64,000 nt of DNA, taken from the NCBI GenBank assembly GCA_965217115.1, contig OZ244239.1, forward strand, positions 1-64,000, written 5' to 3'. The DNA comes from Bdellovibrionales bacterium (GTDB lineage: Bacteria; Bdellovibrionota; Bdellovibrionia; Bdellovibrionales; CAYMLA01). The notes beneath the pieces were generated by a model. It had not been told where the DNA came from, did no database searches, and saw only the letters and a program-made list of their open reading frames with translations. This document shows positions 1-64,000 of this stretch, in pieces (the first letter of the stretch is position 1; the number at the start of each line of letters is the position of its first letter). The position numbers were made by a program, and so were the translations under genes.

Positions 1-333
1 GATAAAAAAATGCAAAATGTGCGCACGTTTTTTTTCATCGTTTAATTCATGTGCTTTCGGAAACAGAGAACGGGTTTTTCTTTGCAAAAGAAGCTCTTTT
101 GGCCTCCCCGGATAGGGCGGTATCGAAATAGCCTCTCTACCGGGGGTGTCTGTGGTCTCTGTTATAGTAAAGAGCTTATCTTGGAGATTTGTTCCAAATA
201 AGAGTCTTTTAGCGATGTCTTGTATTTCCATAATGCCCCTATTTTAAATGAACTATGGCCGTTTGACATCAATAAGTTGCATTATGTTATGTTCTCGTAG
301 AGATTATTTGTAAAAACCCATGGGAGATTAAAT

Positions 334-1110
334 ATGAAAACATTTGTTATATCAGGTGCAGGTTCAGGAATTGGTCGAGCCATCGCTCAGTCACTATCCC
401 AGTTAGATGGGGGGAGTCGTTGTGTGCTCATCGGTCGTCGTGCAGAGATGTTGGAGGAGACAAAGAAATCTCTAACAGCTGCGGGGAATCATATTGTTCT
501 GCCAGTGGATGTGACCTCTAGAAAAAAGCTGTCCCAGGCTCTTCATGGGATTGAATTGCCCTCCTTAAATGTGAGTGGTGTTGTCGCCAATGCGGGAAAA
601 GGCGGGGATAATCATTACACCGCTGAGAATATCGCCGATGATCAGTGGCAAGAGATCATTGATGTTAATTTGACGGGGAGTTATAACTTAGTGAATGAAT
701 GTTTACCAGCTTTGCGCGAAAACAGGGATGGTTATAAAAATGTTCTTCTCATATCCTCTATCTTGTCCCGAATGGGAGTGCCCTTTCACTCGGCCTACTG
801 TGCCTCCAAGGCAGGGCTTCTAGGGTTAATGAGATCATGGTCATCACAATGGGCTAGAGAGAAGATACTGGTCAACGCTATTTGCCCCGGATGGGTTGAA
901 ACAGAGATGGCTCAACAGGGTTTGCAGCGACTGGCAAAACATGAAAAAAAGAATTTTGAAGAGGTGTATAAGAGGGAGATGTCCTTTGTGCCTACGGGTA
1001 AGATGAGTCAGCCAGAGGAATTGGGAAATTTAACGTCGTTTCTCTTCTCAGATCAACAAACATCTATTACTGGACAAGAGCTCCATGTTAATAATGGAGC
1101 TTGGGGTTAG
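334..1110 (+). CDS. Short-chain dehydrogenase/reductase (SDR family oxidoreductase)
   Basis: SGAGSGIG Rossmann motif, ANAG, catalytic YCASK (YxxxK), NAICPGWVET. Confidence 0.92.
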   Translation: MKTFVISGAGSGIGRAIAQSLSQLDGGSRCVLIGRRAEMLEETKKSLTAAGNHIVLPVDVTSRKKLSQALHGIELPSLNVSGVVANAGKGGDNHYTAENIADDQWQEIIDVNLTGSYNLVNECLPALRENRDGYKNVLLISSILSRMGVPFHSAYCASKAGLLGLMRSWSSQWAREKILVNAICPGWVETEMAQQGLQRLAKHEKKNFEEVYKREMSFVPTGKMSQPEELGNLTSFLFSDQQTSITGQELHVNNGAWG

Positions 1111-1592
1111 TGAATGAAGTTTTGACATTTCATTATAAACTCCATGATGATTATGGAAATCTCTTGGAGTCATCCTATGATTCAGAGCCAGTGACATTTG
1201 TGACTGGAGGTCAGCAAATTATAGAGGTCGTTGAGAAGAGAGTGCTGCCATTAAAGATTGGAGAGACTGTCAAATTTCGAGTGTCCTCTAAAGATATTTT
1301 CTTCTCCGGAAAGAAGGGAGAGACCAAAGAGGTGGAAAAAAATAAATTCTCTAAATTTCAACGCTTTGAAATTGGAGATGAAGTCTCTCTAAAAGATGGT
1401 GCTGGGCAAGTGACTCCCTACGTGATCACTGGAGTTGGAGAGGAAAAATTACGGTTAGTCTCCTGTGGTTTGATGTCCCGTGAGGATGTCACCTTCAGTG
1501 TGGAGTTACTAGGACGACGCAAGATCACTGAAGGTGAGGTTATTAAAGGCTCTCTAAAAAAGATGTACATCTATAGAGAAAATGATTCATAG
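1101..1592 (+). CDS. FKBP-type peptidyl-prolyl isomerase, SlyD-like (divergent)
   Basis: LTFHYKLHDDYGNLLESS..EPVTFVTGGQQII and the C-terminal VTFSVELL match the SlyD/FKBP pattern; start codon uncertain. Confidence 0.7.
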   Translation: MGLVNEVLTFHYKLHDDYGNLLESSYDSEPVTFVTGGQQIIEVVEKRVLPLKIGETVKFRVSSKDIFFSGKKGETKEVEKNKFSKFQRFEIGDEVSLKDGAGQVTPYVITGVGEEKLRLVSCGLMSREDVTFSVELLGRRKITEGEVIKGSLKKMYIYRENDS

Positions 1593-1814
1593 TTCTTGGC
1601 GTTATGATAATTTTGGTATTGCTTCAGGGAGTTCTCGCAATAGAAAAGCCATGCATAGATTGAGCAACAATTATTCTATCTGGGATAATAGCAGCACTGG
1701 AATTGACACTTTGTCTCTGAGAACAAAACAAAAAAATAGGAGCCATGAGAACTATGGTTTCGGTGGTTTGGTTTCGGTGGCTTCGGTTGCGTTTATCGGC
1801 CATAGTGTCTCAAA

Positions 1815-2942
1815 TCATCGTTTGTCGATGGGGCCAACCTTGCGCTCTCCATGTCCATGGTAAGCACTCAGAGGGCGAATGATTTTATTCTCCTCCAGCT
1901 GTTCCATAATATGTGCCGTCCAACCAGTGATTCGACTCATAACAAAAATAGGTGTGAACATATCAATCTCAAATCCCATTAAATAGTAAGCGGGGCCAGC
2001 AGGGAAATCTAAATTAGGATAAATATTCTTTTTATCAACCATGACATCCCTGAGTATTTTGGAGATGGGCATCCATTTCTTATCGCCTTTCTTGTCAGCC
2101 ATTTTTTCAGCGTACTTGGTCATTGTTGGAACCCGTGAATCTCCGTTGCGATAAACACGGTGACCAAAACCCATGACTTTCTTTTTCTGTGCAAGGGCAT
2201 CGAGCATCCACTGTTCAGCTTTTTCAGGAGATTTGACTTCTTTGAGCATATGCATAACTTGCTCATTGGCCCCACCGTGAAGTGGACCCTTGAGAGCCCC
2301 AATGCCTCCAACAACTGAACTGTGCATATCAGAGAGCGTGGAAGTAATAACACGGGCCGCGAAAGTAGAAGCATTGAAACTATGCTCAGCGTATAATGTG
2401 AGGGAGACATCAAAAGCTTTGATGGTCTCCTTGTCAGGGATTTCGCCGAAACACATATGAAAGAAATTTTCAGACATCGGGAGGTCATCTCTAGGAGGAA
2501 TAACATCTAATCCTTTACGACATCTGTATGTGGCGGCAATAGCAGTTGGAATCTTTGCGAGAAGATTCATGGCCTTATCCATGTTGCTCTCTCTATCTAT
2601 GGCAAACACGCGGGGATCTTCTGTGCCCATGAAACCAACCACTGTGCGTAGGGTGTCCATGGGGTGAGCGTCTGTATCAAACATTTTAATAAGTTTTAGA
2701 TTTTTCTCACTCAATGGGCGTAGACGACGTTCGGCTTGGCAAAATTCTTCCAGTTGTCCATGTTTAGGCAATTCCCCGTTCCACATAAGATAGGCGACCT
2801 CCTCGAAGAGGCAGTTTTCAGCCAAATCCTGAACTGGATACCCCCTATAAACAAGGGAGTTAATTTCAGGGATAACCTTAGCAATGGCCGTTGAATCGGC
2901 GTAAACTCCAGCGAGTCCTTTTATAATATTGGGGTCACCCAT
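1815..2942 (-). CDS. prpC: 2-methylcitrate synthase
   Basis: Citrate synthase motifs LYAEHSFNASTF, GPLHGGAN, GFGHRVY, PNLDF; in operon with prpB and prpD. Confidence 0.93.
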   Translation of the reverse strand: MGDPNIIKGLAGVYADSTAIAKVIPEINSLVYRGYPVQDLAENCLFEEVAYLMWNGELPKHGQLEEFCQAERRLRPLSEKNLKLIKMFDTDAHPMDTLRTVVGFMGTEDPRVFAIDRESNMDKAMNLLAKIPTAIAATYRCRKGLDVIPPRDDLPMSENFFHMCFGEIPDKETIKAFDVSLTLYAEHSFNASTFAARVITSTLSDMHSSVVGGIGALKGPLHGGANEQVMHMLKEVKSPEKAEQWMLDALAQKKKVMGFGHRVYRNGDSRVPTMTKYAEKMADKKGDKKWMPISKILRDVMVDKKNIYPNLDFPAGPAYYLMGFEIDMFTPIFVMSRITGWTAHIMEQLEENKIIRPLSAYHGHGERKVGPIDKR

Positions 2943-2957
2943 CTCTCTAGCTCCTTC

Positions 2958-3851
2958 TTATAGAGTAAAATTATACAGATTTTTATCAAATTGATTGTAA
3001 CGTTCATATCCAAGAAGATCATAGAGTTGTTGGCGGTGTTGCATCTGTTCGAGTAACTCTTCCTGCGTGCCTTTTTCTTGAATATGTTTAAGGCCTCTCT
3101 CTGTAGCTCCCATTGCTAGGCGTAGAGAAGTGACAGGGTAGATGACCATATTATAACCGAGGTTTTCTAACTGTTCAGTGGTCAGAAGCTCCGACTTTCC
3201 AAACTCTGTCATATTAGCTAGAAGAGGAACGGGGATAGCTTTACGGAAAGCTTCAAATTCTTTTTGGTTTTGCAAGGCCTCTGGAAAAATCATCTCAGCC
3301 CCTGCATCGAGATAGGCTTTGGCACGATCAATGGCTTTGTCTAGCCCTTCTATCGAACGGGCATCTGTGCGTGCGATGATTAGAAAATTTTTGTCGTGTC
3401 TAGCATCACTTGCAGCTCGAACCTTTCGAACCATTGCAGATGTTTCAACAAGCTGCTTTCCATCTAAGTGTCCACAACGTTTGGGGTTCATTTGATCTTC
3501 TAGATGACAACCAGAAAGTCCCAGCTCATCGAGTTCCTGTACAGTGCGAGCCACATTCATAGGTTCACCAAACCCCGTATCAATATCAATGATCGAAGGG
3601 AGGCTGGTGACACGGGAGATTTGTCGCCCCCGTTGAGTTATCTCACTTAAGGTTGTTAAACCAATATCGGGCAGGGCCAGATCAGCAGCTAAAACTGCTC
3701 CCGAAATGTAGACACCATCAAAGTTTAATTGTTCAATAAGTTTTGAAGTTAAAGGAGAAAAGGCTCCAGGAAATTTCAAGAGCCCCCTGGATTTTAATTT
3801 AGAGCGTAACTCTTTGCGTTTATTAGTTGGAGATGCTGTTTTAAAGAGCAT
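2958..3851 (-). CDS. prpB: Methylisocitrate lyase
   Basis: DIDTGFG, HLEDQ, PKRCGHL, ARTDA, LANMTEFGK motifs. Confidence 0.95.
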   Translation of the reverse strand: MLFKTASPTNKRKELRSKLKSRGLLKFPGAFSPLTSKLIEQLNFDGVYISGAVLAADLALPDIGLTTLSEITQRGRQISRVTSLPSIIDIDTGFGEPMNVARTVQELDELGLSGCHLEDQMNPKRCGHLDGKQLVETSAMVRKVRAASDARHDKNFLIIARTDARSIEGLDKAIDRAKAYLDAGAEMIFPEALQNQKEFEAFRKAIPVPLLANMTEFGKSELLTTEQLENLGYNMVIYPVTSLRLAMGATERGLKHIQEKGTQEELLEQMQHRQQLYDLLGYERYNQFDKNLYNFTL

Positions 3852-5362
3852 TAGAAAATCCCCCGTGTGTCTCGTTTATTCTGAATTATTTTATTTAATT
3901 CAACTTGCACATTGAGTTGCTTAACTTGAGAGGTTGTGAGGCGGGGAAGATCTTGCACAAGTTCAAGAAAGCGATCTCTCTCACTGGCAGTGATGATGTC
4001 ACCAGTGATAGTGTCAAATTTCTGAATATAATTTTCACGGACAAAAGGTCTCGCTCCAGCTGGATGGGCATCGGCTACAGACATGTTATCTTCAATAATA
4101 GTGGAACCATCGTCCATGGTGATAACAATACGAGCACCAAAAGCTTTCTTGTCGGGGTCAGGATTATGATATCTCTCCGTCCATTGTGGATCTTCGATTG
4201 TGCTGATTTTATGCCAAAGACGCACGGTCTCAGGTCGGTTAGCTCTCTCAGGAGTGTAACTATTCACATGGTGCCAAGACCCATCTTCTAAGGCCACGGC
4301 GAATATATACATGATACTATGATCTAAAGTTTCACGGGAGGCTTTTGGGTCCATTTTTTGGGGATCTCCAGCACCAGTGCCAATAACATAATGGGTGTGA
4401 TGACTTGTATGAATAAGAATGTTTTTGATCTTCTCAAAGTCACTGATTTTTTCTTTCATACGTCGAGCTAAATCTATTAGAGCCTGGGATTGATACTCGG
4501 CTGAATGTTCTTTTGTGTAAGTCTCTAGTATGGCTGTTTTAGCTTCACCTTTTTCAGGCAAAGGCACTTCGTAGTTTCCGCTTTTGCCATCAAGCATATA
4601 GGCGATGACGCTATCTTCGCCTTCATAGATAGGAGAGGGCGCCTTCTCTCCACGCATGATACGATCTACAGCTTCAATAGAGAGTTTGCCACTATGGGCG
4701 GGGGCATAGGCCTTCCATGAAGAGATTTCTCCTTTACGTGATTGGCGGGTGGAGAAAGACACATGGACGGCTTGCCCTATGGCTTGATAAATTTGATCTG
4801 TCTTTAAATTAAGCATCGTTCCAATTCCTGCAGCACTGGCAGGGCAGAGGTGGGCAATATGATCTTTCTTGTGCTTATGTAGGCAAATGCCTTTAACTAA
4901 ATTGACGTGTAATTCATAGGCCGTCACAATTCCCTTGAGCAAATCTTTGCCGGAGATATCTTTTTGTTGGGCCACGGCCAGAAGTGGAGGAATGTTATCC
5001 CCAGGGTGGGAGTAATCGGCGGCCAGAAAAGTGTCGTGATAGTCCAACTCCCTCACTGCGGTGCCATTAGCCCAAGCAGCCCATTCGGCTGAGAAAGTTT
5101 GATCGTTGGGCATGCCAAAAACTGTGGCGCCCCCTTTGCGGGGATGGGCGATGGCTTGACTGCGGGCATTGGCCACGGGTTGTCGATTGACGGAGGCGAT
5201 GGCGACAGAGGCATTATCGATAATGCGATTAATCACCATATCAGTGACAGCTGTCTCTATCTTGCTTTGATCCGTGGCGACCTCGGCCATTTTCCACGCA
5301 AATTGCCTCTCTTTAGGGAGGGATTCTTTGGAGGGATAGACCTTAACTTCGTGCTTTATCAT
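3851..5362 (-). CDS. prpD: 2-methylcitrate dehydratase (MmgE/PrpD family)
   Basis: [37 protein letters not shown]; stop overlaps the prpB start. Confidence 0.95.
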
Positions 5363-5501
5363 AAAACACCCTTTATTTTCCGTATGATTTTAGTTGAAGA
5401 GATAGTATTATGGGGGGTTTAATGAGTCAAAGATTTCAGGAATTAACCTGTGAAAAAGGAAGCTCCTTGTTATGGGTATGAATATGAGTTGGCTGTTAGA
5501 A

Positions 5502-6800
5502 ATGAGATTTTTAAAAGCCCTTCCTTTCCTGCTGAGTTCTGTCTTTCTTATTCATTGTGCGCGGAGTCCAATAAAAACCCCCAGTGAGGCATTGAGAGTC
5601 GATAGGACTCCAGGGAATGTTCAGGATTATTTGGGAAAATTATCATTTATGAAAGATCTGCAGAGTCATATCACGAATCTGAAAAAGATAAGATCAACCA
5701 AAAAAATGCAATTTGGACCCTACACGGTCCAAGCGGGAAAGTATTTATCAGAATTAAAAAAACTTCTCAAAGATTTGAAAGCCATCAAGAGTAACGGGAT
5801 TGAAAAAGGCTCCCATTGGGAGGATGCAGTTAAGAGTCGATTTCTTTTTATGGAGATCTATGGCGATGGGGAGTGGGGAGAAGCTTTTATTACTGGTTAT
5901 TACAACCCTGTTGTTCAAGGCTCTTTAAGGAGAACAAAAAGGTTTTCTCGGCCTCTTTATGGAGTTCCCAATGATTTGGTTTATGTGGATTTAAAAGCGT
6001 TTGGCAAGGAGCTTCTTAAATACCAGCCAACACTGGCAGTCGCTTCAGAGAAAAAAACACATCGTCCTCTGTTGAGAGGGAGACTCACAGAAAAAAATAA
6101 AGCGGGTGAAAGAAAAATCGTGCCTTATTATGACCGTGAAGAGATTGATGGGAAAGGACGCCTAGAGGGGAAGCGCTTAGAGTTAATTTGGTTAGACCCT
6201 ATTGAGGCATTTTTTCTTGAGATACAGGGCTCGGGAGTTGTCGATATCGGGGCTCATCGAAAGAAGGGCCGTTATAGAACATTCGGCTATGCTGCCCAGA
6301 ATGGATACCCCTATGTAGCTATAGGAAAATTTTTATTAGATAAAATTCCATTGAAAGAGATGAGCATGCAATCACTTAAGGATCATTTACGATCTTTAAG
6401 TGGTAAAGAGGCTCAAAAGATTTTGAACAAAAACCCGAGCCATGTGTTCTTTAATAAAGTAGAAGGTCTCCCCAAAACCTACATGGGGACCTCTGTTATA
6501 GTAGAGAGAACAATCGCGACAGACACGGAGTTTTTTCCAAAGGGAGCGCTGGGGTACCTGGCCTTTAAAAAACCTGTTTGGGATGGAGACGTCTTGTTAG
6601 AGGAGAAAGAGTGGCCTTTGGCCTCACGTTTTGTTTTTGATCAAGACACGGGCGGAGCTATCCGTGGTTCCCACCGTGTAGATTTGTATTGGGGCTTTGG
6701 CGCCAAAGCGGCGCGGACAGCAGGAGTGATGCGACATAAAGGGACATTACACTATTTATTCCCCAAAGACGCTTTGCCAGAAGAGGCCCTATCAAAATAA
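5502..6800 (+). CDS. mltA: Membrane-bound lytic murein transglycosylase A (lipoprotein)
   Basis: TGYYNP, FFLEIQGSG, DQDTGGAIRG..RVDLYWG (3D domain); lipobox LIHC after ATG 5502 (ORF open from 5472). Confidence 0.92.
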   Translation: MRFLKALPFLLSSVFLIHCARSPIKTPSEALRVDRTPGNVQDYLGKLSFMKDLQSHITNLKKIRSTKKMQFGPYTVQAGKYLSELKKLLKDLKAIKSNGIEKGSHWEDAVKSRFLFMEIYGDGEWGEAFITGYYNPVVQGSLRRTKRFSRPLYGVPNDLVYVDLKAFGKELLKYQPTLAVASEKKTHRPLLRGRLTEKNKAGERKIVPYYDREEIDGKGRLEGKRLELIWLDPIEAFFLEIQGSGVVDIGAHRKKGRYRTFGYAAQNGYPYVAIGKFLLDKIPLKEMSMQSLKDHLRSLSGKEAQKILNKNPSHVFFNKVEGLPKTYMGTSVIVERTIATDTEFFPKGALGYLAFKKPVWDGDVLLEEKEWPLASRFVFDQDTGGAIRGSHRVDLYWGFGAKAARTAGVMRHKGTLHYLFPKDALPEEALSK

Positions 6801-7882
6801 GTATGGTTATTTATATTTTCTAGAATTAATTCATAGTTCTTTAGACGGTTATGTTTTTCTTTAATATACTTAAGACCTTCATGACCCATTCTCATTCGCA
6901 AATCTGGGTCCATTATGAGTTTTCTCAGGGCATTTTTGTATTGTCTCTTGTCCATTAAGGGAGTTGCAAAGGCGCTTTTGTCTTTAGAGATAGAATCGGA
7001 AATACCTCTGTTGTTAAAGGTAACAACGGGGAGTTGTGATGCTTGGGCCTCGAGATAAACAATTCCAAATTCCTCGTTGAGACCTGGAAAGGCAAAGATA
7101 TCAGACTCGCCAAAAACAGTTCTCACTTCATGGGAGTTAAGAGTTCCTAAGATATGGAATTTATTCTGAAGCTGTTTTTCTGCAAGAGAGGTGATCTTTT
7201 TTAAGCCCTTACCACCTCCAGCGTGAATGTATGTAAAATTAATCCCTTCTTTTCTCAGATCAGAGAGACATTCGATCAGGAATTGAATACTTTCAATTTT
7301 TGTCTTTGGGCGAAGCATGGCGACGCTAGAGATAACGACTTCATTTTGGGGGATATGGAGTGTCTGTCTAAGTTTGTATCTCTGCGGATCTATTTTTTCA
7401 TAAAGTCCTAAATCAAGAGACGGGGGAATGTAGGTGATTTTTTCTTTAAGCAGTGATTTTAGGCGGTGCGGGTGACCTTCTATTTTATCTGTGAAAATAT
7501 GATCAGCACTTTTTAAGCTAAGCTGATTTAATATTTGGTAATGACCTTTAGAAGAGAGAGCATCGTAGATAAAGTAGGGCCTTTTTAGAATCTTAGCGAT
7601 AAGAGGGGATAGAGGATCAAGAGAGTTGTGGTGAAGGTGATATGTGAAGAATACATCTGGGTTGAAGTACAGGGCTCGTATGAGGGCTTGGGGAAATTCA
7701 GAACAGATGTGGGCTGTCTTGAACACTGATTGATAGAAGTCTTTAGTGCATAAATCACTGAGAATTTCAATTTGATGTCCTTTGCGCGCAAAGAAATCAT
7801 AGAGGCCACGGGCCATCTCCCTCTCTCCGGAAGGGTTTGTCTGGGAAAGGGGTGTCATGGGTGAATAAAAAAGAATTTTCAT
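6752..7882 (-). CDS. Glycosyltransferase family 4 protein
   Basis: DIFAFPGLNEEFGIVYLEAQASQLPVV (GT-B EX7E motif); overlaps the 3' end of mltA convergently. Confidence 0.85.
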   Translation of the reverse strand: MKILFYSPMTPLSQTNPSGEREMARGLYDFFARKGHQIEILSDLCTKDFYQSVFKTAHICSEFPQALIRALYFNPDVFFTYHLHHNSLDPLSPLIAKILKRPYFIYDALSSKGHYQILNQLSLKSADHIFTDKIEGHPHRLKSLLKEKITYIPPSLDLGLYEKIDPQRYKLRQTLHIPQNEVVISSVAMLRPKTKIESIQFLIECLSDLRKEGINFTYIHAGGGKGLKKITSLAEKQLQNKFHILGTLNSHEVRTVFGESDIFAFPGLNEEFGIVYLEAQASQLPVVTFNNRGISDSISKDKSAFATPLMDKRQYKNALRKLIMDPDLRMRMGHEGLKYIKEKHNRLKNYELILENINNHTYFDRASSGKASLGNK

Positions 7883-7899
7883 CTATTTCCGTTCCCACT

Positions 7900-8667
7900 T
7901 TAATAGGCTGGCCAGTTGGCTCCCTTAGAAGTAATCTGCAAAGTCCCATTCTCCTGGGATTCTACTCCGTTGACAACAGAGAGTGTAAATACTGGTCCTG
8001 TTTTTTGTAGGATGGGTGATTGATAGGCTTCCATTTGAATGTTATTGCTGTTTGAGAGCTTCAGATTTTCTGTGTAGATTGAAAGTGATCCAGGGTAAGC
8101 TCTGGGCATTGTTGCACTTGTGAAGGCGACATCTTTTAGAATAATAGTTTTTGCAGATAAAGTCGTGTATTGTCCCAAAATGATATTCAGAGAACAGATG
8201 ATGATGTTTTTAGCTTGGAAGGAGTTCGAGGAACTTAAAACTCCTGTAGAGAGATGGGTCTCATTTGTGATAGTTATTGAAAAAGAGTTTTCTAAGTTTT
8301 GAAGTTCTTGGCTACTGCAACCAAAGACAAGGGTGCGGCTATTTTTTGAGAATTGAGAAGACTTGAGTAGAGGAGAAGTGGAGATGAGAGGACTCTTGTT
8401 TTTGAGAGGGAGTTCTTCACCAGCCTTAGTAGTGCCAGCTGAGAGCTGATATGAGATAATATTTGCTTGAAGCTTGTTTTTTACATCACTTCCATAAAAT
8501 TGAAGCTTGCCAGGCTGCACTCCTAAATGAGTGTTTTGTGTCGTGCCAGCAGAGGAACCAGTTGACTTAATAGGACTCAAACCCACGTTTGTCACAGGTC
8601 TTTGGCAACCCAAACCAAAAAAGAGGAGAATGATAAGTCGTTGTGATATTTGAATATTTAATTTCAT
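7900..8667 (-). CDS. Hypothetical lipoprotein, Ser/Thr-rich, probably beta-rich C-terminus
   Basis: Long ORF; MKLNIQ...LLFFGLGC lipobox from ATG 8667 (ORF open from 8712). Confidence 0.6.
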   Translation of the reverse strand: MKLNIQISQRLIILLFFGLGCQRPVTNVGLSPIKSTGSSAGTTQNTHLGVQPGKLQFYGSDVKNKLQANIISYQLSAGTTKAGEELPLKNKSPLISTSPLLKSSQFSKNSRTLVFGCSSQELQNLENSFSITITNETHLSTGVLSSSNSFQAKNIIICSLNIILGQYTTLSAKTIILKDVAFTSATMPRAYPGSLSIYTENLKLSNSNNIQMEAYQSPILQKTGPVFTLSVVNGVESQENGTLQITSKGANWPAY

Positions 8668-8680
8668 GTTATTAATGAAG

Positions 8681-8696
8681 AGCAATGTTGGGGCCA
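8681..8696 (-). promoter_or_regulatory. Putative sigma54 (-24/-12) promoter
   Basis: Minus strand TGGCCCCAACATTGCT matches TGGCAC-N5-TTGCW spacing; lies very close to the proposed start. Confidence 0.4.
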
Positions 8697-8856
8697 GAAA
8701 TCCATTGCTCAAGTGAGGGGAAATGAGAGGGGGGGAGATTTTGTAAGCATCTAATTTTACTTATAAAAATAGAGGGCTACAAAAACAGTGGAAGGCGAGT
8801 GAAACTCTGACCCCTGTCTATATTATGAGCTTACGGTGACATTCTACGTTGATCTC

Positions 8857-8911
8857 TAAAGGATTATTGTTTTTTAAAGGATTATTGTTTTAAAGGGTTA
8901 TTGTTTTAAAG
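8857..8911. repeat. Short tandem repeat, about 3x TAAAGGATTATTGTTT
   Basis: taaaggattattgttttt taaaggattattgttt taaagggttattgttt taaag; overlaps the murI stop codon. Confidence 0.85.
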
Positions 8912-9712
8912 ATCAACGGGAAGAATGTTTTCAGAAAATTCTTCTCCTAGAAGGTGTCTCGCTAAATGACAAAATTGAGGGCTTATATCCGTAAGATGGA
9001 TTTCCACACCCTGTGACCCCTGTTGATTGGGGTGTAGGGTTTGCCTGTCCATGTCTTTTTTGATCCAATGACAAATAGCTTGTCCAGAGTCAATCAGAGC
9101 GATTTTATGGGTGGTTACTTTTTTAATGGCTGTCTTTAGAAGACTGTAGTGTGTGCAGCCAAGGATAAGGGTGTCTATCCCCTGGGAAATGAGAGGTTCT
9201 AGATAGCGATAAACAATGAGGTTAGTGATGGGGTCCTCCCGCCAACCTTCTTCAGCTAAAGGAACCCATAGAGGGCAGGCCACAGAAAAAACTTTAGCTG
9301 CGGGTGTGAGCATGGTGATGGCTTTTGTGTACGCCTGACTGTTGATTGTGGCGTTAGTTCCGACCACTCCGATATTCATATTTTCAGAGACATGCACGGC
9401 TTTTTCAGCCCCCGGAGTGATAACGTTGTAAATAGGAACACTCTTAAAGTGGGTTTTATTTCTGTAAATAGTGGATGCTGAGTTACAAGCAATAACAATG
9501 GCTTTGACATCCATTGTCTGTAGATGGGCCATTACTTGTTGAGAGTACTTTTGGATTGTTTCAGGTGATTTACTTCCGTAGGGGAGTCTAGCGGTGTCCC
9601 CTAGATAAATAAAAGATTCACGGGGAAAATGGTGCAATAATTCCTTGAGAACCGTTAACCCTCCTGCGCCAGAGTCAAAAACTCCTATAGGGCGAGAATC
9701 ATTTGGTGTCAT
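8906..9712 (-). CDS. murI: Glutamate racemase
   Basis: IGVFDSGAGGLTV, DTARLPYGSKS, IACNSAS, LILGCTHY. Confidence 0.97.
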   Translation of the reverse strand: MTPNDSRPIGVFDSGAGGLTVLKELLHHFPRESFIYLGDTARLPYGSKSPETIQKYSQQVMAHLQTMDVKAIVIACNSASTIYRNKTHFKSVPIYNVITPGAEKAVHVSENMNIGVVGTNATINSQAYTKAITMLTPAAKVFSVACPLWVPLAEEGWREDPITNLIVYRYLEPLISQGIDTLILGCTHYSLLKTAIKKVTTHKIALIDSGQAICHWIKKDMDRQTLHPNQQGSQGVEIHLTDISPQFCHLARHLLGEEFSENILPVDL

Positions 9713-10425
9713 CGGCTAAACCCCACCGAAGATGACTCCTGCCTGTTGGTGATAAGGAGAGAGAGATAGATATAAATAAAAACTTGAACGAGTGTGATGA
9801 GGGTTATTGTAAAGAAACTTGCAAAAGGGTTTTCTAGAAGGGAGACCTTTCCATTTTGGCTGAGGAGAGAAAAAAGAAATTCAAGAATATAGGGTGTCAT
9901 AATTAGGAGTGCTGTTTTCCACCAGAGATTTTTGAGGACCCCACGGGATTGCTGTAAAGCATCGACATCCCCTTTGGGATACCTCTGGTCAAATACGACG
10001 ACAAATGGCGTGAGTGCCCATTGAATGTATTTAATAAAGCCAGGGATAATGCCAAGAAGGGCCCAGGAGAGACTCTTTCCAAAAACTCGGATGGATTCAA
10101 TAAGAAGTGGAGAGAAGTTTTCAGTCCAAAATGAAATCATGGATTGATGGGTGGATTGGAGGTTTTTTTGAATGTAAAACAGAGTGATCATGAGAACAAA
10201 CAAAGGGCCGAGAATACCGATGGAAAGTAATGCTAGAGCCAATACGAGCAGAAGAATGGAGTTTTCCTTGCCAGTCGAAACCAAAGCAGTGAGAGCATTT
10301 TCTATGGAAGACAGGGCCAATGCACTCAGCAGGGCTGAGACGATAATAGGCATCCATCCTTGTTTGAGGACAGCTCTATATAATAGCAGTGCACTTGTCG
10401 GTCTATTCTTCAGTTGATCCTCCAA
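9709..10425 (-). CDS. Hypothetical multi-pass membrane protein
   Basis: Several hydrophobic segments, LLGIIPGFIKY motif; translationally coupled to murI; start uncertain. Confidence 0.7.
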   Translation of the reverse strand: MEDQLKNRPTSALLLYRAVLKQGWMPIIVSALLSALALSSIENALTALVSTGKENSILLLVLALALLSIGILGPLFVLMITLFYIQKNLQSTHQSMISFWTENFSPLLIESIRVFGKSLSWALLGIIPGFIKYIQWALTPFVVVFDQRYPKGDVDALQQSRGVLKNLWWKTALLIMTPYILEFLFSLLSQNGKVSLLENPFASFFTITLITLVQVFIYIYLSLLITNRQESSSVGFSR

Positions 10426-10737
10426 AGGCGGTTTATGCTAATAGATTATATATGATTTTCTTATGACTTTTGAAAGGTTAATGGAAATACTTCGTCGCTA
10501 GGACGTTTTGCGTTAAATGAGTAGATACGCTTGATTCCGAGGTCACTTCCCCTGAAACAGCTTCCTATAAAGGAAAGCCTTGATTTCTATGGGGGAGTTT
10601 AATTCTCATCGAGTGTTTAATCTCTGTAAAGAGGAAGTGGGAGATATTATTTATCCCATTCTTTTATTTTTTGTGATTCAATTATTTCAGCAAGGAGATT
10701 TATGGATAATCTCTTTAAAGGTCCACTGGAGGGTAGA

Positions 10738-11625
10738 ATGAGCTTTAAATTATCAATGGTAATGACATTACTACTAAGCAGTTCATTAACTTGGGCAATG
10801 ATATTGCCGCCCAATGATCTGCACTTGCAAGATAATCTGTTCATGGAAAATTCAAATATAACAGAGGCTGTGTTTAATCAGATTATTACCCAAGCCGAGG
10901 AGGTTTATGCTCCGATCATTGCGAGGCATGGCGCGACTTTGAGATTCAACCGTTTTTGGAATAACCCATGGGTTAATGCCAGTGCCGAACAAATTAAGAG
11001 CACATGGGTCGTCAACATGTACGGTGGTTTTGCTCGACGTCCAGAAGTCACTCCAGATGGTTTTGCTCTGGTTGTCTGCCATGAGCTGGGCCATCATTTA
11101 GCGGGGTATCCATTCAATACAAGGGTCTTTAATGAGTGGGCATCCACTGAGGGACAGTCTGATTACTTTGCCGCGCAGTCCTGTGCACGTAGGCTTTGGA
11201 GCGGTGAGGAAGACAAAAACCGTCTCTCCCGTGGAACTGTTAACCCAATAGCCAAAGAGGGTTGCGACTCTGTTTGGAGCACTGAGAAAGATCAGAACCT
11301 CTGTTATCGAACGGCTCTGGCTGGTCACTCGTTGGCCACTTTGTTGGGTGCTTCTACAGAAACAACGGTGGGTTTTTCCACACCCAATGGAGCCGAAGTG
11401 CCCAAGACAGTCACCTCACATCCTCAAGCACAATGTCGTTTAGATACCTATTTCCATGGGGCAATGTGTGATGTTGAGTTTGATTCAAGCATCATTCCAG
11501 GTCTTAACCACAGTGATGGTCAAGAATCAAAGGGAGCTGAAGGAATTGCTGCTAGGAATTCCTGTACAAGGAGAGCCTTTTTTTCTGTGGGAACTCGTCC
11601 TCTGTGTTGGTATAAACCTTTATGA
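10738..11625 (+). CDS. Secreted zinc metalloprotease, M48-like (paralog 1, catalytic domain only)
   Basis: Signal peptide, CHELGHH (HExxH) plus EGQSDY third ligand; GGAGG RBS before ATG 10738. Confidence 0.8.
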   Translation: MSFKLSMVMTLLLSSSLTWAMILPPNDLHLQDNLFMENSNITEAVFNQIITQAEEVYAPIIARHGATLRFNRFWNNPWVNASAEQIKSTWVVNMYGGFARRPEVTPDGFALVVCHELGHHLAGYPFNTRVFNEWASTEGQSDYFAAQSCARRLWSGEEDKNRLSRGTVNPIAKEGCDSVWSTEKDQNLCYRTALAGHSLATLLGASTETTVGFSTPNGAEVPKTVTSHPQAQCRLDTYFHGAMCDVEFDSSIIPGLNHSDGQESKGAEGIAARNSCTRRAFFSVGTRPLCWYKPL

Positions 11626-11650
11626 TTAGTTCAGAGCACTGGAGGGTAGA

Positions 11651-12571
11651 ATGAGCTTTAAGTTATCAGTGGTAGTGACGTTACTACTAAGCAGTTCATT
11701 AACTTGGGCAACGATATTGCCGCCCAATGATCTGCACTTGCAAGATAATCTGTTCATGGAAAGTTCAAATATAACAGAGGAGATGTTCAATCAGATTATT
11801 ACCCAAGTTCAGGAGACTTATGCTCCCATCGTTGAAAGCCATGGCGCGACTTTAAAATTCAACCGTTTTTGGGAGAATTCAATAGTTATTGCCAATACCA
11901 ACCAGGCTAATGGCGTATGGGTCGTCAACATGCACGGTGGTCTTGCTCGACGTCCAGAAATCACTCCAGATGGTTTTGCTCTGGTTATCTGCCATGAGCT
12001 GGGTCATCATTTAGCGGGGTATCCACTCAAGACGAGGTTCTTTAATAAGTGGGCATCCACTGAGGGACAGTCTGATTACTTTGCCGCGCAGTCCTGTGCA
12101 CGTAGGCTTTGGAGCGGTGAGGAAGACAAAAACCGTCTCTCCCGTGGAACTGTTAACCCAATAGCCAAAGAGGGTTGCGACTCTGTTTGGAGCACTGAGA
12201 AAGATCAAAACCTCTGTTATCGAACGGCTCTGGCTGGTCACTCATTGGCCACTTTGTTGGGTGCTTCCACAAAAACAACGGTGGGTTTTGCCACACCCAG
12301 TGAAGCCGAAGTTATCAAGACAAGTGATTTACATCCTCAAGCACAATGTCGTTTAGATACCTATTTCCATGGGGCAATGTGTGATGTTGAGTTTGATTCA
12401 AGCATCATTCCAGGTCTTAACCACAGTGATGGTCAACGATCAAAAGCGGCCGAAGGAATTGCTGCTAGGAATTCCTGTACAAGGGAAAACTTCTTTTCTG
12501 TGGGGACTCGTCCTCTGTGTTGGTATAAACCTCTACGATCAGTTCAGAGTATTTTAGCGGCTCTCTTTTGA
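11651..12571 (+). CDS. Secreted zinc metalloprotease, M48-like (paralog 2, catalytic domain only)
   Basis: Near-identical to paralog 1 over its centre; HELGH motif; stop codon lies inside the downstream repeat element. Confidence 0.8.
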   Translation: MSFKLSVVVTLLLSSSLTWATILPPNDLHLQDNLFMESSNITEEMFNQIITQVQETYAPIVESHGATLKFNRFWENSIVIANTNQANGVWVVNMHGGLARRPEITPDGFALVICHELGHHLAGYPLKTRFFNKWASTEGQSDYFAAQSCARRLWSGEEDKNRLSRGTVNPIAKEGCDSVWSTEKDQNLCYRTALAGHSLATLLGASTKTTVGFATPSEAEVIKTSDLHPQAQCRLDTYFHGAMCDVEFDSSIIPGLNHSDGQRSKAAEGIAARNSCTRENFFSVGTRPLCWYKPLRSVQSILAALF

Positions 12572-12859
12572 AACTATCCCATGCATAACAGCGTTGTTAT
12601 ACATGGAGGTCAGTCATAGAAAGAGATCCATTGACCCATTGATTGAATACGGCCTTGTTTTCTAGAGTCTCTCCCAAGAGAATCCAGTTCTTTTCGGCGA
12701 GTTTGGCTTGGCGACTTCCATTGCATTTCTCTGCAATGGAAGATGACAAACGGATGTTTGAGCAAGAAAAGGGCTGGATTCTTTTGGAAGAGATTCTAGA
12801 AAAAAACAGATCGTCAGAAAAAAACTGGCTCCACTATTGTTTGTCATAAAAAATCTAAA
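12559..12859 (+). repeat. Dispersed structured non-coding element (MITE-like or ncRNA), copy 1
   Basis: Colinear similarity with 63126-63504; hairpins at 12579-12606, 12658-12802 (long stem) and 12715-12742 (11-bp perfect stem). Confidence 0.85.
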
Positions 12860-13122
12860 ATTAACCCCCTATATCCGTGCTGTTAGAACGTCTTGCGTCA
12901 AATGAGCAAATACGGCTGAACTCGAATTCACTCCCCATAGAGCCGTTTATTATAAGGGGAAATCTTAAGTGTCATTAGGGAATCTAATCTTCCCCCTAGG
13001 ACTTAGGGCTGGTTAAAAAAAAGTGCAAAATATTATTTACCCCTGTCCTTATTTTTTGTGATTGAATTATTTTAATAGACAGATTTAGGAATAATCTATT
13101 TTGAATACCAAAGGAGGGTAGA

Positions 13123-14730
13123 ATGAGTTTTAAATTATCAGTGTTAATCATGTTCCTGCTAAAGAGTTCATTAACTTGGGCAACGATATTGCCGCCCAAT
13201 GATTTGCACTTGCAAGATAATCTATTCACAGAAGATTCAAATATAACGGAGGAGATGTTCAATCAGATTATTGCCCAAGCTGAGGATATCTATGCTCCGA
13301 TCATTGAGAGCCACGGCGTGGCTTTAAAAATCAACCGTCTTTGGGAGAATTCAACAGTTAATGCCAATGCCAGCCAGGGTAATGGCATATGGGTCGTTAA
13401 TATGTACGGTGGTTTTGCTCGACGTCCAGAAGTCACTCCAGATGGTTTTGCTCTGGTTGTTTGTCATGAACTGGGTCATCACTTAGGGGGATATCCATTC
13501 TACAATTCTGCTAATAGTTGGGCTGCCAATGAGGGGCAGGCTGATTACTTTGCCACGCAATCCTGTGCCCATAAGCTTTGGAGCGGTGAGGAAGATAAAA
13601 ACCGTCTCTCCCGTGAAACGGTTGACCCAGCAGCCAAAGAGGGTTGTGACTCTGCTTGGAGCACTGAAAAAGCTCAGAACCTCTGTTATCGAACGGCGAT
13701 GGGTGGTCACTCGTTAGCGACTTTGTTAGGTGCTTTAAGAAATACAACGGTGAATTTTGCCACTCCCAATGAAACGGAAGTTCTCAAGACAAGTGATTCA
13801 CATCCTCAAGCACAATGTCGCTTGGATACCTATTTCCATGGAGCACTTTGTAGTGTTGACTTTGATTCAAATATTATCCCAGGTCGTAGACATAGTGATG
13901 GTCAACGATCAGAAGCGGCCGAAGGAGTTGCTGTTGAGAATTCCTGTGCAAGGGAGGTGTTTTTTCCTGTAGGGAACCGTCCTCTGTGTTGGTATAAACC
14001 TTTACGTACAGTTCAGATGAATTTAACGGATGCTATCTGGGAGCAAATATCTGGTAATGGTGATGGTGTGCTTCAACCTGGTGAGACGTTTGGTGTGAAA
14101 TCCTCACTGGTTAATGGAACGCTACGGTCATTTGAAGATACTAAAGTTCAGCTGAAAACAGGAAATGATTCTGTGATCATTGAAAAAAGAACCGTTCAGT
14201 TTCCCAATTCCCTTCCTGGCACGACAGTGGAGCAAGAGGAACCTTTTGTGATTAAAATAAGAGAGAACGCTGCTTGTGGACAATTTATTGATCTGGACTT
14301 GAGTATGATTGTCTCAGGAGCCGTCGCTCGTAAACAGAGCACACGTAAGAGATTAGGCCAAGTTGTAGGATCTGTTCCCTATAAAGAAGTAACAAGTGTT
14401 TCCATTCCTGATAACGATTCAACTGGGATTTCACAGCTGATTTCTGTTGCTGGGTTGACAGGGGTTGGCTCTGTTAAATTTAAGGCGAATATAACTCACC
14501 CCTACTCTGGTGACTTAATCGTTCGGTTGATTTCTCCAGCTGGAAGAGAAATGTTTCTTCGTGAGAAGCAGGGTGGAAGTGAGGACAATGTTATTCTAGA
14601 CGAAGAGTTGGCCATAGATGCTGGGGATATCCAAGGGGATTGGACATTAAAAATAACAGATGCTGGCCCTCGTGATATCGGAACTCTCGATAGCTGGTCT
14701 CTTGAGTTCACCAAAGTTAGCTGCGAATAA
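13123..14730 (+). CDS. Secreted M48-like metalloprotease with Ig-like region and C-terminal proprotein-convertase P-domain (paralog 3, full length)
   Basis: HELGH and EGQADY; GNGDGVLQPGE; SIPDND..ITHPYSGDL..L.SPAG..GDWTLKITD..D.GTLDSWSLEF is the P-domain pattern. Confidence 0.85.
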   Translation: MSFKLSVLIMFLLKSSLTWATILPPNDLHLQDNLFTEDSNITEEMFNQIIAQAEDIYAPIIESHGVALKINRLWENSTVNANASQGNGIWVVNMYGGFARRPEVTPDGFALVVCHELGHHLGGYPFYNSANSWAANEGQADYFATQSCAHKLWSGEEDKNRLSRETVDPAAKEGCDSAWSTEKAQNLCYRTAMGGHSLATLLGALRNTTVNFATPNETEVLKTSDSHPQAQCRLDTYFHGALCSVDFDSNIIPGRRHSDGQRSEAAEGVAVENSCAREVFFPVGNRPLCWYKPLRTVQMNLTDAIWEQISGNGDGVLQPGETFGVKSSLVNGTLRSFEDTKVQLKTGNDSVIIEKRTVQFPNSLPGTTVEQEEPFVIKIRENAACGQFIDLDLSMIVSGAVARKQSTRKRLGQVVGSVPYKEVTSVSIPDNDSTGISQLISVAGLTGVGSVKFKANITHPYSGDLIVRLISPAGREMFLREKQGGSEDNVILDEELAIDAGDIQGDWTLKITDAGPRDIGTLDSWSLEFTKVSCE

Positions 14731-14770
14731 AAACAGCTCCATAGTATAGAGAGAAATATTTTACTATTAA

Positions 14771-14817
14771 TAAGAAGAGAGGGGAGAGAGTTCCCCTTTT
14801 TTTTATTTTAATGACTG
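14771..14817 (+). terminator. Rho-independent terminator; 47-bp direct repeat, copy 1
   Basis: AGGGGA-gagagt-TCCCCT followed by a T-tract; 46/47 identical to 17235-17281. Confidence 0.8.
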
Positions 14818-14870
14818 AGCTGCTGGGGCTGGAATCGCCTATAATCGCTCAGGAATTCAAAACGAATCGA

Positions 14871-15011
14871 ATAAATAAACCATTGAGCTTAATCTTGACA
14901 TTGTTTCGCCCTTATCTTAATTATGACTACAAAGATTAAACTTATGTGATGGGAGAAAGAATCATGAGGATATTGCCTACTTTTCTATTAATCTTGTTAT
15001 TTTCTATAAAT
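14871..15011 (+). repeat. 141-bp perfect direct repeat, copy 1 (upstream region and first codons of the gene at 16800)
   Basis: Identical to 16707-16847; contains TTGACA (14895-14900), RBS and MRILPTFLLILLFSIN. Confidence 0.9.
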
Positions 15012-15035
15012 AATTGATAATTTATATGCTTTCAT
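15008..15035 (-). pseudogene. 5' fragment (MKAYKLSII) of a sister repeat-protein gene
   Basis: Identical to the start of 15196-16293, with a similar RBS region; cut at the 141-bp repeat. Confidence 0.75.
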
Positions 15036-15074
15036 AGATTTTCCTTTGTTTTGACTTCTCCACTTAGTATAAGC

Positions 15075-15090
15075 AGCAAATACCATGCCT
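15075..15090 (-). promoter_or_regulatory. Putative sigma54 promoter of the truncated sister gene
   Basis: Minus strand AGGCATGGTATTTGCT (GG-N10-GC); IHF-like ACTCAATAATTTC upstream. Confidence 0.55.
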
Positions 15091-15195
15091 AAAACAAAGA
15101 TCTAGTCTATTGAAATTATTGAGTTTTTATGAATATAGTAACACTATTTATTTACAGTGCGACAAAAAATGGCAAAAAAAGCCTATAGTTTTATT

Positions 15196-16293
15196 TTATT
15201 TGCTATTAGATATTAAAAATTGTTTCTGATATAATTTTAACGCTTTTGCCCAAGTACCATTTTCAATACTGGCTCGTATAAGTTCTACAGTTGGCTCTTG
15301 ATTATTGGAAACTATTCTTAGTAAAGGATGATCTTTCCAGTGAGGTTGAGATAATACATGTTTAGTAATATGGAGTAAATACTCTTTTGGCATTTTATTC
15401 ATAAGTTTTTCTACTAATTCAGGATGATCTTTCCAGTGAGGTTGAGATAATGTATATTCAGCAATAGACCATAAATATTCACTTGGCATTTTATTTATAA
15501 GTTTTTCTACTAATTTAGAATGATCTTTCCAATGAGGTTGAGATAATACCTCTTCAGCAATAATCCATAATTCTTTATCTAGCATTTTATTTATAAGTTT
15601 TTCCACCCACTCAGGATGATCTTTCCAATGAGCTTGAGATAATACATATGAAGCAAAACTCCATAAATGCCCACTCGGCATTTTCTTCATAAGTTTTTCT
15701 ACTAATTCAGGACGATCTTTCCAGAGAGGTCGAGATAATACATATTGAGCGATAGGCCATAAATATTTACTTGGCATTTTCTTCATAAGTTTTTCTACTA
15801 ATTCAGGATGATCTTTCCAGTGAGATTGAGATAATACATCTTCAGCAATAAAGTGTAAATCTACCCCCGGCATTTTATTTATAAGTTTTTCTACTAATTT
15901 AGGATGATCTTTCCAGTGAGGTTGGGATAATACATCTGTGGCAATAGAGTGTAAAGATTTTCTTGGCATTTTCTTCATAAGTTTTTCTACTAATTCAGGA
16001 TGATCTTTCCAGTGAGGTTGAGATAATACATTTACAGCAATACTCCATAAATCTTTATCTAGCATTTTATTCATAAGTTTTTCTACTAATTCAGGATAAT
16101 CTTTCCAACGAGGTTGAGATAATATATCTTCAGCAATTTTCCGTAAATGTTTACTTGGCGTTTCATTTATAAGTTTTTCTACTGATTCAGAGTTTTTTAT
16201 TTGATCAATATTTTCTGTATCAGCATAAGCAAAAGTTACTTTTATCAAAGAGATAGTTATAAAAAAAATAATTGATAATTTATATGCTTTCAT
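15196..16293 (-). CDS. Secreted 32-aa tandem-repeat (alpha-solenoid) protein
   Basis: Sec signal ending AYA; 8 full and 2 partial 96-bp units, consensus SQPHWKDHPELVEKLMxKMPxxxLxxIAxxVL; distinct C-cap. Confidence 0.9.
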   Translation of the reverse strand: MKAYKLSIIFFITISLIKVTFAYADTENIDQIKNSESVEKLINETPSKHLRKIAEDILSQPRWKDYPELVEKLMNKMLDKDLWSIAVNVLSQPHWKDHPELVEKLMKKMPRKSLHSIATDVLSQPHWKDHPKLVEKLINKMPGVDLHFIAEDVLSQSHWKDHPELVEKLMKKMPSKYLWPIAQYVLSRPLWKDRPELVEKLMKKMPSGHLWSFASYVLSQAHWKDHPEWVEKLINKMLDKELWIIAEEVLSQPHWKDHSKLVEKLINKMPSEYLWSIAEYTLSQPHWKDHPELVEKLMNKMPKEYLLHITKHVLSQPHWKDHPLLRIVSNNQEPTVELIRASIENGTWAKALKLYQKQFLISNSK

Positions 16294-16527
16294 AGATTTT
16301 TCCTTATTTTGATCTTGTTAATTAATATTAGCGATTGGTACCACACCCAATTAGTAGCGTCAAAAGAAAGCTTTACACTTATTATTTAAAGAAATTTTTA
16401 CATTTTACACAACTCCATGCTTAAAACAAAGATTTAGTTTATTGAAATTATTGAGTTTTTATAAATACAATAACACTATTTAGTTATGGCGTGCAAAAAA
16501 ATGGCAGAAAAAGCCTATAGTTTTATT

Positions 16528-16713
16528 TTATTTGCTATTAGATATTAAAAATTGTTTTTGATATATTTTTAACTCTTTTTTCCAAGTACCATTTTCAATA
16601 CTGGCTCGTATAAGTTCTACAGTCGGCTCTTGATTATTGGAAACTATTCTTAGTAAAGGATGATCTTTCCAGTGAGGTTGAGATAATACATGTTTAGTAA
16701 TACTCCATAAATA
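16528..16713 (-). pseudogene. 3' fragment of another repeat-protein paralog (last repeat and C-cap)
   Basis: YLWSITKHVLSQPHWKDHPLLRIVSNNQEP...ISNSK, near-identical to the C-terminus of 15196-16293; the 5' side is replaced by the 141-bp repeat. Confidence 0.85.
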
Positions 16714-16847
16714 AACCATTGAGCTTAATCTTGACATTGTTTCGCCCTTATCTTAATTATGACTACAAAGATTAAACTTATGTGATGGGAGAAAGAATCA
16801 TGAGGATATTGCCTACTTTTCTATTAATCTTGTTATTTTCTATAAAT
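16707..16847 (+). repeat. 141-bp perfect direct repeat, copy 2
   Basis: Identical to 14871-15011; TTGACA at 16731-16736. Confidence 0.9.
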
Positions 16848-17207
16848 TCTTATGCTTTTCAATGTCCAACAGTAGAGCTGGTTGGCAGTTTTAAAACTGT
16901 AGAAGTTCAAGGTTGTGAAGGCTATGAAGACTGGATGCATGTCTCTGCTGTAGAAAATGAAATTCAAGGAAGTACGTTAATCACAGGGTTTGTTTTTAAT
17001 AATAGTGATGAGCCATCTCAAAAACATTGGATAAAAGAAACAATGGATAATTCCCAGCTTCGTTGTGTTAATACTAAAACAACGAAGCTCTGGAGATGGT
17101 TTCCTTCAAGTCCAAGAAGTAATTTCTATTGGGGATTTGCCTACAGAGCAGGGACATATTATGCGGAGCGAGGGCATAACTGCAGATACAAACTGCAGAA
17201 GCTATAA
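16800..17207 (+). CDS. Small secreted hypothetical protein with 4 Cys
   Basis: GGAG RBS, signal peptide MRILPTFLLILLFSINSYA, terminator downstream. Confidence 0.75.
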   Translation: MRILPTFLLILLFSINSYAFQCPTVELVGSFKTVEVQGCEGYEDWMHVSAVENEIQGSTLITGFVFNNSDEPSQKHWIKETMDNSQLRCVNTKTTKLWRWFPSSPRSNFYWGFAYRAGTYYAERGHNCRYKLQKL

Positions 17208-17234
17208 TTTAAAACACTAGGTTCTGAGACAAAT

Positions 17235-17281
17235 TAAGAAGAGAGGGGAGAGAGCTCCCCTTTTTTTTATTTTAATGACTG
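17235..17281 (+). terminator. Rho-independent terminator; 47-bp direct repeat, copy 2
   Basis: AGGGGAG-agag-CTCCCCT followed by a T-tract; matches 14771-14817. Confidence 0.8.
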
Positions 17282-17543
17282 CCGCCCTTGGGTTCTTCAA
17301 ACTCAATGGTCTCTTTGGCTAAAACAGGGTAAATTTAAACCGTTTACACATCGAGGGGATGGACTGTTTCCCCCCAAAGCTTTTCTTATGGGAATAATTA
17401 GGAACTTTTCTTAAATAGCCATTTTTTGTCCAAATTAACTCAAGACCATGAAAATTTTATCAAGGTGGGTTTTGCCCATTGAGAACTATCGAGGAGGTGG
17501 GGTATAATGCAATACGTCATTACATAAATAGTGGAGATCACTG

Positions 17544-18398
17544 ATGTTATTAAAAAATGGTATTCTAGGATTAGTTTTGGGCTCCCTTCTGCTCTCACTT
17601 GCAGGTAGCTGCTGGGCATCGATAGAAGCATCACCTCAAAATACATTTTCTGCACAGGAAAATAATGGAGCCCGTGTATATTCATTGGCTTACACGACAG
17701 TCCTCTCAACGAACTCATATTTTCTTGGTCGTTCAGAGCATCAGTCCAGTCAAACCCATTCATTGAGGGGGGTTATTTATCTTCCCAAGGCTTTTACTCT
17801 ATCAACGTCATTGGGGGTAAATCAGGATTTTGGCAATGAGAAAAAACTATTGTTCAGAGATGGGGCTTTAACATTGGCCAGCCCCATAGTAGGTCTCTCT
17901 AGAAATATAAAGACGACTGGCAGGGCGACTGTCATTTTACCATTGAGTGAGTATTCATCCAAAACTGCAGGATTGATGACTGCCATTAGTCTCACTCCAG
18001 TGGTTTCTATTAATGCAGATAAAATCGCTCCTGATTTAACCTTTTTTTATAGTCCGACATTTATATATAGACTTTATAGGTATGAAACATCTTTAGATGG
18101 TTCATCTAATAATGAGTACGGATTGAGTCAAAACCTAGGAATTGCTTACTCGATTCTAGACAATCTTCGTTTAAGTTTAAATCAATCCTACACTCGATCT
18201 TGGACACATAGTGGAAGCACGAATGATTTTTTTAGTCTGGGGCAGTCTCTGAGTGCGGTCTTTTTTAAAAGCTTGAGCTTATTTGTTGGCCATTCAATAG
18301 GTCAGAGTGCTCTTGCAGCAAATGGAGAGGAATTTAATACTAAAATATTTGATATAAAAAAATCAAATTATTATGCAGGAATGTCTTACCAGTTTTAA
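17544..18398 (+). CDS. Putative outer-membrane beta-barrel protein
   Basis: Signal peptide, amphipathic beta-strand pattern, C-terminal YYAGMSYQF beta-signal. Confidence 0.7.
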   Translation: MLLKNGILGLVLGSLLLSLAGSCWASIEASPQNTFSAQENNGARVYSLAYTTVLSTNSYFLGRSEHQSSQTHSLRGVIYLPKAFTLSTSLGVNQDFGNEKKLLFRDGALTLASPIVGLSRNIKTTGRATVILPLSEYSSKTAGLMTAISLTPVVSINADKIAPDLTFFYSPTFIYRLYRYETSLDGSSNNEYGLSQNLGIAYSILDNLRLSLNQSYTRSWTHSGSTNDFFSLGQSLSAVFFKSLSLFVGHSIGQSALAANGEEFNTKIFDIKKSNYYAGMSYQF

Positions 18399-18439
18399 AT
18401 GCAGAGAAACAGGATTCTAACTAACAAGAGGAGAGTAAA

Positions 18440-21400
18440 ATGAAAAACAAAGAAACAAATAGAAGAGCACAAAGAATCTTGTCTATGTCATGGCTGTTTC
18501 TTTTTCTAGTCTCTTGTGCTGAAAAAAGACCTGTTCAAATTGCTCAAACCTCCGCCCATAACCTCTTGGAGATAAGTGATTTTCAAGGTAAAGAATATGA
18601 GTTGCAAACAAAAGGGTCTGTTCATTCTGGTTCTTCGTTCACGAATGCAAAAAAAGTCACAGTGAGTAAAGCAGCCAAAGGGGTTAATAATTTTGGTCTC
18701 GTAGGCTACGAAACGACATCGCCACATCTTGAAGGTGTTTCTTTTTTTGGAAAAACAGAGACGACGTATAAATTAAAATATGAAGTTACTAGCGATTATC
18801 TGGTTGTCTCAAAGATCTCTAAAAAAGAGGATTTACCTTTCCAGGAGCTGACTTATGCCACTTCTATCGGAGAGGACACCTATAAAGTTCCCATGGTAGG
18901 TTATCCAGTGACTCTTTACAAGCTCGTCAGACGGCGTAATCATAATAATGAATTAACCCATAACCTAGATAAAGTAAGGGTTTATAGTCTTAAGGAAGCA
19001 ACCCATCTTGATATCAATTTTAGAGGAAGACGGGAATTTAATGCGATTTCAAAGAACAATGTTTTCAAGGCGAACTTTTTTGAAGGAGAATGGTTCTACG
19101 CTGCGACGGTTGTGTCAGCATCACCTGATCAGGCGAACTCTATAGGTAGAGATCTCAGTATGGATTTTAAGGCAAGGTCGGTTTCCCGTATTCGATTTGT
19201 TAAGAGATTTAATAATCTTACCAGCTTAAACCTCAATGTCGATGACAACCTAGACGTGAGCGACGATATTAATTTGGAGGACACGGTTGATATTCCTTCG
19301 GTGTACTTTGATTATAGACAAGATAAAATCGGAGAGAGTCCTCTTTTGAAAGAAATCGCTATTGGAAACGATCATAAAGAGCGTCGCCTATTTGACAAGA
19401 GAGATTATATAAAACTTAATTTTGCGAGTGTGAACTCTGCATTAACAAGGCGTGGTCACCTAAATAAGGTTGGAGCTATTTTAGATAGTTTAGAAATAGA
19501 TGGGAATTATTTTAGTTTTGTAGTTTATTACCCTTCAGATGAAGTGAAAATCCGTTATGCTTTTAGGAAAGCCCATAAGCCTAGAGAAGGGCGCATTTAT
19601 TTTAAACCTGACAGGAAGATATTTGGATTTTTCTCTGCGAGAAGAGATGCAGTTCTAAACCATAGGTATGAGAGAGAGGACGCACAGGATAAGTTAAATA
19701 TGCTGAATCGATTCTATCCAAAAGATGGTAAAATCGTTTATTATTTTTCTAAGCAAACCCCAGAGCATATGAAGGAAGTTGCAAGAGAATCTATTAGGGT
19801 TTGGGATGAAGCTTTTCAAAAGGCTGGCACGGGAATAAGAATTGTTTTGAATGAGAGCAGAGCTATTGATTTAGGTGATATTCGTCACAATATAATTAAT
19901 ATCATTGACACAAAAAATGGAGGCAATCTCTTAGGGTATGGCCCAAGTGTTGTTGATTCATTGTCTGGAGAAATTATTTCGGCATCAGCGAATATTTATG
20001 TGGACCCCTTTAGAGAAATCTGGATAGCCCACCTTCGAAATTATATTAGAAGTGAGCTGAAGATGTTCGATAGAGCAAGTCTTGGTGTGCCTGTTCTTGG
20101 AAAAATGGAAGGTGATCAAGGTGGAACGGATCAATTTGTTAACAGCATGCTCCTGAGCTCTTTGCAGAGTGGTGATAGGCATGGAGATCAGCATGGAGAT
20201 CAGCATCTGGATTTAACTGCAGAGAAGATTGGTAAAATTAAAGCCCTTGTAGATAAGGAGATGGGTACTGCCAAAAAAATGCCATCTCTAGAGGGCATGT
20301 TCCATAACAGTCCATTTAATAGCTCCCATAAGGATGTTGTTGAACAGATTAAGTCAAAATGTGGTGCCAGCATTGACTCTTATATCCAAGAGCTAAAGAG
20401 ATTAAAGGTAACCCATACGGGGAAGGAGTTGAAGGTCCTTGGCAGTTGTACAGATATTCTACTCCATGATTCTATTGTATCGACGATTATCCATGAACTG
20501 GGACATAACTTTGGGCTTCGACATAATTTTAAAGCATCGGTGGATGCGGAAAATTTTCTTGTCGATTCTCAAGGAAAAGTCACATTGGAAACATCCTCTG
20601 TTATGGATTATTCTTCGACGGTTAGTGGATTAACTAAACCTGGGGCTTATGATATTGCGGCAATTCGCTTTGGCTATGGAAACAGTGTGCTCCTTAAAAA
20701 TGGGAGTACTGAGCCTATCAGTATAAAAGAAAGCTTGAAAAAACAAATTGCTGAGAAATCTCTCGACGTTGTTAAATACAAATTCTGCACTGACGAGGAC
20801 GTCCAAGTCGTGGACCCTCTATGTCAGAGGCATGATGCTGGTGTAAACCCAAAAGAGATCGTAGAAGATATTATCAGGGATTTTTATTCTAGCTATGTAG
20901 TGCATGGAAATCGTTACGATCGGGCTAAGGGCCTGCAGTCTGGGAGATTTTCGCTTATTCATTTGCAGAGGACACTTCTTCCTTTGAAGAATATATATGA
21001 TCAATGGCGTTTTTATCTTAGAGAATTTGTTGGGGCAAGAGAGCAGTACTTGGAAAATTTTTCGCCTGAAGAGTTTAAGGCAGTACTGGATAAAATGAAA
21101 AACTCTCCAGGTCGTTACGGGAAATTCTATAGCGATTATTACGAGGCGAGTGAGCTAATTTACGATTTCTTTAAGAAGATTATTTTTAGTCCATCTAAAC
21201 TATGTGTCGGTACTATGTCTAGTAGTTCTAAGAAAGACGTGAGGTTTATTAGTTTTAAAGAGGTTAAAGAGGCGGTTTTTAAAGCCAAGGGTGTCACGAT
21301 TGATTCTTGCTCCCATGCTGCTGCGATTGATATCTTTAAATCTAAAGGGCTTAGTCATAGAGGAGAGTTTGGCTTCTTCCATGGAGATCAAAGAAAAACT

Positions 21401-22408
21401 TTAGATATTTCAGATGAAGATTATGATGTTGTTGACACCGTTGGTTTTGAAGATCTAAGATACCTCGCCTTCATAGTTCTGGCTCAACGGGAATCTATGA
21501 TGGGGCATTTAAGAGTTAATCAATTCAATCCAAATTTGCTAGACAACCCCTTTCATCGTGAGGAAATTGTGAAAATGGCGTTGGAAAGGGTTTTAGATGG
21601 CATTGATGGAAAAGATTTCGGTTTTGAAGGAAGCAAGTGGAGTGGATTGGTTTTCTCTAAGGAGAAGGTTCTTCTCAAAGACATGTTTCTAACTATTGTC
21701 AGAGGGCTTGGAGTTCCTGGTAATTTTGAAGAGTCTAATAGAAGGGCACTCCTATTTACTCCTAATGTGACAGCTGATCCAAGGGAAGTTCCTAAGGGTG
21801 CTCTTGTTATAAAGTATAGACATGTGTACATCTTCACAACAGCTGCTTCCGGGACACCAGTTCGGATCTTTATTAAAAAAAGAGAAGAGCTCGTAGCTTC
21901 TTTAGCTGGTATTGACGCTAGTATTCCTGAGTTATCGGAGCAGGCTGGTTCTAAAACCTACAAAGCCCTTCAAGATGCGGGGCAACTCAAGACAGCGATA
22001 GAGTTGAGGGAAAAATTTCTTGTTAAAGATGTGATTAGTTATGTAGCATCTTTAGGAGAATTTATTCAAACGGCCTCTCAAGAACAAGCTGAAGTAGTGA
22101 CTGTTGTGAGGACCCATTTCTCTGTAATGTTTGAGTTGTTTGGAAGAGTACCAGAAGGTTTTGATCAAAGCCCGGAAGGGAAGGTTATTCTCAATAAATC
22201 TTTAAAAACTTTTTTAAGTGAAATTGATAGAGGGATTTCTTTCGAACAATTTGTAGAACTCTACTCTGAAGAGTCCCTTAAAGAGGCCATTAAAAGAATA
22301 ATTCAAGCTATCAGTGTGGAGAGGAATAAAAGATCTGAACTGGGCCCTTATATGGAAGAGCTTGAAGCGCAGCGAGATATTATCACGGAAATATTGATCG
22401 GGCTATAA
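18440..22408 (+). CDS. Large zinc-dependent metalloprotease lipoprotein (metzincin)
   Basis: Lipobox LVSC; HELGHNFGLRHNF (HExxHxxGxxH); Met-turn SSVMDY; GAYDIAAIRFGY. Confidence 0.88.
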   Translation: MKNKETNRRAQRILSMSWLFLFLVSCAEKRPVQIAQTSAHNLLEISDFQGKEYELQTKGSVHSGSSFTNAKKVTVSKAAKGVNNFGLVGYETTSPHLEGVSFFGKTETTYKLKYEVTSDYLVVSKISKKEDLPFQELTYATSIGEDTYKVPMVGYPVTLYKLVRRRNHNNELTHNLDKVRVYSLKEATHLDINFRGRREFNAISKNNVFKANFFEGEWFYAATVVSASPDQANSIGRDLSMDFKARSVSRIRFVKRFNNLTSLNLNVDDNLDVSDDINLEDTVDIPSVYFDYRQDKIGESPLLKEIAIGNDHKERRLFDKRDYIKLNFASVNSALTRRGHLNKVGAILDSLEIDGNYFSFVVYYPSDEVKIRYAFRKAHKPREGRIYFKPDRKIFGFFSARRDAVLNHRYEREDAQDKLNMLNRFYPKDGKIVYYFSKQTPEHMKEVARESIRVWDEAFQKAGTGIRIVLNESRAIDLGDIRHNIINIIDTKNGGNLLGYGPSVVDSLSGEIISASANIYVDPFREIWIAHLRNYIRSELKMFDRASLGVPVLGKMEGDQGGTDQFVNSMLLSSLQSGDRHGDQHGDQHLDLTAEKIGKIKALVDKEMGTAKKMPSLEGMFHNSPFNSSHKDVVEQIKSKCGASIDSYIQELKRLKVTHTGKELKVLGSCTDILLHDSIVSTIIHELGHNFGLRHNFKASVDAENFLVDSQGKVTLETSSVMDYSSTVSGLTKPGAYDIAAIRFGYGNSVLLKNGSTEPISIKESLKKQIAEKSLDVVKYKFCTDEDVQVVDPLCQRHDAGVNPKEIVEDIIRDFYSSYVVHGNRYDRAKGLQSGRFSLIHLQRTLLPLKNIYDQWRFYLREFVGAREQYLENFSPEEFKAVLDKMKNSPGRYGKFYSDYYEASELIYDFFKKIIFSPSKLCVGTMSSSSKKDVRFISFKEVKEAVFKAKGVTIDSCSHAAAIDIFKSKGLSHRGEFGFFHGDQRKTLDISDEDYDVVDTVGFEDLRYLAFIVLAQRESMMGHLRVNQFNPNLLDNPFHREEIVKMALERVLDGIDGKDFGFEGSKWSGLVFSKEKVLLKDMFLTIVRGLGVPGNFEESNRRALLFTPNVTADPREVPKGALVIKYRHVYIFTTAASGTPVRIFIKKREELVASLAGIDASIPELSEQAGSKTYKALQDAGQLKTAIELREKFLVKDVISYVASLGEFIQTASQEQAEVVTVVRTHFSVMFELFGRVPEGFDQSPEGKVILNKSLKTFLSEIDRGISFEQFVELYSEESLKEAIKRIIQAISVERNKRSELGPYMEELEAQRDIITEILIGL

Positions 22409-22439
22409 ATTTTAGTGATCTGTTTTACTAGAACTAGAG

Positions 22440-22465
22440 AGGAAGACTTAGCGTCTTCCTTTCTA
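22440..22465 (+). terminator. Putative intrinsic terminator
   Basis: AGGAAGAC-ttagc-GTCTTCCT followed by TTCT. Confidence 0.6.
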
Positions 22466-22500
22466 TTGTAGATGAAGAGAGACTTTGCTATGCTTTACCT

Positions 22501-24681
22501 GTGGGTAAGACTTCTGGATTAAAGAAATTAGAACGACGTTTAGGTTTTGGTGCTGTTGTTGCCATCAGTATAAGTGCTATGTTAGGCAGCGGTATTTTCG
22601 TCTTGCCTGGAATGGTGGTAGCACAGACGGGGCCATCAGCGTGGTTGGCTTATTTTTTTGCAGCGCTCTGTGTGCTGCCAGCTGCCCTGTCTAAGTCTGA
22701 ATTAGCTACGGCAATGCCATCATCAGGTGGAACCTACGTCTACATTGAGAGAACTTTTGGGCCTTTGGCAGGAACGGTTGCAGGCTTAGGCCTGTGCCTG
22801 TCTCTTCTGCTTAAGAGTGCCTTTGCCCTGGTGGGGTTTGGGGCCTATTTATCTGTTTTGGCGAATGTTCCCCTGCTGCCAATGGCCCTGCTGTTGTTGC
22901 TGATAATTACCGTTCTTAATATACTTGGTGTGGGTAAGATTAGTAGTGCAGTTATGGTGATTGTGGCAGTGAGTTTAGTGGGCATCATCAGCTTGAGTGT
23001 TGTGTCGATGTTTAACTTCGATTACTCCCATTTTGATAATTTTCTATTAAACGGTCATCTAGGTCTTATGGAAGCGACATCCCTTGTTTTTATTGCCTTT
23101 GCAGGAGTGACTAAGGTAGCAGCTATCGCTGGAGAGGTTAAGGACCCAGAAAAGAACTTACCCAAGGGGATATTAACATCATTGCTTCTGGTGACCATTG
23201 TTTACTGTGTATTGAATTTTGTAATGCTTGGGCAATTATCTGTGGAGGAGTTGTCATATAATCTAAAGCCTGTTCATACATTAGCGGAAAAGGTAGGTGG
23301 AGAGATACTGGGTATTATCGCGGCGTTGGTGGCTGTTGTGACGATGACATCTATGGCAAATGCAGGGCTCTTAGCGGCTTCTCGTTTTCCCTTTGCCATG
23401 GGTCGTGATGATTTATTGCCCAGCGTATTTGGTCGATTAAATCCAAGGAGTCTAACGCCTGTAGTGAGTATTTTAGCTTCAAGTTTGATTATTGCTGTGG
23501 CGATTTTACTTCTGGATGTGGGAAAAATTGTTAAATTAGCCAGCGCATTTATGTTGATGATCTATATGGTAGAGAATGTGGCAGTTATTTTACTGCGAGA
23601 GTTGAGAGTGCAGTGGTATAAGCCGCAGTATGTATCCCCTTTTTATCCCTGGGTTCAGCTCTTTGGTATTCTAAGCGGAATGGCACTCTTGTTATCCATG
23701 GGAATGGTTGTGATTCCTGCGTTGGCTTCTATCGCTATTCCGGGAGTGTTATTATTCTTCTTTTACAGTCGTAAGAGATCAACGCGATTAGGGGTCCTAG
23801 GGATCCGTGGAAAACGATTAGAATTAATGGGAGGGTCTATTATTGATGAAAACCGTAAACTTCCTGAGTTGGAAGAAGCCTTTGACGCCAATACAGTTGT
23901 GGTTCTCTTTGGTAATGAAAGATCTCCTGAGATGGTTGTGGAAATGGGAATGGCTCTGAGAGAGAGTGGAGAATTAGAGGTGGTTCAGCTCTATGAGGTG
24001 CCAGAACAGACGGACTTAGATGATGTTTTGCAAGAGTCTTCTTTTACCCGCTCTCTGAAGAGAAGAATTGATGAAATGGCTGTTGTGAAGAAGCAAGAGG
24101 TTCGGTTCGATCCCATTGTCTCCCACGACCTTCTAAAGTCTATCTATGATATTAGTCAGAGCTTCCATTGTAAATGGTTAGTGAAGGAGTGGGGTGGAAA
24201 AACGAGGGGAACTTTTACTCTGAATAATCAAATCGGTTGGTTACGGAATCACTTACCTTGCCATATGGCTATTTTCAGAGATGCAGGGATTCGTTATATA
24301 AAGAAAATCATGGTTGTGCTGCATTTAGACAATGACAATGATTTTGTTTCAAACACAGCAGAGCATTTGGCTTCGGTCCATGGGGCCGACATAGCTTTTG
24401 TGGCTTATTTAAGCACAAAATCCTCTGATGAGGATGTTCGAGCCCACGCAGAGTTATTAAATAAAATCTGTTTTCGCTATGAGGGGTCCTCTCAACAGCT
24501 CTTGAGAGGCAAGAAAGAAGGGGAGACTCTATTGGCCGAAACAGTGGAATACGATTTACTTGTCTTAGGTGTTCACCCCATTGAATCATTGCAAGACCAG
24601 TTATTTGGCACAAAATATGATAAAATTGTCGCTAAGGCCTCATGTTCAGTGGTCTCGATTCAACAGAATCAGTCGAAATAA
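22501..24681 (+). CDS. APC-family amino acid permease with C-terminal USP-like domains
   Basis: GSGIFVLPG, SELATAMPSSGG, GEVKDPEKNLP; C-terminal YDLLVLG..LFG..KIVAKASCSVVSI. Confidence 0.88.
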   Translation: MGKTSGLKKLERRLGFGAVVAISISAMLGSGIFVLPGMVVAQTGPSAWLAYFFAALCVLPAALSKSELATAMPSSGGTYVYIERTFGPLAGTVAGLGLCLSLLLKSAFALVGFGAYLSVLANVPLLPMALLLLLIITVLNILGVGKISSAVMVIVAVSLVGIISLSVVSMFNFDYSHFDNFLLNGHLGLMEATSLVFIAFAGVTKVAAIAGEVKDPEKNLPKGILTSLLLVTIVYCVLNFVMLGQLSVEELSYNLKPVHTLAEKVGGEILGIIAALVAVVTMTSMANAGLLAASRFPFAMGRDDLLPSVFGRLNPRSLTPVVSILASSLIIAVAILLLDVGKIVKLASAFMLMIYMVENVAVILLRELRVQWYKPQYVSPFYPWVQLFGILSGMALLLSMGMVVIPALASIAIPGVLLFFFYSRKRSTRLGVLGIRGKRLELMGGSIIDENRKLPELEEAFDANTVVVLFGNERSPEMVVEMGMALRESGELEVVQLYEVPEQTDLDDVLQESSFTRSLKRRIDEMAVVKKQEVRFDPIVSHDLLKSIYDISQSFHCKWLVKEWGGKTRGTFTLNNQIGWLRNHLPCHMAIFRDAGIRYIKKIMVVLHLDNDNDFVSNTAEHLASVHGADIAFVAYLSTKSSDEDVRAHAELLNKICFRYEGSSQQLLRGKKEGETLLAETVEYDLLVLGVHPIESLQDQLFGTKYDKIVAKASCSVVSIQQNQSK

Positions 24682-24685
24682 AAAA

Positions 24686-24703
24686 TCTCTCTCTCTCTCT
24701 CTC
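24686..24703. repeat. (TC)9 microsatellite
   Basis: tctctctctctctctctc directly after the permease stop. Confidence 0.85.
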
Positions 24704-24746
24704 CACCAATGATGAGAGTCCCTTAAGCCCAGTACAGTTGAAGTTT

Positions 24747-24790
24747 TACGACGATAGCTTGTACGACTATAGCTTGACGATTATAGCTTA
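24747..24790. repeat. Short tandem repeat, 3x about 15 bp TACGACTATAGCTTG
   Basis: tacgacgatagcttg tacgactatagcttg acgattatagctta; overlaps the PLD stop codon. Confidence 0.8.
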
Positions 24791-26239
24791 CTGAGGAGGG
24801 CAGCCAACATATCTCTTCTGTTTAGGGTTGTACCCCGAACAATGCCTATGCTTGTTAAGGGCCCTAAAGATTCCAGGGGCACTTTTAACGACTTTTCTAC
24901 GGAGTTTTTTAATCTCTGAGAATGTTAAAGAGATGGATTTTTTAAGATGTAAGGGATAAGCTCCTCGATTTTTTGTGGTGAAGAGACTAAGCACGTCCTT
25001 TCTGGGTGAGTCATTTTTTGTGCGGTTGAGATTCCATAGGTTCAAAAATTCATCATAGAACGCTTGATAAAGATTTTCGAACTCTGGACCTTTAAATACA
25101 ACCATATTATCGAACTGATTGTGCTCGGCTGTTCGCGACAGGTTATAAGAGCCAGTGAAGAGCTTCACGTGGGGGGTCGCATAATCAACCAACATATACT
25201 TGTGATGGTTCAAACGCCAGAAGCGATATGATGGGATATGAGAATAGTACTTAACTCTTACTGGAGGGGGAGAGCTGAAGTTCTTTTTCCAATCTTGGAC
25301 AAATTGGGGCGTCATTTCTTTGTTGTTTGGATATGATTTATACTCTTGATTATCTACAGTTAAAAAGACTTTAATATTGTTTTCTTTTACGACTTCGATG
25401 AGAGCATCTGAAATAGCTCTGATATTAAAGTGATTAAGGGATAGATGGATGCTTTTCTTAGCGCTCTTGATGGCCTGAATCATTTTGTCACGTACAGTCC
25501 ATGTCTGGTTCTTTTTGCCACCTTTGCGGACCAACTTAAGCAAGCGACCTTGCTGAAATAATTTGGATGTACTCTTGTTTTCCTTTAATGTGAAATTCAT
25601 TGAACTGGAGTATAGAACTGCGCTGGATGAGGCTTTATCATTTCGGATTTTTCTAGGTTCGTTAATTGAAGGAACGCCGTCTATAGCCGGTGCAAGTCCT
25701 TCGCTGTGGGTGATCATGTCGCGACTGATATTCCAAAGTATGGAAAATTCACGGGAAAAATCTTGTATTAAAGAGAGCTCGGCATTGGAGAGATTTTTAT
25801 CGAAGAAAACAAAGTTTTCTGAATACGTTGTTTTTGCTGAGATACTCATATTAGCACTTGTATTGACGAGAAAATGCCCATCAATAAGGACAAATTTTTC
25901 ATGCATGTTTATGGGAGAAACTTTGAAATGGGCCCCTTGAATCTCTAATTTCTGAACTTTTTTGATGATGGAGTCTTTCCTACTAAGAGGAGGGTGTAGA
26001 ATAACTCGTACATCGACGTGGTTCTTTAATGCGGTCTCAATGGCTTTATCTAGGTGGGAATTACTCCAGCTGTAAACAGTGATATAAACATAGTTATTTG
26101 CTTTGGCGATAGAGTCAAAAATATATTGAAAGGTCTCTTCACCTTGCTGGGGAGAGAAAGTAGGAACAGCAGCATATGCAGGAAAAACAAAAGTAAATGG
26201 CAGAAGGGCTCTAAATAAATTATGGATATGTTTTTTCAC
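24788..26239 (-). CDS. Secreted phospholipase D-family protein (two HKD domains)
   Basis: HEKFVLID and HHKYMLVD..TGSYN; signal peptide ending AYA. Confidence 0.88.
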   Translation of the reverse strand: MKKHIHNLFRALLPFTFVFPAYAAVPTFSPQQGEETFQYIFDSIAKANNYVYITVYSWSNSHLDKAIETALKNHVDVRVILHPPLSRKDSIIKKVQKLEIQGAHFKVSPINMHEKFVLIDGHFLVNTSANMSISAKTTYSENFVFFDKNLSNAELSLIQDFSREFSILWNISRDMITHSEGLAPAIDGVPSINEPRKIRNDKASSSAVLYSSSMNFTLKENKSTSKLFQQGRLLKLVRKGGKKNQTWTVRDKMIQAIKSAKKSIHLSLNHFNIRAISDALIEVVKENNIKVFLTVDNQEYKSYPNNKEMTPQFVQDWKKNFSSPPPVRVKYYSHIPSYRFWRLNHHKYMLVDYATPHVKLFTGSYNLSRTAEHNQFDNMVVFKGPEFENLYQAFYDEFLNLWNLNRTKNDSPRKDVLSLFTTKNRGAYPLHLKKSISLTFSEIKKLRRKVVKSAPGIFRALNKHRHCSGYNPKQKRYVGCPPQ

Positions 26240-26520
26240 TTCAAAGCTCCTCAGCTAGAGTTTATTTTTTGTTTAAATAACGTTTCAATATATAGGCCCT
26301 TATTCATTAAATGGGGCTGAAAATAAAGGGTTATTTTTTTTAGGAAATTCCTCTTTAAGTAAATTTAGGGGTTTGCAGGCGTATAGGGTAAATTTTACAG
26401 GAGATTTACTGTTCAAGCTGTATTTTAAAAACTAAAATAACGATGATTTTAATAAGGCTTATTGACATGGGAGAGACCTTTTTCCATTATTAGCCTGTAC
26501 AGCGATTATTTTTTTGTGGA

Positions 26521-26940
26521 GTGATATTTATGGCAGATTGGAAAGAGAAGCCAGAGTCTTATTGGAAGGAAAAATTAGATAAGGAAGAGTACCGAGTGTG
26601 CCGTCGTAAGGGAACTGAAAAACCTTTTTCAAGTGATTATCATAACAATAAAGCCGACGGAACCTATATTTGCAAGTGTTGTGGTTCTGAGTTGTTTCAA
26701 TCAGGGCATAAATTTGACTCAGGGACGGGTTGGCCAAGTTTTTTCAAGCCCATATCTGAGGAAAAAATAGCAACGGCTCCCGATAATTTCTTACTCCGTA
26801 AACGAACAGAAGTCTTATGTAGACAATGTAACTCCCACTTGGGTCATGTGTTTGACGATGGCCCTGAACCTACAGGAAAGCGTTATTGTCTTAATTCTGT
26901 GGCACTTAAATTTACAACTGAAACTGAGGGATCAGGATAA
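26521..26940 (+). CDS. msrB: Peptide-methionine (R)-S-oxide reductase
   Basis: GTEKPF, KFDSGTGWPSF, HLGHVFDDGP..RYCLNS; ATG at 26530 is an alternative start. Confidence 0.97.
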   Translation: MIFMADWKEKPESYWKEKLDKEEYRVCRRKGTEKPFSSDYHNNKADGTYICKCCGSELFQSGHKFDSGTGWPSFFKPISEEKIATAPDNFLLRKRTEVLCRQCNSHLGHVFDDGPEPTGKRYCLNSVALKFTTETEGSG

Positions 26941-26952
26941 TAGGTCAAGCTT

Positions 26953-27465
26953 CTAAAAATAAAAAATAATTCCTGCTCGCAAGGGATGGTCGCCAAAAGT
27001 CCTGAATCTCACGCTGTCATCTATGGAAGTTACGCCGACCCCCGCTTCAAAAGAAAATCCAAGACTGTTTAGCCCTGAGAAGAAATACTCTGCTCCTATG
27101 AAGCCTTGAAGCTCGAAGCCTGATGTTGTTTTGCTATTTATTTCTTGGCTGACAAAACCAAGACCAGCGCCCATATAAAAATTGAGACTATCTTCGCGAA
27201 AAATAACCTGATTTACGCGGGTCATAAAGCCAAATTTAGAGTGATTTTTTTCAGTATCGAGTCCAAGGGCGCCTGAAAGAGCGATATCAGGTGTGGGGTA
27301 GTATTGTGCAGCAATGGCAGGCATATCGATGCTAAATTGGTTTTTATAACCCACCCCGAGGCGGTTAACTAAGGTTTTAGCATAGACGGCTTCTGAGCTT
27401 AGGATAGGGATTAGCATAACGATCAGATAGATAGCCAGAGACATTGTTGTATTAAAGATTTTCAT
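26953..27465 (-). CDS. Small outer-membrane beta-barrel protein
   Basis: Signal peptide, FYMGAGLG, GAEYFF, C-terminal GIIFYF. Confidence 0.75.
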   Translation of the reverse strand: MKIFNTTMSLAIYLIVMLIPILSSEAVYAKTLVNRLGVGYKNQFSIDMPAIAAQYYPTPDIALSGALGLDTEKNHSKFGFMTRVNQVIFREDSLNFYMGAGLGFVSQEINSKTTSGFELQGFIGAEYFFSGLNSLGFSFEAGVGVTSIDDSVRFRTFGDHPLRAGIIFYF

Positions 27466-27518
27466 GGCAACCCCTTAGTGTTGTTATTTGGTAGGCATAG
27501 GGTAATGGTAAGTTAACT

Positions 27519-27854
27519 TTATGGTGAAGGCAAGGGATGCTTGGTGTTAGGTTTTTTGCCAGAGCGAAGCCGAGATACACAGTTGTCGAGTTCAGCTCCT
27601 TTCATGGTAGAACTGTATTTATGGCAGAGGTAGATGGCGTTGGTCAGGGGGAGGATCTTTTTATCAACCTTTGAAAGTTGAGATTTTGTGAGAGTTTTCT
27701 TCTGCTTAGTCTTCTCCTTTTGGAGTCGATGCTTTTTACGTATCTCTTTCCAATAATACTTCTTATTGGAAGAGGGTTTGATATCTGCTTGTGATCTATT
27801 GTTGTAAGTAAAAAGTGTTACAAAAATGGCTGTTGTGAGGAATATATTTATCAT
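27519..27854 (-). CDS. Small basic secreted hypothetical protein
   Basis: Signal peptide, Lys-rich, GGT/AGG-type RBS; directly downstream of 27862-30195. Confidence 0.6.
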   Translation of the reverse strand: MINIFLTTAIFVTLFTYNNRSQADIKPSSNKKYYWKEIRKKHRLQKEKTKQKKTLTKSQLSKVDKKILPLTNAIYLCHKYSSTMKGAELDNCVSRLRSGKKPNTKHPLPSP

Positions 27855-27861
27855 AGAGGAC

Positions 27862-30195
27862 CTACTTGGAATCTACTGTTTCAAAGATCTCAACGGGAAG
27901 GTCTTTGAGGTGGATAGGAATAACAAGGCCTCTCTCTTTTATAATAGGCTTCTTATATTCAATAGAATCATGAAGGAGAGAGGGGGAGATATTTAGTCCT
28001 ATAGGCTTTTTAAAAATTTCATTGAGACCTTTTTCTGCTGAGCGAATTTTAGAGTTGAGTATGAGTTCTGGGATACCAAGTCCTAGGTAGTTTTTCCACC
28101 CAGTGTCAGTTGTTCGTTTAATTTGTGGTTTTGATAGATGTAAGCATATTTTTTGATTATTAGAGCACTTATCAAAAGTGGTAGAAAATTTAATATCAGC
28201 GGTTTGATCTTTGACGAAGAAGCTGAGATCCTTCGCTTGAGCTCCTCTAATTAAAACATCATGGGACTTTGATGCCTCATTCCAAACAAGTTCAGGTGAC
28301 TGAATTATGTGTAGACTTCTTTCGGGACAATTTTCTTCGATGCCACTAAGACAAACTTCTTTATTTTTCTTCCAAATATCTTGGAGATACACGTCAGCAG
28401 TGGAGATGGGGACATCTAAAACAAAATCGGCTTGGGAGAGTTCCTCGTCATTGATGACAAGTCCATTGTCTGAGAGCTTCTTGTCACTGATTTTACATTG
28501 CCCGGATTTTGAATTAAAAACCCCATAACGATTGAATTTGTCTGTTTGTTCAAATATGGCTTTGAGCCCAACCTGGGTCTCGTCTTCTTCTTCTGAGTCT
28601 AGAGATTCTTTGAGATCTTGTTTTTTCTGTATGAGATCTTTGAGTTTGTTATTAAGAGAATCATGATTGTTTTCAACGATTTCTCTAAGATGATCTTCTT
28701 CGTTCTCACGAGAAAGAAATCTGGAGCTGTTCTCAAGAGAGTGTATTTCTTTCTTGGTCTCTTCTATGAGGTTGTTGAGTCTAGTTAGCCTCAACTGTTC
28801 GGCAAAATCAGTCGTTGGTATTTGTGTGTTAAAGTTTTCATTAAGAACGGATTTATTAAGAGCTTGGTTCGTTTTTTGTAATATCGTCTTAATATGTTGG
28901 TTAATCATTGGGGCTCGTAATTTGACCAACTCTTCAAAGTGTTTATTCAATGCAGGGTCCTTGAGAATCTCTGTGTTGATGGTGTGGGTGATATGTTGAA
29001 ACATTTTCTTTGAAGTGTCATTACTAAAACCTTCAAGATTCAGAGCTGCCTTTTGGGTTGCTTTTTTTCCATAGGGGAGGAATTTTGTGTAACAGCGAAA
29101 GTCAGGGCATTGATCGAGTGTCTTTTGATAACCAAAATCATTGAATAATTTCTTTGGAAGAGAGGACTGATTATCGAGACAATCTACGCCTTGAGCCCGT
29201 TCTTTTTTCCATTTCTTATAACTAGTGATGATGTTGTCCCCCAATTCATCAAGCTTTTGATCATTGAGGCCTTGGGCTGATTCTTTATCTAAGAGTTCTG
29301 AAATTTCTGATTCTAAGAATTCCTCCTCTCTCTTTTCTTGGTCACTAGGAACTTTACAAGGGTGAAAGCCAAAATGTTCTTCCATGCTTTTAGCCCGTTG
29401 TTCCTGTGCAGATGTTCTTAGATAGTGTCGTTTTTGTTTGCTTGTTATGATCTTTCCCGTATGAGGGTCTAAAATAATAGGTGTTATTGTGGAGAAGCTG
29501 GCATCAAGTTGAATGTTTTTGATACCTCCTTTGAGCAGATGGAGATTATCATTTTCATTGAGAGCGATGACGGTATCAATAACGGCTCCTCCCTTAGCGA
29601 CATTGATCATAACAGAAGGCCTTTCAAGAATTCTTTGCTCGTCGGCATTAGGGTCTAAATTTTGAATAATAATATCTCCAGTGAATTGAAGATCTTTTAA
29701 ATAGGATTTGAGAGAGCAATTATACGAATTGCATTTAGGTGGATCGACATCAAAGTCAAAGTTGTGAACTTTGGTGTTTTTGATTGAAATTTTAACAGGA
29801 ATAAGCTCAATGTCTTTCCCAAGAGCTTCACTGTCAGATATAATAGGGTAGAAGAAGCAGTTGCTACTATGAGAATCTGTCTCCGTGGGAGTGTTGTCTT
29901 TTATGAAAAATTTTTCAATCTGTGTCTTTGCAGTTTCCGTATGGCATTCTTCAGGGGTTTCATACAAGACAATATCTTGACGTGCGACTTCACCGACAAA
30001 ATTGTCTGTAATTTCACTGTTAATACGGGATTTTAATTGTTTGAAGCTAATCTCAAAAAGTCGCTGATGACCTTTAGGGGTGACAATGAAGCTGCCCATG
30101 TATTGACAGTTTTTCTTGAAGGGGCAGTTTTTTTGAGCCAGGCAATTAAGGGCTATGAAAGTTATAAATAGAGAGGAGATTAAACAGCGATTCAT
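27862..30195 (-). CDS. Large secreted hypothetical protein, possibly BPI/TULIP-like with coiled-coil inserts
   Basis: Signal peptide, multiple Cys pairs, coiled-coil around aa 465-540. Confidence 0.7.
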   Translation of the reverse strand: MNRCLISSLFITFIALNCLAQKNCPFKKNCQYMGSFIVTPKGHQRLFEISFKQLKSRINSEITDNFVGEVARQDIVLYETPEECHTETAKTQIEKFFIKDNTPTETDSHSSNCFFYPIISDSEALGKDIELIPVKISIKNTKVHNFDFDVDPPKCNSYNCSLKSYLKDLQFTGDIIIQNLDPNADEQRILERPSVMINVAKGGAVIDTVIALNENDNLHLLKGGIKNIQLDASFSTITPIILDPHTGKIITSKQKRHYLRTSAQEQRAKSMEEHFGFHPCKVPSDQEKREEEFLESEISELLDKESAQGLNDQKLDELGDNIITSYKKWKKERAQGVDCLDNQSSLPKKLFNDFGYQKTLDQCPDFRCYTKFLPYGKKATQKAALNLEGFSNDTSKKMFQHITHTINTEILKDPALNKHFEELVKLRAPMINQHIKTILQKTNQALNKSVLNENFNTQIPTTDFAEQLRLTRLNNLIEETKKEIHSLENSSRFLSRENEEDHLREIVENNHDSLNNKLKDLIQKKQDLKESLDSEEEDETQVGLKAIFEQTDKFNRYGVFNSKSGQCKISDKKLSDNGLVINDEELSQADFVLDVPISTADVYLQDIWKKNKEVCLSGIEENCPERSLHIIQSPELVWNEASKSHDVLIRGAQAKDLSFFVKDQTADIKFSTTFDKCSNNQKICLHLSKPQIKRTTDTGWKNYLGLGIPELILNSKIRSAEKGLNEIFKKPIGLNISPSLLHDSIEYKKPIIKERGLVIPIHLKDLPVEIFETVDSK

Positions 30196-30202
30196 AGAAG
30201 GC

Positions 30203-30229
30203 TTATCGGTTTACCGATAATTAGCTTCA
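30203..30229 (-). promoter_or_regulatory. Putative sigma28 (FliA) promoter, leaderless transcript
   Basis: Minus strand TGAA-N15-ACCGATAA ending 7 nt before ATG 30195; also palindrome TTATCGGTTTACCGATAA. Confidence 0.55.
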
Positions 30230-30443
30230 GAGAAATATCTAAAAAAGGTCTGCTTCTAAATTTATCGTATTTTACGCATTGCTCAGAGGGCTCTGCTTTT
30301 TTATCCACAGAAGACAAGACCTAAGGCTGGCATCCTGATATCCTACATTATTGATGGGTTCATGGTGGAGTGTCTTTAAAATGCTTGAAAAAAGTATGAT
30401 TGATAGAATTGACTCCCTCAATGGATATAGATAGGACAAAGAT

Positions 30444-32606
30444 GTGGGATTAACGTTAAAAACAGACATCCAGTATTTAAAAGGAGTGGGCCCTAAGTTA
30501 GGTGGTCTTTTGCGAAAAAGAGGCATAGGGACGATTGAGGATTTGCTGGAGTATTACCCCAGGGCCTATGAAGATCGTCGAGCGGCACGGTCTATATCGA
30601 CACTTGAAGAAAATGATATTGTCTCGTTAAGGGCTGAAATAATGAGGGTGAGCTCCATTCCTATGGGCAAGAGTCGCCGTCGAATTTATGATGTTTTAGT
30701 GCGTGATCAGAGTGGGCGTATTCAGTGCAAATACTTCCGTGTTCCCTACAGAGGCTTTTTCGAAAGATTTCAAGTTGGAAACCAAGTGAGGGTAATAGGT
30801 AAAATTATTCGTTATCGAGGAGTTCTACAGTTTCAACATCCCGATATTCGTGATGTTCATAGCCATGAAAATGAGGGAGATAATAAAGACATTGAAGGGA
30901 GTAGAGATTGTCTCGTTCCTCTGTATACAGATGTTGAGGGTTTTAATTCTGTCAAAGTGAGACGCTTGTTAGGAGTTGTTTTAAAACAGGTGGATCTTAG
31001 TAAAATAGAAGAAGATGAGGATGGGGCATTTGATCGCGAGGGTTGTTTAGTTATTTCTGATTTCTTACCTAAATGGATAAGGGATGAATACAAATTGCCT
31101 TTGCGAGGCTTGAGTCTTAAGGAGATTCATCAGCCCTCAGAAGAGGCAGGTAAATTATTCCATGGGAGACAGTCTGAGTTTCATCGCCGAATAATATTTG
31201 AAGAGTTTTTCTGGTTGGAGCTTTTTTTAGCATCCCGTAAATCGGATTTTAAAAGGTATGAAGCCCCCAGTATGGAGAATGAATTTAGACTTGTTGAAGA
31301 GTTAAAGGAGAGCTTAAGCTTTGAGCTGACAAAGGCTCAGGAGAGGGCTTTCCGAGAAATAGCTAAAGACATGCTTCAACCTTATCCCATGCATCGTTTG
31401 CTCCAGGGAGATGTGGGAAGCGGAAAAACTGTGGTGGCTTTGATGGCGGCGAGTTTTGTAAAGTCCAGTGGTTATCAGACATCTCTGATGGTGCCGACGG
31501 AAATTTTAGCGGATCAGCATTATCAAGGGGCACAGAAACTATTGGCCCCTTTAGGTGTTCGTGTGGCCCTGCTTACGGGAAGAATGGGGAGTAGAGAGAA
31601 GAGAGAGGTGGGAGAGGCTTTAAGGCAGGGGGAAATAGATTTGATTATAGGAACCCATGCTCTTATCCAGGGAGATGTAGAGTTCTACCGCTTGGGTCTG
31701 GTCATTGTGGATGAACAGCATCGTTTCGGTGTTGCACAGCGAGGACAATTAAAGGAAAAAGGCAAAAACCCTCACTTTTTGGTGATGACGGCAACGCCTA
31801 TTCCGCGAACATTGGCGATGACAGTTTACGGTGATCTGGATGTGTCGGTGATGGATGGGATGCCGAAAGGTCGAATCCCCATAATTTCCCGTGTAGCTTA
31901 TGAGACTAAGAGGCCCCAAGTGATGCAGTTTGTTGAAGATCAAATAAAAAAAGGACGGCAGGGATATATTATTTATCCCCTGGTGGAAGAGAGTGAGAAC
32001 ATTGATTTAAAAAATGCGGTGGACGAATTTGAAAAGTTACAGAGACATTTTGTAAATATCCGTCTGGGCTTGCTCCATGGAAGAATGAAGACGTCTGAAA
32101 AAGAAGAGGTGATGAATCGTTTTCGTCATGGGGATTTAGACATTTTGGTGTCAACAACTGTGGTAGAGGTGGGGGTGGATGTTCCCAATGCTAATATCAT
32201 TATTATTGAGCATGTGGAGCGTTTTGGTTTGTCTCAGCTGCATCAGTTGCGTGGGCGTGTGGGTCGAGGAGAGCATAGAAGTTACTGCGTGTTGATGTTA
32301 GGGCAGAGTTCTTCGCCAGAGGCCAGAGAACGGGCGAGAATCATGGAGAATGCCAGTGATGGATTTAAAATTGCTGAAGCAGATTTAGAGTTACGTGGCC
32401 CAGGGGAGTTTTTAGGAACTCGGCAGTCGGGATTAGATGGATTTAAAATGGCTAATTTGGTGCGTGATGTTCTTATTTTACAGGATGCTCGACATGCGGC
32501 CTTTGAGGTGATCAGAAGAGATCCAAAATTAGATCTCCCAGATCATAAAGCATTGAAGGCACAGTTTATGGGCCAACAGGGCATTGTTGCGATGGCGACG
32601 ACTTAG
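30444..32606 (+). CDS. recG: ATP-dependent DNA helicase RecG
   Basis: LKGVGPK, RLLQGDVGSGKT, DEQHRFG, MTATPIPRT, QLRGRVGRG. Confidence 0.98.
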   Translation: MGLTLKTDIQYLKGVGPKLGGLLRKRGIGTIEDLLEYYPRAYEDRRAARSISTLEENDIVSLRAEIMRVSSIPMGKSRRRIYDVLVRDQSGRIQCKYFRVPYRGFFERFQVGNQVRVIGKIIRYRGVLQFQHPDIRDVHSHENEGDNKDIEGSRDCLVPLYTDVEGFNSVKVRRLLGVVLKQVDLSKIEEDEDGAFDREGCLVISDFLPKWIRDEYKLPLRGLSLKEIHQPSEEAGKLFHGRQSEFHRRIIFEEFFWLELFLASRKSDFKRYEAPSMENEFRLVEELKESLSFELTKAQERAFREIAKDMLQPYPMHRLLQGDVGSGKTVVALMAASFVKSSGYQTSLMVPTEILADQHYQGAQKLLAPLGVRVALLTGRMGSREKREVGEALRQGEIDLIIGTHALIQGDVEFYRLGLVIVDEQHRFGVAQRGQLKEKGKNPHFLVMTATPIPRTLAMTVYGDLDVSVMDGMPKGRIPIISRVAYETKRPQVMQFVEDQIKKGRQGYIIYPLVEESENIDLKNAVDEFEKLQRHFVNIRLGLLHGRMKTSEKEEVMNRFRHGDLDILVSTTVVEVGVDVPNANIIIIEHVERFGLSQLHQLRGRVGRGEHRSYCVLMLGQSSSPEARERARIMENASDGFKIAEADLELRGPGEFLGTRQSGLDGFKMANLVRDVLILQDARHAAFEVIRRDPKLDLPDHKALKAQFMGQQGIVAMATT

Positions 32607-32964
32607 GATTATCTTTAGAGATGTTTAAAGTTAAGTCGCCATGGTATTTGTTATATTAAAAATGTTATTCATGGGCTTTTGCAGCGTGTCTTTTCTTAAA
32701 AAAAGATTGTATTTACCCATAAGAATATCTTTTGGTCTAAATTAGAAGAATGAATTCCACCGGTCCTATGTAAATCAATATAAGCTCTCTTAAACTGTTA
32801 AAATAAAAGACTTTAATAGAGTTATTCCATTCACCTGCCACAGAGATCTCTCCGCCATAATTATAAAAAAACTGTTACCTTCTGTTAAAGTAAAAGATAA
32901 CTTCCATAGATGGTGAGAATTTGTGGAATTTTCACTTCTCTCTTAAGCGCAATCGTGGTTTTCT

Positions 32965-35160
32965 GTGTACCTTACCGGGGGGGTAACTGTGCATATATTA
33001 TTTTTCATACTGGGTTTGGTACTTACAGGACAGGTCTTTGCGGGGGACACTCTGCGTTTGAAGTCGGGTGATGTTCAAATAAATACTCAATTGAAGACTC
33101 AAATAAAAGTTCAGACAAAGTCTCAATCATCGACATTTACGGTGAAAGAAAATGGAACAATACCTGCGGAGGCGAGATCTGTAAAATTTGATTTTTTCAT
33201 TTTACAGTTTGATCGTGCAGTTACTGAAGCTGATAAGACGAGTCTAAGTGATAAGGGGATAGAGCTGTTTAATTATATTCCCGATGATGCTTTTCTTGTG
33301 AAGGCAAATAGTGCATTGCTTAAAAGAACCCAAAAAGAATTATCCTATATTTCAGGATTTACTCCCTTCCTTGCTGATTACAAAATTAGTGAAGATTTAA
33401 AAACTCAGAGTGTTTTCACTGCAAAGAAGGAGTTAACTCTTCTTGTATCAGTGCTTGAGGAGTCTTTGGCGGAGAAGGTTATCGAGAAAATAGCCCACTT
33501 TCCCAGTGCTAAAGTGGATCGGATGGGTCGCTATTTAGCGGTTAAAGTATCATCTGAGGAGCTTTGGAAACTGGCGCAAATTCAAGGTGTGGAATGGGTT
33601 GAAAACTATCCTGAAATTCAGAATGCTATGATGGACAATTTCCCTCTGGAAGGAGGCGATGGGGTTTCCTTTTCTCTCGGTGATTATACGGATCTTAATG
33701 GATATGAGAGCGGAACTCGTTTGATGGGATTTGAGGAGAGTTGGGAGCATGGTCTTAATGGTCAGAATCAATTGGTTGCCGTTGCTGATACGGGTTTGGA
33801 TTCTGGTAAAAAGGATCAAATTCATTTAGATTTCGGAGATGGAGTTCATTCGGGACATTATTTTGGATTGTGGGCGTCTTCTTGGGAAGATCCTATGGGA
33901 CATGGAACCCATGTGTCTGGTTCGGTCGTTGGTCGCGGTGTCGCCTCTGATGGTCGTATCCGTGGAGGAGCTTACGGGGCGAAATTAGTGGTAGAGGCGA
34001 TGTGGAGTCCAGTAATGAATAATTTGACGGTTCCACCAGAGTTGAAGAAGTTATTTGAACCAGCCTATCAAGACGGTGCCCGTATCCATACGAATTCATG
34101 GGGAACAAGAGGCATGGGTGTTTATAATAACATGTCTGTTCAGGTGGATGATTATATGTGGAACAATCCTGATATGTTGATCCTTTTTTCTGCGGGTAAT
34201 AGCGGAGTGGATATGGATAAGGATGGTCGCATTGATAGTGGTTCAGTGACTCCTCCTGGAACGGCAAAAAATATTTTAACAGTGGGGGCTTCAGAGAATT
34301 TTGTTGAAAGTGGCGGAATTCAGGTCCCTATTAATCGCCTCCGTGGAGCCAGTGAAATTTGGGGAGCGGAGCCTATATCTAGTGATAAGATTTCAGACGA
34401 TCCTAATGGGATTGCCATGTTTAGTTCCCGTGGGCCAACTTTGGATGGAAGAATTAAGCCCGACGTCGTCGCGCCGGGAACCAATATCCTTTCGACCCGC
34501 TCTTACCATAAGGATGCAAGTACTTTATGGGGTGAATACAACAGGGATTATGTTTACTCAGGTGGTACATCTATGTCGACACCACTTGTGGCTGGTGCAG
34601 TGGCTGTATTGCGACAGTATTTACAGGAAGAGCAGGGTGTTGAGAACCCATCTGCGGCGTTGATGAAAGGGCTTATCATGCATACGGCGACGGATTTATT
34701 TCCTGGACAATTTGGAGAAGTTGGTGAGAGCAGGGGTCAGGAGATGCTTCAACGTCGTCCGAACAACGAAGAAGGCTATGGGCTGGTTGATATCAATAAA
34801 GCGACATCTTTAAGTGACACCTATTTTATGGATGAAAAAACAGGTTTAGCTCAAGGTAAAGTTGATGAGTATGGGTTGAATATTCAAGGTGGTTCTTTGC
34901 AGGTGACTCTTGTATACACGGATGCGCCAGGTGCCCCGAATGCGAGTGTGGCTTTAGTTAATGATTTGAATCTTGAGCTGGTTGCTACTAATGGAAGTAT
35001 TTTTAAGAGTGAGAGTCGTGTGAATAATTCCGAAACTATGGAGTTCAACGATGTCCCCAAAGGTAGGTATATTGTTCGTGTTCGTGGTTATCGAGTTCCC
35101 CAGGGACGTAATGGTTCACAGCCTTACGCATTATTAGTAACAGGGAAGATAGTTAGATAA
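32965..35160 (+). CDS. Secreted S8 subtilisin-like serine protease (KP-43-like)
   Basis: Catalytic ADTG, HGTHV, GGTSMSTP; SAALMKG; C-terminal LVNDLNL beta-domain; GTG 32989 is a possible start. Confidence 0.93.
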   Translation: MYLTGGVTVHILFFILGLVLTGQVFAGDTLRLKSGDVQINTQLKTQIKVQTKSQSSTFTVKENGTIPAEARSVKFDFFILQFDRAVTEADKTSLSDKGIELFNYIPDDAFLVKANSALLKRTQKELSYISGFTPFLADYKISEDLKTQSVFTAKKELTLLVSVLEESLAEKVIEKIAHFPSAKVDRMGRYLAVKVSSEELWKLAQIQGVEWVENYPEIQNAMMDNFPLEGGDGVSFSLGDYTDLNGYESGTRLMGFEESWEHGLNGQNQLVAVADTGLDSGKKDQIHLDFGDGVHSGHYFGLWASSWEDPMGHGTHVSGSVVGRGVASDGRIRGGAYGAKLVVEAMWSPVMNNLTVPPELKKLFEPAYQDGARIHTNSWGTRGMGVYNNMSVQVDDYMWNNPDMLILFSAGNSGVDMDKDGRIDSGSVTPPGTAKNILTVGASENFVESGGIQVPINRLRGASEIWGAEPISSDKISDDPNGIAMFSSRGPTLDGRIKPDVVAPGTNILSTRSYHKDASTLWGEYNRDYVYSGGTSMSTPLVAGAVAVLRQYLQEEQGVENPSAALMKGLIMHTATDLFPGQFGEVGESRGQEMLQRRPNNEEGYGLVDINKATSLSDTYFMDEKTGLAQGKVDEYGLNIQGGSLQVTLVYTDAPGAPNASVALVNDLNLELVATNGSIFKSESRVNNSETMEFNDVPKGRYIVRVRGYRVPQGRNGSQPYALLVTGKIVR

Positions 35161-35193
35161 TTTTCCCAGGGGTTATTTTTAGTACTTCTTACT

Positions 35194-35221
35194 AAGAGAG
35201 CTTTATGCTCTCTTTTATTTT
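35194..35221 (+). terminator. Intrinsic terminator
   Basis: AAGAGAGC-tttat-GCTCTCTT followed by TTATTTT. Confidence 0.7.
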
Positions 35222-35400
35222 GGGAAAGATTACATAGAGACACGGGCTATCATTGGATAACCCTAGTTATATCAATAACTTACAGGTTATGTGAATTTTT
35301 CAGAGTTTGTCTCCTCGTTTTTGTTACGTTGAGTCGCCTCAGAATAAATGTTATAAGGGTGGGAGTCTTGCTGGGTTGGTTCTCTTAAAGAGGAGGGAAA

Positions 35401-35886
35401 ATGACATTTCAGATTGGGGAAAATGCAGTTTATCCAGGTCACGGTGTTGGTGAGGTGATAGCCATTGAAGAGAAAAATATAATGGGACAGAACAAGAACT
35501 TCTATTCCATTCGTATTGTTGAGAGTGGAATGAAAATCTTGGTTCCTACGGATAATGTGCGTTCCGTTGGCTTGAGGCCTATCATAACTCAAGATGAAGC
35601 CACTAAAGTTATTTCTATTCTACAGCAAAAAGATGTAAAAATAGACAATCAGACTTGGAATCGTCGTTATCGTGAGTACATGGAGAAAATCAAAACAGGA
35701 TCAGTTTTTGAGATTGCTGAAGTTCTACGTGATTTGTATATTTTAAAGAGAGATAAAGAATTGAGTTTTGGAGAGCGTAAGATGCTTGATACAGCCCGTT
35801 CTCTGTTGTTTAAGGAATTAACTTTAGCGACAACCCAAGAAGAGTTATCTCGACCTGAAGTCTCTGATATCTTTGCGACCTCCTAA
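35401..35886 (+). CDS. carD: CarD family transcriptional regulator
   Basis: FQIGENAVYPGHGVG, TWNRRYR, LSFGERKML. Confidence 0.95.
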   Translation: MTFQIGENAVYPGHGVGEVIAIEEKNIMGQNKNFYSIRIVESGMKILVPTDNVRSVGLRPIITQDEATKVISILQQKDVKIDNQTWNRRYREYMEKIKTGSVFEIAEVLRDLYILKRDKELSFGERKMLDTARSLLFKELTLATTQEELSRPEVSDIFATS

Positions 35887-36054
35887 ACCACTGCACGATA
35901 CCCATTTGATGGGCTGTTATTTTTAACGAGCTTATTTTTTGGACTATTATTATAGGTTCCCTTTCTTTTTTAGTTTAATCCAGATTTAAAAACGTCTCTC
36001 TTTGCCCAAATCCTTTGAGCATGATACCCTGTCGTTTTCAGTTGGGGTTGTTTT

Positions 36055-37548
36055 ATGTCTTCTGTTCATCATGATGTTCGTGTGCGTTTTGCACCAAGTC
36101 CGACGGGTTATCTTCATGTAGGTGGCGCGCGCACGGCTTTGTATAATTATCTCTTTGCAAAACATCACGGAGGGACTTTTGTTCTTCGTGTGGATGATAC
36201 GGACGAGGCTCGTAGCACTGAAGAATCATTAAAAATACAAATTCAGGACTTACAGTGGCTGGGTCTTGAGTGGGATGAAGGTGTTGATGGAAGTACTTTA
36301 GAGGATAATGGAGACAATGGGCCCTACAGACAAAGTCGGCGCAAAGAAATTTATCAGAAACACGCCCAAGAACTTATCGATAGAGGTTTGGCCTATTATT
36401 GTTTTTTAACGGATGGGGAGACTGGGAAATTAAGAGAGCAATCCAAAGAGAAAAACAAGGGAGAGGCTGGCTCCTTTCATATTGAGTCTCCCTATCGAGA
36501 ACAGCCTCTAGAGAAAGCTTTAGTAAAGATTAAGAACGGTGAGAAGCCTACAGTTCGTTTTAAAGTTCCTAAGGATAGGAAAGAAATTGTTTTAAACGAC
36601 TTGGTCAGAGGTAAGGTGACATTTCCAGCAGATATGGTGGGGGATTTCGTAATTTTGCGTTCAGGGGGAATGCCTGTCTATAATTTTTGCTGTGCTATTG
36701 ATGATGCTTTGATGAATATATCCCATGTCTTTCGTGCAGAAGAGCATCTTAATAATACTCCTCGACAAATGATGATTTACGAAGCTTTTGACTACAGGTT
36801 GCCACAGTTTGGGCATATTTCGATTATTTTGGGAGCTGACAAACAAAAACTGAGTAAACGTCACGGGGCGACCAGTTGCCATGAGTACAGTGAACGAGGT
36901 TTTTTACCAGAAGCTTTGAATAACTTCATAGCTCTTTTAGGTTGGAGTTCTTCGAGTGAAGAGGAGATACTCTCCATCGAACAAATGACAAAAGAGTTTA
37001 GTACTGATCGTTTAAATCCTTCTGCAGCCGTTTTTGATGAGGTGAAATTAAAATGGATGAATGGGGTTCATCTGCGTTCTTTGGATGATGATGATTTATG
37101 GCAGAGGATTGAGCCCATCTTATTAGATGCAGGTATTGAATTAAACACTGACACTGTATTTAGAGGGCGGGCGCTGGAGGCCTTTAAAACTAAGATGGAA
37201 GTTTTAAATGACTGCGTGGAGTTGTTTCGACCTCTGAGTGATAGGTCTTTTAAAATCAGTGATGAATCACAAGAGATACTGGCTTGGGAAAAGACAAAGC
37301 CCCTTTTGGAGTTTTGGAAATCTTATTTACAGTCGTTTACATCGGACTACATCTCAGGTGAAGACTTTTCGAAGGTCTTTGATAAAATTAAAGAAAAAGT
37401 GGGAGTTAAGGGGAAGCAGCTCTTCATGCCCATACGAGTGGCAATTATTGGTCAGCCCCATGGTGCAGATTTGCAAAAATTAGTACCGCTTCTCCATAAA
37501 AAGTCTATGCTAGATAGAGTGGAGATATGTCTCTCTAAATTAGCTTAA
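36055..37548 (+). CDS. gltX: Glutamate--tRNA ligase
   Basis: RFAPSPTGYLHVGG (HIGH) and KLSKR. Confidence 0.97.
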   Translation: MSSVHHDVRVRFAPSPTGYLHVGGARTALYNYLFAKHHGGTFVLRVDDTDEARSTEESLKIQIQDLQWLGLEWDEGVDGSTLEDNGDNGPYRQSRRKEIYQKHAQELIDRGLAYYCFLTDGETGKLREQSKEKNKGEAGSFHIESPYREQPLEKALVKIKNGEKPTVRFKVPKDRKEIVLNDLVRGKVTFPADMVGDFVILRSGGMPVYNFCCAIDDALMNISHVFRAEEHLNNTPRQMMIYEAFDYRLPQFGHISIILGADKQKLSKRHGATSCHEYSERGFLPEALNNFIALLGWSSSSEEEILSIEQMTKEFSTDRLNPSAAVFDEVKLKWMNGVHLRSLDDDDLWQRIEPILLDAGIELNTDTVFRGRALEAFKTKMEVLNDCVELFRPLSDRSFKISDESQEILAWEKTKPLLEFWKSYLQSFTSDYISGEDFSKVFDKIKEKVGVKGKQLFMPIRVAIIGQPHGADLQKLVPLLHKKSMLDRVEICLSKLA

Positions 37549-37590
37549 CTGGTCAGGAACCTTAATTTTTTTAAAATGGATGAAATAAAG

Positions 37591-39054
37591 ATGAGTATTC
37601 GTATATACAATACGCTGACACAGAAGAAAGAAGAGTTTAAAACTATAGAAGAGAATAAGGTAAGAATGTATGTCTGCGGGCCTACGGTTTATGGACTTCT
37701 GCACGTAGGGAATTTTCGTGGAGCGATATTTTTTAATGTGGTTCGTAATTGGTTAGAGCTATGTGGTTATGAAGTGGAATATGCATATAATTACACGGAC
37801 GTTGATGACAAAATTATTAATCGCGCTAACGATGAGGGGTGTTCTTCTAAAGACATTTCTGAGAAGTACATTGCTGAGTTTGAAAAAGATTACGCAGTTC
37901 TTGGTTTAAAGGCCCATAGTAAGAACCCCAGGGTGACTGAGCACATGGATAATATTATTTCTATGGTTGAGAAATTGATTGCTAATGGGAATGGGTATGT
38001 GACCTCTAAAGGAGAGGTTTTATACTCTATTGATAGTTTTGCAGAGTATGGAAAACTAAGCCGGCGTAACACTGAGGATTCAATTGCGGGGGTTAGGGTA
38101 GAAGTGGATGAAGATAAGAAGAATCCCCCGGATTTTGTCTTGTGGAAGCCAGCTAAGCCAGGGGAGCCGAGTTGGGATTCACCTTGGTGTAAGGGTCGTC
38201 CAGGATGGCATATTGAGTGCTCTGCCATGAATCGTGCGATTTTTGGTGACACTATTGATATTCATGGTGGAGGGGCTGATCTTATCTTTCCCCACCATGA
38301 AAATGAAATAGCCCAGAGTGAGGGCTGCAGTGGGCAGACTTTTGCCCGTTATTGGATGCACAATAACATGATTACCTTTGGTGGTCAGAAGATGAGCAAA
38401 TCTTCGGGAAATATAAGAACAGCTCGATCTTTTTTAGAAGAATATAATGCAGAGATATTAAAATATCTTCTCTTGTCTGTTCAATACCGATCTTTGAGTG
38501 ATTTTTCACAGAAAGCCATTGAGAATACTATTGTTGGTTTGGGGAGAGTTTACTCCTCTCTATCAGTGGCGCGGTCTTATCTTAGAGAAGATGTGGCAGA
38601 GGTGGAGCCTGACAAAGACTTTGTGGAGGTATTGAAAAAAGGCTGGCAAGGTGTGGAGAGATCATTTAACGATGATTTCAATACGGCTCTTGTGATGGGT
38701 AAAATATTTGAAGTGGTGAGGCATTTTAATCATACCTTGCCTCGTGGGAAGAAAGTCAATGCCCCCCATAAAGCTATAGCCAAGGCATTTATAGATTGGG
38801 TTCAAAGGGTGGGAAGCCTTTTGTCACTCTTTGAACAGGATGCTGATAATTACTTGCGGCTTCTTGATGAGATGCTTTTACGTCAAAAAGGTATTGATAA
38901 GAAGGACGTGGAATCCCTCGTAGAGCAGAGAGATAAAGCTCGTGCGGCAAAGGACTTTTCTAAGGCAGATGATGTTCGTGATCGTCTCTTAGAGTTAGGC
39001 ATAGCTATTTTGGACACTCCTCAGGGGACAAGATGGGAAATGGAGAAGAAGTAG
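37591..39054 (+). CDS. cysS: Cysteine--tRNA ligase
   Basis: [30 protein letters not shown] (ORF open from 37576). Confidence 0.98.
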
Positions 39055-39074
39055 AAAAAGAGCAAAGAAGAGAA

Positions 39075-41105
39075 GTGAATAAAAAGCGTTTCCGTTTAAA
39101 ATCAGAGTTTTCTCCTGCCGGAGATCAGTCACAAGCCATTGAACAGTTGTCGAAGAATATTACAAATGGTCTTGAGCATCAAGTTCTGCTGGGGGTGACA
39201 GGTTCTGGTAAGACTTTTACCATGGCCAATGTTATTGAGGAGACACAACTCCCGGCATTGATATTAGCACCTAATAAGACTCTAGCGGCTCAGTTGTATG
39301 CCGAGTTTAAGGATCTGTTTCCTGACAATGCGGTGGAGTATTTTGTTTCCTATTATGATTATTATCAACCAGAGGCCTACCTTCCATCGACGGATACTTT
39401 TATTGAGAAGGATTCAGCTATTAATGAACAAATCGATCTTATGCGGCACTCGGCAACACGATCTTTATTTGAGCGCTCTGATGTTATTATTGTCAGTAGT
39501 GTGTCATGTATCTACGGTCTAGGAAGCCCCAAAGAATATGCCGACATGACCATTGAGCTAAAAAACAATGGGAAAGTTCGTCGAGATAGTTTTTTAAGAG
39601 AGTTAGTACAGATTCAATACAAGCGCAGTGATATAGATTTCCATCGAGGAACGTTTCGAGTTAGAGGAGACACGGTAGAGCTTTACCCAGCCTATGAAGA
39701 TCGTCGTTCACTGCGAATAGAGTTCTTTGGAGATTATATTGATAGAATTTCTTGGGTGGACCCATTGACGGGGCAAGTCGTCGATGAAGTCAAAGAGGTT
39801 GTGATCTATCCAGGAAGTCATCATGTTACGGGAAAGGAAAAACTAAAGATAGCTATTTCCACTATTCAAGAGGAGCTTCGACACCGTTTACAAGATTTAA
39901 ACAACAGTGCAAAATTATCTGAGGCACAGCGGTTGGAACAAAGAACCTATTATGACATTGAAATATTAGAGGAGATGGGCTTCTGCTCAGGTATTGAGAA
40001 TTATTCACGTCACTTGACAGGTCGTAGAGAGGGGCAGCCGCCACCGACGTTGTTAGATTATTTTCCTAAAGAGTTTATAACTGTTCTTGATGAAAGTCAT
40101 TTAATGGTTCCTCAATTGGGGGCTATGTATAGAGGGGATCGATCGCGTAAGACAACGTTGGTAGAACATGGTTTTCGCTTACCATCGGCTTTAGACAATC
40201 GGCCTTTGAATTTTTCTGAAGTTGAAGAGATGTTAGATAAAGTAGTTTACGTTTCTGCAACTCCTAGCGCCTATGAATTAGAAAAAAGTGAAGGTTTTGT
40301 TGTAGAGCAGTTAATTCGCCCGACAGGTCTTTTAGACCCAGTTGTCGAAGTGCGGCCAGCTCGGCATCAGGTGGATGATATTTTAAAGGAAGCCAGAATT
40401 AGGGTTGAGAGGAAAGAGAGGGTTCTAATAACAACTTTGACTAAAAAGAGTGCTGAGGATTTGACAGAGTATCTAGAATCATTGCAAGTGAAGGTGAAAT
40501 ACCTGCACAGTGATGTAAAAACGATGGAGCGTTCGGAAATTATTCGTGATCTACGTTTAGGAGTGTTTGATGTTCTTGTGGGAATTAACCTTTTACGAGA
40601 AGGGTTAGATATTCCAGAAGTGAGCTTGGTGGCAATCACCGATGCTGATAAAGAGGGCTTCTTGCGTTCGGAGAGATCTTTGATTCAGACGATAGGTCGT
40701 GCGGCACGAAATGTTGATGGTCGAGTGATTCTCTATGCTGATCGTGTGACGAATTCTATGGAGAGAGCCATGGATGAGACAGGCCGTCGTCGTCAGACTC
40801 AGGATGAATTTAATAAAAAAAATGGAATCATTCCACAGACGATTAAAAAATCTGTGCGTGATGGGTTGATGGAAATTTATCAGCAGGAGTATGAGAGTTT
40901 AGCCACAGGTGTGGATTCTTTAGTGGCAACATCAAGGGTTGAGTATTTAGCTTCTCCTGAAAAAATACCTAAAGAGATCGGTAAGCTGCGTAAAAAAATG
41001 GGAAAGTTAGCTGAAAAATTAGAGTTTGAGGAGGCGGCAAAGGTTCGTGATCAGATAAAGAGGCTGGAATTAATGGAGCTTGCTGGCTTTGAGGGGCGCT
41101 TGTAA
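39075..41105 (+). CDS. uvrB: Excinuclease ABC subunit B
   Basis: [34 protein letters not shown]; start GTG 39075 assumed (ORF open from 39033). Confidence 0.98.
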
Positions 41106-43060
41106 TGACTCAACGCAGAGAGGAGCTTCGTCAGAAGGTTAGAGAGTTCCCTCTCTCTTCAGGTGTATATCTGATGAAAAGTCGTAACGAGAAAATCATT
41201 TATATCGGGAAGGCAAAGAATTTGCGTCATCGAGTGAGAAGTTACCTCTCAGAGAGCAAGGACCAATCAACGAAAACTCAGTTTTTGGTGAAGAATATAT
41301 ACTTTATCGACTACATAATTACCAAAACTGAGGTGGAGGCTTTTTTATTAGAGGCTTCTTTAATAAAAAAACATCGTCCTCGTTATAATATTCGCTTAAA
41401 GGATGATAAGGGTTATCCTTATATTCGATTTTCTCTGTCCCATGATCATCCCCGTCTCTATTTGTCTCGAAAGGTTAGAAATGATGGAAGTTTATATTTT
41501 GGCCCCTATGCCAATGGTTATGCGGTGAGGGGGGTGATTAAATTTCTTAATAGTGTTTTTAAAATTCGTGATTGTCGAGACAGTCTCTTTAAAAACCGTG
41601 TGCGTCCTTGTTTGACTTATGAGATAGGTCGTTGCATGGCGCCTTGCATGACTCTCTGTACAACAGACAGTGGGGAGTTGGATAAAACCTCTTCAACCGA
41701 ATTTATTTCTAAAGAAGGTTATCTTCGAAATGTAGAAAGGGCATTGGTTTTCCTTAAAGGAGATACGGATCAAGTGATCCAGGAACTAATAAAGAGGATG
41801 AATGACTCCTCTGAGCAGGAACATTTTGAGTTAGCGGCTCGTTATAGGGACTCAGTGAAATCTATTGAAGCGATTTTAGAGAAGCAGTCTATTATTGATT
41901 TATCAGATAAGGTGAACAGGGATGTTATTGGCTTTTATAGTTATTCCGACCCCCATTCGAGCAGTTACGAGGCAGGTGCCGGAACCTTGATCACGACGCT
42001 TCATGTTCGTTCAGGAAGAGTTTTGGGTTTACGGTCCCACTATTTACCTGTTTTAGATGGAACTCGTGAGGACCCTCGCGATTGGTTGGTGTCATTTATA
42101 AATCAATACTATGAAGATAATATTATACCCAAAGAAATTTTATTGCCTGTGGATTTAGGTAGGGACTTATTTTTGCTCTTACAGAATGTTCTCTTTGAAA
42201 GATGCCAGAGAGAAGTTAAGGTCGGTTTTCCCACTCGGGGGATAGGACAAGACTTATTACTAATGGCCAATGAGAATGCAAAAAGTCGTTACGAAGATTA
42301 CGTCAACAAGTCTCGAAAAAAATTAGAAGCGTTAGAATTGATACGCAAAAAATTTCATTTAAAAGAGTTGCCCATACGGATTGAATGTTTTGATATCTCC
42401 CATTTTCAAGGAAGTGAGACGGTGGCTAGTCAGGTGGTCTTTGAAGAGGGTGTGCCGAGTAAAGATCACTATCGCCGTTATCGTTTGAGAACAGTTGAGG
42501 GTATTGATGATTATAAGTCCATGGAAGAGGTTTTAAGAAGACGTTTTAAACACACAGATTATGATGACCCTCAGTTATTGGTGGTTGATGGTGGAAAGGG
42601 ACAATTATCTGTGGCAGTAAAAATTTTAAAAGAAATAGGGCAACAGGAAGTACCTGTTGTGGGCTTGGCTAAGGCACGGGTAGAGAGGGGCTTTCAAACG
42701 ACAGAGGTGAAGGGGACACAGGAGAGATTTTTTCTCCCAGGGCGTCAAAATCCTGTGGTGTTCTCTGAAAACTCCACCGCTTTTCAAATTTTGGTGGGTA
42801 TTCGTGATGAGGCCCATCGTTTTGCTGTGGCTTATCATCGCCGATTGCGTGAAAGCAGTAGCTTAGAGAGTGAATTGGATGTAATTTCTGGTTTGGGAGA
42901 AAAAAGAAAAAAGATCCTTCTTGAAAAATTTAATTCAGTGGAGGAACTTAAGCAGGCTGATGTGGAGGCGATTGAATCTTTGTCGAGTTTTAATAGGAGA
43001 TTGGCTGAACATGTCTTAGGGTGTTTGCATGAGACTCAAGAGTCCAAAGAGCAGGTCTAA
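41105..43060 (+). CDS. uvrC: Excinuclease ABC subunit C
   Basis: GVY..YIGKA (GIY-YIG), RIECFDISH, DGGKGQ, RDEAHRFA, HhH. Confidence 0.98.
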   Translation: MTQRREELRQKVREFPLSSGVYLMKSRNEKIIYIGKAKNLRHRVRSYLSESKDQSTKTQFLVKNIYFIDYIITKTEVEAFLLEASLIKKHRPRYNIRLKDDKGYPYIRFSLSHDHPRLYLSRKVRNDGSLYFGPYANGYAVRGVIKFLNSVFKIRDCRDSLFKNRVRPCLTYEIGRCMAPCMTLCTTDSGELDKTSSTEFISKEGYLRNVERALVFLKGDTDQVIQELIKRMNDSSEQEHFELAARYRDSVKSIEAILEKQSIIDLSDKVNRDVIGFYSYSDPHSSSYEAGAGTLITTLHVRSGRVLGLRSHYLPVLDGTREDPRDWLVSFINQYYEDNIIPKEILLPVDLGRDLFLLLQNVLFERCQREVKVGFPTRGIGQDLLLMANENAKSRYEDYVNKSRKKLEALELIRKKFHLKELPIRIECFDISHFQGSETVASQVVFEEGVPSKDHYRRYRLRTVEGIDDYKSMEEVLRRRFKHTDYDDPQLLVVDGGKGQLSVAVKILKEIGQQEVPVVGLAKARVERGFQTTEVKGTQERFFLPGRQNPVVFSENSTAFQILVGIRDEAHRFAVAYHRRLRESSSLESELDVISGLGEKRKKILLEKFNSVEELKQADVEAIESLSSFNRRLAEHVLGCLHETQESKEQV

Positions 43061-43075
43061 ATGGAGAGAATCTAG

Positions 43076-44092
43076 ATGGATAAAGAGGTCTTAAAAACTT
43101 TATCTCAAACATGGATATCGGGGGAAGAGAATTATGTTCTCTTTGAAAAATCTTTAACTCGATATATAAGGCCTTCTTCAGAAAAAGTAAAATACCCCAC
43201 TGGAATGATAGTTCAAGATGGGGAGTTAAAGGTGTCCATCTCATCTTGTACTGGTAGAAGTCTATATCTCTGGCAGAAAAAAAATAAAGTTCCATTTATT
43301 GAAGCTAAATTATGTGTGTTATATCAGCTGTCTTTAGCCTTAAGAGAGTTGGGTGAGAATTCCCTTGTCCATGGAAATTTGAACCCTGAGCTAGTGAATA
43401 TTTCAGATGAGGGTTATTTGTCGATTGTTGAACCAGGGCTGATATTGTCTTTAAGTGAAGTGATAGAAAAGGAGGATGTGTTTGGAGCCCATGATTATTT
43501 GGCACCAGAGGTATTGTCTTCTAAAGCCTATTCCCAGAAATCGGATATGTATTCTTTTGGAGTATTGGCCTATGAGCTTCTTACGGGGAGATATCCACAG
43601 CAAGAGAAGCTGGATGCACAGAGCCTATGTTCATATATCCCAGATAAGTTAAACTTGTTGATTATGAGTTGTCTAAAAGAGAGTCCTAATGAACGTTTTG
43701 ATTGTGAAAAAGTGGTAAAAGAGTTGAGAGAGTTAATGAAAAGCTATGATTTTTTGGAGAAAAAGAATCTCTTCTCTCGAAGGAAAATAGATGATGAAGA
43801 ATTACAAAGGTTTTCTTCATTAAAGAAAAAGACTCTTTTGGGAGGAATAGAGACATGCTTAAGTTATCTAGATAGATATGGGGAGGGGCGTTCGGAACAG
43901 GATCGGTTGTATGTTCTTCTGACTGAATACAAGGATGTCTTTTCTGTGGACAGCGAACTGGAGAAAATTTATGAGCGTTTGGAATTAAAGCATTTAAATC
44001 AAGGTCATTTTATTAAGAGACAGAGGCTACGGAGGCTGTTTGTTTTTCTTGTTGGTTTAGTTTTCGCATTTGCATTGTATTATTTTTCGTGA
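43076..44092 (+). CDS. Protein kinase-fold protein, probable pseudokinase, with C-terminal membrane anchor
   Basis: YLAPE and SDMYSFGVLAYELLTGRYP retained; HGNLNPE replaces HRDLKPxN and EPG replaces DFG. Confidence 0.8.
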   Translation: MDKEVLKTLSQTWISGEENYVLFEKSLTRYIRPSSEKVKYPTGMIVQDGELKVSISSCTGRSLYLWQKKNKVPFIEAKLCVLYQLSLALRELGENSLVHGNLNPELVNISDEGYLSIVEPGLILSLSEVIEKEDVFGAHDYLAPEVLSSKAYSQKSDMYSFGVLAYELLTGRYPQQEKLDAQSLCSYIPDKLNLLIMSCLKESPNERFDCEKVVKELRELMKSYDFLEKKNLFSRRKIDDEELQRFSSLKKKTLLGGIETCLSYLDRYGEGRSEQDRLYVLLTEYKDVFSVDSELEKIYERLELKHLNQGHFIKRQRLRRLFVFLVGLVFAFALYYFS

Positions 44093-44374
44093 TGGTGCTG
44101 CAAATTCTGAAAAACCCATAGTGGCCTCTAACAAGAGGCTTTGTCATTCCTATTTAGGAACTCCTTGTGCAGCAGGGCAACATTGGTATGCGTCATTTTA
44201 ACTGAATGGTCTAGTAAGCTTTAAGAGGGGCATCGGCTATCTATCAAATTAAAGGGAAATGGTATTATATTGTTATTTCCAAGACCTCTATGAATTAAAA
44301 GTTAAAAAAGGGACAAAACCATATTAAGCTAGCATAGAAAAATATCTTTTATATATTTATTATGGGAAGTCGAG

Positions 44375-46282
44375 ATGATGATGAGGTTTATTTGTATTTT
44401 ATTTCTTTCTTTTTTTCTAGGTAATCAAGCCTTTTCTAAATGCCGTGTCCATATTGGTGATCTCAATTGGGATAGCTCAAACATACATACGGCCGTGGTG
44501 GGTTATCTCCTTAAGCATGGTTATGATTGTGAGGTTAAAAAAACTTATGGAGCGACATTGCCCATTTACAGTGCATGGTACGCTGGCAATGTGGATCTTA
44601 TTATGGAGATCTGGTATGCCAATTTAAAAGCCCCTGTTGATAAAGCTTTGGCAACAAAGAAGGTTCAGTTTGCAGGTGAAGCGACAAGAGATCCTTTACA
44701 GGCATGGTTTATTCCTAAATATTTGCAGGAGCAATATCCTGATCTGCAATCGGTGGAAGATCTGAAGCGTTATCGCCATTTATTTCAGAGTCCCCTAGAT
44801 AAAGAGAAGGGGCGGTTTTATAACTGTGTGGCTGGTTGGGGCTGCACGATTATTAATACCATTAAACTCCAAGCCTATGGATTGAATGAATACTATGAAG
44901 ACTTCATTCCAGGCAGCGGGGGGGCTTTATCAGCGGCCTTTAAATCGGCTTATACCCAAAAGCAACCCATTGTTGGTTACTATTGGGGGCCAACGTTGTT
45001 AATGAGTGAAATAGAGTTAGTGGCTCTGAAAGAGCCAGAATACAAGAAAAACATATGGTCGAAAATGTTGGAAGACAATTTTGAATTGGTCAAAAAAAAT
45101 GGTGGAGCGGGTATTAAGAATAAAAAAATCCAAGCAACTGAGTACCCCCCAATTCCTCTTTATATTGGTGTAACAACAAAGTGGGCTAAGGAAAACCCAC
45201 GATTGATGGCTTTTTTGGGTAAATATCACATAGATTCAGAAACTTTATCAAAGTATAGCAATTATTTAAGATACGAAGAGGGAGGAGATTTAGAAAAAAC
45301 AGCTATTCGATTTTTAAAGGGCAACACTCAATGGCAGGGATGGTTGCCTGCTGCTGAAGCTGATAAAGTAAAAAAATCTTTGAATTTATTAGGTGGGCTA
45401 GATACAGGAAAAGACAGTTTATGGTGGGACAAGAACCCAATTAATATTGATTTTGTAGAGCCAACGAACCAATTTATAGATGAGTTGTTAAAACGTTACG
45501 GCCATATTTTGAATGCGTTCTCAAAGAATATGACTCATGCTATAATATTAGTCGGGAAATTCCTGTCATGGCTGCCCTGGTCAGTGTTCCTATTAAGCTT
45601 GTTTCTTATATCTTATCTTTTTAGCCGTTCTTGGCGAATGACATCTATGGTTACGTTAAGCACTTTTTTGTTAGCATCTCTAGGTGAAAACCTATGGCTA
45701 GAGGCCATGCAAACACTTTCACTAATGCTTATATCTGTTCTTATATCTCTCGTGATTGGAATTCCGTTGGGGATTATTTCAGCAAAGAGCAAAAGAATAA
45801 GCAGTTATTTAAAACCAGCTTTAGATTTTATGCAGACGATGCCAAGTTTTGTTTATTTAGTTCCTGCGATTATGTTATTTGGATTAGGAGAAGTGCCAGC
45901 GGTATTTGCGACATTAGTTTATGCAATTCCTCCTTTGATTCGTTTAACAGAATTAGGTATTAGAGAGATTGACAAAGAAATCATTGAAGTGACAGAGGCA
46001 TTTGGTGATTCATTTTTTCATAAATTATTCTTTGTCGAAATACCTTTAGCCCTGCCAAGTATTATGCAAGGGATTAATCAAATGACAATGATGGCACTAT
46101 CTATGGTTGTGATTGCCTCGATGATTGGAGCGCCAGGATTGGGTAAAACTGTCTTGGTGGGTATGCAACAATTAAATGTAGGATTAGCTTTACAGGCGGG
46201 AGTTGCGATTGTTTTATTAGCAATTATTTTAGATCGAATTATACAGGCGATAGGTCAGAGATTTGGAGGGGAGAGTGAATAA
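44375..46282 (+). CDS. Fused glycine betaine/proline ABC substrate-binding protein and permease (ProX-ProW-like)
   Basis: N-terminal LNWDS, MEIW, CVAGWGC, GYYWGP; C-terminal LDFMQTMPSFVYLVP, ALSMVVIASMIGAPGLG. Confidence 0.92.
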   Translation: MMMRFICILFLSFFLGNQAFSKCRVHIGDLNWDSSNIHTAVVGYLLKHGYDCEVKKTYGATLPIYSAWYAGNVDLIMEIWYANLKAPVDKALATKKVQFAGEATRDPLQAWFIPKYLQEQYPDLQSVEDLKRYRHLFQSPLDKEKGRFYNCVAGWGCTIINTIKLQAYGLNEYYEDFIPGSGGALSAAFKSAYTQKQPIVGYYWGPTLLMSEIELVALKEPEYKKNIWSKMLEDNFELVKKNGGAGIKNKKIQATEYPPIPLYIGVTTKWAKENPRLMAFLGKYHIDSETLSKYSNYLRYEEGGDLEKTAIRFLKGNTQWQGWLPAAEADKVKKSLNLLGGLDTGKDSLWWDKNPINIDFVEPTNQFIDELLKRYGHILNAFSKNMTHAIILVGKFLSWLPWSVFLLSLFLISYLFSRSWRMTSMVTLSTFLLASLGENLWLEAMQTLSLMLISVLISLVIGIPLGIISAKSKRISSYLKPALDFMQTMPSFVYLVPAIMLFGLGEVPAVFATLVYAIPPLIRLTELGIREIDKEIIEVTEAFGDSFFHKLFFVEIPLALPSIMQGINQMTMMALSMVVIASMIGAPGLGKTVLVGMQQLNVGLALQAGVAIVLLAIILDRIIQAIGQRFGGESE

Positions 46283-47084
46283 TATTATTATAGAGAATAC
46301 TTACCAATGTTACGGCCCCATTAAAGGGCATTTAGAAGCGATGAAGATGGCCGATGAAGGTCAGAGTAAGTCAGAAATTTTAAAGAAAACAAAATGTACT
46401 CTAGCTCTTAATAATTTGGATTTGTTTTTTGGGCCAGAAAAAATTTCCGTAGTCATGGGATTATCTGGTTGTGGAAAATCAACTTTGGTTCGTTTGATTA
46501 ATGGGTTGATTTCACCGACTCGGGGTAGGATACAAGTTGGGGATTTTGTGGTTAATCATCTGAGTAAACAGGAGTTGAGAGATTATCGTAAAAGTGAAGT
46601 GAGCATGGTGTTTCAGAATTTTGGTTTATTTCCCCATAAAACAGTATTAGAGAATGTTTGCTATGGTTTGTTTGTACAAGATTCAAAAGTAAAAAATGCA
46701 GAGATGAGAGCGATGAGAACCATTGAGAGGGTTGGCTTGGGAGGTTATGAGAAGCACTATCCACGGGAGTTGTCTGGAGGTATGAAACAAAGGGTTGGAT
46801 TAGCCCGAGCTTTGGCCGTGGAGACGCCCATTGTCTTGATGGATGAGGCCTTTAGCGCTCTGGACCCTTTGATTCGCTCGCAATTACAAGATGAATTATT
46901 AAAATTACAAGAAGAACAGAAAAAAACTATTATTTTCGTAAGTCACGATATTAGGGAAGCAATGAAAATTGGAGACAGCATTGCTATCTTAAAAGAAGGA
47001 GCCGTTGTGCAGTACGACACCCCTGAGCATATTCGTCAATCACCTGCAGATGAGTATGTGAGCCAATTCTTTGAATCTGTCTAG
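46275..47084 (+). CDS. proV: Glycine betaine/proline ABC transporter ATP-binding subunit (no CBS domains)
   Basis: GLSGCGKS, LSGGMKQR, MDEAFSALDPLIR; GTG start after GGAGG. Confidence 0.9.
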   Translation: MNNIIIENTYQCYGPIKGHLEAMKMADEGQSKSEILKKTKCTLALNNLDLFFGPEKISVVMGLSGCGKSTLVRLINGLISPTRGRIQVGDFVVNHLSKQELRDYRKSEVSMVFQNFGLFPHKTVLENVCYGLFVQDSKVKNAEMRAMRTIERVGLGGYEKHYPRELSGGMKQRVGLARALAVETPIVLMDEAFSALDPLIRSQLQDELLKLQEEQKKTIIFVSHDIREAMKIGDSIAILKEGAVVQYDTPEHIRQSPADEYVSQFFESV

Positions 47085-47096
47085 TAGAGCAGCCCA

Positions 47097-48482
47097 TCAG
47101 TTTTGCAGTTTGTGTGGAAGCCAAGTGCTAAGCTCTGGAAAGAACCAAATCAGGAGCATGATCATTAGCTGTATACCAATGAAGGGAATGACACCACGGT
47201 AGATCTGTCGAGTCGAGATTTTTTTGGGAGCGACGCCTCTTAGATAGAAGAGAGAAAAACCGAAGGGAGGCGTAAGGAAGGAAGTTTGCAAGTTTAAGGC
47301 AATCATAACTCCTAACCAGATAGGGTCAAAACCCATTGTTAAGAGTATAGGAGCCACAATGGGTACAACGACGAAAGTGATCTCAAAGAAATCGAGAAAA
47401 AACCCTAGAAGAAATATAACCAACATAACAATGAAGAAGTAAGTTCCCGTGTTTCCTTCAGCAGAGTGTAGAAAACCTCGTATAAGTTCATCGCCATTGT
47501 AGCCACGAAACACAAGAGAGAAGATTCCTGCACAAATGAGAATGGTGAAGACCATAGAGCTAATCTCAGTTGTTTTCTCCATGATTTCTTTAAGGTTCTT
47601 TTTAGAGAGCTTCTTTTTTGTCATTGCAAGAATAAGTGCCCCCACAGAACCCACAGATGCTGCCTCTGTGGGGGTTGCAACACCTCCGAGGATAGAGCCT
47701 AGTACACCGATAATAAGCAAAATAGGAGGTGTTAATACGAAAACAAGCCGCTTAATAAGTTCTTTTTGTGAAATTTCTTGTCTCTCTTTTAAAGGAATAG
47801 CGGGGACACGACTGGGTTTTAACCAAGCAATCAAGAGAATATAAATCATGTAGCAGAGCATGAGTAGACTACCTGGAATAATAGCTCCAACAAAGAGATC
47901 TCCTACAGATACAGAAGAGGGGGAGAAATTACCCATAGATAATTGAGCTTGTTGATAGGCTGAGCTAATGACATCCCCGAGCACGATAAGAACAATGCTA
48001 GGAGGAATAATTTGTCCTAGGGTGCCGGAGGCACAAATGATCCCCGTGGACAGAGAGGGGTCGTAGTTTCTTTTAAGCATTGTTGGTAGAGAGATTAAAC
48101 CCATAGTGACAACGGTGGCACCGACAATACCAGTAGAAGCAGCAAGGAGGCCACCAACCAGACACACTGAAAGGCCTAAGCCTCCGCGAACTCCCCCAAA
48201 ACACAGAGCCATTGTATCGAGTAGTTCTTCTGAAATTTTTGATTTTTCGAGAACAATACCCATGAAAACAAAGAGAGGAACTGCGATAAGTATCTGATTA
48301 TTCATGATACCGAAGATCCTCTCAGGTAGAGCAGAGAGAAAGGCGGCATCAAAGTGCCCCGTTAATAAACCTATGCCAGCAAAGAGAAGTGATGAGCCCG
48401 ATAGACAAAATGCAACGGGATAACCTGAGAGCAAGAAGATAAGAGTCACAAAAAACATGATCAATGGAAGAGAATCAATCAT
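47097..48482 (-). CDS. dctM: TRAP transporter large permease
   Basis: AVPLFVFMG, GTLGQIIPPSI, TPTEAA, LTPPFG. Confidence 0.95.
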   Translation of the reverse strand: MIDSLPLIMFFVTLIFLLSGYPVAFCLSGSSLLFAGIGLLTGHFDAAFLSALPERIFGIMNNQILIAVPLFVFMGIVLEKSKISEELLDTMALCFGGVRGGLGLSVCLVGGLLAASTGIVGATVVTMGLISLPTMLKRNYDPSLSTGIICASGTLGQIIPPSIVLIVLGDVISSAYQQAQLSMGNFSPSSVSVGDLFVGAIIPGSLLMLCYMIYILLIAWLKPSRVPAIPLKERQEISQKELIKRLVFVLTPPILLIIGVLGSILGGVATPTEAASVGSVGALILAMTKKKLSKKNLKEIMEKTTEISSMVFTILICAGIFSLVFRGYNGDELIRGFLHSAEGNTGTYFFIVMLVIFLLGFFLDFFEITFVVVPIVAPILLTMGFDPIWLGVMIALNLQTSFLTPPFGFSLFYLRGVAPKKISTRQIYRGVIPFIGIQLMIMLLIWFFPELSTWLPHKLQN

Positions 48483-49000
48483 TTTGTTCCATGACCTACA
48501 TCTGAGAGTTGCTTTAAATTCTCCGTGTTGATGATTAATTGCACAGTTCCTTGAAGTATAAACATAATAGGAAAGACAAGGAGAAATGACTTTAAGAGGA
48601 ACACAGCAGGGATGCCATCATCAGTAGAAGTTTCTAGGAATTTCCAGGAATCAATAACATAGGGGTAACTTTGAAATATAATAAGGATGCAGGTAGGGAA
48701 TAAGAATAAAATAGTTCCTAGAATTTCAATAACGCATTTTGTTTTTATGGATAAATGATTATTTAAAATATCGACACGCACATGTTGATTCTTGTAGAGT
48801 GCGTAGCTGGCGCCCACAAGAAAAATCATCGAATGCATGTAATTGAGAGATTCTTGTAACCACACCCAACCGATATTAAAAACATAACGGAGAATAACAA
48901 TAAAAAATGTTGTTAAGACCATGAACAGAGTCAGCCAAGAGATCGTCTTGTGAAGATAGCAGTCTATTTTTAAAAGATTTTTTTTTAAAGAGTTCATCAC
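48479..49000 (-). CDS. dctQ: TRAP transporter small permease
   Basis: VILRYVFN, HVRVDI, four TM segments. Confidence 0.93.
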   Translation of the reverse strand: MMNSLKKNLLKIDCYLHKTISWLTLFMVLTTFFIVILRYVFNIGWVWLQESLNYMHSMIFLVGASYALYKNQHVRVDILNNHLSIKTKCVIEILGTILFLFPTCILIIFQSYPYVIDSWKFLETSTDDGIPAVFLLKSFLLVFPIMFILQGTVQLIINTENLKQLSDVGHGTK

Positions 49001-49007
49001 GAAGAGA

Positions 49008-50096
49008 TTAAGAGAGTGTTAATTGCCTGGCAAGAAGATAACCTTCCTCTGTGATTCGGCTATAGTTTATTGATTGCTTGCGGAATTGTTCAAAAGAGTT
49101 GTAGATTTTTTGGCTTAAGGGGTCTTTCTGTGCAACCTGTGACACGACGTCTCTTGAAGTTTTTTCAAGGGTCTTTAAAACGCTATCAGGAAATTTTTTA
49201 AGAACAACCTTATGCTTTGTAACAAGCGTTTTAAGGGAGACACTATTAAGGGCTGTGAATTCAGACATAATATCGTCATTGCTGGCCTTGCAGGCTTCTT
49301 TGACAATGTGTTGCAAGTCTTTAGGCAGCTTATTATAGGCTTTTAGATTAACCATTCCTTCAAGAACAGCGCCTGGTTCGTGCCAGCCAGGCCAGTAATA
49401 GAATTTAGCTGTTTTATGAAAGCCAAAGGCAAGATCGTTATAAGGGCCAATCCATTCAGCAGCATCAATAGCACCTGATTTCATAGATTGAAATAGTTCT
49501 CCGCCTGGGATGGTGACAACAGTGGCCCCTTGTTTTTTAAGGACTTCTCCCCCTAGACCAGACATGCGAATCTTTAAACCTTTAAAATCCTTTATGGAAT
49601 TAATTTCTTTGTTGAACCAACCGCCCATTTGCACGCCGCTATTACCTGCAGCAAAGCTCTTGAGTCCAAACTGTGAATAGAGTTCATCCCAGAGTTGTTG
49701 TCCGCCACCATGATTAAGCCACGCATTTATTTCTAGAGCATTTAAGCCAAAAGGGATGGTGGTGAAAAAATTTGTGGCGGGATGTTTTCCTTTCCAATAA
49801 TAGGCAGCTGCATGCCCCATTTCAGCAGTGCCCCGCTTAACAGCATCAAATACTCCAAGGGCAGGGACGAGTTCACCTGCTCCAAAGACTTTGATTTTCA
49901 AACGTCCACTGGACATTTGGTTAATTCTTTTGGCTAGATTATTAGCGCCAATGCCTACGCCAGGAAAATTTTTGGGCCAAGCAGTGACCATCTTCCATTG
50001 GTATTTTTTTTCAGAGGCAATAACATGGGATGGAACCATAGCGGTCGTTCCCACAAGTGCGGCATTCTTTATAAAGCGACGTTTTGTCTTGTCCAT
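49008..50096 (-). CDS. dctP: TRAP substrate-binding protein (TakP-like, Tat signal)
   Basis: KRRFIK twin-arginine signal; WKMVTAWP, QMGGWFNKEI, YYWPGWHEPG. Confidence 0.93.
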   Translation of the reverse strand: MDKTKRRFIKNAALVGTTAMVPSHVIASEKKYQWKMVTAWPKNFPGVGIGANNLAKRINQMSSGRLKIKVFGAGELVPALGVFDAVKRGTAEMGHAAAYYWKGKHPATNFFTTIPFGLNALEINAWLNHGGGQQLWDELYSQFGLKSFAAGNSGVQMGGWFNKEINSIKDFKGLKIRMSGLGGEVLKKQGATVVTIPGGELFQSMKSGAIDAAEWIGPYNDLAFGFHKTAKFYYWPGWHEPGAVLEGMVNLKAYNKLPKDLQHIVKEACKASNDDIMSEFTALNSVSLKTLVTKHKVVLKKFPDSVLKTLEKTSRDVVSQVAQKDPLSQKIYNSFEQFRKQSINYSRITEEGYLLARQLTLS

Positions 50097-50265
50097 AGCT
50101 ATAATAGTCCCCAGAGTTTAGTGAAATAAGGTTATTATACAGTTTACGTAGTTTATTGATAATATTTTATTAAAATTATCGTGATGTCTCGTAAACAACG
50201 CTACGGGTCGTAGAAAAAACAACTAAAAATGCCAGTGAGTGTTGTCTATCGTTTTAATGCGAGAG

Positions 50266-50314
50266 ATAAAACATAGAAATAAAGTATAGAAATAAAACAT
50301 AGAAATAAAGATAG
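50266..50314. repeat. Short tandem repeat, about 4x 13 bp ATAAAACATAGAA
   Basis: ataaaacatagaa ataaagtatagaa ataaaacatagaa ataaagatag in a divergent promoter region. Confidence 0.8.
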
Positions 50315-50344
50315 TTAATTAAAATAGATCAATAGGGAAGAATC

Positions 50345-50728
50345 ATGGGGAATTTTGCTTTACGGGTTGTACTGATTGTTTTTAACGGGGCCCCTTTGCT
50401 TTTGCAAGGAGCTGAGGCGGGTGAGGTCAGTGGACAAGGGAAAATTAGCATTAAGAGAATGGCTCCAAAATCTATGAATGTACAGAGACAGGGATGGTAC
50501 ACAGTTCAGGTGGGAGTCTTTCGTAAAAAAAACAATGCTGCCCGCCTTTATCAAACCCTAAGAGATCAGGATCTCTTTGTAAAAATTTTATCCATGAAAC
50601 ATAAAAGATTGGGCTCTGTCTATGTCGTACGTACAAAAGTGATGAAATACTATAAAGCCAAATCCTATGGCCGAATTCTCTCTGAAGCTACGGGGTTAAA
50701 ACCATCTTTGGTAAGAATGCATCACTAG
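50345..50728 (+). CDS. SPOR domain protein
   Basis: WYTVQVGVFRKKNNA..L...L SPOR signature; N-terminal signal-like segment. Confidence 0.8.
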   Translation: MGNFALRVVLIVFNGAPLLLQGAEAGEVSGQGKISIKRMAPKSMNVQRQGWYTVQVGVFRKKNNAARLYQTLRDQDLFVKILSMKHKRLGSVYVVRTKVMKYYKAKSYGRILSEATGLKPSLVRMHH

Positions 50729-51088
50729 AAAGCCTATTCTTGGAGAAGACAGAGAATGCTACAGGGGCATGCGGCTTTAGTCTAGATCAGACAATGTTCT
50801 TTTTAGTAGACACTCTACCAACGAAGAGATGGGCACAAGATATCTAGATGGAATTCCACTCTTATCCCGACCTTGTGATGGTTTTAGGCCAGTGATCCCT
50901 TTGAAGGAATTCGATTCATTTACACGGATATAAAAAAACACTACCATTAGAGTATGGCGTAGGGTGGCTGGGGAAAAAACTTTCGAAAGCTATTAACCTG
51001 TCGGTTTGCGACAAGCGTCAATAAAACTAAGAGAGTGGGAAAACCTAAACTCTTTAAAATGGTAAAACTATTCTAGGAGGGAGCAAGG

Positions 51089-51490
51089 ATGCTTAGAGAA
51101 ACGTTGATTCAGAAAGGACTTTCGAATCGTGAGGCAGAGGTCGCAGTGTTGGTTTCTCAGGGCCTACCAAACAAAGAAGTCGCCGAGAAACTTTTTGTTA
51201 CAGAGAAGACAGTTAAATTTCATTTAACTAATATTTACAAAAAAATGTGCGTGAAATCTCGTGCTCAATTAATTGTATGGTGCTTACCTCATATGAGTTT
51301 TGTTGAAAATCAGACTCCTGCTGTACAGAATCAAAATATTAATAATGGCCCCTACGGTGCCACCACGCAAACGGCAACAATTCCTGCTGGTAACAGCACA
51401 GTTGCCGAAGATGCAGAAGCATTTCTTCCCCATAAGAACAGCGGTTTTGGTGATGGAGAACACTCTGGTGAAAACGGAGCTGGTCAGTAG
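51089..51490 (+). CDS. LuxR-type HTH transcriptional regulator without a receiver domain
   Basis: LSNREAEV..GLPNKEVAEKLFVTEKTVKFHLTNIYKK; GGAGG RBS. Confidence 0.92.
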   Translation: MLRETLIQKGLSNREAEVAVLVSQGLPNKEVAEKLFVTEKTVKFHLTNIYKKMCVKSRAQLIVWCLPHMSFVENQTPAVQNQNINNGPYGATTQTATIPAGNSTVAEDAEAFLPHKNSGFGDGEHSGENGAGQ

Positions 51491-51516
51491 GTTTTTTGTT
51501 TTATTCATGCTTAGGA

Positions 51517-51574
51517 AAAGAGAGCTCTTAGCTTTCTTTTTTTTTGTCCTGCTCGCCACGGCCAACGTGGCGAG
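51517..51574. terminator. Terminator region between convergent genes
   Basis: AAAAGAGAGC-tctta-GCTTTCTTTT with T-tract, then perfect hairpin CTCGCCACG-gccaa-CGTGGCGAG. Confidence 0.65.
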
Positions 51575-51575
51575 G

Positions 51576-51866
51576 CTACTTAAGCTTGCTATAATAGCTA
51601 GCTAATTCTTCCATATCTTTATCAGAGAGTATCTTAGCCATAGGGGCCATTGCAGGGTCTTTGCGGAGACCACTTTTAAAGGCCTGTAGCTGTTTGAGTA
51701 AATAAGCTTTTTTCTGCCCATTAAGATTAGGATAAATAGGTGCTGTGCCTACCCCGTTAGTGCCATGACAGGCAGCGCAAACAGCTAGTTTAGCAGGTTT
51801 GGCTAGGCAGGACAGTGCTAAAGAAGAAGTTATTAGAAAAAGGGTTATCAGTGAGAGTTTCTTCAT
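51576..51866 (-). CDS. Monoheme cytochrome c (c553/c4-like)
   Basis: Signal peptide, CAACHG, YPNLNGQ, distal Met; AGGAG RBS before ATG 51866. Confidence 0.93.
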   Translation of the reverse strand: MKKLSLITLFLITSSLALSCLAKPAKLAVCAACHGTNGVGTAPIYPNLNGQKKAYLLKQLQAFKSGLRKDPAMAPMAKILSDKDMEELASYYSKLK

Positions 51867-51923
51867 AATTAAGCTCCTATTTTTAATTTGTACACCCAAC
51901 TCTATTTAGTCATTCCCCTGAAA

Positions 51924-51950
51924 ACATCGGCTTCTTTTTGCTTTTCCTTA
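51924..51950 (-). promoter_or_regulatory. Putative sigma28 (FliA) promoter
   Basis: Minus strand TAAG-N15-GCCGATGT upstream of the cytochrome c gene. Confidence 0.55.
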
Positions 51951-52023
51951 AGTTTTAAAATAAAACCAGTGAATATTTTAATAAGCTATATAGTATACCA
52001 TAGTAACTAAGAGAGGATATTCA

Positions 52024-53868
52024 TTGAAATTTAGAGATGTTTGTAAATGTTTGCTATTGGTGTTGTTCTTTCTGACACTTCTGCGGTGTGGGTTTATTTC
52101 CTATGCTCACTCTGGGAATGTTTCTTTAGACAACGGCTTGTTTTTTAGGACTCTTCTTTGGGGTCTTCGTTATGATTTAGCCACAGTTCTTATCTTAAAT
52201 CTTCCTTTTATTTTGTTACATCAAGTGCTTTGGCGAAATCTACTAAAGTCATACTATGTTCTTATAAATGGAGGGCTGTTATTTTTAAATATAGTTGATA
52301 TCCCTTTATACACCTTTACTAATAAACGTATGACTGGAGATTTTATTTATTTTATTCAAGATGCTTGGCAGCAGTCCTGGCATCTGTTGTCGGATTTTTC
52401 TTTTATCCCCTTATTGGGAGGGTTGTTGTTCTTCCTATTATTAAAAGGTTCTTCTTTATTTTTTGAGAAACCATCCGTGAAGGATCAATTACTTGAGCCT
52501 TATGGGCTAAGTAAACGTTTTTTGATATTAGATTTTCTCCATTGGAAGCAGTTATTGAAGTTGACAGTGACTCTGGCATTTCTTGTTATTGCAATTAGAG
52601 GTGGTTTACAGAGTAAACCACTCTCGGTGGTGCATGCCCATACGCTGAAAAACTCTTTTGCCTCTTCAGCGGCTCAAAATACAGGGTTCTCCATTTTGCA
52701 AAGTTTGTATAAAGGGGGCATTAAGAAGTATCATTTCTTTTCTAGTAGAGATGAAGTATTAAAAATTCTTCGCCCGCAGTATTGTAAAAGTGATTTTCAT
52801 GGAAGAGGAAAGGGGTTTAACACGGTCGTGATCATTGTTGAGAGTCTTGCTCGTGAATACATGGGCTTGGGGAACGACTACAAAGGCTATACACCATTTC
52901 TAGATGAGCTAGCCAGTGAGAGTCTATTCTTTTCAAATACGGTTGCCAATGGGCAGAGATCTATTGAATCTCTACCAGCCATTTTAGCTTCAGTTCCACA
53001 TTTATTAAATGAGGCGTTTTCGACCACATCTTATATGCAGAATAGGTTTTCCAGTTTAGGGCAAATTTTAAATCACAGAGGCTATGAGACATCCTTTTTC
53101 CATGGAGGAAGAAATGGCACCATGTATTTTGATTCAACTGCAGCGAGGTTAGGGTTTGAAAAGTATTATGGATTAGATGAATACCCAAAGAGAGAGAGAG
53201 ATTTTGATGGTGCTTGGGGAATCTTTGATGGCCCTTTTTTACAGTTTTCATTAAAAGAGATGAGTCAACAAAGAGAGCCTTGGGCATCGGTGATGTTTAC
53301 TCTAAGCTCACACCATCCCTATAAAATCCCGAAAGGGCTTCAAGATCAATTTAAAGGTGGTCATTTAAAAATACACAAGAGCATAGAGTATGTTGATTGG
53401 GCTTTACGTGGTTTTTTTAAAAAGGCATCTCAGGAGCCTTGGTACAAGAGAACATTATTTGTAATAACAGGGGATCATACACAGAAGAACCATGAACCCG
53501 CCTATAGCACACGGGTTAAAAGGCGTCTTGTGCCACTTTACTTCTATCTGCCTGGTCAGGAAGACTTAAGAGGGGCTTTTTCTCAACAGGTGCAGCAATT
53601 AGATATTTTCCCATCTATTTTGGATATTCTGGGGGTATCTAGTAGAAGCTCTCTTCCTTTTTCCCAGTCTGTTTTTTCTGAGTGCTATGAGTCACGGGCG
53701 TTATTTTTTGAACAAGGGGCCTTTTGGTTAAGTGATGGTTCTGATTTGCTTAGATATGATGACAACGAGTCTAATTCTTCTCAGAACGGGAGAGATAAAG
53801 ATAAAGAGCGTCTATTGAAAGCGAGTTTGCAGTATTTCTTTAATGGCTTGATTGAAAATAATTGGTAA
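52024..53868 (+). CDS. LTA synthase family / sulfatase-like membrane phosphoglycerol transferase
   Basis: GLRYD, IRGG, IIVESL, TLSSHHPY, ITGDH; N-terminal TM segments. Confidence 0.9.
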   Translation: MKFRDVCKCLLLVLFFLTLLRCGFISYAHSGNVSLDNGLFFRTLLWGLRYDLATVLILNLPFILLHQVLWRNLLKSYYVLINGGLLFLNIVDIPLYTFTNKRMTGDFIYFIQDAWQQSWHLLSDFSFIPLLGGLLFFLLLKGSSLFFEKPSVKDQLLEPYGLSKRFLILDFLHWKQLLKLTVTLAFLVIAIRGGLQSKPLSVVHAHTLKNSFASSAAQNTGFSILQSLYKGGIKKYHFFSSRDEVLKILRPQYCKSDFHGRGKGFNTVVIIVESLAREYMGLGNDYKGYTPFLDELASESLFFSNTVANGQRSIESLPAILASVPHLLNEAFSTTSYMQNRFSSLGQILNHRGYETSFFHGGRNGTMYFDSTAARLGFEKYYGLDEYPKRERDFDGAWGIFDGPFLQFSLKEMSQQREPWASVMFTLSSHHPYKIPKGLQDQFKGGHLKIHKSIEYVDWALRGFFKKASQEPWYKRTLFVITGDHTQKNHEPAYSTRVKRRLVPLYFYLPGQEDLRGAFSQQVQQLDIFPSILDILGVSSRSSLPFSQSVFSECYESRALFFEQGAFWLSDGSDLLRYDDNESNSSQNGRDKDKERLLKASLQYFFNGLIENNW

Positions 53869-53902
53869 TATTATCTAGTGTAACTATCGATGATTTTTTT
53901 GG

Positions 53903-56900
53903 TCATGGTAGAGTGTCGAGTAGGTAATCAAAATCTTCTCTAGAGATTCTATGGGACCCTTCTGTTGTGGGAGCACTTTGATCTTCTGTCTCCTTAAATA
54001 AGGCTGCAAATTTAGAGGCTTTTCGCTCTTTAAGAACTTCCACTTTTTCTTCGATACTCTCTTTCATCAGATAGCGATAAACAGTGATGGGCTTAGTTTG
54101 GCCGATACGGTGTGTTCTGTCTGTAGCCTGATTTTCAACAGCAGGATTCCACCAGGGTTCTAGGTGAAAAACATAACTAGCCTTGGTTAAGTTTAAGCCA
54201 GTACCACCAGTCTTAAGAGTCATAATAAAAACAGCCCCTGTTTTGCAATTATCAAAACCCTTTAAGGCCTCCTCACGTTTTTTTTGATTTAAGCTACCAT
54301 GTAAGACAAAGACAGGGATACCTTTTAGGGTTATTTCCTTTTCTAAACGCCGTAAAGTAGTAAGAAATTGAGTGAAGATGATAGCACTGTCATTGTTCTG
54401 AATAATGTCATCAATGGAGTCAGTGAGAGTAGATATCTTAGGAGGCAAATCTGGATAAGTCACATTGGGAATACTTGCAGGATCAGAACAGGCCTGTCTT
54501 AATCTAAGTAGGGCCGTAAGCATGATGATCTGAGTTTTTGCCTCTCCAACATTACTGATTGAGTCTTTTACTTTTGCCTGCCATGACATAGCCAAGTTCT
54601 TATAGATCATTTTCTGTTTTTCGCAGAATGGAATTTTAAGAATGATCTCCGTCTTTGGCGGTAGGTCCTTGAGAATTTGTGATTTAGTTCTTCTAAGAAT
54701 CAAAGGCTTAATCTGTAACTTTAAATGATGTATGTTTGAAGGTTGTACAGAATTTGATGAAACAAACATTTTCTTAAATTCAGACAAATCACCAAGACTG
54801 CCCGGCACAACAAGGTCCATTAGAGAGTAGAGTTCACCATAGTGATTCTCCATAGGAGTACCTGTTAGACAGAGTTTAAATTTAGCACTTATCTGCCTGG
54901 CCGCACAGGTTCTCTTAGCCGTGATATTTTTTAGATTTTGGGCCTCATCGTAAACATGTGAATTCCATTGAAATTGAGAAAAGAAATCTTGATTTTCAGT
55001 CAACAGACCATAGGTTGTAATAATCACGCAATGGTTGTTTATCTTTAGAAAATCAGTCAATTTCCCTTTTTCTTTGGAAGAGAATCTTATGATTGGGAGC
55101 TCTGGTGTGAACTTTTCGCTCTCACTGACCCAGTTATAGGTTAAAGAGGTTGGGACGATAACTAGATTATAGCCTAGTTTGTTCTTTGAGCGCAAAAACT
55201 CAAAGAAAGAGAGCGCCTGAACTGTTTTACCTAAGCCCATATCATCAGCCAGAATTCCTCCTAGGCCAAGATTGTAGAGGTCTAAAATCCAATTCAAGCC
55301 ATTGTCTTGATAGGGTTTCAAGTTTGCTCGAAAAGAATCGGGTAGATTTAGAGGTTGCCGTGGTTTGTCTAAGTTATCATAAAATTCACAGATCTGCTTC
55401 CAGCGTTTATTTCCGGTAATAGGAATACCAGTGGCTCTTAATGCTAATAGATCGAGAATTTGATGGCGTGGTAACATAAAATAGGATGAATCATCCAAAT
55501 CTTTCCGTGGCATTCTCTTCCAAAACCACTGAAGTGCCTTAAGAGTAGGAACGTCATTAGTGTCGTTAAGGATATAGAATTTACCTTGATGATCAAGAGC
55601 ACTTTCTTCGAGTAAATGATAAATTTGATCAGGAGAAACTTTTCCCTTATTGAGAAAAAATTCTGGATCAAGAGCAAACCAGTCAATGTTATCGTGACCT
55701 TCTCTCTCGACCAAATGTAGGTGACCAGAAAAATTCTTGTCTGTTATAAAGTACACCTCCAAGCCTTTGTAGTAACAGACAACATTATCTTCTGAGCTGT
55801 AGTATTTCCAAGGAGAGAGAGTCCACTTATTTAGCTCATCATCCCTTAATAGAGGATAGGAGTGAGCTTCTTGAGTATTGCTGGCAATAGAAAATTTTGG
55901 AAATTCTTCTATCACAGGAGTAAAACTTTTATTCTGTCTTGTTAGACATTGTTCCCTTGTACTATCACAGACACTCTTGAGCCAATTCTTAATAAACTGT
56001 AAATGCAACAGATGTGCTTTTGGAATTTGATACAGATTTTTTTTATAAAGAAAATTAACAGGAGCTAAGGCTTGTTTAATCAACTCAATCGTTCCATCAG
56101 TGAAATTCTGGATAAGAAGGTGAGAGCAGACACTTTTTATGGAATTCTTTCTTGGCATTGAAGGCGTGTTCGAATAACTGAATATGATATGGGCCATTTT
56201 CTTGAAAATAGGTTCAAGAATCTGACGGGCCATAGATTCATTGATTTGTTCGTTGTTGTAGAGGCTATCTTCATTATCGAGAAGCCATTGAATTAGCTCT
56301 GTGACAAAAATGAATGACAAACCCCGATGTTTAAAGACTCGTAGATCCATATCTCGAATAATGTCTTTACGACGTGTTCTAATTTTACTCTCTTTCATAC
56401 AGGGAAAGGATTTAAACCCATTAGCCAGAATTTCGACTAAAGAATGTTGAAAACCAGTGAGATTAGATAGCCACAATGTTTCATCAGAGAGTTGAATTTT
56501 TAATGATACTACACATCGGTTGTCATCAAAAAAATAATGAGGCTTTACTTTGTCGTGAGAGATAGTGATTGAATCTTGAGATACTCGGAAGTTCACATGA
56601 TTATTTTCGCAGAGGTGCTGTAGATTATTAATAACAGGCGAAACGGAGTCAAATTGAGTAAGATCGATTTCAAACCATTTAGGTTTTAGCAGTGGCATCT
56701 GTGGAGAGTCTTCTTGAGTTTTTAAGTATCTATAAATAAAGCTGGAAAAAGGATGGAAATACAGTTGTAGGGAATTTTGATCGTATAAGCCATTAAGAAA
56801 GGAAATTTTATCTTTAAAGATATTCTGGCTAAAAGAAACGGTCGAGCTTTTTTTCTGGGCGCGTAGCATCTTAAGGTTGAGTTCCCAGTGGGTTGCATGA

Positions 56901-57934
56901 ACTTTCTTTTGACTACCGATTTGCCTCTCTTGAGGGAGGGTATTGTGACCTGCTTGTGCGAACGAGATATGATTTAGGGGGAAGATATAAAATTGGTGGA
57001 TTGTCTCTAATGCAAAATAGGTGTTGATTCGATGCTGCTGTCTTGTTTTAAGAGCATTCCATAAAATAGATATGGCTGCTGAGTATTTATTGCGATTTAC
57101 TTCTGTTCGCTCATAGGTCTTAATGTAGGGGTCTAAATGACTAAGAATAATTTTTGAAGGAAGCAGGTCCTTATGAAGAATCCTTGCATGGGGGTGAAAG
57201 TGAATTTTATTTAGATTCAACTGAGTGCCATCTGAAAACACATATATTAAATCGTAAAAAGATTGCTGTATCTTTTTATGGAGGCCCATAGTTGGTGGGA
57301 TGTTGACTGGAGATGGAACATTCTTAGCATTGAAGAAAGAGTTGACGGGCTGGCTTTCAAAAAGACCTGGATTATTTTCTTCTTTAATAAGGATGTTTTG
57401 ATGGGATTCGAGGCCATCAACAGAGGAGTTCTCTAAAATATTTTGGTCTACCTTTATGGTAAAGATAATTTTTTGTAATTTTGTTCCAGTGCCCTCTAAC
57501 TCTCCTTTAAGAAGAATTTTCTCCATCTGTATCATCATTTGCGAAAATTCGTCTGTGTGAAATACTTTCCACATGAGTAACTCTGCGGCTCCTATAACGG
57601 ATGCCATCTCTACCTGTGAGAGTTCTTCCTCTAAACATAGGGCAGTAATAGTTGGCGTACAAAGTTCATGACTTTGGTAGTGTTCAAGATTAAAATTAAA
57701 GCTAATAGCAACGTGATTGAGAACAACTCCTCTTAGAGATATGAGATTCGGAGTTTCTATGAGCTGTAATTTGGTCGATTGGTCAAAGGTTTTTAAAATT
57801 TCTTGAAGGTTCCCATCGGATAAACCTTGTTCCTGCAATTTCTCTCGCAAGTCGCTGAATTGACTGGGTAACCAAGCAAGGAGACTTTTTTCCAACCAAT
57901 CGGCGTACTGTAAATGGGAGAGCTTTTGAGACAT
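53903..57934 (-). CDS. SNF2-family DEAD/DEAH helicase with a large N-terminal extension
   Basis: GGILADDMGLGKT, DEAQ, LTGTPMEN, GGTGLNLT, PWWNPAVENQATDRTHRIGQ (ORF open from 57982). Confidence 0.95.
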   Translation of the reverse strand: MSQKLSHLQYADWLEKSLLAWLPSQFSDLREKLQEQGLSDGNLQEILKTFDQSTKLQLIETPNLISLRGVVLNHVAISFNFNLEHYQSHELCTPTITALCLEEELSQVEMASVIGAAELLMWKVFHTDEFSQMMIQMEKILLKGELEGTGTKLQKIIFTIKVDQNILENSSVDGLESHQNILIKEENNPGLFESQPVNSFFNAKNVPSPVNIPPTMGLHKKIQQSFYDLIYVFSDGTQLNLNKIHFHPHARILHKDLLPSKIILSHLDPYIKTYERTEVNRNKYSAAISILWNALKTRQQHRINTYFALETIHQFYIFPLNHISFAQAGHNTLPQERQIGSQKKVHATHWELNLKMLRAQKKSSTVSFSQNIFKDKISFLNGLYDQNSLQLYFHPFSSFIYRYLKTQEDSPQMPLLKPKWFEIDLTQFDSVSPVINNLQHLCENNHVNFRVSQDSITISHDKVKPHYFFDDNRCVVSLKIQLSDETLWLSNLTGFQHSLVEILANGFKSFPCMKESKIRTRRKDIIRDMDLRVFKHRGLSFIFVTELIQWLLDNEDSLYNNEQINESMARQILEPIFKKMAHIIFSYSNTPSMPRKNSIKSVCSHLLIQNFTDGTIELIKQALAPVNFLYKKNLYQIPKAHLLHLQFIKNWLKSVCDSTREQCLTRQNKSFTPVIEEFPKFSIASNTQEAHSYPLLRDDELNKWTLSPWKYYSSEDNVVCYYKGLEVYFITDKNFSGHLHLVEREGHDNIDWFALDPEFFLNKGKVSPDQIYHLLEESALDHQGKFYILNDTNDVPTLKALQWFWKRMPRKDLDDSSYFMLPRHQILDLLALRATGIPITGNKRWKQICEFYDNLDKPRQPLNLPDSFRANLKPYQDNGLNWILDLYNLGLGGILADDMGLGKTVQALSFFEFLRSKNKLGYNLVIVPTSLTYNWVSESEKFTPELPIIRFSSKEKGKLTDFLKINNHCVIITTYGLLTENQDFFSQFQWNSHVYDEAQNLKNITAKRTCAARQISAKFKLCLTGTPMENHYGELYSLMDLVVPGSLGDLSEFKKMFVSSNSVQPSNIHHLKLQIKPLILRRTKSQILKDLPPKTEIILKIPFCEKQKMIYKNLAMSWQAKVKDSISNVGEAKTQIIMLTALLRLRQACSDPASIPNVTYPDLPPKISTLTDSIDDIIQNNDSAIIFTQFLTTLRRLEKEITLKGIPVFVLHGSLNQKKREEALKGFDNCKTGAVFIMTLKTGGTGLNLTKASYVFHLEPWWNPAVENQATDRTHRIGQTKPITVYRYLMKESIEEKVEVLKERKASKFAALFKETEDQSAPTTEGSHRISREDFDYLLDTLP

Positions 57935-58038
57935 TCGAGCAGTGTAACAAAGGAACTTTATGAGTTCAATGGAACATTTCAATTCATTGGAAGAATCATC
58001 TTTTATTGAATAACTGTTGTTTCTATAGAAATAAGATG

Positions 58039-59415
58039 TTAATGGGCGTCTGGCTGAGTTTTTGCTTTATACTGATTGAGAATTTCTGAATAATTCTTTA
58101 TATCGTCTACAAATTTAACAGCATGGGTTCCCTGGGCATAGCCGTTTTTAAGGTTTTTATTGAAGCGAGAATTAACGAGTTTGGACAATGCTTCACGAAC
58201 GGAAATCCAGTTGTAGGAGAAGTGGGGGCTTTTTTTGGCTAAATAAATAGCATCTTCTACATGGGCTAATCCGATTTTATAGGCAGCCAAGGCGACCCAG
58301 ATTAGGTCAGCTCCGAATTCCTTAGGCAAGCGATTCATTTGAATTTTAAGAAGCTGAATATGTTCCTCTAGGGATTCTTTTTGTATCGATGTCCCAAGGG
58401 TGGTTCGCGAGGTGATCCCGAGAGGGTCCCTCTGTGAGGTGGGTGAGGACCACTGGGTTTCGGCGTAATCAAGAGATGCAATGAATATCCAAGGAAGAGC
58501 TGTTTTCTGTGAAATTTTTTGAAAGCTAAATTTACGCTGAGAGAGTTCATCTTTAATTTTTTGATGAAGCTGCTGTGTGTACTGTGTATTAGAGAGAGGT
58601 GCATGGGCATAGTATTTATCGAGAATATTTTTAATTAATTTTTTTGTCGATTTTAATGAGAACCATTGAGAGACCTTTCGATTGAGCGATGGAGTTTTGG
58701 GGCTCAATGCCCAAGAGAGTTCTTGGGTGGAGGACATAGGTCGTTGGACCTTAAGCTCAGGAAAAAATCTTTGATTAATAATAATGATATTGGAGTCAGC
58801 TATTGTGCAATCCACTTTGCGCTGAGAAACTCTGGAGAGAATTTCTTCAGTGGAGAGTTCAGTACTGGATTGCCATTTGAGCCAAGGGTATTTATTTTTT
58901 TTCAGATGAATAAGATTTTCTTCGTAACTTGTTCCGGAAGAGATAAGGAGTGTTTTGTCTTTTAGTTCAGAGACCTTTTTTATAGAGAGACTTTTATAAC
59001 AGACGAGCTGTTGACGTATTTTCTGATAACTAGGGCTAAAGTTGAGAAACTGTTTTCTTTTGTTGGTAATAGTGAGGCCAGCCGCGGCGATGTGCCATTG
59101 ATCTCTCTGAAAGCCTTCGATAATCTCTTGAGTTGTGTTGACAGTTTGAAACTCAATCTCTCTTCCTAAGTATTGAGAAAATGCCGTGATCATCTCTGTC
59201 TCAGGTCCCATCCACTGTCCTTTGGGATGCCTATAGCGAGTCGTAGGACCATTACGGGTGACGACACGAAGAGTTGATGATTGCAGAAATTCTTCGTCAG
59301 GATTTTGTGGCTGCTGTGTGCAGCTGGTGACAAGAACTGAGATAAAATACACGATAATGATTGTTGAGATCACTTTGGTAAGAGAGAGCATTTGATCACT
59401 CTGACACAGTTCCAT
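58039..59415 (-). CDS. mltF: MltF-like protein (substrate-binding domain plus divergent SLT domain)
   Basis: LRVVTRNGPTT, IAAAGLTIT, IADS, ALAAYKIGLAHVEDA, GYAQG. Confidence 0.8.
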   Translation of the reverse strand: MELCQSDQMLSLTKVISTIIIVYFISVLVTSCTQQPQNPDEEFLQSSTLRVVTRNGPTTRYRHPKGQWMGPETEMITAFSQYLGREIEFQTVNTTQEIIEGFQRDQWHIAAAGLTITNKRKQFLNFSPSYQKIRQQLVCYKSLSIKKVSELKDKTLLISSGTSYEENLIHLKKNKYPWLKWQSSTELSTEEILSRVSQRKVDCTIADSNIIIINQRFFPELKVQRPMSSTQELSWALSPKTPSLNRKVSQWFSLKSTKKLIKNILDKYYAHAPLSNTQYTQQLHQKIKDELSQRKFSFQKISQKTALPWIFIASLDYAETQWSSPTSQRDPLGITSRTTLGTSIQKESLEEHIQLLKIQMNRLPKEFGADLIWVALAAYKIGLAHVEDAIYLAKKSPHFSYNWISVREALSKLVNSRFNKNLKNGYAQGTHAVKFVDDIKNYSEILNQYKAKTQPDAH

Positions 59416-59484
59416 ATTTGGGTCAAAGTAACCATTTAGGTGTGTTTAAAAAAATATTCTAAAATACACTTAAATGGTTGCGAG

Positions 59485-60843
59485 TCAAAATGTGGAACCA
59501 AAAAATGCCAAACCAGCAGTGGCTAGACCGAGAAATGAAAAGAAGCCAAAGATATCGGTTAAGGTTGTAACAAGAACACCACTACCAATGGCGGGGTCAC
59601 GACCACTTTTCTTTAAATATATAGGGACTAAAGCTCCAATGATAGAAGCAATAAAAGCGTTAACGATCATGGCGATACAAATAACAAACGCTACAAGAAG
59701 GTTCGATTTCCAAAAATAAACTAGGAACCCAGTCGCTATGCCTATGATAACTCCTAGGGAGACACCAACATAGGCTTCTTTTAAGACGGCTTTACGAATG
59801 CTGATGAAATCAAAGTCTCCCGTGGCGAGTCCACGCGTTACGACAGTGAGTGTCTGTACAGCTGTGTTACCCCCAAGGCCAGCGACTATATTATTTAATG
59901 AGGCAAGAATAATTAATTGGCTCATGGTATTCTCAAACAAACTAACCACTGAACTGGCAATGGCGGCAAGAAAGAGATTGAGGAACATCCATGGCAGGCG
60001 TCCACGTAAACTGGTTTTTGCAGGACTGTAGACTCGATCACCCTCTTGGAGTCCTACAGAAGCGTAAATATTAGCGGTGGCTTGCTCTTCGATCACATCT
60101 AAGACATCATCCACGGTAATAAGGCCGATGAGACGATCTTCTTTATTGATAACGGGTATAGCAATATAATCATAATGGCTAACGATCCGTGCAACGTCTT
60201 CTTGAGAACTGTCTGGGGAGACAGTGACAAGATCAGACTTAAAGAGTTTCTTTAAGTGTGTCTCGGCAGGTGCTGTCGCAAGAGCGCGTAGGGAAATAAC
60301 ACCCACTAAACGTCTGTCCTCATCGACACAATATATGTAATAGATAGACTCTATCTGCGCCCGCTTACGTAACTCTGTAAGTCCTTCAGCCGCGGTGAGA
60401 TGGCTACTAAGGGAGAAGAAGTCAGTGTGCATGAGTTGACCTGCTGAGCCATCAGTGTAGTTCAGCAGTTGACGCAATTTGTCTCGTTTGACTTCATTGA
60501 GCCTCTCAAGCATTTGCTGTCGCTCTTCTTCAGGGAATTGTTTAAGAAACTGGGCGGCATCACCCTCAGGAGAATTCGTAAATATAGAGGTTAATTCCAG
60601 ATCGTTCAGTCCACCTAGGACTTGTTTGAGCTGAGGGGCTGGCAGCTCCATAAGAGTGATACTTATGCGATTGATTGAAACAAGAGCATTTACAAGTAAG
60701 CGACTCTCCCTGTCATTTAGGAGAGAAAACAAGGAGGCTAAGTCTGCAGGGGGGATTTTATTTAAAATTCCCTGGAGAGGTCTGCTATTACGACCGACGA
60801 GGAGTCTTTTTATAATGGAGATATTTGTTGAATTCAGGTTCAA
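59485..60843 (-). CDS. mgtE: Magnesium transporter MgtE
   Basis: CBS pair (SAGQLM..GLITVDD), RLPW, GGN, DPAIGSGVLVTTLTD. Confidence 0.96.
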   Translation of the reverse strand: MNLNSTNISIIKRLLVGRNSRPLQGILNKIPPADLASLFSLLNDRESRLLVNALVSINRISITLMELPAPQLKQVLGGLNDLELTSIFTNSPEGDAAQFLKQFPEEERQQMLERLNEVKRDKLRQLLNYTDGSAGQLMHTDFFSLSSHLTAAEGLTELRKRAQIESIYYIYCVDEDRRLVGVISLRALATAPAETHLKKLFKSDLVTVSPDSSQEDVARIVSHYDYIAIPVINKEDRLIGLITVDDVLDVIEEQATANIYASVGLQEGDRVYSPAKTSLRGRLPWMFLNLFLAAIASSVVSLFENTMSQLIILASLNNIVAGLGGNTAVQTLTVVTRGLATGDFDFISIRKAVLKEAYVGVSLGVIIGIATGFLVYFWKSNLLVAFVICIAMIVNAFIASIIGALVPIYLKKSGRDPAIGSGVLVTTLTDIFGFFSFLGLATAGLAFFGSTF

Positions 60844-61037
60844 AAGTGCCTCTAACTATTGTGTTTATACAAAAAGCCAATTATAATATCACCGTCGGTT
60901 TCTTTAAACCTGATGGCTTGATACTAAATTGGTCTGAGTTGATTTATTATACCTTTAGACTTTTTCCAGGGCTATCATTAATTTTTTTGATTCCTTTTTG
61001 AAGGAATTTTATAAATTTATATCTAGGGGAGTCCATT

Positions 61038-61517
61038 ATGGCTGAAAAAAATCTACCTATTACAGTGCTTGGTAAAGAATTGCTAGAAACTGAATTAAAG
61101 CGTTTAATATCTGAAGAACGTCCGTCGGTGATCAGAGCGATCGAAGAGGCAAGGGCCCATGGTGATCTTAGTGAAAATGCAGAGTATGATGCTGCTAAAG
61201 AAAGACAAGCCTTAGTTGAGGGGCGTATTCAAGATATTCAGAGTAAATTAGCTGGAGTGGATGTTATAGATCCCAGCCGAATTAAGTCAGAGGTCGTGGT
61301 TTTTGGAGCCCATGTTCTTGTTCGAGACTTGGAGGCAGACGAAGAGAAAACCTATCAAATTGTTGGAATGGATGAAGCCGACGTAAAACAGGGGAAGATA
61401 TCTATTATTTCTCCCTTGGCTCGTGCAATGATTGGCAAGAAAGGCGGTGACGTGTTTGTTCTTATTAGTCCTAAGGCTGAGAAAGAGTATGAAATTATAA
61501 AGCTATACTTTAAATAA
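61038..61517 (+). CDS. greA: Transcription elongation factor GreA
   Basis: ARAHGDLSENAEYDAAKE, ISIISPLARAMIG. Confidence 0.97.
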   Translation: MAEKNLPITVLGKELLETELKRLISEERPSVIRAIEEARAHGDLSENAEYDAAKERQALVEGRIQDIQSKLAGVDVIDPSRIKSEVVVFGAHVLVRDLEADEEKTYQIVGMDEADVKQGKISIISPLARAMIGKKGGDVFVLISPKAEKEYEIIKLYFK

Positions 61518-61520
61518 GAT

Positions 61521-62231
61521 ATGCTTGTTCGTCGAGCGCAATCGTGGCCTGAAAATTTAATTTTACCTAAGAGACAACTCCATCGCGGTGGCCAGATGGG
61601 TTTCCATGAAAATACGCTACCTGCTTTTAGAGAGGCTAGGCGTTTGAATGCCGAGATGCTGGAGTTAGATGTTATTTTGAGTGGGGATGGGACGCCCTAT
61701 GTATGCCATGATTATAACTTGCAGAGGGTGTTTAATGTCGATTGTGAGATCAGACAAACCTGTGACGGAAATATAGAGAAGCTAGGTCTAATACCTTCTT
61801 TAAAGGAGGTTTTGTTAGCAGAGGACATCCCCAGCTTTTTAAATATTGAAATCAAATCAGATCAGATTCTTGATAGAAATACGGTGGTAAAGGTTGCAGA
61901 GGTTGTAAGAGAACACGGTCAAAATAAGAAGGTTCTATTTTCAAGTTTTAACCCGATGGTGTTGTTTCACCTCTCATTGGAATTACCCCTGATCCCCAGG
62001 GGTTTGCTAATAACAGACCCAAGTGAAGTTCATTTTATGTTGCGGTCCTTCTTGTGGACTTATGTAGCAAAGGCCCATCTTGTTCATATTCGCTATGATT
62101 TATTAGATGCTCAAGTGATACATTTTTGGAAAGATCATGGTTATCAAGTGGCTGCCTGGACAGTCAATGACTTAGATGTTGAAAAGAAGTTGTTCGCAAT
62201 GGGACTTGATAGTGTGATTTCTGATTATTAG
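61521..62231 (+). CDS. Glycerophosphodiester phosphodiesterase family protein
   Basis: HRG, ENT, ELDV, HD, NIEIK, WTVN, ISDY. Confidence 0.93.
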   Translation: MLVRRAQSWPENLILPKRQLHRGGQMGFHENTLPAFREARRLNAEMLELDVILSGDGTPYVCHDYNLQRVFNVDCEIRQTCDGNIEKLGLIPSLKEVLLAEDIPSFLNIEIKSDQILDRNTVVKVAEVVREHGQNKKVLFSSFNPMVLFHLSLELPLIPRGLLITDPSEVHFMLRSFLWTYVAKAHLVHIRYDLLDAQVIHFWKDHGYQVAAWTVNDLDVEKKLFAMGLDSVISDY

Positions 62232-62291
62232 AGTCAGTAAATAATTTGTAATCATTCAAGTGGGTGTTAAAAAAACTCCTCTTCTGGTTTT

Positions 62292-63005
62292 TTAAAAATC
62301 GGTTATTGTTAGATAAATTCTAGAGACATCGTCTTGATCGTCTAATTTTTCTAGAAACGTCACGACGTCTTTTTTTTGTTCTTCAGGGAGTTTAGTTATA
62401 TTTGTTGGTTTATAACTGAGTTCTGCAATAGAGATATTCCATCCACGTTCATCGAGAGTTTTTCTCACATGATCGACATCATTTGTATCGGTATAGAAGG
62501 TCCATGTATTATCTTCGTCACCTTCTTCGACTTCGTTGGCTCCTCCCTCGATGGCTTCTTCTTCAGGGTCATTAACTGAGTCTTTAGTGCCGACAACTTT
62601 TCCGACTTTTTCAAACATCCATGCGACACTGCCAGGTTCTCCGATACTGCCACCATTTTTATTAAAGATGTTTTTAATTTCGGATGCAGTGCGATTGCGA
62701 TTCTCAGTTTGGCAGAGAACCAGAACTCCTACTTTGTGTGGAGTGTGGCCTTCATATAAGAGTTCCTCCATAATATAATCACCGTCTAACTGACCAGAGC
62801 CTTTTTTAATCGCTCTCTCGATGGTGTCTCTTGGACAAGAAACTTTTCTGGCGGCATCGACAGCCATACGCAAGCGTGCATTGGCGCCGGGGTCGGGGCC
62901 ACCTAATTTAGCAGCGACAGTGATCTCTTTAGCTAGCTTAGTGAACTGTGCACCTTTTTTTTGAGCATTGGCGAGCATTCCTGCTTTTTTCCAACTTTTT
63001 CCCAT
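62292..63005 (-). CDS. yebC: YebC/PmpR family regulator
   Basis: KEITVAAKLGGPDPGANARLR, IERAIKKG, YEG, GSVAWMF. Confidence 0.95.
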   Translation of the reverse strand: MGKSWKKAGMLANAQKKGAQFTKLAKEITVAAKLGGPDPGANARLRMAVDAARKVSCPRDTIERAIKKGSGQLDGDYIMEELLYEGHTPHKVGVLVLCQTENRNRTASEIKNIFNKNGGSIGEPGSVAWMFEKVGKVVGTKDSVNDPEEEAIEGGANEVEEGDEDNTWTFYTDTNDVDHVRKTLDERGWNISIAELSYKPTNITKLPEEQKKDVVTFLEKLDDQDDVSRIYLTITDF

Positions 63006-63120
63006 AAAAATTCTCCTGTTCTTATGACAGCCTAGAATCTACATGAAGATAGAAAATCTGGCAATAATCAAAGAGTGGTTCTTTGTGATAAATAGTGGAA
63101 CTGTTTCCAAGAGGCTCATC

Positions 63121-63514
63121 TTGAGGGCTCTCTTTCTAAAACTATCCATGGATAACAGCGTTGTTATACATGGAGGTCAGTCATAGAAATAGAGGAAATC
63201 TGTCTAGTTAACGGAGCTCAGTCCAGTCTTTTCAGTCTTTTGTACAACCCCCTTTGATATTACACAAAGATCCATGGACTCATTGATTGAATAGGATATT
63301 TTTTTCTAGAGTATCTCCCAAAAGACTCTAGTTATTTTCGGCGAGTTTGGCTTGGCGACTTCCATTGCATTTCTCTGCAATGGAAGGTGACAAACGGATG
63401 TTTGAGTAAGAAAAGGGCTAGAGTCTTTTGGGAGAGACTCTAGAAAAAAAACGGCTCATCAGAAAAAAACTTGCTTCACTATTGTTTGTCATAAAGAATC
63501 CAAAGAGTCCTTAA
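63121..63514 (+). repeat. Dispersed structured non-coding element (MITE-like or ncRNA), copy 2, longer form
   Basis: Colinear with 12559-12859 plus about 77 extra bp; imperfect terminal inverted repeats TTGAGGGCTCT / AGAGTCCTTAA. Confidence 0.85.
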
Positions 63515-63520
63515 AAAGCC

Positions 63521-64000
63521 TCATAACTCATCGGGGTCAATAAAACGCCAATGCCCCTCTTTAAGCTTACCGAGCTTAATATTTCCCACACGAATTCTCT
63601 GTAGAGAGAGGACCCTTAACCCGACTTGTTCACACATTTGACGTATTTGCCTTTTCTTACCTTCTTTAAGGATGAATTTAAGTCTTTTATTTGGCACAAC
63701 CCATTTCACAACGGCTTGCTTAAGTGGAGAACCATCGATTTCAAGTCCATGTTGAAGAAGGTCCATGCCGTTTTCGTCAATATCTCCTGTAACCTGAACA
63801 ATGTACTCTTTCTCAATCTCTGAGGACTCTCCGACGATCTTCTTAGCTAATACGCCGTCTTGTGTGAAAATAAGAAGGCCGCGAGAGTCTATATCCAAGC
63901 GACCGGCAACGGCAAGTCCTTGGAGCATTCCATATTTTAATTTTTTCCGACTTTCAAATTGAGAATCTTGAGTGTCTGTTGAAATAAGACGAATAGCTGG
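63521..64000 (-). CDS. rRNA pseudouridine synthase, RsuA/RluF family (5' end outside the window)
   Basis: AGRLDIDSRGLL, EKEYIV, EGKKRQIRQM, LQRIRVG; frame open to the window edge. Confidence 0.93.
   Translation of the reverse strand, partial: PAIRLISTDTQDSQFESRKKLKYGMLQGLAVAGRLDIDSRGLLIFTQDGVLAKKIVGESSEIEKEYIVQVTGDIDENGMDLLQHGLEIDGSPLKQAVVKWVVPNKRLKFILKEGKKRQIRQMCEQVGLRVLSLQRIRVGNIKLGKLKEGHWRFIDPDEL

Follow-up and report, generated by a model that had tools for sequence, protein, structure and literature searches.

What is an apparently exported repeat protein for, when its units are nearly identical except along one face of a single helix? The question is raised by a minus-strand gene, ORF 15196..16293, in the window analysed here, a stretch of 64,000 nucleotides of contig OZ244239.1 from a Bdellovibrionales bacterium. 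We lean, with slightly better than even confidence, to the view that its product, P0001, is a Sec-exported, free-standing, ligand-binding alpha-solenoid of divergent HEAT_2-type repeats; we infer its export, surface exposure, binding and type of ligand. The original prediction, that such a protein may serve prey, host or phage recognition, is a guess. The sole functional hint for P0001 comes from relatives, in which this module is found C-terminally on exported enzymes.

The gene comprises 365 codons and a stop, encoding 365 amino acids, with an intact ORF and an intact ribosome-binding site, AAGGA (16301..16305, read from the sequence), 7 nt upstream of the ATG. A frame of 365 codons in DNA of ~31% GC is not a chance ORF. 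All parts lie on the minus strand. The signal peptide, recognized by eye (aa 1-24, 16222..16293), has MKAYK, a hydrophobic core and AYA|D, and residues 1-26 are modelled with pLDDT <50. It is followed by an N-terminal linker and a half-unit N-cap (aa 25-58, 16120..16221), in which SESVEKLINETPSKHLRKIAEDIL forms helix B and helix A and the half-unit occupies aa 35-58. Next are eight complete 96-bp (32-aa) units (aa 59-314, 15352..16119), unit k (0-7) running from 16024-96k to 16119-96k in the register S=1. The last part is a ninth SQPHWKDHP turn with the C-cap (LLRIVSNNQEPTVELIRASIENGTW..., aa 315-365, 15196..15351); a C-cap motif, HP.LR....P T...L, is common to P0001 and its relatives. Tandem Repeats Finder (TRF) resolved 15325-16190 into 9.0 copies of a 96-bp period, matching at 81% and free of indels (0%); a 288-bp super-period was no better (82% vs. 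81%) and was rejected. The layout that had been proposed from the letters, a signal peptide, N-cap, eight full 96-bp units and C-cap, was thus confirmed by TRF, by splitting the units and, for the signal peptide, by eye. In the sequencing contigs of four runs, all from one sample and one study, there was one difference, T>C at 15292; the contigs break inside the array and no joints were seen.

Each unit has a short helix, PHWKD (3-7), helix B, PELVEKLMKK (9-18), and helix A (21-33), which bears the variable positions. Nearly all variation between units sits at positions 21-23, 25-26 and 29-30, where the entropy over the eight units is 1.30-2.41 bits; it is <=1.06 bits at all others. These are exactly the triplets and pairs listed in the original prediction, and the near-invariance of the framework at the nucleotide level was also borne out: codons identical in 8/8 units include W5 K6 D7, E13 K14 L15, K18 M19, L24 and L32. 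Trp, Tyr and His make up 16/56 residues at the variable positions.

A single-sequence AF2 model of P0001 has a mean pLDDT of 78.4, ~85 in the repeats, and a pTM of 0.60. Helices of 13, 5 and 10 residues recur in each unit and there are no strands, so that the alpha-solenoid foreseen from the sequence is also what is predicted, and on the model P0001 is a generic alpha-solenoid rather than a new fold class. On a helical wheel of the 13-residue helix, L24, I27, A28, V31 and L32 would lie on one side and the seven variable positions opposite. These seven would all be on the solvent side of that helix, in keeping with the single helix face named in the original prediction. The structural aligner VIA-align 2 gave Z 9-12 to HEAT and TOG solenoids. 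TOG domains gave the best local superposition (168 residues at rmsd 3.7 A, Z 10.9), and the best global score was to PUF-8 (Z 13.3, 300 residues aligned, rmsd 14 A), with HEAT proteins next at Z 12. With Foldseek and VIA-align 2 there were generic solenoid matches only, and no family stood clear.

In the P0001 array pN is 0.51 at variable codons vs. 0.085 at framework codons, with a pS of 0.19 when all codons are taken together. A pN/pS of ~0.5 indicates purifying selection on the framework. The variable codons require a minimum of 22-26 amino acid changes, compared to 7.8-9.1 expected at the synonymous rate. This excess (Poisson P 2e-5 to 4e-6) is confounded by the choice of sites after they had been seen, which is mitigated by the family-defined site set, by the presence of just ~3 synonymous sites in the variable codons, and by possible gene conversion confined to the identical framework, which would lower framework pS and mimic omega >1. 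A Fisher test of nonsynonymous vs. synonymous changes in the array was not significant (P 0.06 to 0.15). Helix B has its exposed residues at 10, 13, 14, 17 and 18, and these show only 2 amino acid changes vs. 26 at the variable positions, so that one helix in particular varies and the surface has not simply drifted as a whole.

The module is common to ~200 sequence clusters at 50% identity, mainly from metagenome genomes of Bdellovibrio-like bacteria. It is usually the C-terminus of apparently exported enzymes, either a CCA-adding-enzyme-like nucleotidyltransferase or a subtilase. An N-domain of ~540 aa is common to 67/155 proteins compared; its model (pLDDT 90.9) matched class II CCA-adding enzymes in Foldseek (E 1e-4, probability 1.00). 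Peptidase_S8 was present in seven of the relatives, and P0010 and P0011, from other genomes, are short stand-alone signal-peptide forms resembling P0001. Units are 32 aa long in P0001 and mostly 30 aa in relatives, and for the family as a whole conservation is highest at W5, H8 and P9. Seven candidates were rejected as relatives and left out of the family statistics: P0077 and P0140, true ankyrin proteins matched via VEKLLEKMSPE; P0089, P0090 and P0106, which are NACHT/HEAT_2 proteins; and P0076 and P0123, other repeat proteins.

In 11 independent arrays of other genomes (70 units, extracted by HMM) the within-array entropy was highest at the equivalent helix-A positions, with peaks of 2.26, 2.09, 1.78, 1.77, 1.58 and 1.43 bits and <=1.31 bits elsewhere. 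Variable-site pN exceeded both framework pN and helix-B-exposed pN in 9/9 arrays from other genomes. It exceeded overall pS in 5/9, clearly in the four youngest, and was at or below pS in the older arrays (4/9), where it is compatible with unconstrained as well as selected positions. The per-codon check called for at the outset therefore finds an excess of nonsynonymous change at variable codons in P0001 and in young arrays.

No sequence family was found for P0001 among those searched. Pfam HEAT_2, HEAT_PBS, Ank, PUF and Arm gave no match at E up to 1, and nothing in NCBIfam came near any cut-off. PYRIN (36 bits), MIP-T3 and DNApol3-delta_C rose above whole-protein cut-offs with no significant stretch, and were rejected as sums over repeats. 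Among PDB sequences there was no family match to P0001, the best being a DARPin at E 0.34, and none to its relative P0015 at E up to 1. A search of the ESM Atlas gave no usable match, a phage search no match, and a plasmid search one weak match, a Streptomyces HEAT_2 protein. The motif HWKDHP had no match in a literature search, and the titles and abstracts listed for secreted HEAT repeat proteins in Bdellovibrio contained nothing on this module. A preprint describes giant proteins with extracellular HEAT_2 repeats in putative predators (bioRxiv 10.1101/2023.11.21.568195).

The plasmid match, P0156, is the Streptomyces anulatus protein WP_228183854.1, which scores 230 bits on Pfam HEAT_2. BLASTP aligned it with P0001 in register across eight units at E 3e-12, a figure inflated by repetition, with L24-W25 equivalent to the HEAT V-R, A28 to A, and W5-K-D-H-P-E to W-H-D-R-P-E. 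Comparison with W-x-D-x-P-type HEAT_2 units by hhalign gave 80-85% probability, also inflated by repetition. In-register alignment with bona fide HEAT_2 arrays argues that P0001 belongs to a divergent HEAT-like subfamily. When the proteins were scanned with HEAT_2 and HEAT_PBS, none of the true family members among them matched; only the NACHT proteins P0089, P0090 and P0106 did so. The claim of an undescribed family thus stands in that Pfam, NCBIfam and PDB sequences hold no family for it, and gives way in that the repeats are HEAT-like. The consensus signature of HEAT helix A, D-x-x-V-R-x-x-A, can be seen in both P0089 and P0156. Homology places the variable positions of P0001 on this helix A, the first, V-R helix. 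In HEAT and alphaRep solenoids helix A is not the concave binding helix, and a concave variable surface, proposed for checking in the original prediction, is not supported.

In the explanation that we favour, W5, L11, V12, L15, M16, M19, L24, I27, A28, V31 and L32, all invariant, would form the core, to judge from the secondary structure of the model and the hydrophobic pattern, and S1/P3 and D7/P9 would act as helix caps, shaping the A-to-B turn. Positions 21-23, 25-26 and 29-30 are all of the predicted solvent-facing positions of helix A. Because units stack, they would run on from one unit to the next in an unbroken stripe of ~60 residues, with many W, Y, H, S and charged side chains. This stripe is the putative site at which a non-periodic ligand would be bound, most probably a protein or some irregular surface of the envelope. 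In relatives the C-terminal module would aim or hold the catalytic domain of exported enzymes; since it is made alone here, it would act as a free binder, whether adaptor, blocker or inhibitor. On this explanation the array is young, recombination between 96-bp units having amplified or homogenized it with helix-A diversity retained. Repeat shuffling as the source of diversity, part of the original prediction, is among the points that found no support.

The conserved ridge, rather than the variable stripe, may be the functional surface, with the helix-A face merely unconstrained; we consider this unlikely, though less so than the alternatives that follow. The invariant SQPHWKDHP turn and the equally invariant charged face of helix B, recurring every 30-32 residues, would then bind a ligand that is itself periodic, for instance a nucleic acid, a glycan strand or some other polymer of the envelope, and the module would be an anchor, analogous to the C-terminal repeats by which lytic enzymes bind the cell wall. 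The family-wide conservation of W5, H8 and P9 speaks for this, as do the exposed helix-B residues, invariant down to their codons, and the location of the module C-terminal to exported hydrolase-type enzymes. TOG domains, the best local superposition of the model, bind via intra-HEAT turns, and variable-site pN in older arrays, about equal to pS, looks neutral. In the young arrays, however, variable-site pN exceeds pS. The W-x-D-x-P-[ED] turn is also found in unrelated, cytoplasmic-type HEAT_2 arrays (the NACHT protein P0089 and the Streptomyces plasmid protein), which argues for a structural rather than a ligand-specific motif, and S1, D7 then P3, P9 resemble helix caps.

The genomic setting bears on whether the gene has any function at all. 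It occupies a rearranged, AT-rich islet of 2.4 kb, with a GC content of 0.27-0.33 at 14700-16800 vs. 0.38-0.47 in the flanks. The repeat gene is single-copy in the genome; a search for paralogs, as called for in the original prediction, found only the gene itself and two truncated remnants. One of these, 5'-truncated (16528..16737, minus strand), is a 69-aa ORF with the last helix A, turn and C-cap, and matches 15083-15381 at 92% identity when its 3' flank is included. The other, 3'-truncated (15008..15074, minus strand), has the ribosome-binding site and first 9 codons (MKAYKLSII), then a stop. A plus-strand segment of 141 bp at 14871..15011 is 100% identical to that at 16707..16847, which is continuous with the intact ORF 16782-17207 (plus strand); the segment includes the first 22 codons of this ORF as well as a promoter-like site. 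The two copies are perfect direct repeats flanking the repeat-gene cassette, 1836 bp apart, and in run X1 the segment formed a 141-nt unitig with a depth ~2x that of its neighbours. Recombination between them could delete the cassette. The islet is bounded by two local plus-strand copies of a 47-bp terminator-like hairpin repeat, at 14771..14817 and 17235..17281 (98% identity), and a third copy is near genome position 1,591,603. Among 40 genomes from its own family or order the repeat gene was found in none, and among 400 others of the phylum in 11. A single-copy gene in a rearranged, AT-rich islet, not found in any of the 40 relatives, may be a recent, dispensable arrival.

It could accordingly be argued that P0001 is a dispensable remnant, the C-terminal module broken off a long-form enzyme gene, brought in with a foreign, AT-rich cassette and now decaying, its variation being drift and recombination noise without function. 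The low GC of the islet, the sparse distribution, the truncated copies, nested duplications and perfect 141-bp direct repeats around the gene all fit, and the long-form N-domain was not found in this genome with P0015 as query. We nevertheless regard this as distinctly improbable: in AT-rich DNA the frame stays open over 365 codons and has its own signal peptide and ribosome-binding site, the framework retains many invariant codons and a pN/pS of ~0.5, variation is limited to one helix face, and other genomes have the stand-alone signal-peptide forms P0010 and P0011.

A bolder version of the binding hypothesis, which we rate as very unlikely, would make P0001 a free-standing, programmable reader. 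With its residue pairs 25/26 and 29/30, frequently W, H or Y, each unit would recognize a single element of a prey molecule that is linear or patterned, in the manner of PUF and armadillo repeats, in which the specificity residues sit on one helix per unit. Predators would diversify the helix-A residues to aim exported enzymes at prey targets, among them the CCA-adding-enzyme-like nucleotidyltransferase, acting on RNA 3' ends.

In Bdellovibrio a periplasmic ankyrin-type protein shields the cell from its own cell-wall endopeptidases, and P0001, apparently a small exported repeat protein encoded between exported metalloprotease genes at 13123-14730 (zincin-like, with a proprotein-convertase P-domain) and 18440-22408 (DUF4953 Met-zincin), might similarly be a self-protection or inhibitor protein against these proteases, but this is hardly credible, since the islet differs in composition from the protease genes and is bounded by repeats, so that the adjacency looks accidental, and in relatives the module is part of the enzymes themselves and is not encoded next to them.

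The module represents an unnamed repeat family of ~200 clusters, captured by no Pfam or NCBIfam model, which appears to aim or hold exported enzymes of Bdellovibrio-like predators, whose prey-directed proteins are largely uncharacterized. Swaps of helix-A residues would provide a handle on what predator enzymes recognize.

How does P0001 compare with known repeat proteins? PUF and armadillo proteins likewise consist of about 8-9 units of three helices each, and the Foldseek matches included designed armadillo proteins and importin-alpha (TM 0.2-0.34). Their superpositions on P0001 are poor, with rmsd 12-16 A and TM 0.2-0.4, the generic helical-repeat range. The unit is 32 aa in P0001 vs. 36 in PUF and 42 in armadillo, helix order and lengths also differ, and the charge of the P0001 unit is about neutral by inspection rather than basic. 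The ankyrin outer helix, HLEIVKLLLEKGAD, resembles helix B of P0001 and the next turn, HPELVEKLIKKG-AD. The family profile against PDB consensus ankyrin designs gave a summed E of 1.7e-6, single stretches being insignificant (i-Evalue 27-35). Pfam Ank scored 23-31 bits in P0002, P0003, P0007 and P0019 as sums with no significant stretch, and hhalign of the family profile with ankyrin units gave 5% probability. Ankyrins (PF00023, PF12796) have a 33-aa unit with a TPLH motif and a beta-hairpin or long connecting loop, whereas P0001 has 32 aa, no TPLH and an all-helical model without a hairpin.

HEAT_2 (PF13646) and HEAT_PBS (PF03130) share with P0001 a unit of ~30-34 aa, the order helix A-turn-helix B and a solenoid fold, and the nearest HEAT_2 subclass has the W-x-D-x-P-[ED] turn (P0089; WP_228183854.1). 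In P0001, x-x-L-[WH]-x-I-A (W/H/L at the bracketed position) replaces D-x-x-V-R-x-x-A and the Arg is absent; relatives have D-x-x-I-A in place of the signature. The turn is longer than that of HEAT_2, and the model shows it as a short third helix. Unlike HEAT_2 arrays, P0001-type proteins are apparently exported, with the module fused to putatively exported nucleotidyltransferase-fold or subtilase domains.

The closest parallel in design is alphaRep and its natural thermostable parent, which like P0001 have short HEAT-like repeats on a fixed scaffold. In alphaRep as in P0001, a few hypervariable positions occur in pairs, one helical turn apart, on a single helix: 18-19, 22-23, 26 and 30 in alphaRep; 22-23, 25-26 and 29-30 in P0001. 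The variable surface of alphaRep is its binding surface, the variable positions being on the second helix and on the concave face (PMC3754942). By alignment with HEAT_2 the variable helix is A in P0001 vs. B in alphaRep. HEAT-like solenoids with variable binding faces are already well known, and nothing is overturned here. P0001 is a natural example in which a HEAT-like unit, very short and highly regular, keeps its scaffold fixed and diversifies one helix face, and its variation falls on the helix that the engineered alphaRep leaves fixed, which may interest protein engineers.

The ORF at 15196..16293 on the minus strand has AAGGA 7 nt upstream of its ATG and encodes a protein of 365 aa. Tandem Repeats Finder places a 96-bp period at 15325-16190, with 9.0 copies, 81% matches and no indels. 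When the protein is split into units numbered from S=1, the architecture given in the original prediction is recovered: a signal peptide-like start, judged by eye (MKAYK, a hydrophobic stretch and AYA/D), a half-unit N-cap (aa 35-58), eight complete 32-aa units (aa 59-314), and, after aa 314, a ninth SQPHWKDHP turn with a 42-aa C-cap. The residues originally listed at positions 21-23, 25-26 and 29-30 match exactly. Over the eight units, entropy is 1.30–2.41 bits at these seven positions and ≤1.06 bits everywhere else; 16 of their 56 residues are W, Y or H, and many framework codons are the same in 8/8 units. The observation of a repeat array with seven variable positions is confirmed, and the repeat-protein feature is real.

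Three Pfam models, PYRIN, MIP-T3 and DNApol3-delta_C, scored above cut-off against the protein as sums across repeats, with 0 significant stretches, and were rejected. An NCBIfam search with the protein gave no match, and its top PDB sequence match was a DARPin at E 0.34. To judge from these searches, no curated family claims the protein. A 54-unit family profile reached consensus ankyrin designs solely through 12 residues, HPEwVeaLIkkG, similar to HLELVKLLLEKG, with a summed E of 1.7e-6, yet an i-Evalue of 27–35 per stretch. Ankyrin membership was rejected: the unit is 30–32 aa, the TPLH motif is absent, the hairpin is absent from the model, and in hhalign the family profile scored 5% with ankyrin units. 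In comparisons of repeat proteins summed scores exaggerate kinship. Four unrelated repeat proteins (P0077, P0140, P0089 and P0090) match the protein at E 1e-8 to 1e-16 through a common amphipathic helix motif, [LIV]VEK[LI]...K; among such false matches are NACHT-HEAT_2 proteins and ankyrin arrays whose LLEKMSPEAINA loop is unusual.

The W-x-D-x-P-[ED] turn occurs in two HEAT_2 arrays, that of the NACHT protein P0089 (HEAT_2, 423 bits) and that of a Streptomyces plasmid protein annotated 'HEAT repeat domain-containing protein' (230 bits). By BLASTP, eight units align in register with the Streptomyces array (E 3e-12 for the pair); its V-R is aligned with L24-W25, its conserved Ala with A28, and its W-H-D-R-P-E with W5-K-D-H-P-E. 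In hhalign against the pooled units of both arrays, the family scored 80% and the window units 85%, values inflated by repetition and tandem doubling. Because of the in-register BLASTP alignment and the hhalign result against true HEAT_2 arrays, we conclude that the repeat is of a divergent HEAT_2 type, a subfamily missed by existing models and not a new class. The proposal of an unrecognised repeat class was therefore not borne out.

A single-sequence AlphaFold2 model of the protein has a mean pLDDT of 78.4, about 85 in the repeats, and a pTM of 0.60. Three helices are alike in every unit: 5 residues at positions 3-7 (PHWKD), 10 at 9-18 (helix B) and 13 at 21-33 (helix A). From the modelled helix boundaries we infer that the invariant L24, I27, A28, V31 and L32 of helix A lie on one side and the seven variable positions opposite. 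Foldseek returned TM values of 0.2–0.4 to designed repeat, armadillo, PUF and DARPin chains. VIA-align 2, an in-house structural aligner, gave Z ~12 to HEAT, PUF and TOG proteins among 48,161 representatives, and a second look gave PUF-8 at Z 13.3 with an rmsd of 14 Å. The structural comparison proposed with the original prediction yielded matches of the solenoid type that are generic only; tool guidance rates such values unspecific for helical repeats.

The site set is no accident of this array, since equivalent positions top the entropy in 11 other arrays, each with ≥5 clean units (70 units in total). Within these arrays entropy peaks at the equivalents of 25 and 26 (2.26 and 2.09 bits), followed by 29 (1.78), 22 (1.77), 30 (1.58) and 23 (1.43); all other positions are ≤1.31 bits. 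By the Nei-Gojobori method, the seven variable codons of the window array have pN 0.51 and pS 0.27, with only 3.1 synonymous sites, against pN 0.085 and pS 0.17 in the framework and pS 0.19 over all codons. In a minimum-change count, the sites as first defined carry 26 amino-acid changes against 9.1 expected at the synonymous rate (Poisson P 4e-6), and sites defined from the family carry 22 against 7.8 (P 2e-5); a Fisher test of nonsynonymous versus synonymous changes was not significant (P 0.06 and 0.15, respectively). Helix B has only 2 changes across its five exposed positions. Nine arrays of other genomes were also counted; in four of them units of two adjacent genes are mixed. Variable-site pN exceeds both framework pN and helix-B-exposed pN in 9/9, and overall pS in 5/9. 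The four youngest have a clear excess (pN 0.46, 0.39, 0.24 and 0.39 vs. pS 0.31, 0.16, 0.18 and 0.31), whereas in the four oldest variable-site pN is below pS.

At the level of sequence statistics the proposed logic is upheld: the scaffold is fixed and one helix face is diversified. It is firm that variation is restricted to the inferred exposed side of one helix, and that the other helix is frozen on its exposed side. An excess of nonsynonymous change at the variable codons, which the original prediction had expected, is supported by the Poisson excess and by the young arrays, but not by the Fisher test or the oldest arrays. The main rival is that the functional surface is the conserved turn with the helix-B ridge, the variable face being merely free to drift; the old arrays fit unconstrained positions just as well. 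Gene conversion limited to the identical framework would lower framework pS and so mimic positive selection. Little evidence favors a protein that reads a patterned prey molecule one unit at a time.

HMMER, run in full against 1.84 billion representatives, found 201 proteins at E ≤1e-3, 118 at ≤1e-10 and 25 at ≤1e-30. A word-indexed search found 12, all 'hypothetical', whose named sources are Bdellovibrionia, Oligoflexia and 'Deltaproteobacteria' metagenome genomes. Reference genomes hold 18 loci in seven assemblies, mostly labelled Oligoflexia, Bdellovibrionia, Bacteriovoracaceae and Bdellovibrionales, with up to six loci in some of these genomes. Since six or seven matches are present in some genomes, this is a multigene family outside the window genome. 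The usual unit is 30 aa (spacings of 30, n=108, vs. 32, n=53), with the consensus SxPHWKDHPEWVExLIxKGxxDxxIAxxVL. The nearest relative shares only ~50% identity with the window protein, whose 32-aa KMPxxxL loop variant did not turn up among relatives.

Most relatives are 700–1400 aa with the array C-terminal. A ~540-aa N-domain, with a signal peptide and an invariant GG...D-x-D, is common to 67 of 155 collected proteins; long-form genes of this kind occur in tandem pairs with 4-nt overlaps (L003:1724-7239 and L006:1466-6876). In L006:4381-5940 and its relatives (P0014, P0015 and others) this domain is covered by neither a Pfam nor an NCBIfam model. Over ~280 residues the model of the domain (54-sequence alignment; pLDDT 90.9, pTM 0.87) resembles tRNA nucleotidyltransferases and class II CCA-adding enzymes, with a Foldseek probability of 1.00, E 1e-4 and TM 0.26–0.41. 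A class II CCA-adding enzyme fold is predicted for the first ~300 residues, and the second part is beta-rich, with GDGFYT...GARGTG. An exported, predicted nucleotidyltransferase of this type in predatory bacteria is worth separate study. In seven other relatives (P0022, P0032, P0070, P0091, P0094, P0115 and P0137) a Peptidase_S8 domain precedes the array. Taken together, these fusions indicate that the module combines with different exported catalytic domains, apparently the behavior of a binding or targeting domain. Two relatives are short forms like the window protein: P0011 (235 aa) and P0010, in which true ankyrin repeats follow the signal peptide and repeats. Most relatives, among them P0002-P0005, P0008, P0011, P0012, P0015, P0023 and P0036, have a short tail beyond the C-cap with one conserved Cys and then ~9–14 mostly amphipathic residues, e.g., C-x3-L-x2-L; the tail may act as a signal for sorting or lipidation. 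This Cys is absent from the window protein.

The genome is one 2.17-Mb contig, of which the window is the first 64 kb. The paralogs that the original prediction would have sought there did not appear: only the gene itself and one fragment matched, and a search with P0015 did not find the long-form N-domain. The protein has no match in 40 genomes from its own family or order; among 400 others in the phylum, 11 match, concentrated in two families. GC is 0.27–0.33 over 14700-16800 and 0.38–0.47 on both sides. An AT-rich islet of 2.4 kb (14771-17281) encloses the gene and nested duplications. Terminator-like repeats of 47 bp on the plus strand (14771-14817 and 17235-17281, 98% identical) form its boundaries, with a third copy near genome C1 1,591,603. 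Each consists of a GC-rich hairpin and T-run (AGAAGAGAGGGGAGAGAG.TCCCC TTTTTTTT); the local copies lie 3' of two unrelated plus-strand genes, and the element looks like a small dispersed terminator-type repeat. The full gene lies head-to-tail between two partial copies. One, at 16528-16737, is 5'-truncated and, counting its 3' flank, 92% identical over 299 nt; the other, at 15008-15074, is 3'-truncated and retains the RBS and nine codons. Perfect 141-bp direct repeats (14871-15011 and 16707-16847), 1836 bp apart, bracket all three. The 141-bp segment forms a separate unitig in the run with the best coverage, at a depth of 30.6 vs. ~15 in its neighbors, as expected for two real copies. The nested repeats and truncated copies show a recombination-prone cassette, which could be lost through recombination of the 141-bp repeats.

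Several plus-strand neighbors encode exported proteins. Two are large and metalloprotease-like: 13123-14730 (zincin-like, with a proprotein-convertase P-domain, 59 bits) and 18440-22408 (a 1322-aa DUF4953 Met-zincin, 61 bits). The ORF at 16782-17207 encodes a 141-aa Cys-containing protein, and a second copy of its promoter-like site and first 22 codons is present at 14871-15011. The ORF at 17544-18398 encodes a 284-aa protein that has a weak porin-like match; neither of these two proteins matched a Pfam or NCBIfam family.

The description that best fits the window protein is that of an exported, free-standing copy of a putative, so far unnamed HEAT_2-like binding module of Bdellovibrio-like bacteria. 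The 'undescribed alpha-solenoid family' originally proposed holds insofar as the family is unnamed and missed by existing models, but it is of a known, HEAT_2-like kind. The alphaRep scaffold, as described, was built from natural HEAT-like repeats, with variable positions 18, 19, 22, 23, 26 and 30 in the second helix, on the concave binding face (PMC3754942). Variable pairs are similarly spaced in the two repeats. In contrast to alphaRep, by the HEAT_2 alignment the window repeat varies the first (V-R) helix, and its variable stripe would, by homology, lie on the outer rather than the concave face.
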